Assembly (NCBI RefSeq): GCF_964204645.1
Contig: NC_134034.1
Coordinates: forward strand, 7,042,914-7,106,913
Source of the DNA: Tubulanus polymorphus
Lineage: Eukaryota; Animalia; Nemertea
Reading direction: 5' to 3'
Length of the DNA: 64,000 bases
Both the position numbers and the translations under genes were made by a program. The notes below the pieces were generated by a model. It had not been told where the DNA came from, did not search any database, and saw only the letters and a program-made list of their open reading frames with translations. This document shows positions 1-64,000 of this stretch, one piece after another (position 1 is the stretch's first letter; the number at the start of each line of letters is the position of its first letter).

Positions 1-974
1 CTATGTGTAATATCTTCTGTTGGATGTAAACAACTTATTATAGCCCATAGAAAACATTTTTTATCAAAATTTTGTATATTTATTACTGCTTTTGTTGTAA
101 ATGGTAGTTTAATATAACTTGTTCCATTTATACTATCGTCTTTATAATATGATAAATTATTTTCATCAATTGGTTTTGATTTAGTTAACTTATTATATTT
201 TGTGTTATAAACATGTAAAGTTATAAATATTATCTCATCAAATATTAAACCAGATCCTTCAAAATATTTCTCTTCTATTTTAGTTTTTAATTCATTATAA
301 CATTTATCTAATTTATCATCTATATGTTGTTTAGATATAATATGTTGTGAATGAGAATTTATATTATATATTGGTTTATCTTCAGATTTTATAAACTTTA
401 CTTTAACTGATATACTAATTTTTGGATATTCTACGTTTGTAATTATTTTTATTATTTCTTTCATATTTTCTAAATGTTTTTTATTTTCTTCTAACGTTTT
501 TCCTTTATGAAATTTAAACTCGATAGCTGCTGGACCAATATCACTTTTAAATGCTTCGGTTATCTCTATATCTTTATTATTATCTAATGAATTAATATAA
601 TTTCTTACATCTTCCATGTATGGTCTTTTATTGTTTAATTTATTTTTTATGCTTTTAATTGCGCTTTGTTTCTTATCGTTATCATTATCAAAATAATCTT
701 CACCTATAATATCATTATTCTTATTTCTAATATGACTTATAGATTTTAAATGTTCTTTATAATATCTTTTATCACTGAATGATTGATTACATGTATCACA
801 TTTATATGTTTCTTTTTCATTCTTTAATTCATCTAATTTAGTTTCTAATATATCATCTTCATATTCTAGTTTCAATTCATTCTCTAAATGTGTTTTAGTT
901 TTATTGTGTCTTGCTTTTTGGGATTTATCTATATCGATATTACATGTTGGACAGTAGTACTTATTTGCTTCCAT
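1..974 (-). CDS. Polinton/Maverick protein-primed DNA polymerase B, N-terminal part (two C2H2-type zinc fingers), runs off the left window edge
   Basis: ATG at 974, 324 codons without a stop by manual translation: MEANKYYCPTC..HNKTKTH, YKCDTC..HLKSISH, EGSGLIF, GTSYIKLP, KAVINIQNFDKKCFLWAIISCLHP, typical of the Polinton pPolB N-terminal region. Absent from the ORF track, presumably because there is no stop in the window. Confidence 0.8.
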   Translation of the reverse strand, partial: MEANKYYCPTCNIDIDKSQKARHNKTKTHLENELKLEYEDDILETKLDELKNEKETYKCDTCNQSFSDKRYYKEHLKSISHIRNKNNDIIGEDYFDNDNDKKQSAIKSIKNKLNNKRPYMEDVRNYINSLDNNKDIEITEAFKSDIGPAAIEFKFHKGKTLEENKKHLENMKEIIKIITNVEYPKISISVKVKFIKSEDKPIYNINSHSQHIISKQHIDDKLDKCYNELKTKIEEKYFEGSGLIFDEIIFITLHVYNTKYNKLTKSKPIDENNLSYYKDDSINGTSYIKLPFTTKAVINIQNFDKKCFLWAIISCLHPTEDITH

Positions 975-1129
975 TTTAATACTAAATTTTTTATTAAAAT
1001 TGAACATAACACTTACCTCTCAACGCGTCCCGCCACGTGTGAGTCCTACCACGTGTGAGTCCCGCCTATTTATACTACTCAACAGTGGGGGAAACCCAGC
1101 TGCGTGTTGAGACTTGTAAATTATGAGGC

Positions 1130-1345
1130 TTGTGATTGGCTAGTGTAATAGGGAATACTCAACTGTGATTGGATAGAGTAATACTCAACTGTGATTGGAT
1201 AGATTAATAGTAAAATACTCAACTGTGATTGGCTGGAAATACTCAACTGTGATTGGATAGAGTAATAGGGAATATTCAACTGTGATTGGCTGGAAATACT
1301 CAACTGTGATTGGCTAGGGTAATACTCAACTGTGATTGGCTAATG
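1130..1345. repeat. Minisatellite: 7 copies of AATACTCAACTGTGATTGG plus a partial copy, with 5-14 nt related spacers; each contains a CCAAT box on the minus strand
   Basis: Cores at ~1154, 1180, 1214, 1238, 1271, 1295, 1321. Confidence 0.9.
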
Positions 1346-1438
1346 TAGTTTTCTAGATGGGTTGTTCTAGAATCAACATGTAATACGCAATACTCAACGT
1401 GTTGAGGCTTGTAAATTATGAGACTTGTGATTAGATAG

Positions 1439-1644
1439 AGTAATAGGGGTTTAGTTGTTCTATATCAAAGGTTGAGAGGTTGAGGTTGATAAATTTTCCA
1501 AATGTTAAAATAACAATAATTTCTACTTGAATTAGGAGTGTACGCGACTAATTCAAGTAGAAATTATTGTTATTTTAACATTTGGAAAATTTATCGACCT
1601 CGACCTCTCGACCTTTGGTATAGAACAACTAAACCCCTATTACT
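1439..1644. repeat. 206-bp near-perfect palindrome (97-bp arms)
   Basis: 1439-1535 is the reverse complement of 1548-1644 with 4 mismatches; centre at 1541/1542. Confidence 0.95.
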
Positions 1645-1645
1645 A

Positions 1646-2255
1646 CCCTGCGTGGGAAAATCGGAATTCTGAGAATGCCGGTTCTTTCTACAAAAGGGGA
1701 CCGCTATCGAGAGAGAGGGGAGAATCTGTACCTTAGTAAGACGAGTGTCGACAGCAGGATAGGAGAAGCTTCGGAACGATAGGGATTCATATACAATAGG
1801 GATTAGGAAAATCATTCTTTGTTTAAGGTAAATAGAATATATTATCTTCAATATTATCATCCGGTATTTCAATTTATTCATTCGGATTTGTGCACGGACA
1901 CGTTCTCTCGCCAGGGCCTTACTCAAGTATTTTATAGATAACGATTAAAGAGAGGATTGTGACCGGTGTATCAATATATAGGCTTTAATACTTCGAATTC
2001 GGCTAGTAACAAGACTATTGAGTAACGGATTTACTTGAAACTTACGTGAGATGTACGGAACACAGGTACCTTGAGGTAAGTCGAAGGGATCTTTGATTGG
2101 GGACACCATTCACCCACCACGAGGCGTTTTACTTTTGAAAATTCTGACATCGAAAAGTTACTGTGTGAGAAAAATATTTGTGTTTGACTTTTCAGCTTCG
2201 GGCGAGCACGAAAGTTGTCCATAACAGCCCGGAGGTTATAAAAGTCAATGGCACG
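1646..2255 (+). ncRNA. Putative highly structured RNA or ssDNA element, unknown class
   Basis: Multiple helices with G-U pairs on the + strand: 1652-1664/1678-1691, 1859-1864/1882-1887, 1902-1909/1950-1957, 1919-1926/2018-2025, 2028-2036/2074-2082, 2180-2203/2227-2254. Confidence 0.4.
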
Positions 2256-2319
2256 CCCGATCTGCGATTAACCGTTTGGGCTCTAGGGTCTCTTAAATGG
2301 CCCCCCAAATTGTTTTAAT

Positions 2320-3270
2320 GAGATTTTTGCTCCTTAACCGAGATAGAATCGAGGTTGCAATGAGTGATCAGTAGCCCTTGACAAGACGCTTGTATTGATG
2401 TATGGTTTAACAATGTTACTCATTTGGTTCTCCAGTAGCGCCACCTATAAAATGCTGGATAACGCATTTTCATATATATCGACTAAGCGTGTGAATGGAT
2501 TTCTATAAAAATTGATACACATGTACCTGGTTACTAAATACAAAGAACCCCTCACATAATTAGTTCCTATTTTAACCACTAGGGGGCATACATTTTTAAA
2601 ACTCATTTCAGCATCCATTTTTCGCATGTAATGCGGTCTGATTATTATGCAAATCACAAAACTTGGTATAAGTACATAGAAATGTGTGTAATATGCCAAC
2701 CTGCATGATTAGTTCATACAAATACCACCAGGGGACTGTGAAAACAACGATTTCTGCTCCTAGGTTCTTAACCGTTGCCAATAGAATCGTTGTTTGAATG
2801 TGTGGTTAGTAGCCCTTTACAAGACACTTGTATTGATGTATGGTTTAAGTAGGTAACTCATATGGTTCTCTACGAGCAAGTTGCTGGAAATGCATTTTAA
2901 TTGATATCTACTAAGCGGATAAAGGGATTTCTATGAAAAGTGATATACATGTACCTGGATATAAGATACAACGAATTCCTAACATAATTAGTTCCTATTC
3001 TAACCACTAGGGGGTGTTAATGGTGAAAACTCCTTCTAGCATCAGTTTTTTTCCATTGTAATTCTATAGTACGCTAACCGGCAACTTGGGCACGGTAAAA
3101 GTACCGTATCTTTGTTATTATCGGTGTCATTTCCCCTAACCTTGGTACATTAGAACTTTTCGCGTAGTAGCCCATGTGGATCATTATACCATGTTATCAG
3201 CTGACCCCTAGATGACGCTCCTTATCCAGCAAGGCAGAAACCCGTTATCGCTGCTTTGCAGTTTTATTTA
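2320..3270. repeat. Non-autonomous repeat with an internal ~440-bp diverged tandem duplication
   Basis: 2333-2600 matches 2768-3020 (AGTAGCCCTT..ACAAGAC..TTGTATTGATGTATGGTTTA..CATGTACCTGG..CATAATTAGTTCCTATT..AACCACTAGGGGG). Confidence 0.6.
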
Positions 3271-5057
3271 TTATTAGGGCTTTCTGTTTTCACAGAAAAC
3301 CCTATTGATCCGCGTGATTATTATTATTTTCTTCCACACTATTTTTACTAAAAGAACAAAGGCTTTGTTACCTTGACGCTGTTGTCGATACAATCCGTCT
3401 GATATCATTCAGCTCACTTCGATCTACAAATACCCCGTGCGTATTTTGAAGAATCATCGTTACAAAAGCACTGTCGGGCCGTAAACATCGAAAATTGAGC
3501 CCCATTCAAAGAGCCGACATATTTTTCTAAGTCGTCTTTCCGAAATCTACCGCACGTTTCTTGTAACATCGATTATCAATTCAAGCATAAATTAACAAAT
3601 TTATTACCCAAAGATTGCACATTCTGTCGCGGTTTTTTTTAAACTAATTTTAACAATTGCCCATTTTCCTCATTAAATCATATTACCGATAGACAGGAAA
3701 TTTACTATTTTAGATTTTAAAAGCACTGTCGAGCCGTAAACATCGACGAATCGACGTGTGTTACTACATCGTCGTTCCGGGGATCAGCTGCGAGTTTCTC
3801 CTCATCATGAGAATCAAATCGAGTACAAATTAATTTATTACTACCAGTGATTTGGCAGCGGGCGTCAAGCAGTTAGTTTAGCAATACCTATTTTGTTTAT
3901 CAAATTAACCGTGTATTTACTAAGATAAATCATAAGTGTACCGGGTAGTCGTAGGCCTAAACGAAACACGCCGAAGAGATATAGCGGAGAAAAGCTGTTA
4001 TGTCGACGAGGTATCAAAATAAAAGAATATATTACTTTATTCGGCCGCGGGCTTCAACCTCTATATCAATACCATCAATACTCTATATTTCCTACAGAGC
4101 TAAGAATTTTCCAGCCAAAGAACAGAGAATTTCGTAGATTTTTAACGAAGTTGACTACGTCATTGACAGAGGTTCGCCATGTCTTCGATCGCATCGACTG
4201 TATGTCGTTTAGGAAACCTCGTTCAATCGTCCAGAGTTGAGAACGAATACTGTCAGAGTTGGTATTGAACGCATTCGAAAATTCATCCTCCAGCATATTA
4301 GCGCGCACACGCACGGCGCACGCATTGAACCTTTGACACAAACAACTCGGCAGATCCACACAAAAACCTTTTTTATTTTGATAATCTTAAAAATTCAGTC
4401 ATAAATACATTAAAACCAGAAATTGACCCAAATACATTTTAGTTGATTGCAAATACTCCTTGGCAAACAATAATTACAGTACACTTAAAATCATACTGGG
4501 AAAAATATTTAAATTCCTTCCGTAACAATACCAAGATTCACTGTATGTAAAATCACCAAAGAAAGAAGTACATGTACTAAGTTCATAAAGGCCATAATAA
4601 AGGCAGAACCATGTTAGTGAGATAATATTCAAACCTCATTTATAAAGATGAACACTCAAAAGGGGTCAAAAAAGATAAGAACAGCTGACACATACAAGAA
4701 CATGCATAGTATAATTCCTGATAGTGAATAATGTACATATATTTTATTCTTTTATCTTGTAAGATATACATAATACATTTTTCGTTGTTTATATCTATTT
4801 CAGTAGACTTATAGGTCAAGAATTTCGTATAAATGACAAATCCAATCGATACATTAACTCAGGTTTCAAATCTATTTACTACTTGTACATGTACTTAGGA
4901 ATTAATGATAGGATCAGCCAATGGTCAATTTCAATGCTTCAAAAATGCTACTTATGGTCAAGTTAGTCATATTCTACTTAGATAAAAATGTGTTGTTTTT
5001 TTTAATAATGTTGCCTATGATAATATTAACAATTTTAACTCCTAAATTTTACTATTG

Positions 5058-5203
5058 TTACTTTGTGCTCTGTTCTAAGTACGCGATCAAGTCAGCCCTT
5101 TCATTTTTCTTCTTCAGTCCAGCGAAGATCATTTTGGTACCAGGGATGTATTTCTTGGGGTTTTCAAGATAAACCCAAAGTGTATCTCGACTCCAGGTGA
5201 TTC
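5058..5203 (-). CDS. CYCS: Cytochrome c, last coding exon
   Basis: Acceptor ttttctattgcaag|GA; encodes (G)[47 protein letters not shown], including the [11 protein letters not shown] motif with the axial Met; phase matches the upstream exon. Confidence 0.96.
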
Positions 5204-5706
5204 CTTGCAATAGAAAATCAAGGACAATCAATTTTTATAACAAGCTTAAACACAACAAAAGAGTTCAAGAAGTTCTCAAAATATTTCGATATACACATGT
5301 ATGAGATAATCAAGCTGTGCCTAATACACGTATGCTTAAATACGTGAAAATTAGACTATTTATATCAAAATAGTCTTATTTTCGTGTATTCTAAGCATGA
5401 GCATTTCCTATTTTTATCAAAATATTCTGGGATACATCCAATTTATGTGGATTCCCAATGGGACTAATATGTGGGTCATCCTACGGTTGTCATAATACCA
5501 AACACTGAGTATTGGCAAAGGCAACTCTCTTAAGAACATAGGGACCGTTCATGAAGTACATATGCAACCTATAGGTGGGACCTCAACAGCAAAAGCGAAC
5601 AATCTGCGCACAAATATAGCGTAGTTGGCTCCAGATATGATTCAATGTTATATAATATTATTCAAGAACTGTTATGAATTTAGTGTGTATCTATAAGCAT
5701 TTCATG

Positions 5707-6183
5707 TGTCACCGGCTGGTTGTGGGGCTGGTTGTTGTATCGGCAGAGGCTGGGGAACTAGCATTTACACCAGCGGTACAGGATTCCATCCATCAGGGAC
5801 GACAAGGCAGTAAAAACTTATATGTACAATCTTTATTGCATCCCGGAATGAGAATGATTATCATAACTTTACGTAGTGTTTACATACAAAATCATGAGTA
5901 TGATTGTGATAACTAAGTGTCAGACAAGTTGTAGACATCAGGACTCACAAACTAACATGTAGTGACATATTTGAGAGACATTAACTAATTATTGATGAGC
6001 ACTGACTAGAGCTAATTACTATGAAAACATGTTGAGTAATGTCACATGTTGATAAAGACTTTGAAGCACATTGATACTATAGTCCTAAGTTATAGTACAC
6101 TATTGATGTCGTTATCATTACTAAGCATTTCATGAAGTAAGAGATATGAAATTTTATGATATGTGACTTATATCGGTGTGACA
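5707..6183 (-). mobile_element. Solo LTR (TG..CA, 4-bp TSD CATG)
   Basis: TGTCAC..GTGACA flanked by CATG on both sides; AATAAA on the minus strand; homologous to 11524-11891. Confidence 0.85.
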
Positions 6184-6398
6184 CATGTTTTATCTTCTTT
6201 GTTCATTCTTGTCACTATAACTGTAGGAAATTTTGAAATTTCAAGGGGTTTTTGGAGCCTGAGTAATAGGGAATAAGTTGTTTCATACCAAAGGTCGAAG
6301 GGTCGAGCTCATAAAAAATTAAAAATAAATTAAAATATTCATATATATGAATATGAATAACTTTAAAATCAATTAAGTAACAAATATTTGATATTAAA

Positions 6399-7050
6399 AT
6401 GGAGCCAGAACAATCACAAACTATCAATATTACAAATAACACTGGTGTTATAAATATATACTATAAGAAAGTGTTCTAAATGTGAATTAGATAAATTACC
6501 TATAACAGAATTTAGTAAGCGTAAGATTAGCAAAGATGGTTTTCAATATTGCTACAAAACTTGTATTAAACTATATACTAAGGAATATCGGGCAGATAAT
6601 AGAGAACATTATAATGATTATATGACAGAATATATGAAAGATATAAAACAGATCTTAATTTTAAAATGAAACAATGTTTACGGTCTAGATTAACACAATT
6701 ATTCAACAAAGAAACGCATTCAGCAACAATATCTTATTTATTGGGTTGTTCAGATGAATTCTTAAAATCATGGATTGTATATCAGTTCAATGATGAAATG
6801 AATATGAACAATAATGGTGAATATTTCACCATTGATCATGTGTTGCCGATTTCTTAACTTAACCTGAGTGATGAACACAATCAGAAGCTAATCTGGAGCT
6901 GGAAAAACTTAAGACCTTTAGAAAAGAAGGAAAATATAATTAAATCTAATAAACTAGATTTACAGTTATATTTAGATCAACTGGTTAAAGCAAAGACATT
7001 TGTTGTATTATGGAACAGTAGCTCGCAGAATCAACCGCATCCTGAGGTTT
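6399..7050 (+). pseudogene. Zinc-finger plus HNH-type endonuclease of the giant-virus (NCLDV) type, with frameshifts and a stop
   Basis: RKCSKC..FSKRKISKDG..C, then LRSRL..LLGCSDEFLKSWIVYQFNDEM..NGEYFTIDHVLPIS*..WKNLRPLEKKENIIKSNK; upstream 6262-6310 matches the palindrome arm at 1439-1490. Confidence 0.7.
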
Positions 7051-8444
7051 TAATCAGTGGTTAGAAAACCGGCAACTCTATTTGAGCTCTGTATGTATAT
7101 AGCTGATTACAAAAACTCGCATGATTGTTTTCAATTGTAAGGAATTAATTAACTTCATCATAAAGAACGCGTTACCATCCAGGCAAACGTACAGCTTCGA
7201 ATAATAAGCTTGGTCGAACGTGCGCCGCATTGGCAGTTAGAAATCAACATTCACATATACAGGACGTATTGGATATTATCTCTCGAAACACAGTTTACAG
7301 TTCTAAATCTAAATGTAAGTACCGTTTTTTGTGGTTATTATGAAGTAGGGAAACCTTTAAACATATTTAAGTACAGTAATTCATTTTCACAACAACGCTG
7401 TGAGTATAAGACATCCGAAAGGGGTTATTTGTATTAATATACATTTAACAACAGCTCTGTGACTTTGAAATACTCCGAGCTGTAATAAAGTGAAATACAA
7501 GCCATTACCCAAACTCACAAGCTATGTTTTGACTAGTGTTAAATTTTAACATAACCCTGGTTCAACTTCAAGTTACTTATTTTCTACGCTAGTTCTCTTT
7601 TAGATAACAAAATCAAGACCATTGAATCAAGAAGGTGAAGATGGATGGATTCATCACAAGAGACTGAAGCTGTTTCATTATGCTGTATTATATATGCCGG
7701 AATTGCAGTTGCGCGTACATTCGTCGTTCGGCAGTTATTAATGGTGACGGCTGTTCTGTATCGATTGGTTACAGTTCTATGTTTGAATGTTGTAGTTTAC
7801 AGAATAAATTATATAATTGACGCATGGGCATCAAGCAAAAGCGGTCTTCTAGGACCGCTTTTCTATTGTTCTCCATTGTTCTATCTTCGATCGCTACAAT
7901 TTGCATAATAAATATGTGTTTATGAAATAGTAATTCCACCCGGTGTTTCGTTGAATTGATTTTCAGTTGAGGATTTATCATCAAGGATCCGAAATGACTT
8001 ATCTGGACGGTTATAGTTACCGCTCCTATAGATAGACAATAAGTAGTGGGATATTGAATACTAACTTAAATAAAAGTATTAAATAAAGGTCCAATGGCCC
8101 TGTGGCTCACCACTAAATCATTGAGTGCAAATATTGTCAAAAATATTATACTAAATATGAATTAATTTGGATTAGAAAAGTATAGTAATTTATGCGCCTG
8201 CAGATGTCAGAGTGCTGTGTATACTATAATTGCCTATATATAGACTCGCTCAGGTGATTACTAACACACCACAAACAGTAACCTATATCGGCACACACGC
8301 GGCTGACAGCTGACGCGCGTATATACAAATGTACTAGCGACGCAGTATTAGATTGACCGCAATTTCACAAGTCAATCCATCCATCGACAAAACGTAAAAA
8401 ATACAAACATCAGACTTTTTTTCTAGAAATCAAAACAAATACAA

Positions 8445-8965
8445 TAAGATGCGCGCCATTTTGTTTTCGGTTTCACATTAGGCTTTCCCAATGACATCAG
8501 AAACGGTGAAATTCCCGGAATGTCCCGTATATCCCACAAACAGCCAATCACATTCATTGTAGCTCGGGTTACAAGATCAACTCAAATAAATAGAAGCGAG
8601 GAAATTTAGGTCGAAAAGTACATTGAGATCAGTCGAACTAAAAACGGCAACACTTCCAGGAAGGATTGAACTTTTACATATTTCAATTGCAAGCATGCAA
8701 ATTGTCATATGTAAAAACGTGCCATTACTTAGTGCTAAAAAGCAGGGTTTTTGCGTGTTTTTCAAGAATAAGTCCCCTAAAAATAACTGGATCACTATGA
8801 AATTTTTGTGGGCTCGAGAACTCAATAAGCCAGACCATGACACCAAAAATCAACACTATTGGTTCAACAGCCTATGTTTGTGCCTTGTTGACACACCGGT
8901 ACTCTATTCATTTTCAACTGCTTCATCAGACCGTTTGCATAGGCAAACGTACGGTTCGCCAAAAA
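8445..8965. repeat. Dispersed repeat (second copy ~18840-19403)
   Basis: Colinear similarity, e.g. TATCCCACAAACAGCCAATCA..CCGTTTGCATAG.CAAAC.TACGGTTCGCCAAAA. Confidence 0.85.
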
Positions 8966-8975
8966 CAATATCTTC

Positions 8976-9750
8976 AAATAGAAAGTGAATTCTATTATAT
9001 TTTTAATATTTTCTTTTGCAATTCTAGTTAACACTAGATTGAATAGATTTTGAATAAATTCAAATAAAAAAACAATAACTTGAAATAGATAGTGAATTCT
9101 ATTATATTTTTAATATTTTCTTTTGCAATTCTAGTTAACACTAGATTGAATAGATTTTGAATAGATTCAAATAAAAAAAACAATAACTTCAAATAGATAG
9201 TATTACTTATCAAACACTAGTATCACATAAAGTATTCTTCTAGTATCATTTTATAATTTTTTTTTCGCTTTTTTGCTAAAATAAATGTCAAAGAAATCTG
9301 ATATTGAAAAGACAATTGAGGATTTGGGCCTTACTGGCAATAATGATACAGTTGTTTCTAATTGTATTCAAAATGATGATATTGATTATGAATACTATTT
9401 AACATGTAAGCACCATCTTGAGTTATTAATTGCTAGCGGCAAATGTAATGAGTTTATAACATATCAAGAATTAGATAACATGAAACCAGATAAAGTAATA
9501 AAACATTTCAAAATATACGAAGAAGCTAGATTAGCTAGAATAAATGACTCTTTAAGTGATGGTATTATAAAATGTTACTCTAAATAATGTAACCGGATAA
9601 TACCAATTGATGATGAAAATAACCATATACTGATTTATAAAATGACTACTTAGTTATGACAGAATTACAGAAATGGGTTGGATAAGCTTCATTCCAATTA
9701 GGAGGAATAATTACATTAATTTCTACTGGAGTTATAACATTTTCTAACAT
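8976..9750 (+). pseudogene. Polinton fragment: duplicated ~115-bp intergenic unit plus decayed conserved hypothetical gene (ATG 9285)
   Basis: MKPDKVIKHFKIYEEARLARIND is homologous to 50930-51295 (MKPDQIIKLFKIYETARIARIND); truncated at TTAA-CCCTTT (~9750). Confidence 0.75.
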
Positions 9751-10429
9751 TAACCCTTTCAATACCACATAGTGTCTCCGCTGCTGTACCGGAGGGAATT
9801 TAGGGGTTTATAGGGGTATATTTGAAACTTTATAGAATAGTTACCAAGGTATCTGACACAGAAAATTTATATAGCATGTTGTTGATAACTTTTGGGGCAA
9901 CAATGTAGACATAAATATAAGTGAACTTGAGGTCAAGGTCACATACTCCAAGATGGCCGCCATGAAAAAAATTCATGATAAAGTTTCAGATAAAGTGCTC
10001 TGTCTCCCAGCAAAATGCACTGATCAATTCAATTCCAACTGAAATTGTATGCCATATATCCTTACTTTATGTAGTAAAAATATCAAAGCAATAGAACGAC
10101 TCAAAAGTTTATTTTTCCATTCATTAACCATGATATGTCGGAAGGCCAGATGTAAGGGGTTTCATTGGGGTATAATTTCAGGCCTCAGAAACCTTACCTA
10201 TATGTATTTGACACTGATACATTGTATACCATGGTGTTGATAACCATTGGGCTTACAAATAAGACAAATTATTTGGATATAAGTGACCTTGAGGATGCAC
10301 AGTTTCTGGTTATTCATTTTTGTTATTGGTGTCCGTTGCCATGACAACCATATCAACAGGGTATAAAAAATTAATTACTATTTAACAATTTACTAAATTT
10401 TATTTCATATTCAATCAATAAGCCACAAA

Positions 10430-11237
10430 AATGATTGATAACATTTTCATTTCTATAATTATAATATTCACTTTTGATTAGTTCTGGGTAATCAGATTTA
10501 TATATAATCCAAAAGCTGCAACACTTTGATGAATATTTTTAATAGTATTTGTTATTAGAGGATCTGAATAATCAATTACATCATTTTCATTAGAATTTAA
10601 TTTCTTTCTTTAATAATATATTTATTTTCTATCGAGATCAGTTAATTCTTTATTCAGTGATTCAAAATCTCCAAATATCACAAATAGTACTTTATTCTTG
10701 TAATCATATTTTTTGAATCCTAATATTTTATCCTTTTCATTTGGTGAAACTATTTTACAATATTCATGATTTTCACATAATTGTTTATGATTTAATAATG
10801 CACTTTCGGTTCTGAATTTAGTTATACATTTTCTACATAGATATATTTTATTATCAAAATCATTTTCTAATTAAAAAGATAAATCGATTCTTTTAATCCA
10901 CATATAATGATTCTGATAATATAATATATCTATAACATCATTTGAATCATAATCTTTTGATAAATACAAAGGTTCTAATGTATAATGTTTAATATTATTA
11001 CCTTTTGTTCTTGGTAATTTGACTAAATCAAACACATTTATCTTTATATTATTATTTCTTTCTATTTTTGGGATACTTTTAATTCTAACAGTATAATTAT
11101 CTATCTTATAATTATTTTCAAATGGTTTATAATTTGTTAATCAAAAACTATGAGTAATATCTTCTGTTGGATGTAAGCAACTTATAATTGTCCATAGAAA
11201 ACATTTATCATCAAAATTTTGTACATTTATTACAGCA
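10430..11237 (-). pseudogene. Polinton pPolB N-terminal fragment, decayed
   Basis: AVINVQNFDDKCFLWTIISCLHPTEDITH; IYLCRKC..HKQLCENHEYCKI; VLFVIFGDFESLNKEL; paralogous to 1-120 and 63500-63950. Confidence 0.8.
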
Positions 11238-11523
11238 TTAGTCTCTAAATTCGCACCCATCCAAGAGAGGCGGCGTACGAGCCAGGCGTTCATGACAACA
11301 CAACCACCCAAATTTTCCAGCGATTAAGCCAACTTGGCCAATAAGCTGAGGGCAGTTTTTTAGCCTAAAATACATGGATTTCATAAAGCTTCGCCCAATA
11401 AGCAGAGGCCCTTCATCAGGAGATTTTAATTCACTCAATTTGTCAATTAGTTAGTCTTAACAGACGATGAATGAGGCTGACAATATGGGCGCCCCTGCTG
11501 ATGTATGAGAGCGCTGTGTATAC

Positions 11524-11748
11524 TGTAACCGGCTGGTTGTTGTATAGGCAGGCTGGCTGGGGAACTAGCATTTACACCAGTGGTACAGGATTCCATCCAT
11601 CAGGAACAACAAGGCAGTTAAACCTTATATGTACAATCTTTATTGCATCCCGGAATGAGAATGATTATCATAGCTTTACATTGAGTAATGTCACATGTTG
11701 ATTACGACCTTAAAGCACATATTGACACTATAGTCATAAGTTATATTA

Positions 11749-11790
<42 letters not shown>

Positions 11791-11891
11791 CATCATTAAT
11801 ATGTAGTAGAGCTATGAAATATTATGAACTGTTCGATATGACATTGTAGATCTATATGATTATGAAATATGCAAATTATATCAGGGTGACA
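11524..11891 (-). mobile_element. Solo LTR (TG..CA, 4-bp TSD ATAC), same family as 5707-6183; contains (TTA)n at ~11751-11790
   Basis: TGTAACC..GGTGACA flanked by ATAC; inserted in a repeat whose uninterrupted copy lies at ~8195-8440. Confidence 0.85.
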
Positions 11892-12514
11892 ATACACTAA
11901 TATCATCACCGAGTCACTGTACTATATATAGACTCACTCATGTGATTACTAACACACACAGCAGCCATATAGTACTGTAACCTATATTCGTACTGTAACC
12001 TATATTCGTACTGTAACCTATATTCGCACACACTTGACTGACCGCTGAAGCGTGTATATACAAATGTATTAGTGACGTGGTATTAAATTGACCGCAATTT
12101 CACAAGTCAGAATCCATCCATCCACAAAATGTCAAAAAATACAAACAAATACTGACTTTTTGTTTTTTTTTCATAAAAATCATGACAAATACTGGCTATG
12201 ATTTTTTTTTCTTAACATACAAATAAATACCGAGCGGAAGACCCGCTACAAACCCTGGATAGGGTATGTGTTGTTTCATATCAGAGGTTGAAAGGTTGAG
12301 TGAGTGAAAAATAAAAATAAATTGGAGCGTGTGACCAAACAATTGAATAAGTGTATAAGTGTTGGGACAGACAAACTTAGTTTTCTACCTTGCCGTAACA
12401 AAGAAAACATCGCTTTCCTTCCTTTGTTTGCCGCCCACTTAATATGGGCTTTGAAACTACCGAAGTAACACCCAAGTAACAATATTCAGGCACTGTATCA
12501 ACTGTCTGATTACA

Positions 12515-13470
12515 TACTATTAAACGCCCCCTGTTGACCACATAGAATAACTAATGTCTTTCAAACTCACCACAATCATAGACCATGTCATGAGCTACAA
12601 CGTTCCAATTGATTGTGGTAACAAAATAGGCATAGGTACGAATATAATATAGAAATACTAAGTTATTAAATTATTCAACGCCCCCACGTTATGGGCTACA
12701 ACTTTCTAATTGAATGTGGTAAAAAATTATGCTTAGATATCAATATAATATGGAAAAACTTTTTCCCACCTACGAATTAGTACTGATGACACCAAGATGG
12801 CCGCCAATTGCGCCATAATTGGCTGATGAAAAATACCTGTCTCAGGTATAAAATTTCCCTTTCCAAAAATACCCATCACAAATTGCAATGAGAAATGGCA
12901 AACCAGTAGGAAGCTACAGGACCTAGAATTCGGGAAAAAATTGACATTGGGCACTAAAAAGGTCGTAGGATGGCCATCTTAAGTCCGATCGACCCAATTT
13001 TCTTATGCTGATGGGCCCTAGGGGGATTCAAATATATACGAAAGATCAAGGTAATTGATCAAAGCATCTTCAAAATTTCCCTCAAAAAGGTCAAAAATGT
13101 GTTATGAAACATGGCACACCATTAGAAAGCTACAGTACTCAGAATTCAGGCCAAAATTGACATTTTTGGGAACAAAAAAGGTTACAGTACGGCCATCTTG
13201 AGTCCGATCGACCCAATTTTTCTCATGCCGATGGGCCCTCGGGGGATACAAATATATACGAATGATCAAGGTTATTGATAAAAGTGTCTTCAAAATTTCC
13301 CTCGAAAACTTTTAAAATGTGTAAAAAGATTTTGGCGAACAACAATGGCTGCCAGTCGGCCATCTTGAATCTGACAGGGCCAGTTTTTGGCCTGAAGATG
13401 TGTCTAGGGTAGATACACGTATAAAACAAATATCAAGACATTACCTTGAAGCGTCTTCAAAACTTTGGAA
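12515..13470. repeat. Complex repeat with ~150-220 bp internal units; related units at 17120-18660
   Basis: Recurrent AAACTCACCACAATCATAGA.CATGTCA..GCTACAAC..TTGATTGTGGTAACAAAATA units; 12905-13100 duplicated at 13125-13320. Confidence 0.7.
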
Positions 13471-13539
13471 CTCTCACGAACTATCTAGATGGTTATCTCT
13501 CGACCTCAATAGCTTCAAGACCCATCTCAAAACAACTTT

Positions 13540-15442
13540 GTTCCATGCAGCATACCATTAACTCTCGGAAAGCGAATTGTATTTAACATTTTTTTGGCAG
13601 AATAAAATTGATTGAATTTGCAATTCGGGCACATGGCTAATTAGCATATCACCCGATTTGGTAAAACTTTTTTTTAGCGAACCTTGCGCAATTGTCAAGG
13701 ATGAATTTTCTGTAGAGCAAATAAAAATTCCTCCCAAACACCAAATCAACTAAAGATTTCATAGAAATCGATCTTGAAATACAATTTTAAATCTTGAAAT
13801 AAAACCCGGAAGTAAAACAGTAGACGATACCGCAGGTTCACGTGAACACCTGATTTCTGTAAACGAAATGTTGGTTGTGACAAAATTGTTCAGACGGTTT
13901 TAGGTGGTAATAAGTACGGAAACGTAACGACCATGGTCGACTTATTCGATGAAATCAGGCCTATGTGATATCCAAATTTTGACTTTTTTATTCTCCAGAC
14001 CTCCCTGATATAGAAATAAAAAATCTTGGTGGTACGAAAGTGCAATCACAGCGCCGACGGGGACAGAGCCTTGTCAGAGATCGGCGGAGTGAAAATTGAG
14101 GTGGACGAACACAAAGAAGTAGGCTATTGCGCTACTTGAATCACGAAAACTCCTGGCGCGGCCCCGACGCTTTTCGTTGATTAAGTAATACAAATATCAT
14201 GCAATGGGTTTTCACAATCTACTGCTGGTATTTACCGGATTTCAATATCACTCCAAAATTCAAAGAAACCTCGAAATATCGAACCGGAACACTTCCGGTA
14301 GATATCCGCGGCTGCCCAACCGGGAAACTTATTAGTTTCAATAGATATTGATAGGATCCATCATCTTCACCCGTCAAGGGATTCGAACCCACTAAGCTAC
14401 AGCCATGCCAGAATCGGGTCGGGCCAATCACAGCGCTTGTAACAAACCACATTAGGCTTCTGTGGAATTTCCCAGTAAATGGGCCAATCAGCGAACACGT
14501 AGCGAACGCGGAAGTATTGTCGCGTGTTGATACATGAAGTCATGCGCAAAAGCGCCAGTAATGAAATCGCGATAATTCACGTGAACAGCTGCTGATATTT
14601 TCAGATAAACCAATCACAGGGAAGACACAACTTCCTGACGTGATTTGTTCGAATATGCCCTCACTTGGCAAGCAAAAGAGCCTTTTGTGTGGAAACCATG
14701 TCATTTAAATTCGCTCCATTTGTATAGTAATAGGCTCAGCCTACGGCTGGCCTAAAAATCCACCTTATATATGAACCTAAAGATCATCCGAGTTTATCAA
14801 GAGGAGTGATTTGCCTTATTTCTGATCAGGGAGGCTAAAAATCTAGATATAAGATAATTGAATTTTGATGTTTTATCTGGTAAATAAAGTATAATTGAAT
14901 TGGATTTTATATTTTTTGCATAATAAAGTTTGATTGAGTTTTGATTGAGCACATGGCTAATAGGCATATTAAGGTCATCCGTGCGATTTGAGAAGTTCAC
15001 TATTTTCTCTGGACTTAGCATAGTTGTCAATGATATTGCTGAAGTGCAAATAAAAATATTCCTTCCAAAAACAAGGTCAACTAATATAATCACAGAAATC
15101 GATCTTGAAATAAAACCCAAAAACAGTAGACGATATCGCGGTTTCACATGAAGACCTGCCGATTTCAGCGGCTAAGCCAATCATAGAGGAGTCTCTGTTT
15201 TCTGATTGGCCTTCTAGAACCGATATTTTTACGTTCAGATTTTCGCGAATAAGTTCAACTTTTAACCAGGCCCTTTTTTAAAATCCAGTGTACTAGGATT
15301 TGGAGAATGGATAATGCTTTAATGAATGAATTGTACGAGCGTATGCTCAGCTGGACAGTCAAAGGGCCTTGCTCTGGAACCATGTCATTGAAATTCGCTC
15401 CATTTGTATAGTAATAGGCTCTGCCTACGACTGGCCTAAAAA
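13540..15442. repeat. Two tandem diverged copies of a non-autonomous element ending in a hairpin plus A-run (Helentron/HINE-like)
   Basis: Shared ends AAATTCGCTCCATTTGTATAGTAATAGGCTC.GCCTACG.CTGGCCTAAAAA at ~14710-14758 and ~15391-15442; 13590-13850 matches 14915-15160. Confidence 0.55.
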
Positions 15443-15676
15443 AGCGGACAAAGTTGATTGAAAGTGATGGCATAGGAAAGATACACCTCAGGTCCACCGT
15501 CTCTCAAAGGAAACACATCAAATGGAGGTAAACAGAAAGGGATAGCTAAGGACAGTGAAATAGACTTGTGTTAGAGTTAACTGCCAAAACCGCTCTATGT
15601 AAAATCAGATGAGCTGGGACTTCACCCAGTTTATTGATGGCTCCACGATATTCTACAACTTCTACAAGATTCATAC

Positions 15677-15860
15677 CTTTATTCTTATTCGCATCAGTGT
15701 AAGAGAATCCTGGAGCTTGGCCAGTTTTGCGCCCGAGTAAACCATGTAAGTTTGGGCCAGTCTTGTGCTTTCCACCTTTTTCAACTGTGTGACATTGATC
15801 GCATCGCTGCTTAAAAACCTTTGCACCTTTTATAGGATCTCCAGCTGGAATCTCGGCCAT
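15677..15860 (-). CDS. CYCS: Cytochrome c, first coding exon
   Basis: Acceptor ttattcttcag|caATG; [61 protein letters not shown](G); CxxCH heme motif; donor AAG|GTATGA; the two exons total 330 nt = 109 aa plus stop. Confidence 0.97.
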
Positions 15861-18109
15861 TGCTGAAGAATAAAGCATAAACAGTTTTGGCTGCAGTTTT
15901 TACTTGTTCATGTAATTTCATTTTCAAATGCACGATTCCATTTTTGGAGAACCCTTAAAGAAAGCCATTTGTTCATCAGTTTAGAATGAACAGTTGCTGA
16001 ATTAAACCAACCATTTTTAACTCATTTGCACTCAATTTTTTGAAGCAGTGGCACCTGGTGCCCTGAAAATCCATTAAAAAAAAATTATTGAATCATTAGT
16101 TTTAATTCTTATTCATACTATATTATTTATTGTTGATTATATTGCTTTTCTTAGGTAACAATTAATTTTCAAAACCCCTTATTACAATTTATGATTCATT
16201 ACGTATAATTTCAAGATTTTATCATCCTTAAATTTAACTAGAAAGAAACTATATGGACGTTCGTTTACGAAATGCATGTAGACCCAGACACCTGCCACAT
16301 TGATTGAAAAATTTGAACACCGGATACTGGAGTGTCATCCTACTGCGCAATTCTGAAATCATTCCTTGGGATTAAAGAAGCGACCATAAATTCTTCCATA
16401 AGTTTTACAGTTATCAAAAAAATTGAACAAGAGGCCAGTCAAGGTTTGTTTTAAGTTAGTTCTCATGAGATTGATGAATGCAAGTGGATCTAGGGGTTGG
16501 ACTAATCCTACAATTCAGAATTTGAATGTGCCTGCCAAAGACTACTTGAATAGATTTTCTAGGCAAAAACAAATCCAAATTGCATAAAATACCCCATTTG
16601 TTCCCATATATTCGGTCTTTGGAGGACCAAAGAACACCACCAATGTTTCCCTTGCACTTAGAAAACCATAAAATAAAAGTAGTCAGAGTATTAATGGCAA
16701 GAAAACTTGAGTAAGATATTTATTAAACAAATTTTATCAAGTGTGTGTCTGCCATATGATGTTTCATCTAGGTTGTTTCCTAAAAATTATTTAAAGAACA
16801 AAAACAACCACAACAAACATTTCAATACATGTCCCCTGGACAAAAATTATTTCAGAGCCTAGAAAACGTAACACTTGATTGTACAATCTAAGGACATAGC
16901 TATGGCTTGAGTTGAAAAATCATTGGGCAAAAGGCCATTTTTTTCAACTTGAAAAAACAATCCAAAAAGTTTTGGCGCCAAAAAAATCAAATCTGTTGTG
17001 AGGTTTGTTTACACATGTGCGCAATGCACGTGGTTAAATTATCGTTTACATCTGATGTCATTGGCCGATCGCAAGCCCCACCCCACGTGTCAATCAAATG
17101 GCTTATAGGCAAAATGTTAAGAACCCTACTAAAACTAGGGTTCCAGGGACATCATGCCCACTTGGGGAGTAGTTTCAAATGCTCAACAATCTAACAATTT
17201 CAATATTCAATGCACCCTGGTGACCATATACAAAAACCAAAGGCCTTGAAACTCACCACAATCATAGAACATGTCAGCAGCAACGATTTTGTAATCGATT
17301 GTGATAACAAAATATGCCTTCTTACCAATTTAATATGGAAATACTAAGTTATTCTACTACAGAGCTGCCAACCCCTGAAATTGTTTTGAGGGACAGAGAT
17401 CCCCATTTTTTGGGACAGCAATCAATTTTCAAGAACATCCAAAAATTTTAGCATTTCAGATTTTAACTTAAAATCGAGCATTATCTTGTGCCCAGGTGAA
17501 GAGAGCGGCATCATGGAATAGTCTAGTACCTAGCCATCGTTCGATAAACAACAGTTGTTAAAGGGAACCATAACAACGACTGTTTTCCAGACTACATGAA
17601 TCATGAATGAATGTTTCTTAAAATTCACAGACTGGAAATCTAACTCAATGCATGGGAAAGTGAAGTACTGACTGCTAGCGCCAGTGAACATTCGCTTACT
17701 ATATTCACTCGCAATGTATATCGATTACATATACTGCTAAGAAGATATATACTGCTAAAGAGCCAACTTTCCATTGAAAACATTAAAATTAATAACTAGG
17801 GGTCCAGGGACACCTTGCCCACTTGGGAAGTGATTTCAAATGCTCATCAATCTAACAATTTCAATATATGACGACCCCTGGTGACCATAGACAAAAACCA
17901 ATGACCTTGAAACCCACCACAATCATAGAACATGTCAGCAGCTACGATTATGTAATTGATTGTGATAACAAAATATGCCTCGTTACCAATTTAATATGGA
18001 AATACTTAGTTATTCTACTATTCAATGCCCCGTGGTGACCATATTCAAAACCCAATGACCTTCAAGCTCACAAAAATCATAGAACATGTCATGAACTACA
18101 ACTTTGCAA

Positions 18110-18423
18110 TACGGCAAATTCAAGTTCTGGAATTACTCGTTTGATGGCGCTAGTCAGAACCGGAAATTGGAACCTAAATCCGCCATGTTCTAGTTCATTT
18201 GCTATAAAAATCTCTCGCTTCAAGTTTTTAGTTAGCGATATTTTACTTACTATACAAAGGCACGCATAATCCTTTAAGTATGATATCGCTCATTGAAAAC
18301 TTGAAGTTAGAGATTTTCATTGCAAATGAACTAGAACATGGAGGATTTAGGTTCCAATTTCCGGTTCTGACTAGCGCCATCGAACGAGTAATTCAGGAAC
18401 TTGAATTTGTCGATATCCCGTAT
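18110..18423. mobile_element. MITE with ~120-bp terminal inverted repeats
   Basis: CAAATTCAAGTTC..GATGGCGCTAGTCAGAACCGGAAATTGGAACCTAAATCC..CTTCAAGTTTT is mirrored at 18296-18410. Confidence 0.85.
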
Positions 18424-19525
18424 TGATCATGGTAACAAAATATGCCTAGGTACCAATACAATAAGGAAATACTAAGTTATTCTACTATTCAACGCCCCCT
18501 GATGATCATATAGAATAACTAATGTCCTTAAAACTCACCACAATCATCGATGATGTCATGAGCTACAACTTTGCAATTGATTGTGGTAACAAAATATACA
18601 ATGGTACGAATATAATATAGGCCTATAGAAATAAATACCAAGATATTGTATTATTCAATGCCCCATAGGCTATAGGTTAACAGGTCTTTAAGGCGTTAAC
18701 AAGACGTGTCTAAGCGAAAACTCCATCGGTATCGTCATACCTGCTAGTTCGGATACCGAATTGAATAGCCTACTTGGTTATATTCGTAACACCAAACAAA
18801 TCATATGCGAACATACAATACCTAGTCGAATGAAATTCGTGCCATTTAGTTTTGGGTTCCGTGTTGGGATTTCCCTTAATGGGCCTTCCCAATTACATCA
18901 GAAGCGCCAAAATTTCCGGAATTTCCTGTAGGCCTATATCCCACAAACAGCCAATCAAATTCATTGTAGCTCAGGTAACAAGGTCAACTCAGATAAATAG
19001 AAGCGAAAAAATTTAGGGGGTTTATAAAGTAAGGGCCTGTAGGTCGAAAAGTTAACCGAGATGAGTCGCACAAAAAACGGCAACACTTCCAGGAAGGATC
19101 GAACTATATATTTCAATTCCAAGTATGAAAATTGGCATAGGCCTATGTAGAAAAGTGTCATTACTTGGGCTAAAAAGCAGGGTTTTTACGTTTTTTCAAG
19201 AATAAGTCCCCTAAAAATGACTCGATCACAATGGAATTTTTGGGGGCTTGAGGACTCATTAAGCCAAACCATGACTCCAAAAATCAACACTATTGGCTCA
19301 ATAGCCAATGTTTGTGCCTTGTTGACACACCAGTACTCTATTAATTTTCAATGAAAACTGCTTCACCAGACCGTTTGCATAGACAAACCTACGGTTCGCC
19401 AAAATTTTAGTTTTCTAGTCATAACCATAGAAACCAAATTATAACAATCTATAGGCCTAATAGATATTCCTAAACTTAAGGCAAACATAAAATATCAATA
19501 ACGAGTCATTCTTTACCCTATAATA

Positions 19526-20733
19526 CAGGGCTGCCAAACTTTCAAAATTCCATTTAGTGATGAATGGCAGATTAATTTGGAATGTTGAAGGTTTCAATAG
19601 GAATATATCGAAACCGAAGAAATTGTGACTTTTCCAAGTAGGAATATTTTGCTTTCAATTAGGAATAACTTTCACTTGTAATATATGAAAGCTGGATATG
19701 AAAATATGGAATTATCTATTAGCAAAATAAAAAATCAGCAAATTCTACAATATGTATTTTTTCTTTATTATTTTATGAAAGATAAAAATCAACTGTGTTT
19801 ATCAAAAATATACAATAGACTAAAAAATAAGAACATAATACTGGCATAAATTGTCAAACGAATTACATAACACTACACAGCTGTCATGCGAATATATCAA
19901 TTTCCAGCATCAATTCCACGATACTGTCCCAGAGAGATTCCATGTACTGAACTGAAAGATACAAACAGTAAAAAGTCTCTAAATCTACATGCAACTCGAT
20001 GGTGCTGCCATCTGCCAAATATGCGAACTAAAAGTTTACTTTGAGATGCACTGCTCAAAAGCATCTTAAATTATCTTTTTAAATCAAACTAATACAAGAG
20101 TGACAACATTAAGGTTCAAACTAACAAAGCAATTGCTTACCAAAACATTTCAACCACAAATAACGAGTCCACACGTTGAAATCTAACCCGGATCTTCGAA
20201 TGCTCATCCCGCTGCGAAAACGAGCTAATTACCGCAGTAAACCGATTCTTCTCCGAAACGATGCGGAGCAATTTGACAATAACAATCACATTTTGCCACA
20301 TGTCATATTTTCACAAGAATGATTTAAAACAACGTATTTTAAAACGAATGAACTTTATTTTGATTCTTGTAACAAATTAAGAAGCTGCTCTCCTACTACG
20401 AAATAATTGTGCGCCATGCGTAGATAAAATCAATAACACAGCTACTCTCATACACACACACACACGCGCTAGTAAGCGCTGTTTATCGCCTGACCTACGT
20501 ACACAGTATATATAGCGACGCACTCATCCACCGCGCGCGTGCATGTAAATTCCCCACCTATTCAATTCTGTTCTACCAAGTCATCATATTGTGTTACAAC
20601 GCGCTGGCGGGTGGAAAATCAGACATCGCCGAAAAAGGAAAAAAAAAAATCAGAATTTTGTATACCCGATCGTCGGAATTTCTTCACACAAATCGGGAGG
20701 ATTCCGAATAATTCGGGAGGGTTGGCAGCCCTG
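19526..20733. mobile_element. Non-autonomous hAT-like DNA transposon
   Basis: TIRs CAGGGCTGCCAA / TTGGCAGCCCTG; 6-bp flanking duplication ATAATA. Confidence 0.75.
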
Positions 20734-20844
20734 ATAATATTATAACTTTTGATTTCAGTTTGATATATTTTCATTATTTTACCGTTTTTCGGCTGGTCTC
20801 CATGGAAACTGTGGGCATTTGGGCCAAAATAACGGTCCCCGTAT

Positions 20845-21510
20845 TACCGAGATGACATGAAATATAACTTTTTTATTTATTCCTTATCATTTTAACACTT
20901 GCAATCATATTATACAGTAATAAATACCTGCCAAAGTAATATTTTACATATTTTGTCGGATATTTTTGCAGGAAAATAATTTTTAACTTTACCGAGATTA
21001 GATCGTCGATCAATCAATTTCAATAACATTTATTGCTTACCGAGATGACGTATTTGAAGTCAATTTATTGCTTTTACATGGACAAAATTTGTACTGAAAT
21101 GTATCTTTTGCATTGTCATCCATATGAAATTAGTTTTGGGGTGAAATTTTTTGATTTCTTGTGTATTTATGACATAAAGTTACGAGATCTCCTTGCGAGC
21201 AATTCAATATATTTATTGTTACTTCACCGAGATGACATCACAAGTTAATTTCACTTCAGATTTCCGTGAAAAATAAAATTGTCTTACTTTGTCCTATGAT
21301 ATTCGGTACAAATTACTTAAATATTGCATTTATATTGTATTTTTCTCAACGAATTTCGATCTCAGATTAAAAGTTATTTTTCCACAAAATATGTAAAATA
21401 TCACTCTAGCAGGTATTTATTACTGACATGACACGATTTCAAGCGTTAAAACGGTTAAGAAATTAACAAAAATGCTATATTTCATGCCATCTTGGTTCAT
21501 CTCGGTAAAT
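20845..21510. mobile_element. Non-autonomous DNA transposon with ~115-bp diverged TIRs
   Basis: CCGAGATGACATGAAATATA..AATAAATACCTGC..TTTTACATATTTTGT mirrored at 21381-21495; repeated CCGAGATGAC motifs. Confidence 0.65.
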
Positions 21511-21526
21511 TATGTCATCTTGGTTA

Positions 21527-21626
21527 CCGTATTTTCCGGTGTAGCCTACAAGTCGACCCGGTGTATAAGACATTTTGGACATGATTTTTGGTCTCAAAAA
21601 CTCGACTTATACACCGGAAAATACGG
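21527..21626. mobile_element. 100-bp Tc1/mariner (pogo-like) MITE
   Basis: TIR CCGTATTTTCCGGTGTA / TACACCGGAAAATACGG with TA TSD. Confidence 0.85.
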
Positions 21627-21719
21627 TATTAGGACCCAAAATAAAATTTTTTGGTCCTTTAAGTTTACCTGAAAGTGCTGTGAATGTACTGCTCTTAAAA
21701 TGTTTAGTCTCATCTCGGT

Positions 21720-23185
21720 AAAAGTGAAGATCAGCACCTCTCGTGATTGATGCAATTCATTGAATTATAAGTCACTGTTCTAGCTTCAGAATGCCTCACG
21801 GAATACAATGCAGTGATTTAATTTATGATATCTTCACTTGAAAGTTGGTTTATGGCCGTTTACTTTTCTCAGAATTGTGGCAATCTTTCAATAGGACGCC
21901 ATATCGGATTGGGAAATCTTAAGTGAAGATTTGTCTTGAAGATTTGTCTTAAGTATTTGCAGAAACGTTATCAGTGCATAAAACTAATCAAATTTCTGTA
22001 AACTGTCACCGGGGTTATTAACGCTACCCAAATTGTCTGATGTATTTGTAGTTAGTTACCTAATCGTTGGTGGTAAGCTTTTTATAATCGGATGGGCTTA
22101 TACCAACGTTAGGGATGACAAGGACCAAAACACGGTTGAAAAAAGTAACACTTCAAAAATATACTTTCTATTCACTTCAGTCCACAATTAATGGCTTAAT
22201 TCACAAACTAACACAGGTACCTTTCGAAATAATCCAATTTTATGTATGTTTCGAGTGATTAATCAACATTATTTTGAGAAATTAATTAATTTCTCCACAA
22301 ATTTCGCCATTGGCCGCCATTTCTCTGTATTGCACATGTGGCATGATAAGACAAGGGGACCTACAAGGATTTATATAAAACTTCCAAGACGAAACGACAA
22401 TTTTTATTTTTGATGGTTTTCCAACTTTTATTTCAAGTCTTCGTGTTTTCCATAATAAATAATGAAATAATAAATTTCTGGTAAAAGAAAAATGTGAATA
22501 AGTGTTGATTTTTTAATTTTTTTAAATTTCGTCGTTTCGCTTTGTTAGTTTGTGCTGTTGTCCTGGCCTCAGTCCACAGGTGCCAGCACCTCCAGTAATT
22601 TTCAAAATGGCAGCTGTTGACTGGACGGAAATTTACTCTCACTTTACGGCTGATTTGCACATGGATTAAGATCGTCAGGTGAGGTGTTATAGGTATCAGA
22701 CAAACTACGAATCTGTTGTGCGTCGATTACAACAAAAATGAGACAGATATCATAAGAGACAATGAAATGCCAGGCAAATTACTCGTCAGTCAAATTGGCT
22801 GACGAAGATTTCATACAAAAATGACCTTCCCATTCCTGACTGTGGTTTGTGAAAATATCCGATCGTGAAACTAAACCACAGTCAGGTTACTGACTAATGT
22901 ATTTGTTGAAATTGACAAGAAATCTTTATTCTTCCTCAAATTGAGTGGTTCATGAAACATTGTTTCAGCAAATATTCTAAACAAATCTTTACTTTCGATA
23001 TACCCATCCAATACGGCGTCTAGTTCGAAAATTGTGACGATCTCGAGACAAAATCCAAGCTAAAAAGATACTTGCAAGTGAAGATATCGTAAAATAAATC
23101 AGTACTGAATTGCTGATTCTAAAACAGTGATATTTAAAGTAATTGATTGAACCGTTTACGAGAGGTGCGGATCTGCGCTTTTACC
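21720..23185. repeat. Old element with ~200-bp diverged inverted ends
   Basis: 21727-21920 is the inverted counterpart of 22997-23178 (GCACCTCTCGT, GATATCTTCACTTG, GACGCC.TAT.GGAT). Confidence 0.55.
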
Positions 23186-24496
23186 CTAAGCTCTATTACT
23201 TCAGACGATATAGAAGTTTGTTAAAATGAAGTAGTATTTTGGCTTTGAACTTAGATGCCAGTTTTTATGTAAGGCTGAAGCATGAACTCTTTTCGCTCAA
23301 ATTTTCTAACTTTAATTTGCAATATCTCAAACACGACTGAAAATAATTAAAAAATTTTGCAGGCATACGGTTATTCGAGGCCTCCCCGTTCCAACAAGCT
23401 TACTTTCAGTGAGATTACTAGTCGGATAGATAAGAGCAATTTGTTGAAATATATGTTATGTAGCCGGCGCATTTATTCATCAGAAGTTACATCAAAATGG
23501 GAGTTTGCGGCTGAGTTATTCACGAAGTTTTGACTTAAACACATATAAGGCGTTTAATGCTTTCAACGTGGAAATCAATAAGTAAGTTTTTTTTACCGAA
23601 TAAAAAAAGATTAGCGATTCACCACACACGAACACACCGCAGAGGCTCCAATCCAAAGCACTTCGTCCGGAAAAGGTCAGGTGATGTAACCTAAGGTTTC
23701 TATGACGTTAGTGGTTAAAACTAAAATATGGAAAATGGATTGTATTTCGCTACAGTTTGTAGGTGGACTGGTTACCGGTATCTATCTTCGATACAGACTG
23801 ACTGCCACCTTCGGTTTTCTGAGTTAGTCGACTATAGTCGAACTAAACGAAACCGAATGTCCGATAGTCGGAACTTTATTCCGGAAATAGTTCGAAAATC
23901 AAGCGCATTCGGTTATTAGTTCCGACCCAACCACTAGTCGACTAGATAGGAAAACCGAATTTGGCCCTGCCCTGTCCAATTCTGCGGCACCGAGGCGCAT
24001 GTTTAAAATCGGTTTGTAAATAAACCTCAGCATTCGCATCTTCACCGGTCAAGGGATTCGAACCCACTACGCTAAAGCTGTTCCCCGAACCCCTTGACCT
24101 CACGAGTCGTTGGAGTCGTTACTAGCCGACCAGAATCCGGTCGTACCAATCACAGCGCTTGTAACAAACCGTCAGTAGACTTCTGTTGGTTTTCCCGTTA
24201 AATTGTCCAATCAGCGAACGTTTTACCGAACAAGGAAGTATTTCGCAAATTGATATATAACGTCACGCGCAACAGTGCCAGTAATGCCAACAGCGCTTCG
24301 TGAGGCCACGGGGCTGGTGGAAGCCGAGTTCGGGAGTGATACCGGACCCCTGGCAAGCGAGGATGCAGCATTCGCTATTTTCAGTTGAAATGGGAAAGGC
24401 AACCAGTCTATTGTAGCGAAAATGTCACAACCCAAGTGGCAATCACCCCGTATTCAAACTATTATAAATTGAAGATTTCAGAGGTGGCACGATGAT

Positions 24497-26418
24497 GACG
24501 TCCCTTTGGTAAACGCGTATATGTGGATACTACGAAGTGTCTTCTTAACCGATTCTGGCTAGCTGACAAAGTCAGAAAAAAATGACGTCACTTGACGTCC
24601 GGTTTAGAGTTCATGGGGAAATCGGAAGTAGAATTACGTCAGCCTAAAATCCGGCAGCCCGTTAACTAAAATAAGGCAATTTATGGATCGGGTTATTTCA
24701 GAATTTATTTATTTCATGAAATTTCGAACAAGATTGGGTTGATGAATAGTTTAACAATGAACCGCGTTGATCGAACGAGTTCGAAAATAGCTGAAATCCC
24801 CTTAGCAACGGGAGCGAATTCATCATAATAAACAAACCACGCGCCGGCGCCCGGTTCAGCCATCGCAGGTTCGAATCCCGGAGAATTCTTCTTCTTCCGA
24901 TATCTGTCAACATCAACTGGTTGATGAAACACAGTGTATAGGTGTGCGCAAATAAATATATACAGACATTACTAATAAATTTAGTATTAATATAATAATA
25001 AAAATAATAATAATAATAATAGTGATAATAATAATCATAATTACGCTCTCGCGCGCGCGTGCGACAGTCAACCCCAGCCGCAGCGCTGAATTATGTAATC
25101 ATTTATGAGTCGCGTTGTCACGATTTGCTTAACATTTCGAACATTTCAAGGCATCGTGGCGGATCGGCGGCACGGTCTCGCTCCCGAGGAGCAGCGACAT
25201 CGCGGTCGGCAAAAACATTAGTCTCCGCCCCTTCTTTCACCAAATAAGGAATTCGGTACCGCTGGCCACGTGCACTATCAATTTTGAGCCGTAGATTCCC
25301 GGAAGATCAGAAACAAATAAATATTTTTCGCGAGAGAAATCAATTTTTGTATTGACATTTGAATTTTACTGCTGATAATTTATTCGATTTTTTTTCTGGC
25401 AGAAAAAAATTATGCGATTGATGCGTTTCAACGTGTCTTTCATTTTTTCTCGTCTTCCTTTACTCAAATGGAGCTAATTTCTAAATTAACACCAGGTCAA
25501 ATTCTTCATTCTTACAAACCGTCTCAGTTTCACCATAATGTCGGTTTTTCGGTACATTTCTGGTTTTACAAAGTGGTTTAAACCATTAAAAAATTCCTGA
25601 TACAATCTAAATCGAAATAGTAATCTTTTTAGCAGTGGTAAACCGACCTACCCCGGGTAGCCAAATAGACCAGTTTATATTTAGTTAAGAAATGGGTCAA
25701 GTTTTTTTCATAGAAAATTGAATTTCATTTGATCTACAGATCAAATTTTCATTTGATCTACAGATCAAATGAACAGGTTCGTCATAATTTTCCTAATCAA
25801 AATATAAGCCAAAATTTTTAATAACAGAAATTAATCGAACCTTAAAGTTGAAGTTTCATCTTCTTTCCCCCACCACTTAAATATATATGCCATTAGTTTT
25901 CATTTTTTCAAGCTTAACTATAAGAATTGATTTAATTTCTTCAATAATTTAATGCTCAGGGCCCAAATCTACAGAACAATTTCAATATCGAATAAAATTG
26001 ATAGACTTTAAGAGTTAGTAAGAGTTTCTTTCCAGTTTCATTGACAACAATTAATTTTCTCGGTGTTCCTTTAGGCTAAACAAAAATGATACCTTGTTTC
26101 TCCTCAGCGGCCGGGTCATTTTTGTAAAATATGATAAAATTTATAAACAGTTCATTTCTATAGCGGCCGGGTCTGTTATGGTAAAATTGATCACGATTTT
26201 AAAAAAAGTAATGTATAGGGTAGATAGGCAGCCGGCCGGGTCAACATTTAAGCTCAGCAGAGCGGAGAAACAAGGTATCAATTTTTTTAGCCTTAGTCAC
26301 TGACGCTATTTATAGTGTTTTTTGTTACACTCCATACGTGTGAATCTTAGTATGAAAAATTAAATCAAGCTGCAGTGACGAAGCGTCCGTCACTTCGATT
26401 TCATCTATTACATATTAG
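24497..26418. repeat. Copy 1 of a tandem 1.6-1.9 kb non-coding repeat (Helitron-like 3' hairpin)
   Basis: Colinear with 26441-26507 plus 43568-45082; both end AGTGACGAAGCGTCCGTCACT..ATCTATTACATATTA. Confidence 0.8.
26074..26292. mobile_element. Zator-like MITE (GG..CC termini, TTA TSD)
   Basis: TIR GGCTAAA..TGATACCTTGTTTCTCC; empty site CCTTTAGTCAC in repeat copy 2 at ~44930. Confidence 0.8.
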
Positions 26419-26507
26419 ACGGGCGCCGAAGGCGCCAGGAGGACGTCCCTTTGATAAACGCGTATATGTGGATTCTAGAAAGTGTCTTCTTAACCGATTC
26501 TGACTAG

Positions 26508-26997
26508 AGCTCAGACCACTATTCCAAAATCTTCTATATCCTATAGTAAAAACAAGAAATTCGAGAGTTTAGTTCACATATAAGCGCGTAAATTCAGGGG
26601 AAATCCTGCTTATGGCTCATAGGCCAGCATCTTAGCTACGCATTGAAGTGGTTTTCGCCCCACGTACCCAACCTAACTTTTGAAATAATCAAACCTTTAG
26701 AAAGGAGGGGTATCCCAGTACAGGTATGCCAGTACATCCGAGCCAAATATCTAAGGGAATCCCCCACCGTGTTTGGTACCCTTACTCCAAGCAAAAAAGT
26801 CCAGGGAATCCTTATTTCATCATCGATCTGTCTCTCAGGATCAATGGATTTCATACATATAACCGAAATTCGTTACCTATCCCATTTGCAGAAATTATGG
26901 CAACATTTATGGGGGACCTCTTCTTCACTCTAGGTACTATTTTTGGGGTCCGGCCCTACGCATCTTCGAGCTACTAACCTAATTGTGGTCTGATGCC
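26508..26997. repeat. 490-bp direct repeat, left copy (short internal TIRs TCAGACCAC/GTGGTCTGA)
   Basis: Near-identical to 43071-43562. Confidence 0.95.
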
Positions 26998-27658
26998 TGA
27001 CTAGTACCCAAACTTAAGAATAGCATTAGTTTTTGTACAGTTTTAGAAAGAGTGGAGACACCCTAGTTACAACGCAATACAATAGCTCTCGGCCAATTAC
27101 ACATGGAAATACATGCTAATGCACAAATCGCCATCGCAATACCATCTAAGTCAAACATTCATTTCAAAATATGAATAAAACAATTATACAACATTTTCTG
27201 AATACTTGATAGATTTTTTTCACTGATGGATATAAATATATGGCTATGGATAAAAATCAGAAACACAATCTTTAAGCATTTTTTGAAAAAAATGCCATTT
27301 TCATCATCGAATGGGCTGAAACCTTTAGATTTGGCGTTTTCTTGCGCTGAAGGCCTAATTCGAATGCACCCTACTGCGTCCACAGGCCTTCGGCCGGGAC
27401 GAATTTCATATACCAAGCGTAGTTGTCACCAGTACTAGTTAGGAAAAATATCACAACTGGCCTCTGACAATGTCCTTTCGGTTGCCATGGTTTCAACGAA
27501 AATATGCATTTCCCCTACCCCTTAAATTCCTGACAGTATCTGGCACCAAAAAGTCAGCCAAACTAGATAACTTAATCAAAGAAAGCTGAATTAATGTGAT
27601 TATTCTGCATGGGCAAGTGTAACGGATTCCGTGGACACGGTAACCAAAATAGCTTCTC

Positions 27659-30600
27659 TGTCACGCAGTACTAGCGTGTATTATGTAACGTGTTATATTT
27701 CACCGATCACAGTTTCACGGGTGATCAACCATGTATATTATTGTGTATATAAACCTTTTCCTGCAATAAAGTGGGTTTCAGTTTTTCGTTTGTATCTAGC
27801 TGTGTTGGAGTTATTTTTCTGCCTTTGGAGGATCTACAGTCCCAGGTCATTTTCCGTATGACATTTTGGTCCCTCGAGCCGAGGAAATAGAAACAGCAAG
27901 ATGGACGAAGAAGATAAGAAAAAATTATACAACACGAGGAAAGGACATCGGAGTCACCTAACGAAATTATTTACGAGAGGAAGAGACGCGGTATCTCAGG
28001 AGCAAAGCGTGCAAGGTATGTCCGTCGTATCGATGATAAAGGAAAAAAATTCAAATGATGACCGATTTAGATTCAAACTTATTAGAATTTTATTCGAAAG
28101 AAAAAGAAATTTGCGACTTTATCGCCGAGTCTGAAGATTATTTGTCGGAACGGAAAATTGATTTGTCAGTGTTGGAGCATTCCGTACAAGCTCTTACGAT
28201 TAATGTTCCTTCAAACCGTGATTTTACAACTCGTCCGAAAAGATTAACGCTCGAAAAATTAAAATTGCCGACATTCTCAGGAAACCTCCTAGAATGGAAG
28301 TCATTCTGGGACTTATTTTGCGCAACAGTTGACAAGCAGTCGGATCTCTCGGGTATCGAAAAATTTAGTCATTTGATTACTCATTTGACAGGAGAAGCCA
28401 AAGAATGTCTTGAGGGCCTCCCGTTAACCGATGTGAATTATTTCGTTGCAAAAAAGTTATTGTGCGACCGATTCGGGCAAGCTCATAAAATCGCTGAGGT
28501 CTATATGACATCCTTGTTGAGTTTACCGGCACCCCGCTATGATCTAAAATCGTTAAGGTCATTTTACGATAAGTTAGAGAAATACATCAGGAGTTTAGAT
28601 TCGATAGGGAAGCCTACTTCAAATTATGGCGCCATGTTAGTTCCGGTTCTGCGAACGAAATTACCATATGAAGTAAATTTGAGTATTTCTAAAGAGCATG
28701 GCAATAAAGACTGGGACCTCGACTCGTTGCGTACGGCTATAAAGAATGAAGTGTTAACTCTCGAGGCGTGTAACACTTTGAGTTGTTCGAATTCAACTCA
28801 AGCCAAAAGTTCAACCGTGACGTCGTTGATTTCGACCGTAGATCGCGTGAATTATAATAGACCGGTTAAACAACAACTACACCGTCCCAACAATTCGAAC
28901 CGCGGTAAATGCGCGTATTGTTATTCTTCAAATCATTACGCGAACCAGTGCGAGATCATAACTGACCCTGAAATTCGCTTCAGTATGATCAGAAATGCGA
29001 ATTTATGTTATAGTTGTTTAGGGAAACACCGTTCTCGAGATTGTGGTTCTCAACAGCGGTGTAAATCGTGCGGCGGCAAACATCATTCGAGTTTGTGCAG
29101 TGCTTCTTTTTTCAGGCGATCTCAACCTAAGGGTGTGCGTGCACATTTGGTCAGTTGTGAGCGTAGCGTTGATGGTACTGCGCCTACACCTCAGTTAGTA
29201 CCCGCGGCTCGCAATCCCACACCACAACAGCAGTCAACAATGAGTTTAATAAATGAATCCAATTCTTACGCAAAATCAGAAACGTCTATAGAAAATGTTA
29301 ACATTTCAGTAGCCGTTAATACGGTTCAAACGATTCCAGTTCATTTAAAAACTGCTGTTGGTAGGGTAACGGGACCCGAGGAACATACCTTCGCCAACAT
29401 CCTTTTCGATGATGGATCGCAAAGATCATTTGTTACGGAAGAGTTAGCAAATCTTCTAAAATTACAGATTATCAAAAATGCAGATTTGAATTTGTGTACT
29501 TTTGGGGCAACTTCGACTACGAACAGGAAGGTCGATATTGTAGAGATTAACATAATATGTACAGATGGATCTACTTTAAAAGTCGAAGCAATAGTTGTAC
29601 CGGCCATAACAAAACCATTACTTGTGCCTTCTGATATTGAAACAATTAATGAATTTAAAGGTCTTCAATTTGCACAACCCATACATTACGCTTCAGATCA
29701 CATCGACATTTCTGTATTAATCGGAAGTGATTATTACTACAATTTTATTGAGACTGAAGGCACAATACGGTCGAGCGATGGTCCAGTAGCGGTTCCAACT
29801 AAACTCGGTTATGTTATAACTGGGCCTAGGAAAAATGGTAATTCTAGTAATGTTAGCATGTTACATGTAGTATCGGAGCCTGATTCTTATAATCTTGGCC
29901 GATTCTGGTCGTTAGATATTTTAGGTATCGCGCCTCCAGTCGACGAAACTTCCAATTTTTTAGAGGAATATCTAAATAGTTCTATTTCTAAAGAAGGAGG
30001 TATCTATCAGGCAAAACTCCCGTGGAGAGTGGGTTATGGTCCTTTACCATCAAATTACTCGGTAGCATACGGCCGTACAAGATCACTCGCTCGGCGCCTG
30101 TTTCAATCTTCGTTGTTAGAGAGTTATGACGGGATAATCAAATATCAATTAGAACGCGACTTCATTGAGAAGGTGGCCTACCCTGATCCTATTGATGATT
30201 TAGGGAAAATTCATTATATTCCGCATCACGCTGTATTTCGAGAGTCTAGTACTACACCTATCCGCATAGTATTTGACTGTAGTTGTCGTTCTTCCAAAAA
30301 CTCATTAAGTTTGAATGATTGTTTGGAGTCAGGGCCTTGCCTTCTCAATGAACTCACTTCTATTCTCATACGATTTCGATTATTTGATTGCGCAGTAACC
30401 ACTGATATCGAAAAAGCGTTTTTGCACGTTGGTTTAGATAAATCGGATCGAGATTCTACGCTTTTTCTCTGGCTTAGTGATTCGAAAGACACTGAAAGTA
30501 CATTTGAGGTTTATCGCTTTAAGAGAGTCCTTTTCGGTGCGAAATGTTCGCCGTTTATGCTAAATAGTACAATTATATATCATCTTAGAAACAATTTCAA

Positions 30601-33171
30601 AGGTAAATTTACGAATAACCTTTTACGAGATATATATGTCGACAATATTAGTACAAGCGTAAACTCTGTGTCAGATGTAATTCAGTTCTATAAAGAAGCG
30701 AGATCACTCAAAGAAAATGCCAATTTCAATTTTCGATGCTGGGCATCGAATAGTTCGCAGCTACGTGAGCTTGCAAAACACGACGGTGTACTTGAACCTT
30801 CTCGTATTGTAAAGAATCTTGGTCTCATGTGGGACACTGATAGAGATTTGATCGCATATCCAAAGCACGCGGTAATAGACGAGTCTCCTATCACAAAACG
30901 TGTTATTTTGAAAAGGACCGCCAAAATATATGATCCTCTTGGGTTTTTGACTCCCGTAACTCTTCCATCAAAATTACTTCTTCAAGATTTATGGAAGCAG
31001 TCATACGGATGGGATGATTTGTTACCTAAGGATATTTGTTCTCAATGGTTCTCTATTAATGAAAACCTGTGCCGAGCTTTGGATATGACATTTCAGAGAA
31101 AGTATTTCTCAGATCCGAATTTGCGAACTACTGATTTAGAACTACACATATTTGGTGATAGTTCGACTCGCGCGTATGGAGCAGTGGCGTACCTTAAATC
31201 TGGTAGTCAGTCTAGTTTGATAATGTCAAAATCTCGTGTCGCTCCAGTTAAAGAATTGACCATCCCTAAGTTAGAATTGATGGCAGCTACGGTTGCAGCC
31301 AGGTTGTCTGATCACATTCAACGTTCAATTAATCCAACCATTGGTTCTAATTCGCCTATAAAATCCTTTCACTGGACTGACAGTCAGATTGTATTGGGTT
31401 GGTTAAATTCAGGAAAGAAACAGACACAATTTGTGAATAACCGGGTATCCGAGATTAGAAAATTAACTTCTTTAAACAGTTGGTTTTACTGTCCAGGTAA
31501 CGTTAACCCTGCAGACCTGTTAACTCGCGGTGTGCATTACAATGAGTTAACAGCTGATCTATGGTTAAAAGGGCCATCTTGGTTGACCAATGGGAGTCCT
31601 CTACCTGAACAGCCTAGCACAATTTCAATCAATTACGTAGTGGCTCAAAATTCCGATCCAATTCGTAAGAAGGAAAGTTCAATTTTTACTTTTCAATTGG
31701 GAGAAGTTATAGATTATAGTCAATTCACGTCATACTCAGAGTTGGTAAATGTCATGGCTCTGGCTTTACGCTTTATTCATAACCTTAAATCAATAAAAGA
31801 GGATCGAAATCACAGACCACTATCGTCATCAGAAATCGTGAATGCTGAAAAATTGATAATCAAATATTTTCAGTCCGCTTTGTGTGCCGAGATAATTCAG
31901 GACTTGACTAGTGGCACAAAGAGAAAGAAATTATCTGTAGTTAATCAACTACAATTATACATAGACGACGAGGGCATTATTAGGTGCAAAGGTCGTCTCC
32001 AGAATGCTGATATGAGTTTTGATTCTAAACACCCGATATTCGTACCAAAATCGTGTATGTTATCTAGTTTGATTATCAATGATGCTCATCTGCAGGTCAT
32101 GCATTTCGGTGTAAGTGCAACTGTGTGTAAGATACGAGAAAATTTTTGGATCCCTCAGATACGCCAAGCAGTCAAGTCTCAGGTCAGAAAATGCGTTACA
32201 TGTCGCAAAGTTTCTGGTAAACCCTTTACGTTACCAGATCCACCTCCACTTCCTGGGTATAGAGTTTCTAGATATCCACCGTTTTACTACTGTGGACTGG
32301 ATTATTGCGGACCATTCGTTTTAAACAATGGCAGCAATTGTTATATTGCATTATTCACATGCACTGTAACCAGAGCAGTCCATTGTGAGGTTGTAGTTAG
32401 TAACTCTACAGACGAATTTATAAGATGTTTCCGTAGGTTCACTGCTCGTCGCTCCGTGCCAAGGATGCTTATCTCTGATAATGCTAGTACCTTTATCGGA
32501 GCCAACTCCGAATTGAAGAAGATATTTGAAGCTTTGAGTTCAACGAATTTCCTTTCAAAGCGACGCATTGATTGGCATTTTATAACAAAAAGAAGCCCTT
32601 GGCACGGAGGATTCTACGAGCGATTAATCGGTTTGACAAAGTCTGCTCTGAAAAAGTGTTTAGGAAGGGCAAAAGTAACTCTAGATGAATTTTCGACATT
32701 AATCACAGAAATTGAGTGTACGATTAATGACAGACCCTTAGTCAGGGAAACATCAGATATCAATGACATTAATGTATTAACTCCATCTCATTTAGTTTGT
32801 GGAAGGAAAATTAATTCATTGCCTCATCCTGAGTTTGATATCAATGATCCTGATTATTCCAATTTGTCAGAATCCGAGTTGCAGAATCGATATAAATTCC
32901 TGGTTACACTTCAAGATAAATTTTGGGATAAGTGGCATAAAGAGTACCTGGTAAATTTGAGAGAATCTCATAAATCTGTTGGCGATAATTATCAAAATAT
33001 CAAACCGGGAATGCTAGTTTTAATACATGACGCACATGTTCCACGTTTACGATGGAAATTAGCTATAATTATTAAGATTTTGCGCGGGGAGGATGACCTC
33101 ATTCGGTCAGTAGAGTTAAAAACTGCCAATGGTTTCACTAACCGTCCAATTTCTAAACTAGTTTATCTAGA
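27659..33171 (+). mobile_element. BEL/Pao LTR retrotransposon with 5' LTR (27659-27863) and PBS; 3' UTR, PPT and 3' LTR missing
   Basis: 205-bp TGTCA..TGACA LTR with TATA and AATAAA; PBS TGGTCCCTCGAGCCG (tRNA-Tyr-like) at 27867; BEL polyprotein. Confidence 0.93.
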
Positions 33172-33592
33172 AGTAAATATTTGGATTTCGCGGGGGACAA
33201 GCAACTCCTGCGCAGCTGTGCTTGTCCCGCCTCCACCCAACTTAGGCCTCACACACGGCCCGTATCCTCTCGGGGCGCCCTCTATCTCTTCGTGCCTCTT
33301 CACCGTTGGTGGGTACGTCCGGGTCCGCTCGTCCTCCTCTTGGAGGCGAGTAATTCAGCTGGAATCCTCTGCCCGACAAAATGTCGGTAGCGTGACTCCG
33401 GCCTCTCCTCAGCTGACCGACCGGATTCCTCGTGTCCTAAAAGTTAGACTACTTGACTCTGACTCTCTTCCTCACTCCGATCAAGTCCACGATAACTCAA
33501 AGAAACGGCCCGATGCTAATTTTGAATTACTAACTAATATATATTTATTTGCAGCTATAACCGCCCGAAATCCGATGCGAGCCTCGAATTAA
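27901..33592 (+). CDS. BEL/Pao Gag-Pol polyprotein (one +1 frameshift in an A-run at ~28045; the last ~140 aa are read-through into the Gypsy LTR)
   Basis: DUF1759-type Gag (KLPTFSGNLLEWKSFWDLF), three Cys/His knuckles, protease LFDDGSQRSF, RT (DIEKAF, YVDN), Pao RNase H (FGDSS, WTDSQ, NPADLLTRG), integrase (GLDYCGP, SDNA, GGFYER), ending NRPISKLVYLEV. Confidence 0.93.
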
Positions 33593-34537
33593 TTTCCAAA
33601 CACTATTTACAATTACACAGTCGGTCATTCCGAACACGGTTACTATATACAAAAGGGCTCCCGCCCGGACAACGCGGAGTCCGGGACAAACACGGCGTCA
33701 GGGGAAACAACCATGTCCGCCGGGGACAACGCGGCGTCCGCCGGGGACAACGCCGACCCTGAACATCAATAACGGCAAATACTATTTACAACTAATTAGA
33801 GCGGTCCGGGTGCCCGCATGTGGACACGGGGACACGGACGGGCAGGTTCTTACATTATATATAATTACTGGTATGTGCAGTCAATACAAGAATTACGTAA
33901 CGTTTTCTGCGGCGCTTGCAAGCTTTAAGTTGCACGGACAGTCCGAGTGAACGGTTGTTCTTGAATCTCGCGCTCCGCGTTCCTTTTATAGCCCGCGATT
34001 GTCCCCGCCGCGCTCTCATTGGCTGGAACAAAAGCCCGGACACGCGTGATTGGTTACGCGTGCCACGTGACTTCGAGGTTGGCTGAGTTCCAGCGACAAT
34101 GAGAGCGGAGCCGGGCAACCGCACGCCAGCTGCAAAAGGTCACGGCGGACACGAGAGATACAAAGAATAGTTTAAAATATCATCACAAAGGTAATATTAT
34201 AATATACATGAGCGATAAATGTTCTTAAAGTAATAAATGAGTTGAAAGGGTTCGAACCCCGCACTCGGAAGATATAAGTAATAATTACAAATCCAATTCA
34301 ACCAGAAGGGTTAAAATGAATAAACGCGGACCCGGAACAACCGGTCGCGAAACATCGACCCAATTACAAAACACGGACATTTATAAAATGATACAACACG
34401 GTCTCGCCGAATAAATACAGTTAAAAGACATTAAACAGGATAATATATTATAAGATAGGAGCAGAGCGGTGAAATCCGGGAGAAGGTGATTTTAAATTTA
34501 GCGCCAATGTACGGCGAAATCCGCTAGTTTCGCTACA

Positions 34538-34551
34538 TCACCCCCTCCCAG
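34538..34551 (-). other. Gypsy polypurine tract
   Basis: Minus strand GGGAGGGGGTGA abuts the 3' LTR. Confidence 0.85.
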
Positions 34552-34576
34552 CTTTCACGCGCCCCGCGTGAAAAAT

Positions 34577-34797
34577 CGAATTTCTCGCGGACGGACAATC
34601 GTTCGACGTTTCGGCGATGACTGACGCTCATCGTAATATTCTAAATAGACGGACATTCGAATTACTCGCGGACGGACAATCGTTCGACGTTTCGGCGATG
34701 ACTGACGCTCATCGTAATATTCTAAATAGACGGACATTCGAATTACTCGCGGACGGACAATCATTCGACGTTTTGACGATGACTGACGCTCATCGTT
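34577..34797. repeat. 81-bp tandem repeat, about 2.7 copies, between ORF3 and the PPT
   Basis: Unit TCGAATT.CTCGCGGACGGACAATCGTTCGACGTTTCGGCGATGACTGACGCTCATCGTAATATTCTAAATAGACGGACAT. Confidence 0.95.
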
Positions 34798-36164
34798 CTT
34801 CCAGTACACACGCTATGCAGTCGATCGGCGCATCGTCGAACCCGAAAATAATCATGTCCCCTGTCTCGAGTGGATGGACGTGAACTTCCGAAAACGGCTG
34901 CAATGAACTTCGTGCTGGTGGCGTCCAGGAAATCCCCGAAGCGCGGGCCATCTTTTGGCAAAACGGGCATCGAACGGGCACTCCCGGAACTTCCCGGAAA
35001 GTAGCCGGGCGGCCATGGACGGTCGGGTGTACATGCGCGAGCACCCTTCTCGATTCTGGGTTGCATCTGTTCTCTTTCACCGGCCGCGGCTCGTCCGAAC
35101 TGAGTATCGCCGGCTGTATAGGGGCCGGGATATCGGCCTTCGGTATCGGCTTTTCGATCGTGGTCGGCAAGTATGTTGGGGTCTGGTTCCCCCACCAATC
35201 CTGAAATTTCGAGCCGAGTATCTCTGGCGAATACGCGGGTACGTTCTCCGGCTCTCTCGGTCCTTTCTCCAAACGCTGTACTTCTTCTCTCCGTTTCTCT
35301 TCCAGCCTCTTTCTCTCTGTCTCTCTCTTCTCCCTTGCCTCCTCTTCCACCCTCCTCCACTGTTCTACTGCCGCCTTGTGCGCCTCTTCCGATCTCTTCT
35401 TCTTTTCCAACTCATCTCTTTCCCTCGCGCGCCGACTAAGTTCCAGGCTCCTTTTTATCATAAGTTTTCTCCTTCTTCCATAACTTATTCTTTCGGCCAA
35501 ACTTCTTCCGGGTTTTGCAGACGCGATATCTCCTGGTTTGCCGACGTTCGAGCTGCCGTCAGGGGTGATTTCAACGGTTGTAGTGTCTGCCGCTGTCAAG
35601 TCGTCTTCTATTCTCTTGGTCCATTCTGTTCCATCTCCGGCTCCTCTCTCTTCGTTCGCTACGCTTTCCTCCTTCTCTTTGCTTTCAGTCTCTCCTTCTT
35701 TTTCTCTCTCTTCTATCTTCTTATTCTGTGTCGTCGCACCTTCACCCTTCCTCTTCTCTTTCTGCTTAATCTCGGTCGTTACACCTTCTTCCTTCCTCTC
35801 TTCTTTCTTCTTAATCTCTGCTGTTACACCTTCTTCCTTCCTCTCTACCTTTTTCTTCCTTCTCTTCTCTTCACGCACCGCACCTGTCAACTCCACCTTT
35901 CTCTTGTCCCCTGCGCACTCAATGCTGATCTCAGGCGGCTGGTCCCACCCCTCCTCCACGATCTTTATTACGCACTGAGAAGTGCCATGGTGACGTCTGG
36001 CGTGGCGTCGTAGTGTGTCACCCCGGTCACTGATTCTGCCGCACTTCTTACATTCGTATTTTACGCCCTCGTGCGTCACCGCTTCGCATTTAGTTTCATG
36101 GCGCTTCAGGTTCTCCACTGAACGGAAATGGTCCCGACAACCACGACATTTGAAATTTGACGAC
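34790..36164 (-). CDS. Gypsy accessory ORF3 (exon 2): N-terminal C2HC and C2H2 zinc fingers, E/K-rich coiled coil, two C-terminal HVHP..CxxC motifs; not env
   Basis: Open frame FKCRGCRDHFRSVENLKRHETKC..YECKKCGRISDRGDTLRRHARRHH; preceded by acceptor ttcttttatttttag|G; no in-frame ATG before the fingers. Confidence 0.8.
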
Positions 36165-36224
36165 CTAAAAATAAAAGAACAAAGAGCGATTGATTACTTT
36201 GCTGTTTTAAACAGTAGACAACGC

Positions 36225-39200
36225 CTACAAGTAGATATATTCTGGGCGTTGGCGTTTCGGGCAGGTACGGCCGCTGGTTTTGTGTCTACTCTCTGTATCT
36301 TCTGTCATCGTCAGTTTGTCTGTTACGGGCTCGACGTTCAGTAGAGATCGGTATTGCACCCCTAAATACAGCTTAAGTCGGTCAAAGTGAACGATCTTAG
36401 GAGCGCTGGACAGCTTGTCCCGCACCTCATATAGGGCATCTGAGAGTCGTTCCATTACTGTATACGGCCCAGTCCAGTTCAACTGGAGTTTGCGATTAGG
36501 ATTTCCGTCGGTCAATTTGGGCTGATAGAGCCAAACCCGGTCGCTGGCGTTGTACGGCTTCCCGTGACGTTTTTGGTCGTATAGTGCCTTCTGTCGCGAT
36601 GTGTTCTTCAGGAGCGCCTTGCGGGCATCTCTGTGTGCCGTTGTTATTCGGGTTCGTACGCTGGCCGTGTAGTCGCTGACGGAAGGATACCGATCTTTCG
36701 GAGGGAGTCCGACGATCAGATCGAGGGGTAGATCGATCTCCCTCAGAAGCATCAGGTAGTTTGGTGACGCTTCTGTAGTGGTGTGCCGGGCGGAACGATA
36801 GGCCATCGAGACGTAGGGAAGTTGTAAGTCCCAATCAAAAGGGTCGTCAGTTGTTGTTAGAGACAACATTGTTTTAAGGCTCCGATTGAAGCGTTCCACC
36901 ATACCGTCGCTTTGGGGACGGTAGGGGCTGCATCTGGTTTGATGGATCCCCAGCAGGGTACAAATTTCGCGGAAGAGATGGGACTGGAAGTTTGAGCCTT
37001 GGTCTGAGTGTAGCTCCCTCGGCACTCCGAAACGGCTGAAGAATTCGGTCACAAGTTTGTCAGCTACCGTCTTGGCCTCGATGTCCGGTACAGCGTAACA
37101 TTCTACCCATTTTGTGAAGTAGTCCATTATGACTATAATGTATTGGTTCCCTGCCGTGGTTTCCTGCAGAGGGCCCATGATATCGACCGCTACTCTTTCC
37201 ATGGGGGATCCAACATTGTATGACTGTAGCTCCGCCAGATATCTTTTCGGCGGCGGTTTCTTCCGGGGACACACCTCGCATTGTTTCACCCACAGATCGA
37301 TGTCGTCACGCATCTCTGGCCAAAAATACCGTCGCTGCACCTTGGAAAGTGTTTTCTCGATGCCTTGGTGACCCCCGACACGACCAGAATGAAGTTGGTC
37401 GAATACGATCCGACGGAGTGGTGGGGGAACGACCAGTTGGGAAAACCCGCCTCGGTGAGGTCTACATTCGCGGAAAAGTATACCATCCTTGATCTGAAGT
37501 AAGTCCCACTCGGACCAATAGCGTTTCGCTTGATTGCTTTTTGGTGCTACATCTTGCCACTGGGGCCTTGATTTTCCTTCGCGTTGAAGTTCAATGAGCC
37601 ACCTCAGATCTTCGTCCTCAAATTGGGCTGTCTTAAGCCCTGTCAGGTCCCAAGGCTCGGGGATTTCGCCGAATGTCGGGTTAGTCACTCGGATATGCCG
37701 ATGCTGCGGTGAACAAGCAACCTGTAGTTTGGTGTCGGTCGAGTCGTCTTCCGAATCGAATCCTCCGTGCTGGACCACGTGGAGGTAACCAATTTTGTCG
37801 CACTGTCGACAGGGAATGCGAGACAGTCCGTCTGCGTTTCCGTGATGTGTTCCCTTGCGGTATTCGATCTGGAAATGGAATGACGACAAAGACTCAAGCC
37901 AGCGAGCAATTTGTCCTTCAGGTTCCTTGAGGCTCATCAGCCACCGTAGGGCGCTATGGTCGGTCCGTATCAGGAATTCTGGCCGGTCAGAAAGTGTTTG
38001 TAGTACTTAACGAAGTACACTACTGCCAGCAACTCTCTGCGTGTTACGCAGTAGTTCTGTTCGGCCCTATTAAGCGTCCGACTTCCGTAGGCAATTGGTT
38101 TTTCTTCGCCCTCCTGTACTTGGCTTAAGACGCCGCCAATGGCAAAAGCACTCGCGTCGCAGTCTAGGACGTATGGGTCAGTAGCGCTCGGGTAAGCTAG
38201 TATTGGTGCACTAGTCAACCTGTCTTTCAAATTGCGAAACGCCGACTCGTGTTCCTCCGTCCAAACAAATCTCTGGTCTTTAGCAGTCAGATGATGAAGG
38301 CTGCTGGCTATTTTTGCAAACCCCGCGACGAATCGTCGATAATAGGTGGCGAGACCGAGAAAACTTCGAACTTCTCTAACGTTGGAGGGTGTTGGCCAGG
38401 TCTGGATACATTCGATTTTTGATGGGTCCGTCTGAATTCCGGCTGCGCTGACTACGTGACCGAGGAAAGCCACAGACTGTTGAAACAGGGAGCATTTCCG
38501 AGGTTTCAATTTGAGCCCTGCTTCTTCCAGTTTGGTGAGGACTAAGTCCAGCCTTTCGAGCATCTCATCTACGGTACTGCTGAATATTAGTATATCGTCT
38601 AAGTAAATCAGACAGACCTCCCACTGCAGGCCGACAAGTACCATTTCCATAAGTCGTTCAAACGTTCCAGGCGCTCCGGACATACCAAACGGTAAAACGG
38701 TAAACTGCCACAGGCCACTCTGGGTGCTGAAAGCGGATTTCTCCTTGGCAGTTTCACTCAGTCCCACCTGCCAGTATCCGGAGTTCAAATCGAGAGTACT
38801 GAACCACATGGCTCCACCTAGGCATTCTAGCGACCGATTGATGTTGGGAATGGCTACGCTTTCAATCGTAGTCACGTCGTTGAGGCGCCTATAATCCACA
38901 CAAAACCGCGTGCTTCCGTCTTTTTTTTCACTAGGACTATCGGAGAGGACCAAGGGGAGCGGGATCGTTCGATCAACCCTCGTCTGTGCATGTCGTGCAC
39001 CAAGTCCTCGGTCTCTTTCCGTTTACTGAGCGGCGGTAACCTGGGTGGTTGTCTTATAGGAGCGTGGTCCCCTGTATTCACCTCGTGTTGCACGAGGTCC
39101 GTTTGTCCCAGGTCCTCGTCGGTTTTGGAGAACGCGTTAGAGTGTTTGGTCAAAAGCTCCGCAAACCGAGTGGCCTCCGTCGGGTTCAAATGTTCGATGC

Positions 39201-40074
39201 TGGTTTCGTACAGCTGTTGTACGTGATCGGGGACGCTTGTCTTTGGGTCTTCGTCATCTGGACAAGTGTTTTCTTCATTTGAGTCCATCGCGCGGATTGT
39301 AGAAACGGCGGTTAGTCGGCCAAGCACTGTCGATCCAGGGAGAACAATCGGTTCGACTCCCAAGTTCATAACGCGCAGACAACGCGCTGTGTCCCCTGCT
39401 GTGGTGTCAATTAATGTTCTTGCGATTGCCAGATCACCACCCTCGTATCTGGTAGTTCCCTCGACGACGCTTAGCATCGGTATCCCCTGGCTGCCCGAAA
39501 CGGTTATAGGAATTGTGGCTTGGTGACGTGGGGGTATCTCTACGCTGTCCAGTGTTCTCACGAGGAACTCTGCTTCTGGTTCGATTGATCTCTTCGGATA
39601 GAGGACGATCTCTTCGTTTTCGCAGATTAGAAGTGAATTGCCGACATCGAGGAATGAGTTAGTTCTCTTCAAAAAATCCATGCCGAGAATTCCGTCTTCT
39701 CCGATGCCCGCGACGACAACGCTCATACGGAACTTACGTTGTCCGAACGTCAACGAACCCGTCGTTCTTCCGTCAACAGAGAGATCGCCACCGTCAGCCC
39801 CGAGTAGCCTGAGAGTTGTTGGTTTAAGCCGAGGTCGGTATGATTCCGGTATAGCGGTGTATGCTTTGCTTGAGATTATCGTGGTACAAGCACCCGTGTC
39901 GACTAGCAGAGTCATCTTCACGTTACCAACATCGGTGATTGCATATAGTCCGTTGTCTGAGTTCTTCCCCGGATGGTAGTTCAGCACGTTGCCTACGGGG
40001 TCGTGTTGGGGCCGATCAATCTCGCTTAATATCTCCGGTCGGTGCCCCTTGGAACCGGAGCGTTGTCGTTTCCC
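36225..40074 (-). CDS. Gypsy Pol: protease, reverse transcriptase, RNase H, integrase (two 1-nt deletions in A-runs at ~38925 and ~37977)
   Basis: LLVDTGA; WSSPIVLVKK, RFCVDYRRLN, LDLNSGYWQ, YLDD; DAS, NYCVTRRELLAVV; HHCC, VAVDIMGP, SDQGSNF, DGMVERFNR, WTGPY. Confidence 0.95.
40008..40074 (-). promoter_or_regulatory. -1 programmed ribosomal frameshift signal (G GGA AAC plus H-type pseudoknot)
   Basis: Slippery heptamer at 40068-40074, 7-nt spacer, stem 1 CTCCGGT/ACCGGAG, stem 2 GGGGC/GCCCC; the -1 frame is open into VLNYHPGKN of Pol. Confidence 0.85.
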
Positions 40075-41081
40075 GAACGCTGCCTGCAGTTCCGAGCGAA
40101 GTGTCCGGGCTGTCCGCAGTTATAGCACGTAGCATTCGTTCGGTGCGAACTGACGTAGTTCCCGGTGGCGGGTGGTTTCTCTGACGTCATCTTTGTGCTC
40201 ATGGTGTTCAAAGCCTCGATCAATTTCGCCATCTGGTCGGACATCCCTTGGACAACCGCGTCACTCTGTGATGTTGAAATATTTCGAGTGGCCGCTATTT
40301 TCTTGCTGGAGAGTTGGGTTTTCTCTCTACGAGCCTCGATGCGACGGAACGTTTCGACCTCGAGTGCTGCGGTGATGGCGTCGGAGAGAGTTCTCGGGCT
40401 TGCTTGAAAGAGCCGCATTCGCATTTCGCCGTCTTGCAGTGCGTCCATGAAGTGAGCTCTTGCCAGTGTATCTCTGGTTTTCTTGTCGGTACCAGGGTAC
40501 GCTAGAGCCACCAGCCGTTTGATCCCATGTCCCAGCTCCGGGAGACTTTCGCCTGGCTTTCTGGTTCTGGCTCTGAGTTCGGCCGTATACAGTTCTTCTC
40601 GGACTTGCGGTCCAAATCTCAACCTCAACGCCGAACACAGGCTTTCAAAATCTTCCCGCTCTTCGATCGTCAGTTCCCGCAAAACTTGTTGAGCCTCGCC
40701 CTTGAGGCTGACGGCAAGATAAGTCGCTTTTTCATCGTCGTCCCATCGGTTCAGATTGGCCACGGACTCGAAGTGGACCTCGAATTCTGTCCAGCTCGCC
40801 TTCCCGTCGTATCTATCTGGCATCGTCGCTGGTCGGTATGGTTTCGGTCTTCTGACTCGTGGTGCGCTTGCCGGCAGTCTAAACTGCACGTGGGGTCCAT
40901 CTCCTCTCTCGGGATGATCGTCGACCTCGTCGTTGTCCTCGATCGCGGTGCCCATCTCTCCGTCGTCCGAGGACGAATCATCTTCGTGTTCGGGTCCGTC
41001 TCCACCTTGAGGAAGGCTGGTCACCGTAAACTCAACCTCTCCGTCGTCCGTAACAGTCATCTCTTTAGAATTGTCCGTCAT
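40026..41081 (-). CDS. Gypsy Gag with CCHC zinc knuckle
   Basis: PDRYDGKASWTEFEVHFESVANLNRW..LAVSLKGEA; CYNCGQPGHFARNC. Confidence 0.93.
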   Translation of the reverse strand: MTDNSKEMTVTDDGEVEFTVTSLPQGGDGPEHEDDSSSDDGEMGTAIEDNDEVDDHPERGDGPHVQFRLPASAPRVRRPKPYRPATMPDRYDGKASWTEFEVHFESVANLNRWDDDEKATYLAVSLKGEAQQVLRELTIEEREDFESLCSALRLRFGPQVREELYTAELRARTRKPGESLPELGHGIKRLVALAYPGTDKKTRDTLARAHFMDALQDGEMRMRLFQASPRTLSDAITAALEVETFRRIEARREKTQLSSKKIAATRNISTSQSDAVVQGMSDQMAKLIEALNTMSTKMTSEKPPATGNYVSSHRTNATCYNCGQPGHFARNCRQRSGNDNAPVPRGTDRRY

Positions 41082-41352
41082 CTCGTCGTATTATTCTATT
41101 GAATCAGTAGTCGAGGAATTTATGATTAATATATATGTGTAGGGGGGGGGGGAGAAAATAGCATTAGTTACACATAACAATGTGCATCAGTTACAGCAAA
41201 TATAACGCGGCCTATCATAACGAGAGTCAATCGCGGAACGCGGAGTGAGAACGAGAGTCATAAAAATAGAAAGTAGAAAAGAAAATATATCGACGCCCAG
41301 CGTCCAGCGGTTTCTTGTAGACATCGTCTTGCCATCAGTTCTTCACACGAAT

Positions 41353-41370
41353 ATCCCACCGCTGCCACCA
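41353..41370 (-). other. Primer-binding site complementary to the tRNA-Leu 3' end
   Basis: TGGTGGCAGCGGTGGGAT, 3 nt from the 5' LTR. Confidence 0.85.
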
Positions 41371-41373
41371 ATT

Positions 41374-42786
41374 TGTAACGGATTCCGTGGACACGGTAAC
41401 CAAAATAGCTTCTCAGTAATATTTGGATTTCGCGGGGGACAAGCAACTCCTGCGCAGCTGTGCTTGTCCCGCCTCCACCCAACTTAGGCCTCACACACGG
41501 CCCGTATCCTCTCGGGGCGCCCTCTATCTCTTCGTGCCTCTTCACCGTTGGTGGGTACGTCCGGGTCCGCTCGTCCTCCTCTTGGAGGCGAGTAATTCAG
41601 CTGGAATCCTCTGCCGGACAAAATGTCGGTAGCGTGACTCCGGCCTCTCCTCAGCTGACCGACCGGATTCCTCGTGTCCTAAAAGTTAGACTACTTGACT
41701 CTGACTCTCTTCCTCACTCCGATCAAGTCCACGATAACTCAAAGAAACGGCCCGATGCTAATTTTGAATTACTAACTAATATATATTTATTTGCAGCTAT
41801 AACCGCCCGAAATCCGATGCAAGCCTCGAATTAATTTCCAAACACTATTTACAATTACACAGTCGGTCATTCCGAACACGGTTACTATATACAAAAGGGC
41901 TCCCGCCCGGACGACGCGGAGTCCGGGACAAACACGGCGTCAGGGGAAACAACCATGTCCGCCGGGGACAACGCGGCGTCCGCCGGGGACAACGCCGACC
42001 CTGAACATCAATAACGGCAAATACTATTTACAACTAATTAGAGCGGTCCGGGTGCCCGCATGTGGACACGGGGACACGGACGGGCAGGTTCTTACATTAT
42101 ATATAATTACTGGTATGTGCAGTCAATACAAGAATTACGTAACGTTTTCTGCGGCGCTTGCAAGCTTTAAGTTGCACGGACAGTCCGAGTGAACGGTTGT
42201 TCTTAGATCTCGCGCTCCGCGTTCCTTTTATAGCCCGCGATTGTCCCCGCCGCGCTCTCATTGGCTGGAACAAAAGCCCGGACACGCGTGATTGGTTACG
42301 CGTGCCACGTGACTTCGAGGTTGGCTGAGTTCCAGCGACAATGAGAGCGGAGCCGGGCAACCAGCTGCACGCCAGCTGCAAAAGGTCACGGCGGACACGA
42401 GAGATACAAAGAATAGTTTAAAATATCATCACAAAGGTAATATTATAATATACATGAGCGATAAATGTTCTTAAAGTAATAAATGAGTTGAAAGGGTTCG
42501 AACCCCGCACTCGGAAGAAGATATAAGTAATAATTACAAATCCAATTCAACCAGAAGGGTTAAAATGAATAAACGCGGACCCGGAACAACCGGTCGCGAA
42601 ACATCGACCCAATTACAAAACACGGACATTTATAAAATGATACAACACGGTCTTGCCGAATAAATACAGTTAAAAGACATTAAACAGGATAACATATTAT
42701 AAGATAGGAGCAGAGCGGTGAAATCCGGGAGAAGGTGATTTTAAATTTAGCGCCAATGTACGGCGAAATCCGCTAGTTTCGCTACA
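41374..42786 (-). repeat. Gypsy 5' LTR (1413 bp) with promoter
   Basis: TG..CA; minus-strand TATAAAAG at 42225-42232, CCAAT boxes at ~42260 and ~42290, E-box CACGTG, AATAAA at ~41790, splice donor AT|GTAAGA at 42096/42095. Confidence 0.95.
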
Positions 42787-43070
42787 CAAGGATGGCCTTT
42801 ATGAAATAAATTTATGAGCCTAGACCGAGCCTCCTACGAGAAAATATCTTACGGTTCATGCCTAAAAATTGACCGAAATCTGCGATTCTAGCCTTCTACA
42901 AGCAAAAATATTACCAAATCCTACCATGAAACTGATTAAAAATCAGCGAATTAGGTCTCAATGAATGCCTCAAGACGACTTATATGTGCAAAAGATGTAT
43001 AAGATAAAAATTATTTGTGAAATTTCATCAAAACTTCAAAATTTGTTATTTTGGCTGTATTGGCTGTCAG

Positions 43071-43562
43071 AGCTCAGACCACTATTCCAAAATCTTCTAT
43101 ATCCTATAGTAAAAACAAGAAATTCGAGAGTTTAGTTCATATATAAGCGCGTAAATTCAGGGGAAATCCTGCTTATGGCTCATAGGCCAGCATCTTAGCT
43201 ACGCATTGAAGTGGTTTTCGCCCCACGTACCCAACCTAACTTTTGAAATAATCAAACCTTTAGAAAGGAGGGGTATCCCAGTACAGGTATGCCAGTACAT
43301 CCGAGCCAAATATCTAAGGGAATCCCCCACCGTGTTTGGTACCCTTACTCCAAGCAAAAAAAGTCCAGGGAATCCCTTATTTCATCATCGATCTGTCTCT
43401 CAGGATCAATGGATTTCATACATATAACCGAAATTCGTTACCTATCCCATTTGCAGAAATTATGGCAACATTTATTGGGGAACTCTTCTTCACTCTAGGT
43501 ACTATTTTTGGGGTCCGGCCCTACGCATCTTCGAGCTACTAACCTAATTGTGGTCTGATGCC
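43071..43562. repeat. 490-bp direct repeat, right copy
   Basis: Near-identical to 26508-26997; followed by ACTAG. Confidence 0.95.
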
Positions 43563-45377
43563 ACTAGCTGACAAAGTCAGAAAAATTGACGTCACTTGAC
43601 GTCCGGTTTGAAGTTCATGGGGAAATCGGAAGTAGAATTACGTCACGCTAAAATCCGGCAGCCCATTAACTAAAATCCGGCAATTTATGAATCGGGTTAT
43701 TTCAGAATGTATTTATTTCGTGAAATTCCGAACAAGATTGGGTCGATGAATAGCTTAACAATGAACCGCGTTGATCGAACAAGTTCGAAAATAGCTGAAA
43801 TCCCCTTAGCAACGGGAGCGAATTCATGAAACAAACCGCGCGCCGCGCCCGGTTCACTGCCATCGCAGGCTCGAATCCCGGAGAATTACGCTCTCGTGCG
43901 CGCGTGCGACAGTCAACCCCAGCCGCAGCGCTGAAATATGTAATCATTTATCAAATTTAATGACCCTAAAACTGCGATGAGTCGCGTTAACGTACGATTT
44001 GTTTAAAATTTCACGGCAGCGCGGCGGCCCGAGGATGGATCGGCACGGTCTCGCTCCGAGGAGCAGCGACATCGCGGTCGGCAAAAACATTAGTCTCCGC
44101 CCCTTCTTTCACCAAATAAGGAATTCGCTACCGCTGGCCACGTGCACTATTAATTTTGAGCCGTAGTTTCCCGGTACTCGACATTCCCCCGAGAATTAGA
44201 GACAAATAAATATTTACGCGAGAGAAATCAATTTTTGTATTGACATTTGAATTTTACTGCTGATGATTTATTAGATTTTTTTTCTGGCAGAAAAAAATTA
44301 TGCAATCGATGCGTTTCAACGTGTCTTTCATTTTTTCGTGCCTTCCTTTACTTTTCAAATGGAGCTAATCTCTAAATTAACACCAGGTCAAATTCTTCAA
44401 TCTCGCAAACCGTCTCAGTTTCACCATAATGTCGGTTTTTATATTTCGGGTTTTACAAAGTGGTTTATAAACCATTGAAAAATTCCTGATACAAATCGAA
44501 ATAATAATCTTTTTAGCAGTGGTAAACCGACCTACCCCGGGTAGCCAAAGACCAGTTTATATTTAGTTAAGAAATGGGTCAAGTTATTTTCATAGAAAAT
44601 TGAATTTCATTAGATCTACAGATGAAATGAACAGGTTCGTCATAATTTTCCTAATCAAAATATTAGCCAAAATTTTTAATAACCAGAAATTAATCGAACC
44701 TTAAAGTTGAAGTTTCATCTTTCTTTCCCCCACCACTTAACTATATGGCATTAGTTTTCATTTTTCCAAGCTTAACAATAAGAATTGATTTAATTTCTTC
44801 AATAATTTAATGCTCGGGGCCCAAATCTACGGAACAATTTCAACATCGAAATAAAATTGATAGACTTTAAGAGTTATAGTAAGAGTTTCTTGGCAGTTTC
44901 ATTGACAACAATTAATTTTCTCGGTGTTCCTTTAGTCACTGACATTATTTTGAGTGGTTTTGTTACACTCCGTGAACGAGGTTGTTTTCGAATCGTTATG
45001 ATTTCTTAATCTTAGTCGTAAAAATTAAATCAAGCTGCAGTGACGAAGCGTCCGTCACTTAGATTTCATCTATTACATATTATACTTTATCTATAGCGGA
45101 TCTATAGCTACTTTCGTTGTTGATGTGCCAATTCTCTTACTTTTCACTTCTGATTAAACCTCGACTTAAGATTATTTCCGACGGCAGGATGCCCCTTCAT
45201 GATTCCTCTCCAGGGGATCGTGCGACGGAAACGAACTCTTGTAGCGACGCCATATTTATTACCTTAGACCTGCACCAGGTGGTGCCTTCGTCACGCTATC
45301 TTATCTATGTGGAATTGCATTTAATGTATTTACGTAAAAACGCTACACTATTTCAAATTGACTTGACAGCTCATCCA

Positions 45378-45660
45378 GTCATATTAGGCACAAAAAAAGG
45401 ACTGGCAGTTGACCTTAAACATTGGTTTTTAATCCATTCTTCACTTTATTGAAGGATATCCAAAAATGTCTGCCTTGAAAAGGGTTTGTGGGAGATATGA
45501 TCAGACTCCATGATTTGAAAGTTGTTTCCATGCCTACCAACTGAAGTTAGGTGTGGAGTTTCAAATCATGGAGTCAATTTTCTCAATCCTTTAATACAGT
45601 TTCAAATGGATTAAAATCAATGTTTTAGGTCAGCTGCCAGTCTTTTCTGGTCATATTAAG
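45378..45660. mobile_element. Palindromic MITE-like element
   Basis: GACTGGCAGTTGACCTTAAACATTGGTTTTTAATCCATT mirrored at 45606-45642; inner GACTCCATGATTTGAAA inverted pair. Confidence 0.6.
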
Positions 45661-46439
45661 ACTTCTATCAGGTATGTGCCATCAAAACTAACGGAGCTAG
45701 GCCACCTGATGAGCTCTGAAGTCAAATTGAAATGGACATTATAGTCTGTATTATAATCGAAAAACTGTTTAATAAAGGACATCAATACAAATTGAGTAAA
45801 CAAAGAATAAAAACTAACTTACCACTCGATACTAGATTACAATTTAATCATAAATCAAGACGAGATGTGAATGAAGAAAAACAACAGCAACAACAACAAA
45901 CAAAAACGAAAAGGATGCACGATAAAACAATTAAGTCAGAAGGAAGTACGAAAAGAGCGAAGAGCTTTAGTAGGGGTCTTATCATACGTTAGAATGAAAA
46001 TAGAGTCATAGAACAGAATCCCGTTATTGTTCTAAACTATAACGTTGAATGGGAAAGACAGGCAACCAGTCTACAATAATATAAGAATAACTAAATAAGA
46101 ATAACATTTGTGGGTCAAAAGAACACCTCTAACCGCCCATCGCTTTTTTCCTTTGGGGTGAAATATAGAATCCAGCCCGGGTTTTAGCTGACATCAAAGA
46201 TTACTTTAAAGTGGGTTCGAGCGCCAAAATGTGCAATTGACAACTACATTAATTAAAGCCAGGGTAGATGGATAACGGGCCTAGGCCATGCGTCCAAACC
46301 ATAAGCTTTCTGGACAACACTATTACCCCCTCCATTTAAACATATACCATAATATTCCAAAAGTTTCAATAAAATCTCAATTCTGCAACAGAGGAGAAGG
46401 GTATAATTGAAATAATAAGTAATTGGAATATCAGGCGTT

Positions 46440-47325
46440 CAGCCCAGAGTACTAGAGTACGACACACACTCATCACCACAAGTAATTTTTTTCCTCACTC
46501 ATCACCACAAGTAATTTTTCCCATAATAAATGGGAGATAGAAAAGCATTCTTAGCGACAATAAATAACAGAATTAAACCAGCAAAAAATTGTTATGTTCA
46601 ATTTCAATAAAAAATTTGACATTAAAATGGAAGCAAATAAGTAGGCCTACTACTTTTCAACATGTAAAATTGATATAGATAAATCTCAAAAAGCAAGACA
46701 CAATAAAACTAAATCTCACTTAGAAAATAAATTTAAGTTAGAATATAAAGATGATATATTAGAAACTAAATTAGATGAATTAAAGAATGAAAAAGAAATA
46801 TATAAATGTGATACATGTAATCGATCATTCAGTGAAAAAAGATATCATGAACAACATTTAAAATCTAAAAGTCATATTAGAAATATGAATAATGATATTT
46901 CAGGTGAAGATTATTTTGATAATGATAATAATAAACCGAAGACAATTAAAAGAATAAAAGATTCTCTAGATAATAAGAAATCATATATGGAAAATGTTAG
47001 AAATTATATTTATTCATTAGGTAATAAAAAAGATATTGAAATAACCGAAGCATTTAAAAGTGAGATTGGTCCAGCTGCTATCGAGTTTAAATTTCATAAA
47101 GGTAAAACATTAGAAGAAAATAAAAAACATTCAGAAAATATGAAAAAGTATTATAAAAATAATTACAATAAATTTTTAAAATCTGAAGATAAACCTATTC
47201 ATAACATAAATTCTCATTCACAACATATTATATCTAAACAACAAAGATGATAGATTAGATAAATGTTTTAATGAAATAAAAAATAAGATAGAAGAGAAAT
47301 ATTTTGAAGGATCTGGTTTGATATT
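46440..47325 (+). pseudogene. Polinton fragment: start of a small gene (46530) and decayed pPolB N-terminus (ATG 46628), cut by a BEL element
   Basis: Colinear with 974-240 (MEANK..KARHNKTK..EIGPAAIEFKFHKGKTLEENKKH..EGSGLIF), with indels. Confidence 0.85.
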
Positions 47326-50160
47326 TGTCAATACCTTTTCTCCAGAAAGAAGTGACTAGCAGTACGACTCGGTGTTGACATTAAAGTAGTTTATTCTCAA
47401 AAGTGACTCTCTCTACCCTTTACATATCAATATATATAGTGAAATATCACATGATGTGTACTGAGCATGACGAACAGATGTAATGCAGTTTAATACAGTT
47501 TGATACAGTTGAACATAGTTGAATACATGTTACTGCTGAACAAGTTACTGCTCTAGTGAGCAGTATTCTATAGTTGATATAAATGTATGTATAGCCATTC
47601 CAATATACTCCCGCCCGGCGTAAGCGTGATTAAAGTACACATATACATTTGAAAGAGTTATCAATATATACGTTTTTAAACTACTATCCCATATACATTA
47701 GTACAAAATTTGAAAATACACATTATTCATTAATACAAATTGTCGGATTGCTCCGCCGCCGCGATGGCCGTGATCTTCTCCTCTGCTGCAACGGCAGCAG
47801 CTCTTTTTGGTTGCACATTCGCCTCTCCCGCTGTTTTTGTAGCCGAATATTTCGATACGGATGCAAAATCGGTTGACGCATAAACTTCGAGAGGGTACAG
47901 TTTCGGCAACGCTCTATTTGTGTGACCTCTCGCAGTTTTAACGAAACATTGCGTACTTTTCCGTCCGTTCCACGATGTAATTCCGTAATTACGCCAAGTC
48001 GCCATTTCAATCGTGGCCCATCATCGTGAATTTGAACGACCGAACCTTTTTTCACTAATTCCGTATCAACTCCTTTACATTTCTGATATTCGCGCAAATT
48101 TAACAAGTATTCACCTTTCTAGCGTCTCTTATATTCACTGAGAAGCAAGGAAATATATTTCATCCTACGTGTTAACAATTCGCGAGTGACACAAAAATTC
48201 GGATCATTCAACTCATTATCTCGCACACTAGGTTGAGGTAATCCGGTTATCCGGTGACCGAACATTAACATGAAAGGCGTTAAAGCTTCTAAATCTGTAA
48301 GATCTGAAGTTAGATAGGTCAACGGCCTATCATTTAAATGAGATTCAACTTCAATTAAAAAAGTATTTAACTCGTCATAGGTAAGTAGAGCTCTACCGAG
48401 TACTTTTTTTGTTATATTTTTCACCAACCCAATCAATCGTTCGTAAAAACCCCCTTGCCAAGGGGCCTCTTAGCTATGAATTGTCATTTCACCCTGTTCA
48501 CGGATAGATAGTCCGTTACTTCAACCGAAAACCGTAAACGTTGTTGCGTTATCAGAAACACAAGTCCTCGGCAAACCTCTACGACCTGCAAACCTACGTA
48601 ACGTTAACAAAAAACAATCAGGAGTTAAATCCCGAACTAGCTCTAAATGCACCGCTCTACTGACTGCACATGTAAATAAACAAACATTTAGAGGTTTCGC
48701 CACCAGATCCCTTAATCACAAGTGGACCTAAAATCAATACCAGTATGGTGAAAGACTGGAACTTCTGAAATTCTGATACCAGGTAGTGAAGGACGTAACG
48801 GTAAGAAAAAGGGTCTACCTTGCACACGTTTGCACTTACAGCATGATTTCAGTAGGTCCTTTACTCTTTGACGGATACTCGGTATCCAATATTTACATCG
48901 AATATCGGCAACAGTAGCATTAACGCCTTGATGCATTATTCTGAAATGTGATCGACGAATCACCAAATTGACATACTGGTGATATTTTGGAAGCAGTATT
49001 GGTCGTTTAGCCAAATCGTCCAAATCTGCATTCTCTAACCGACCATTCGAATGAATCAAGCCATCATTACCAAAAAAACAACTGTAAATATTCTATCAAC
49101 CTGTCAACAACCGGAGCTCTAAATGACTGTCATACGACAATCGCGCAAACACCAGAGGATATTCTGATCTTTGAATAGACAATAACCACACTTTCTCTGA
49201 ATTGTTTAGATCATCAGCCGAAATACTGTCAAAGTTCCTATCAGAAACTTTTACCCTACAATTATTTATGAAGTACTAAGGTAGTCATTCTGAACAACTT
49301 AGTTAATGACGAGAAACCATCTGCATCTACTACTTTCGAAATGCCGACAGGTTCACTTTTTTTCGATTGAAACATATTGTACACATGAAGATGTATTTAT
49401 GTGTATAATCGGAATTTGATTTATTCGATCTGCGATGTCAATTGGACCGCACAAACACTGCCCGTCAGAAAATAGGCATTGTGCAGATACGCCTCTAGTC
49501 AATAAATCAGCAGGATTTCTATCACCATTACAAAATTGCCACTTATCAAAGTCACAAATAGATTTTATAGCACGAATTCTATTGGCAACAAATTCTGACA
49601 ATTTTTTATCACTTCTCAGCCAACTCAACACAATCTGACTATCCGAATAATATTGCGTTTCGATTACAGGATACGATTGTTTTAATTCATCACAAATATA
49701 TTGCCCTAATTTAGCGCCTAACATCGCGGCCATGAGTTCTAAGCGTGGAATTGTGACCTGTTTCAACGGGGCTACCCGGCCACGACTCAATATGAATTGA
49801 ATCTCACCCCCTTGATCAAGATAAGCTACAGCGCCATAAACTGACCGGCATCGACCGGCATCGACAAAAACATGTACCGGTAAATTGGTATCGAATCCAT
49901 ACCATCTTGGAACGTGCATATTTCTGATCGCATTATTCAGATCTGAAACTATTCTTTGCCACTGTAGACCAAATTTTTCTGGTACTGGTGTATCCCAATC
50001 ATATGATTCTCTCCACAATGTTTGAGTTAATATTTTCCCCCTTATCGAAATTGGTAATATAAGACCAAACGGATCATAAATCTTGGCTAAATTTTGAACA
50101 ATAGTCCGTTTCGTAGTACCAGAGAATTCGTCTAATATAACCTTTTCTTTGAAGGTGATG
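47326..50160 (-). mobile_element. Decayed BEL/Pao 3' half: RNase H and integrase fragments, PPT, 3' LTR (~47326-47605)
   Basis: RVAPLKQVTIPRLELMAA, YSDSQIVL, NPADLLTRG, HLELV, SDNATTF, LYPLEV..KRAAAVAAEEKI; PPT CGGGCGGGAG; LTR ends TGACA; many frameshifts. Confidence 0.9.
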
Positions 50161-50248
50161 ATACTAATTGTAAAAGTAGGCTTTCAGACCAGAGGGCGAG
50201 AGGGCGAGACACCTCTCATCATCACAAGTAATTTTTTCCCTAACAAAA

Positions 50249-50490
50249 ATGGGAGATAGAAAAGTATTCTTAGCAACAATAAATAACAGAATAAAACCAG
50301 CAAAAAACAATTTGAAATAAAAAACTTAGCCGATGTTACAAAAGAAATTGAACATAAAATATTGAAATTAGAAAAGATAAAAACTAAATATGGAGATAAA
50401 GTATCAGCAAATTTAAGTTATTGTAGTGTTAGTACAACGCGAGAATTTAAAGTATTTTTACCTGATAAATGGGTTTCATTATATATCTAG
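50249..50490 (+). pseudogene. Small Polinton protein, possibly OB-fold/SSB-like
   Basis: MGDRKVFLATINNRIKPAK/..KILKLEKIKTKYGDKVSANL..FKVFLPDKW; 5' part repeated at 46530. Confidence 0.4.
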
Positions 50491-50929
50491 AATATCTAGA
50501 ATCCGAAATGACTTATCTGGACAATTTAATTGCTCCGCGTAGATAGACCCAAAAGTAGTGAGATGGTGCCGTACGGCACCCACATGGTGATATTCAATTA
50601 ATCAAAAAAAATTATTTTTTTGCTTTTTTTCTAAAATGTTAATCAATTTTTTTTATTGTGAATTTTGGAATTTCAGAAGTATTTTCATTTTTAATAGCAA
50701 TTGTTTCAGAATTATTAATATCATAAATTCTATTTGATTTCTTATACCAACTACACCCAATCAAAATGAATACAATTACAAATCCAGTTGTAAATATAGA
50801 TATTCATCAAATATTCTATTATTAGAAGGAGAAGAAATAACAATATTTTCACCATTTTTACTAACATTTTTATTACTTATTTTTTCTTTTTTATATTCTT
50901 GTGATTTAATTCCTAATTCCCGAGACCAT

Positions 50930-51530
50930 TCAATTTGTTTCTATGATCTCGGTTTTTCCTTTACAGTTAATTCTTTCACCTCTCGCACTTCGCTCATTTA
51001 TTATAGAAAAGTTTTTACTTTCAATATTTGAAAATGTTATAACTCCAGTTGATGATAATGTCATAAATCCACCTAATTGAAATGATAAATACCCAATCCA
51101 TTTATTTAATTCAGTCATAACTAAATAATCATTTTTTAAATCGGAATATAATCTAATTTCATCTTCAATTGGTAGCATATATTTACATAATTTACTATTA
51201 CCTTTTACTACATTTTCTGATATCGCATCATTAATTCTAGCTATTCTCGCAGTTTCGTAAATCTTAAATAATTTAATAATTTGATCTGGTTTCATTGTAT
51301 CTAATTTATTATAAGATAAATTTTTACCAATAAAAGTTTTACATTTCCCAGATGCTATTTATATTTCTAATTGATGTTTGCAATAGAGATAATATTCATA
51401 ATTATTTGTTGTAACATCATTCAAAACACCATCATCTGGAGTTAATTTTGTTTCTGTTATTCCTAAATAATCTAAAGTTTTTTCAATTGGAACATCACCA
51501 TTTTTAGATTTTATTTTCTTTTCACCTCCT
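50930..51530 (-). pseudogene. Conserved hypothetical Polinton protein
   Basis: Homologous to 9285-9750. Confidence 0.65.
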
Positions 51531-51759
51531 ATTTATATAACAAACAAATTAGTTGTGTTGTTGCAACTAGAATTCAACTAGAATTCAACTAGAATGTAAC
51601 TAAACATATGCTAGATTAACAAGCTAGTTGAAATATTGTTGTTTTTATTTATTTTTTGTTGAATTTTATTTGATTTTTTTGTTTCAACTACCAATAACTA
51701 GATTTCAACTAGAATGTAACTAAAAATATACTAGATTAACAAGCTAGTTGAGTTTAAAT

Positions 51760-52358
51760 GAATTAACATTTAAATGGGTGTTGTAATCGAAGTAATTTTT
51801 ATCTTTTGTTATTTTTCAATTTATCCATATATTCATTATGTAAATCATGTGGAATAATATCATTTTCCTCAAGTGCATTTTTCATCGATTTCCTATCTTT
51901 ATTGTAGAATAAAACTAAAAATCTAATGTTTTCTCTAAATCTTTAACAATTGAATTATATTTTTGATTTAAACCCATGTTGTTATCCCAAAATGTTTCCC
52001 AGATAAAGCTAGATAGCATAACTCACCGTTCTCTCACTTTTGAATCATGTAAATTTGCACAATCATCTATGATAAATAATGTATTTGATCCTTTATAAAT
52101 ATCAATTGCTATTTTAATACAATTATCTAAATTTTCTTTAACTGTTTTAGGATCTAATACAATAAATTTATTATTTCTAGTAATATTTATATCATAAGTT
52201 TGATTAAATTCATATGTCGGACAAAATAATACCATATAATCAAAATAGTTTTTATAAACAGTTTCTAATAAATTTAATATAAAATAAGTTTTTCCACAAT
52301 TTGTTACGCCAGAAATTAACATATTATTAGGCTCAAATATAAATAATTCCTTATTCAT
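51760..52358 (-). pseudogene. A32/FtsK-HerA-type DNA packaging ATPase
   Basis: Walker A ISGVTNCGKT, Walker B FIIDD, downstream SGKHFGI..NQKYNSI in shifted frames. Confidence 0.85.
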
Positions 52359-53340
52359 TTATATATTTTTAATTTTACTTGATAATATCCATTCATTAAA
52401 TTTATCTGGCCATCCAACCCCTTTACTAAAGAATATTTTTTTCTATTAACAGTTTTTGTTTTTAGTACCTTTTCAATTTTATAATCTTGTTCTACATTTT
52501 CAGTAGTTAAACTTAGTTCTTCTTCATAAAAATACCCATCAACTTCTTCACCATCTAAATCTTCTAATTTATAGACGTATGGTTTTGTTGTTATTACTTT
52601 TTTTATTTTATATATTTCTCTCGTAAAATTACGATCGTATCCTTTGTCAAATATCTTTTTATACTTAGAAATTCTAACATTTTGACCAACTTAAATTTAG
52701 GTTCACCAAAATCATCTACAATAAATGCTCCATATAAATTATTCCAAACAATTTCAGCATTTTCAGGTTTTCTAGCATCAATAGGTTTCATTCCAATAGA
52801 AGAATGATAAGAATTATTATAACCTTCTATCAATTTTGGTAAAACATCAATCCATTTGAAAGTACTATTAGCTGTAAAATATTTCCACATTCTTGTTCTT
52901 AATGTTCTATTAAATCGTTCAACAACTGCTGCTTTTTATCCGATTTTGTTGAAAAATATTTAATATTATGATTATCTAAGAGTTCATGAACAAGTGAATT
53001 ATCAAATTCTTTTCCATCATCAAATTATTTATTTTTCTGGTTTTAGTTTATCATCCGAAAGAAATTTTCTTAAAACATTTGATGTTTGTACAGCATCTTT
53101 TCTATAAAGTGGGAAACTCCATACATAACGACTAAAAATACCAATCATATTCAGTATCCACCAATAATCATCATTATCTTTCTTAATATTTTTCATATCA
53201 ATTAAATCTCCTTGCCACTGTTGATCTACATAACTTACCATAGTTTTACGAGTTTTATATTTTCTAATAATTTTTTATGTGTTGTATATGTTGGCTGTTC
53301 TAACATAAAATCAGTTATATCTTTATATTTAACTAACTTT
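52359..53340 (-). pseudogene. Retroviral-type (rve) integrase with C-terminal chromodomain
   Basis: QWQGDLIDM, DDGKEF, AVVERFNRTLRTRMWKYFT, YNNSYHSSIGMKP, YKIEKVL..GWPDKFNEWI; frameshifted, N-terminus deleted. Confidence 0.9.
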
Positions 53341-53347
53341 TGTGGGA

Positions 53348-54362
53348 TTATTTATTGAGTCCTTTTTTCTTTTTCATGAATAATTGTATCCCATCTTTAG
53401 TATTCTGCAGCTTTTTTCCAGAACCATGTAAGGAATTATCCTCTGTTGTTCTAAAATCTAACCATAATGCATTTTTATTGCCGGTATAGTAATCAATTTG
53501 ATTAATATTATAATTTTCAGATGATTTTACTTTTTCATTCATAAAATGTTTTCTAATTTCTGGCCACTGATCTATCATTCTCATTCCTTGGCAAAATACT
53601 TATTTGCTATTCCTTCAATTGCTATTTCTACTTTTGATATTTCAGGATTATAATAATCATCAACATTTATTGCGCCATTATGCTAGCAATATTTTCATCA
53701 GTTACTGTATCATATTCTAAACGTATATTCGATAATTTAAAACCCATATCTTTACCAACGCTAGATAATACAATTTCATTAACAGGAGCAAATGTTATTT
53801 CGAATATAATATCTTCTTGAATTGCATATTTATATAAAGGTGCATTATTATTTATCAATTCAAAATCTAATGGAATTTTATGTTTGCTTCCATAAATCTT
53901 TTTGATCAAATTATCTGCGGTACGAGTTACTATTGCGTCATTAGCTCCTGATCTTAATTTATTTTGGTTTTCTGATTGGATGCCTTGAAATATCATATTA
54001 TTTCTATTTTCTTTAGTTAACCATAAATCTTTATAATGCATAAATAAATTATAATCATCTAATGAGAAAACTGTTTCTAGTCCAATCTTTATAGTTAATT
54101 TTTTAATCAAATATCTTCCAACATTATCGACAACATAATTATTATCATTACCAGTTACATTTATATCAGCTGATAAATAAATACTATTTGGAACATAAAA
54201 AGTATTTGATTTAATCTCGGGATTCTAACATATAAAGTTTCATCAGGATTATTAATAATTAATATTAGAAGGATTATGAGTAATTATATGATGAGATCTT
54301 TCTGCTTCAATAGCATTAGATATTCTTGAATTCTTAGACGGATTAATATAACTCCCACTCAT
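53348..54362 (-). pseudogene. Probable major capsid protein
   Basis: MSGSYINP..HIITHNPSNI..NVGRYLIKKLTIKIG..YKDLWLT..LSNIRLEYDTV..LWLDFRTTEDNSLHGSG; family recognised from memory and from position; internal deletions. Confidence 0.65.
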
Positions 54363-54382
54363 TTATTTAACAAAAAAATTAA

Positions 54383-55820
54383 TTATCTATTTTTTATCCT
54401 ATTCACTAACCCAAAAATAATAGCACTTACAACTGTAATTAAAAATGAAATAATATGTTCAGCAGCAAAGTTAAGAATATTTCCTGCAGATTTTAATATA
54501 AAACCAACAATTGATGCAATAATTCCAGGTAAAGCTGCAGCAGATTTTTTAGATAGTTCCCATAAATATTTTGCTAATATTTTTAAACCACCCTTAACTT
54601 TATCTTGTATAGAATTATTTGGTGGTTTATCCGGTTTATTGGGTGTAGGTGTAGATTTTAAGGAATTTGATATACCTAAACCAATTGTTGTAAATAACAT
54701 AGTTACAGCTATTAGAATTGAAAGAATTGTTATACCTTCTAATTTAAATAATAATTTTATTTTATCTTTCAATGATATTTTAGAATTTGGTTTTAACAAG
54801 AAGTTTTTAAAAATAACTTTTAATCTATTAATATTATAATCATATGGTTTTAATGATAATTTAATTTCTTCTTTCTGAATTCTATGTTATAATCTCAATC
54901 ATCTTTTTCTTTTTCTAAATATGCATTTCTTTTTTTAAATTCAATTTCTTCAATAACTTTATTTTCTCTATCTAATTTTAGTTGTTCTATTTCTTTAATT
55001 TTATCAGTTTTATCTTTTTCTAAAGTTCTAATTTTAAAATCTCTTATACTTTAATCATGCGCAAATTTATCAGCTTCATTTCTTATACTAATAATTTCTC
55101 TAATTGCTTTATCAGAAAATATATTTAAATCTTCTAATTGTTGATCTGTTGCATCAAGTAATCCATTTGGTAAAAGTTTTTCAATTGGAACTTTATTTGA
55201 TTTAAGTTTACTAGTTTTGGAAGTTATATTCTGTTCAGAAGTTGTTTGTGTTTCTAAATTATTATTAATTGTTTCAAATAATTCATTAATTCTTTCTTTA
55301 AATACTCTTTTATTTTGATTTATTTCTCCTTGTGTAACATTTTCTATTTCATTACTATTACTTATTCTTTTAATTCTAGATGATTCTAAATTATTCAAAG
55401 TTGATTCTGCTAATATTTAGTTTTGATTATAAGTGATATCAATATAATAATCATCTTTCACATGATAATAATATTCAGCATCTAAAGATTTTAATTCTGT
55501 TACTAAAAGTCTGGCGCCTCTGGCATTTATATTATACCCAGATCTTTCAAATATAGGTTTGAAATTATAAATATATTCATAACATTCTAAATTTTGCTTT
55601 ACTAAATCCGGATTTTCATTTTCAGGATTTATTCTCGATTTAGTTCTTCTATCAAATTCATCTGTTGATAGTCATTTAGAACCACTATCTGCTAAATTAG
55701 AATTATATGCTGATCCATCATCATTATCAATATTAGTTTCTGCATCATTATAATCATCATCAATATACCGATCATTATTATTTCCCATGTCTTCCATTTC
55801 ATAATCTTCTCCACCTTCTG
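54383..55820 (-). pseudogene. Large coiled-coil protein with C-terminal hydrophobic helices (putative virion membrane protein)
   Basis: ORF pieces 55051-55398 and 54383-54799 (EGITILSILIAV..AAALPGIIASIVGFIL). Confidence 0.55.
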
Positions 55821-55840
55821 CAATTTAAATTATACAAAAA

Positions 55841-57085
55841 TTAAATTTTTAAATATAATATTCCTCCTATTACAATTCCTATACAAGTTATAGCTAATTT
55901 AGTATTTTCATGGGATTTATTATCATTATTACTTTTAATTATGTCATGTTGAATATTATCAGTTTTTATATCACCGTGTGGGTGCCCTACGGCACCATTT
56001 TCTGTAGTATTGTAATCTTTTATTTTAGAATCATTATCCAATTTAATATTCTTAGTTTTAGTTTCGGTTGATTGAATATGTTTTTTAATGTTTTCACCTT
56101 CAATTAATTTTGGAGCAGTAATAATCTTTTTATTTATATCATTCAATCCAAATGAATTATTTATTGTTGCAGTCTTACTTAGATTATTATAACCAATTAT
56201 ATTTCCCATTTTTAAAACTAAATCATTAGAAATAATTAATAGATTAGGGCCTATACAATAATTTAATCTAATATGTGATTTATCTAAATAATTTTGATAT
56301 CTTACAATGTTTTCTCGAATCGATCTATTTTTATCATTATGAATGGAATCTTCAAATAAAACTTTGAATTGTTTCTGTGTATCAAATGAAGTATTATCAT
56401 TTCCAATTATTGGGGGTATTGTTTCAACTTTAGCGCCTAGAAAACATATCAAATAAGTTCTAATTGATTGATTTATTCTTTGTATACCTGATTTTGTAAA
56501 ACCTTCACTATTTTCTAAAATAAAATTAATCCAACCATTATTATTATCAATTTTATAATTATGATAAGCTCCAATTCTATGCATATAATCAATTCTTTTT
56601 ATTTCATACTGTTCACCAATACCTTGCAATTTACCATGCGCTCTAAAATCGGAATTAATATTTATATTAAATTCATTACATATTTTATAAAACTTAGATA
56701 GATTAATATTATTATCCATTTCTTTAAAATATTTAGATCCGGGCAAAGGACATTCTAATTCATTTAATATTATTCTGATTTGAAAATACGTGTGAAATCT
56801 AAATATTGTGTGAATTAATTTTAAATCAGTTTTCATCTAAGTTATTTAAATGATTATTCCAGATTATACCACAGCCAGTTGTTGCACAATAAACAGCAAA
56901 ATTTAATTGATTCTGCCAATATTTAATATAAGATTTTACATAATATATATGATATCGAGTACAAGTAACTTCATATCTATTAAATATATTTTCCATTTTA
57001 GAAATAAAAAACTATGTTTCAGTAACATAAATTTCTTAATTAGTTAATGAATTTAAAACTAAATTTTTATATGTAATGTTTTTAT
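55841..57085 (-). pseudogene. Conserved hypothetical Polinton protein (WQNQLNFAVYCATTGCG motif, C-terminal TM anchor)
   Basis: 331-aa ORF plus a frameshifted upstream part. Confidence 0.6.
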
Positions 57086-57091
57086 TAAAAT

Positions 57092-57337
57092 CTATTGCGT
57101 TAGCTTCGTCGACTGATTGAAAATCTCTATGTGTAATTTTCTGATTATATAATTCTTTATTGATGTAATCCATATAGTTTTGCCTCTTTTCTCTATATTC
57201 TTCTGCTGCTTTATTTTTTTTAACGATAAGTTGTGTCTTTTTTGTTCTGATAATGAACCATTTTTATCAATATGTTTAAATAAATAACCACCACCTGTAA
57301 TTGCCGATCCTATAATAGTTATTATTGCAGATGCCAT
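57092..57337 (-). pseudogene. Truncated duplicate of the small MASA..GGGYLF protein
   Basis: Paralog of 57986-58411. Confidence 0.65.
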
Positions 57338-57533
57338 TTATTTTACAAAAAAGTTATGCATTTATATAGGAGGAATATATTTTTGTTTTTCCAAATAATC
57401 AATAGTTAAATTAGATAAAGTAGCTGCTAACGTTAATTTTAAAATGTAATATATTGCAGGAATATTATATCTAATTGATTTATTATATTGGAAAGCTTTT
57501 GGAAAATTATCTACCATTTATATAATTAAAAAA

Positions 57534-57970
57534 TTAATAATTTATTAATTCTTTTAATAATTTATCCTGTTCTTCAACTGTTATATTACCATTTAAACTT
57601 ATTATATAATCTAGTGTATTTTTTTATTTATTAATTTCTTTTATATTAGTTTTAATTTTTTCTTAATTACTTTTTATATTTGTAGTTTTGAACTTGTACC
57701 AGTTAAAACACTTGATGATAATCCTAGCACCCCAATTGATATAGCTAAAGGTGTTAATGGACTGAATATTGCTAGAAATGTTATTACAAAACTTATTGTA
57801 ACTAAACCACTGATAATAAAATAATATATAATTTTAGATTTTAAATATCTTTTCTTTTTTATCATTACGTCACTTTCAAATTCTAATATTTGTTTTTCTA
57901 AATATGTTTTTAATTTAGTTTTATTTATATCATGAGGAATAATATCAATATTATCAACTTTATCATCCAT
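57534..57970 (-). pseudogene. Small two-TM protein
   Basis: IIYYFIISGLVTISFVITFLAIF / LAISIGVLGLSSSVLTG. Confidence 0.55.
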
Positions 57971-57985
57971 TTATTTAGAAAAAAA

Positions 57986-58411
57986 TTAATAATTAGTAAA
58001 ACTATACGCTACAAATATAACAATAACTGTTCCACCTAAAATCCATATAATATCATATTTCTGTTGTTCTTTACTTGGGGTATAATAATCTGATAATTTA
58101 GGTTTGTATAGATGTAATTTTTCTTTATTGGTTACCGCGTTATATAAACTCATTGCATCATCAACTGATTGAAAATCTCGATGTGAAATCTTCTGATCAT
58201 ATAATTCTTTGTTGATATAATCTATATAGTTTTGTCTCTTTTCTCTTTATTCTTCTACTGCTTTATTGTATTTCTCTAATGCTAAGTTATGTCTTTTCTG
58301 TTCTGATAATGATCCATTTTTATCAATATGCTTGAATAAATAACCACCACCAGTAAATGCTAAAGCGTTAACAATTGCCGATCCTATAATAGTTATAGTT
58401 GCAGAAGCCAT
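57986..58411 (-). pseudogene. Small Polinton protein with hydrophobic N- and C-termini (one internal stop)
   Basis: MASATITIIGSAIVNALAFTGGGYLFKHIDK..RHNLALEKYNKA..KPKLSDYYTPS..IIWILGGTVIVIFVAY. Confidence 0.7.
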
Positions 58412-58426
58412 TTATTTAACAAAAAA

Positions 58427-58651
58427 TTATGCATTTATATAGGAGGACTATATTTTTGTTTTTCCAAATAATCAATAGTTAGATTAGATAAAGTAACTGC
58501 TAATGTTAATTTTAAAATAGCATTTATATCAAATCTATCAACATTAACACTTCCCATTTTAAATACTTTTTTTAATTGAATAACCAACAGTTCCAACTGA
58601 TAATAATGCTCCATTATATAATCCAGTTATTATCCACTTATAATCACTCAT
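58427..58651 (-). pseudogene. Small hydrophobic Polinton protein
   Basis: MSDYKWIITGLYNGALLSVGTVGYS..LTLAVTLSNLTIDYLENK; 3' half duplicated at ~57355-57445. Confidence 0.55.
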
Positions 58652-58654
58652 TTA

Positions 58655-59008
58655 TTAATAACAAAAATTACTATCTTCAAAATATTTATTTATCTTAGTT
58701 ATAATTATTTCAACATTTATAGTATTATTAGTTTCATTTTCATATATTACAGTTATTATTCTTTTGATATCATCAATGATAAAATCTTCATCTAATTCAT
58801 AAAATCTTAATGACGCTCTAATTAAATTGGCAATCTTTTCTACACTAAAAGTTTCTTCATCTATTGTTTTTTCATACTCAAATGTTGTTTCATTAGAAAA
58901 TGCAATATTTTTAATATGTGTAATTACATCAGTAATGTTAAATTTCATTTCTTTCTCATGTTTAAAATCAAATCCAAAACATATACTCGGTCCTACTGTT
59001 ATATTCAT
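58655..59008 (-). CDS. Hypothetical 117-aa protein
   Basis: Intact ORF preceded by the element's gene-start motif. Confidence 0.55.
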   Translation of the reverse strand: MNITVGPSICFGFDFKHEKEMKFNITDVITHIKNIAFSNETTFEYEKTIDEETFSVEKIANLIRASLRFYELDEDFIIDDIKRIITVIYENETNNTINVEIIITKINKYFEDSNFCY

Positions 59009-59026
59009 ATTTATATAGTGAAAAAA

Positions 59027-59773
59027 TTACTCTTTCCATTTTATAATTAATTCATAAATTACAGGAAAATTATTTAAATCAATTAAATATCCATTATGAT
59101 TTCTAACTTCTAATCTAAAATTATTAAAATGAGGAATTCATGGTTTGAAATCACATTCTGTTAAATTATAATTTATTTGAGTTCCAAATTGTTTAACATT
59201 TTTAGCGGTAAAATATTTAATATACTAGAACTACAAATTGTTTCTTTAGTTGCTTCGAAAGTTTTTGTAGGATCGATTGAATTGCAATAAATATAAAAGT
59301 GTGTAAAAGGTATTATATTTGAGATGCCTTCTGCACTTCCAGTAATTGTAAGCGGTTCAATTCCTAACATTTTAGCCATTGGTTTGTTTACCATAAATTT
59401 ATGTTGTTCATTAGATATCTTTATTCTTATTTTATTAGTACTATCAATTTTATTAAATTTAATTTCAAATACAGAAGTGCCCCTTAATAGAGCTTCTATT
59501 AATTTCCTGCGCTAATGATTCTGAATTATATAATCCTGGTTTTAAAAATAGATGAAACCATTTATCTTTATATCTCATATAAATCATAAACTCTCTATGT
59601 TCAAAAGTTTTATCCGATATATTATAAAAAGAACTACGTAAACTTACATTTACTAATCTTAAATCAACACAATTCTTAAATTCTCTATCTAATTGTACTA
59701 GTAAATTATGTGATTTAGAATTTAACAGTTTTCTAGAATCAACAAATATACTATATTCTTTTAATTCTACCAT
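59027..59773 (-). pseudogene. Probable minor capsid (penton, single jelly-roll) protein
   Basis: IFVDSR..LRLVNVSLRSSFYNIS..KPGLYNSESL..FYIYCNSI..ILNILPL..FRLEVRNHNGYLIDLNNFPVIYELII; frameshifts. Confidence 0.65.
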
Positions 59774-59843
59774 AATTTATAACATAAAAAAATTACCTTC
59801 AACTCCAAAAAGTCAGTTTTCTGAACTCATAAATTTTAGCAAA

Positions 59844-60126
59844 ACCACCCGACCTGGCTCGCAGAGTTTTTCAGGGATAAGCATCCCTTTATTGAGAGGC
59901 GCCACGAGATACTTATCCCTTAGCATTTCTACTTACAAACCTGCAACCCACGCCTCACCAATTCTCCTTCAATGGTTGACAGGAAACACATTATATTTAA
60001 GGCGCCTAATGCATTTCCTATCAACCCCTTACCCCCGAAGGGAGGATCGAAAGTCGAAACTGAAGAACCACGGAGGGTGGACAAAGGTGCATGTTCGAAA
60101 TGCCCCTGCAAGCCAGGCCCGGCGGC
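59844..60126 (-). ncRNA. Putative structured RNA (~283 nt) with two GGCGCC loops and a cUUCGg tetraloop
   Basis: 23-bp closing helix plus 20-bp and 15-bp hairpins, 10 G-U and no A-C pairs on the minus strand; GC-rich island in AT-rich viral DNA. Confidence 0.6.
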
Positions 60127-60414
60127 ACTCCAGTGGTGGAATGAATTTCCGTATATACTTAGCTTAAACTCCGAAGTCAATATTAACGGTGTTTCCTAGA
60201 AAAACGTTATTTGAAATTATAAATTATTTCGAATGAAAAAATATTTGAAAAGGAAACTAATTAATGATTTACGGATTTTTAACGTAATTATATAATTTTT
60301 TATCAAATTAATAATCAATTAACATAGATAATTTTAATTAAATTCAAATTCAAATTCATTTCAGTATTTCACTCATCACTAAAAATTAATTTTAATAAAA
60401 TTTTTCCTTAATAA

Positions 60415-61666
60415 ATGGATGAGAAGATACCATGTGAAATTTGTGGTGAACTTCTAAGAAAAAATAATATGGCTCGACATATGAAAAAACATGATAAAAA
60501 TTATAAACCCCCTAAAATAAACTGCCAAAATTGTAATAAATTATTCTCAAGAAATTATGTTTAAAAACATTCAGAGAAGTGTAAAATTAATGACACAACG
60601 GTTAATGTTGATAGTAACGAAAGTAATAGTAATTCTGTTGAAGTTGAATCTGAAATTATTTGGAAAAGACCTTTCTTATTCTATGATAAGGATAATATAA
60701 AAGATTATATCTGTGAGCCTTGTCGATTAAAATATAGACCGGAAAATATAGAAGATTGGGAGAATTATCAATTTCGTAAAGCACATATAGATAAAATTTC
60801 TAATAAATTTGAAACTGAATTCAATGAAAGAAAAAATAAAATATTAGAAAAAATGAAATATGAGAAAACATTACCAGATAATGAAGAAACACTTAAAAAG
60901 TTGGAAAAACAATATAATGAATTAGTAAGAAAAACATATTATTGTAAATATTGTAAATTGATTATTACAACAAGTAATTCAAATCTACATAATAGAACAA
61001 TAAAACAAAGAAAACGTAACAAAATACCAAGAGCTTAATGAAGATTTATTACCAAGAAATGATAGAAAAAAATGTCCACAATGTATTTATGGGCACTTAT
61101 GACAAGAAGGTCCTGTGATATTTTGTAATGAATGTGGATGGGAAAAAATTTATGGGGTGATGAAAAAACTTGAGATATTCTTATAGAACCAATATTAAAA
61201 TATCTAGATGAAATTTTTAAGATATTTTCTATGGAAGATCGTACACCAGAATATAAGCAATGGCTTGAAAAAATGAAAATGATAGAAAAATAAAAATGGT
61301 GAAATAACTAAAAAAGATATAATAAAAACAATTATTCCGTCAACATTTAACACACAAGAAAAGAAAATGTATTTATATCTATTATTTAACGATTATTATA
61401 GAAAACCTAAATTAACAGAAGAAGATATGGAAAATATAAAAGAAACATTCAAAAAAATATTAAGATATTATGTGGATAATAGAATAACAGATTCAATTAA
61501 TTATGAATTCTTTTTAAATAAGATTGTAAATTTTTTAAACATCGATATTATAATTACATTTGATATATTAACAAACAAAAAGAAACAAAGAGAGCGAGAT
61601 GAAATGTGGTACAATATAGAACTTTATTTAAATGAGAAAAATGAAATGGAAGAACCTAAACAATAA
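60415..61666 (+). pseudogene. Multi-zinc-finger protein with C-terminal VLTF3 (poxvirus late transcription factor 3)-like domain
   Basis: CEIC..HMKKH, CQNC..HSEKC, CKYC..H, ribbon CPQC..CNECG, then PKLTEED..FKKI..SINYEFFLNKIVNFL..RDEMWYNI. Confidence 0.55.
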
Positions 61667-61722
61667 AACAAAAATGAAGAAACCAGTAGTGATTTCGAGT
61701 ATGATGATATTGATTTTATGTT

Positions 61723-64000
61723 TTAATAACCATAAGGTAATGTTTTTATTCCATCATCCAAAATATATCTTTTATCGTCGAATGGATTTAAACTAGTTTT
61801 TTCAACTTCATTAATGTACATCTCGTGATCTTCTGATCTTAAACAATTCATTTTATGTTTCATTACAATTGAGTTATATAAACACTTTATATAATCTTGA
61901 AATTCTATATGTTTGTCAACCACATGCTTTATGATTCCTTTTAACTTTTAAGCTTCATGATCTTTTGTTCTATAACTATACATTTTACTTCTTATCCCAA
62001 CGAATTCAATCATTTCATCACCCCCTAATTCATCTTTAAACTTACCAGGAATCTTTTATTATCATTGCTAAATAGTCCATGATCTTTGGGATAATTGCTA
62101 GAATCAAAATGATGTTTTAATGTTTTTAAGTCTTTTGTTATGTCATTTGTCTTGATTTTTAGTATGTACGCATCAAAAATTTTTAAAACATTTAATTTAA
62201 CAATTATTTATTCAATTATTTAAAAAAATATCAAACTATTAGATGTTTAAATCATTCAGCTTAATTCAATACTTAGTTGACTACTGACTTTCAATGTAGA
62301 ATTGTTACTCTTTTCACAGTTTTTATGTTTAATTGTTTGATAATGCTTTGATTTATGTGATCTTAAATATTTACCTCCACAATTACAATACACTCTTTCA
62401 TTAGGATTGAATTGTCTAAATTCATTATCTAAATCACATTGAATACCAATATCCTTATAAGAATTATTATAATAATCTAATTCACATTGAATTCCAATAT
62501 TTGATTTATTTTCATAATGAATAATTTGTTTATCAAAATTAAAATATAATTGTCATTTTTCAATTCTTAAGTCGGTTAAACCAGAACTAGAGTAGCAATA
62601 ACAAGGATCAACATTAAAATGATTCAAATTAACTTCTCTAAATTTTTCCAATATATCAGCCAATATCATAACATCTGATTTCAAGTATAAATCTACTAAT
62701 TCACCATGATTTTCTATCTAAATGATTCCAAATATTTAATGTTCTATTAAAAACTTCATCTTTTACATACTCCTCTTTTAATTGATCATAAAATTGTTCT
62801 TTTAATAATTCTGTTACAATAAAATCATCATGTGTTTTATAAAATGAATAAGGAATTGCGCCTTTATATCTCAATAATTTAAAATCTTGTTCATTTGGAT
62901 AATAATGTCGAGTTATTATAAAATCATTATCAACTAAACTTTTTGCTTAATTATCTAATGAACTTGCTAGAAATCTATAAGAATCTAAAAATCTAATGCA
63001 ACTAAATTGAAATGAAATATAATTTTCAGATGTTTTAGCTAATAGTTTGAAATCATATTTTCTAAAATTTGTACCATTCATAGCATTATATTCTTCTATT
63101 TTTTCATTAGTTGCGCCCAATTTTCCTGATAATTTTTTATAAATAGATGGGTATCATACCCTGATAAATTATGAAATAATATTGGTACGAAATTAACTTT
63201 CTTAGCTTGTAAATTACAATCTTCATGAGCAGCTCCGCGGTATTTTGAATTTAAATGGTCATGATCTCTAACTCTTTTATCAAATGAATAAAAACGTTTT
63301 TCACAGTAACGATAATGAGTTGAATAATTGAAATCAATTTCACCTTCTTTTGTCATAACTATTCTTTTATTTTTGTTTGATAATTTTGCAAAATCACATT
63401 CTATTTCAATTATTTTGTTACAAAAAGCATTAACTACATCTTCACCTCTAAGAGAAATATATTGACTTTCATATAATTCAGGATAATTTGATTTTATGTA
63501 AATTCCATAAGCAGCAGCTCTTTGGTGAACTTTTTAAATTCTGTTTATAATCGGTGGATCTTTAATTATATCTTCATTTAATTCATTTCCTTTATCCATT
63601 GATTTTAAAAATTGCTTTTTGTTATATATTTCTTTTCTATCTTGATCAGTTAATTCTTTATTCAACGATTCAAAATCCCCATAAATTACAAATGGAACAA
63701 TATTTTTAAATTTATGATTAGTAATTTTCAACTTACAATCTTTTTTTTGGCATTATTAATTTACAAAAATCTTTATTATCACATAATTCTTTATGTTTTA
63801 TTAATGTATTCTCAGTCATAAATTTAGATAAACATTTTCTACATAGATAAATTCTATTATGATGATCACTTTCTGTTCTAAAGAATAAATCAATTTGTTT
63901 TAACCACATATAATGTTCATTTTCATCTTTTTTGTAATGTAACAAATCTATAGCATTTTCATCATCATAATATTCTTTTAAATATAAAGCTTCTAATGTA
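61723..64000 (-). pseudogene. Protein-primed DNA polymerase B with endonuclease VII-like insert; polymerase core deleted
   Basis: VIYGDFES (Exo I), RDHDHLNSKYRGAAHEDCNL, FHNLSGYDTH (Exo II), FLDSYRFL, YLKSDVMILAD (Exo III); C-terminal GKFKDE..SKMYSY..KLKGI..DDKRYI..TLPYGY. Confidence 0.92.

Follow-up and report, generated by a model that had tools for sequence, protein, structure and literature searches.

A candidate structured RNA gene with twin palindromic loops beside the penton gene of a decayed Polinton in Tubulanus polymorphus

Results

A decayed Polinton carries a structured element upstream of its penton gene

The window analysed here, a stretch of 64,000 nucleotides from the nemertean Tubulanus polymorphus, holds a decayed Polinton/Maverick at positions 50300 to 64000 (the left edge is approximate), and the rest of it contains Pao and Gypsy-type retrotransposons. 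The assignment follows from the presence of a major capsid piece (53670-54224), a penton gene, an integrase (rve) piece (53032-53274) and an A32 ATPase piece (52026-52358). In addition, a VLTF3-like gene lies on the plus strand (61286-61663) and PolB-like pieces extend up to the window end. The integrase and capsid Pfam matches fall below the curated cut-offs because these genes are in pieces. The nearest Atlas cluster is mostly eukaryotic, Arthropoda being the commonest label where one is known.

The penton (minor capsid) gene maps to the minus strand at 59173-59773 and is broken by a frameshift near 59490. A full-length relative (P0040), 47% identical, was modelled from a 5-sequence alignment (pLDDT 65.8; a single-sequence model with pLDDT 39 was left aside), and this model matches the mavirus penton (E 3.5e-7), as well as Sputnik and the adenovirus penton base. 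On the same strand, between 60126 and 59841, lies a candidate non-coding RNA gene of about 285 nt, delimited by the first paired G and the first run of four T residues (T4). An earlier note on this DNA had placed the end of a structured RNA about 70 nt before a minor-capsid start codon; this is indeed the arrangement that we observe, since 70 bases separate the element from the ATG at 59773, and the relative of that gene is modelled as a penton.

Several other features of the window were recorded. The structural-gene region contains a tandem duplication of about 1.05 kb, 87-93% identical (57100-57454 and 58155-58527), and a non-coding portion inside the Polinton (51576-51751) bears a 56-base direct repeat together with short AACTAG-type repeats. 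A Polinton fragment is repeated 3.7 kb apart (46469-46588 and 50215-50307) around a Pao-like retrotransposon piece, which suggests a nested insertion. Positions 1-1500 are the end of a second Polinton-like element, with an AT-rich zinc-finger/PolB-like frame (3-1007, minus strand) by repeats with a CCAAT-like core. Finally, a relative of the Polinton major capsid (P0029, 50% identical) is labelled Bartonella, and is probably host DNA in a bacterial assembly.

The minus strand of the element folds into three long helices

The minus strand of the element has a predicted folding energy of -137.2 kcal/mol (z -8.65), a value matched by 0 of 200 shuffles, and the plus strand of the same stretch folds more weakly (-91.9 kcal/mol, z -4.13). 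A bias toward the minus strand is also obtained when the stretch is folded as single-stranded DNA (z -5.98 vs -3.76). With a G+C of 0.51 against 0.23 on each flank, the element is the GC-rich island in AT-rich DNA that had been described.

Specifically, a closing stem of 23 bp joins the 5' arm (60126-60104) to the 3' arm (59866-59844), with 22 of 23 positions paired (17 Watson-Crick, five G-U and one mismatch). Hairpin 1 (59974-60026) is formed by a 20-bp stem, 60026-60007 with 59993-59974, paired throughout (17 Watson-Crick and three G-U) and showing pair probabilities of at least 0.96 in the predicted fold; its 13-nt loop begins with the palindrome GGCGCC (60006-60001). Hairpin 2 (59871-59922) has a 15-bp core in which 59920-59906 pairs with 59887-59873 at all 15 positions (13 Watson-Crick and two G-U), and variants lengthen this stem by 1-3 pairs; the same palindrome occurs in its loop (59903-59898). 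Recounting in the sequence thus reproduced the three helices, their coordinates and their G-U counts as first reported, and located both copies of GGCGCC within hairpin loops. It also bore out that the ten wobbles of these stems are all G-U on the minus strand, with zero A-C (two-sided p 0.002).

An irregular central arm (59923-60103), in which 60103-60061 faces 59972-59923, bears hairpin 1 and a small UUCG region. This arm is only partly resolved, with pair probabilities of 0.35-0.97, and some of its predicted pairs are broken by two common read variants. Two smaller structures proposed in the earlier note fared unevenly here. The CCC-UUCG-GGG hairpin is present as sequence but absent from the predicted fold, in which a competing helix has a probability of 0.35; moreover, the closing C is different in 414 of 435 reads, and a conserved C(UUCG)G tetraloop was rejected. 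The GCAUUUC/GAAAUGC helix is predicted with a probability of 0.97 in the window copy, but shows variation at its outer end in the second of the two subfamilies of copies described below. GCAUUUC could pair in more than one way, a hint of alternative folds. Three TTTCGA hexamers were noticed within 60 bases (60044-60100) in the 5' half of the element. Judging by the reading frames themselves, a coding role was rejected: the overlapping minus-strand frames are either stop-rich or without a suitable start.

The two hairpin loops could pair with each other or with themselves

The two loops are complementary in sequence and unpaired in the predicted fold, as is the case for kissing loops. The predicted loop-loop duplexes reach -14.1 kcal/mol for loop 1 with loop 2 (L1-L2), -14.1 for L1-L1 and -14.3 for L2-L2. 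Of 20,000 shuffled loop pairs, 125 attained the L1-L2 energy and 4 had one and the same six-base palindrome in both loops, although GGCGCC is over-represented in the whole window (13 occurrences against 2.9 expected). Hairpin 1, hairpin 2 and a kiss of 6-7 bp would add up to 41-45 bp, and the two strands of the central arm measure 43 and 50 nt. Arm lengths therefore make it plausible, as a model, that the hairpins fold back beside the central arm and kiss within one molecule.

Among 40 of the 53 variant rows from the reads, no variant fell in either palindrome and no covariation was seen across the loop-loop helix. Set against the remaining loop positions, the invariance of the palindromes does not reach significance (0 of 12 vs 3 of 19, p 0.26), loop 1 being readable in the first subfamily only. 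The palindromes, being invariant, offer no compensatory change that would prove kissing; on the complementarity and geometry just described, we nevertheless consider it likely.

Because both loops are palindromic, the same elements could also join molecules. According to this alternative, a stand-alone RNA would form dimers, chains or rings that scaffold proteins within a virus factory or particle. Each palindromic loop is predicted to pair with itself about as well as with its neighbour, a kiss within one molecule would need complementary loops only and not two palindromes, and engineered branched RNAs are reported to assemble by loops of this kind (PMC11567899, PMC11289419). The arm lengths, however, suit a kiss within one molecule, and two sticky loops would be expected to give chains or rings, not networks. 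We regard multimers as unlikely, and the intramolecular kiss is the arrangement considered in what follows.

Copies of the element vary in ways that preserve pairing on the minus strand

Copy variation was read from the raw DNA reads of one species label (run X4), and covariation refers here to tables of these reads. The figures below cover the listed variant rows, 40 of 53: 25 of them, in the three long stems, the stem ends and the two loops, were tallied, and the other 15 fall in the central arm and the UUCG region. The tally includes three end pairs of hairpin 2 that were added after the variants had been seen. It comprises 18 distinct pair outcomes, one of which is common to both subfamilies and, although printed twice, was counted once. 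The two subfamilies were phased by two contigs of a second run (X3).

On the minus strand 16 of the 18 stem changes keep a standard pair, compared to 7 of 18 on the plus strand. Three are Watson-Crick double changes of the compensatory type (60116/59854, 59920/59873 and 59922/59871). The first of these, in the closing stem, is carried by 84% of reads; hairpin 2 accounts for the other two and for five one-sided, pairing-compatible changes, in its core or at its end. The two failures are a 5% variant at 60008 and a position that lacks a partner in the window copy as well. Where a single transition hit a Watson-Crick pair, G-U resulted in all 7 listed cases (p 0.008); in the worst case, in which three C>T rows beyond the listed ones would all be stem-breaking, the count becomes 7 of 10 (p 0.17).

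The earlier note had named strand-specific C>T decay of DNA palindromes as a process that could undo its reading of the G-U bias. C>T and G>A rows are equal over the whole stretch (9 and 9), and in the long stems only pairing-compatible ones occur, so that such decay does not explain the bias and was rejected as the source of the wobbles.

The stems also bear on a possible small-RNA precursor, a miRNA- or shRNA-like transcript whose closing stem or hairpins Dicer would process into silencers of host or helper-virus genes. At 15-23 bp, the stems are short substrates for Drosha. Moreover, the stems vary yet keep their pairs, and the closing arm of the second subfamily differs, so that shape rather than seed sequence appears to be conserved. 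A closed 23-bp terminal stem with a U-tail is what such a precursor would show, and Dicer accepts VA RNAs and retroviral Pol III hairpins as substrates (parts of PMC4378190); all considered, we hold this reading to be very unlikely.

Read depth in run X4 was 630-667 over most of the start of the penton gene, dropped to 39-62 in the spacer between penton and element, rose again to 450-779 over the element, and beyond 60240 did not exceed 21. The element is thus present in many copies, at an abundance close to that of the penton gene, and is kept while the adjoining spacers are replaced. Conservation between the subfamilies is strongest in hairpin 2, where depth peaks at 779. In 201 reads of the second subfamily another 3' closing arm stands before 59862, and the T-run after it is unchanged. 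At 60063, 347 of 450 reads are 3 nt longer than the window copy. In four to six reads each, 46-136 bases are skipped (within 59899-60064), with loss of hairpin 1 or part of the central arm; these may be deleted copies or library artefacts. In the 381-nt contig of run X3, whose library kind is unstated, no transcript ends were seen, and runs X6, X7 and X9 gave 0 records, which speaks neither for nor against transcription.

A short block upstream of the element (60209-60239) has a depth of 338, against 192 and 21 beside it, and lies between two replaced spacers. It is 30 bases long and might serve as a distal promoter element or, on the plus strand, as a promoter of the early type.

A depth about equal to that of the penton gene indicates that the element is part of the Polinton rather than a free MITE, the unrelated insertion that the earlier note had asked to exclude; we found neither a second copy in the window nor a target-site duplication in the flanks, and a free MITE was rejected. 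The same observations weigh on the wider idea of a structure at work in single-stranded DNA (on the strand displaced during protein-primed replication or packaging) or of an inserted palindromic mobile element. The GC-rich island and the DNA fold, which favours the minus strand too, would suit it. On the other side stand the absence of excess solo copies, the Pol III-like layout described below, and the hairpins of three related Polinton loci (L005, L006 and L008): these are AT-rich and show no strand preference in their folding, whereas the element does. We judge this explanation, too, to have little chance of being correct.

In conclusion, all together the pairing-compatible variation, the module-like conservation and the outcome of the Rfam search given below support the proposal of a strand-specific structured RNA encoded by the Polinton, and we are highly confident that the minus strand carries a functional RNA structure.

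The penton gene has a poxvirus-late-type promoter of its own

Seven minus-strand gene starts in the window have a T-tract and then TAAAT, located at the ATG or a few bases away. The penton is one of them; there the motif occupies 59774-59795 on the minus strand and is distinct from the RNA. The pattern also matched one plus-strand site at 63130, which looks spurious. The background frequency of the motif is 25 in 308 ATGs for the minus strand of the Polinton and 50 in 1,602 elsewhere in the window. In a syntenic relative (L004) TAAATG is present at 14 of 14 plus-strand starts examined, a fifteenth, at 7588, lying outside this count. The combination of T-tract and TAAAT corresponds to the poxvirus late promoter (parts of PMC11980589 and PMC3061580), and Polinton-like viruses occur with entomopoxviruses (parts of PMC11296320, in whose text TAAAT has 0 occurrences). 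These promoters, together with the VLTF3-like gene, suggest that the Polinton multiplies with a poxvirus-type helper, and on this sequence evidence such a dependence is likely.

The element lies ahead of the penton ATG on the same strand, in the same place in both subfamilies, and might be taken for a structured 5' leader or IRES of the penton or structural-gene mRNA. A leader would share the transcript and keep a fixed position before the start codon. Instead, the late promoter stands between the two, seven AUGs and three T-runs lie on the way from 60126 to the penton ATG, and the spacer measures 88 nt here and 393 nt in the one contig of the other subfamily that joins penton and element. Furthermore, L004 has an ORF where the RNA would lie and no strong fold in its 11.5 kb, although this contig is incomplete and the RNA could sit elsewhere in that element. 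The gene's own promoter, the intervening AUGs, the variable spacer and the absence in L004 disfavour the RNA as a penton leader; we consider the leader or IRES reading of the earlier note highly improbable.

The packaging RNA that it had also suggested, a counterpart of phi29 pRNA gearing the A32 ATPase to the capsid, draws on the capacity for loop-loop pairing and the position at the head of the virion genes, but the element was not found in L004, an incomplete contig that nonetheless holds penton, major capsid and ATPase, no RNA requirement is known for A32/FtsK-type motors, and we rate this function as very improbable.

Homologs were sought in Rfam and in other Polintons

The earlier note had not recognised the element as a described family, and the Rfam 15 covariance models agree: they gave no match inside the element up to E 10. 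The best match, SNORD31 (16 bits, E 5.7), lies outside it, and at the gathering score there were 0 matches across the 64 kb. Beyond this species, five DNA patterns and queries returned 10 loci, all of them chance matches of at most 26 nt in unrelated prokaryotic or phage DNA, and protein-led scans of viral and genome contigs found no homologous loci. A metagenome scan yielded 18 Polinton loci, of which only L004 reaches the penton gene; none contains a sequence resembling the element or a GC-rich, asymmetric fold comparable to its own. A GC-rich spot in L014 was rejected as a counterpart, being a coding repeat.

Long, near-perfect AT-rich palindromes were observed between convergent genes in L005 (3098-3182), L006 (3742-3826) and L008 (3175-3262). 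They are possible bidirectional terminators or DNA cruciforms.

The element is laid out like a Pol III gene

Counting from 60126, the first paired base, which we take as the start, a TATA-like box lies at -31 to -25 (60151-60157, minus strand). Type-3 Pol III genes have a TATA box about 30 nt upstream, and Pol III TATA boxes at a matching position are described in parts of PMC7279448 and PMC1790723. Further upstream, at about -67 to -49, we tentatively recognise a PSE-like motif (60175-60193), identical at 9 of 15 positions to the human H1 PSE and at 9 of 19 to the U6 PSE, both printed in PMC1790723 (seen there in part); the consensus is thus human and not that of the host, and the PSE is taxon-specific (parts of PMC9841428). 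Positions that score as well with a TATA downstream number 3 in 27,260. A narrower PSE core is unique, but it was defined after seeing the sequence, and the region is variable between copies in the reads.

Within the element, an A-box-like 11-mer at +12 to +22 (60105-60115) has three mismatches to the tRNA consensus, and a B-box-like 11-mer at +74 to +84 (60043-60053) has two, both leading G residues being absent. The candidate terminator (59841-59844) is the first T4 run after 60200 and coincides with the last pair of the closing stem; the element contains six T3 runs but no T4, and a T5 at 59811 and a T7 at 59792 follow. No tRNA or host snRNA gene was found within the 64-kb window. At 24846-24876 a B-box-like motif follows a GGCGCC site, possibly in a host tRNA-derived SINE.

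Each of these signals (TATA, PSE-like motif, weak A and B boxes, T4) is weak alone; together they favour a separate Pol III gene. Judging from this layout, we lean towards a separate Pol III transcript as a reasonably probable product of the locus.

Discussion

The element has its closest counterparts among viral Pol III RNAs, which are few and come from adenoviruses, some herpesviruses and retroviruses (parts of PMC4378190). As described in parts of the same source, adenovirus VA RNA I and II are viral and highly structured, with a paired terminal stem followed by a T-run and an A-box-like motif at +12, and they act as decoys for PKR and Dicer. The candidate RNA likewise ends in a T4 after its terminal stem and has no internal T4. 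Unlike VA RNA, it is about 285 and not about 160 nt long, has degenerate A and B boxes, upstream TATA/PSE-like motifs and two palindromic loops, belongs to an integrated Polinton with poxvirus-type promoters, and has no Rfam match. Adenoviruses and Polintons are related, and the model of the neighbouring penton matches the adenovirus penton base.

The combination of an upstream TATA-like box with internal boxes recalls EBER1/2 (parts of PMC4378190 and PMC7279448); these come from an unrelated virus, show no sequence or Rfam match to the element, and are not described with palindromic loops in those parts of the literature. Host type-3 Pol III RNAs (7SK, RNase MRP/P, U6, insect telomerase RNA) resemble the element in size and in their PSE, TATA and T-run (parts of PMC9841428), but it matches none in Rfam even at E 10 and is present in many copies on a mobile element.

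Regarding the loops, the dimerisation initiation site of HIV-1 is a single cis palindrome on the genomic RNA that pairs between molecules. A GC-rich six-base palindrome in a hairpin loop is shared by that site, by Ty1 (PMC6844567) and by the element. In contrast to these single cis signals, two identical loops occur here in a single small RNA, probably free, that would be encoded by a DNA element.

The carrier itself resembles Polintons/adintoviruses (parts of PMC8502044) and the Polinton-like viruses associated with entomopoxviruses (parts of PMC11296320) in its capsid, penton, integrase, A32 ATPase, PolB-like and VLTF3-like genes. Term searches of the main texts of these two papers turned up neither an encoded non-coding RNA nor promoters. 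Our literature searches, mostly without subscription journals, found no paper joining Polintons with VA RNA and, by titles and abstract openings, no Pol III RNA reported from Polintons. By analogy, we would describe the element as a VA/EBER-like RNA of new architecture, outside every Rfam family, and probably a separate small RNA gene.

On these grounds we propose, tentatively and as a whole at somewhat less than an even chance, that the conserved minus-strand module is a stand-alone Pol III RNA of about 285 nt, locked by its loops and acting as a decoy in trans. Host Pol III would make the RNA from integrated or incoming copies, independently of the helper-type promoters of the protein genes. 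Transcription would start near 60126, as suggested by the TATA/PSE-like upstream sequence and the weak internal boxes, and would terminate in the T4 run where the closing stem ends. The two hairpins, of 20 bp (hairpin 1) and 15-18 bp (hairpin 2), would then fold back and kiss alongside the central arm of 43-50 nt. With both ends paired and with short, wobble-rich stems, the molecule might bind Dicer-type sensors and feed them poorly, acting in trans as VA RNA does for PKR and Dicer. That the target is the host defence against double-stranded RNA is a possibility drawn from analogy, and we hold it with still more caution.

In its boldest form, the proposal would describe a natural RNA origami, in which the two identical palindromic loops either hold a single molecule together as a two-helix bundle or connect several in rings and chains. 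Encoded by animal Polintons that parasitise poxvirus-type helpers, it would found a new Pol III class analogous to VA RNA, within the adenovirus-related lineage. The host would transcribe integrated copies while the protein genes wait for a helper polymerase, and the RNA would disarm or sense antiviral RNA defence; we consider this full version improbable.

A covarying RNA gene carried by a multi-copy Polinton, if true, would extend RNA-based host manipulation to widespread endogenous viruses and would bear on the origin of VA RNA. One element would then unite protein genes under poxvirus-late promoters with a single gene laid out for host Pol III, and its twin palindromic loops would offer a natural case in which to compare intramolecular with intermolecular kissing.
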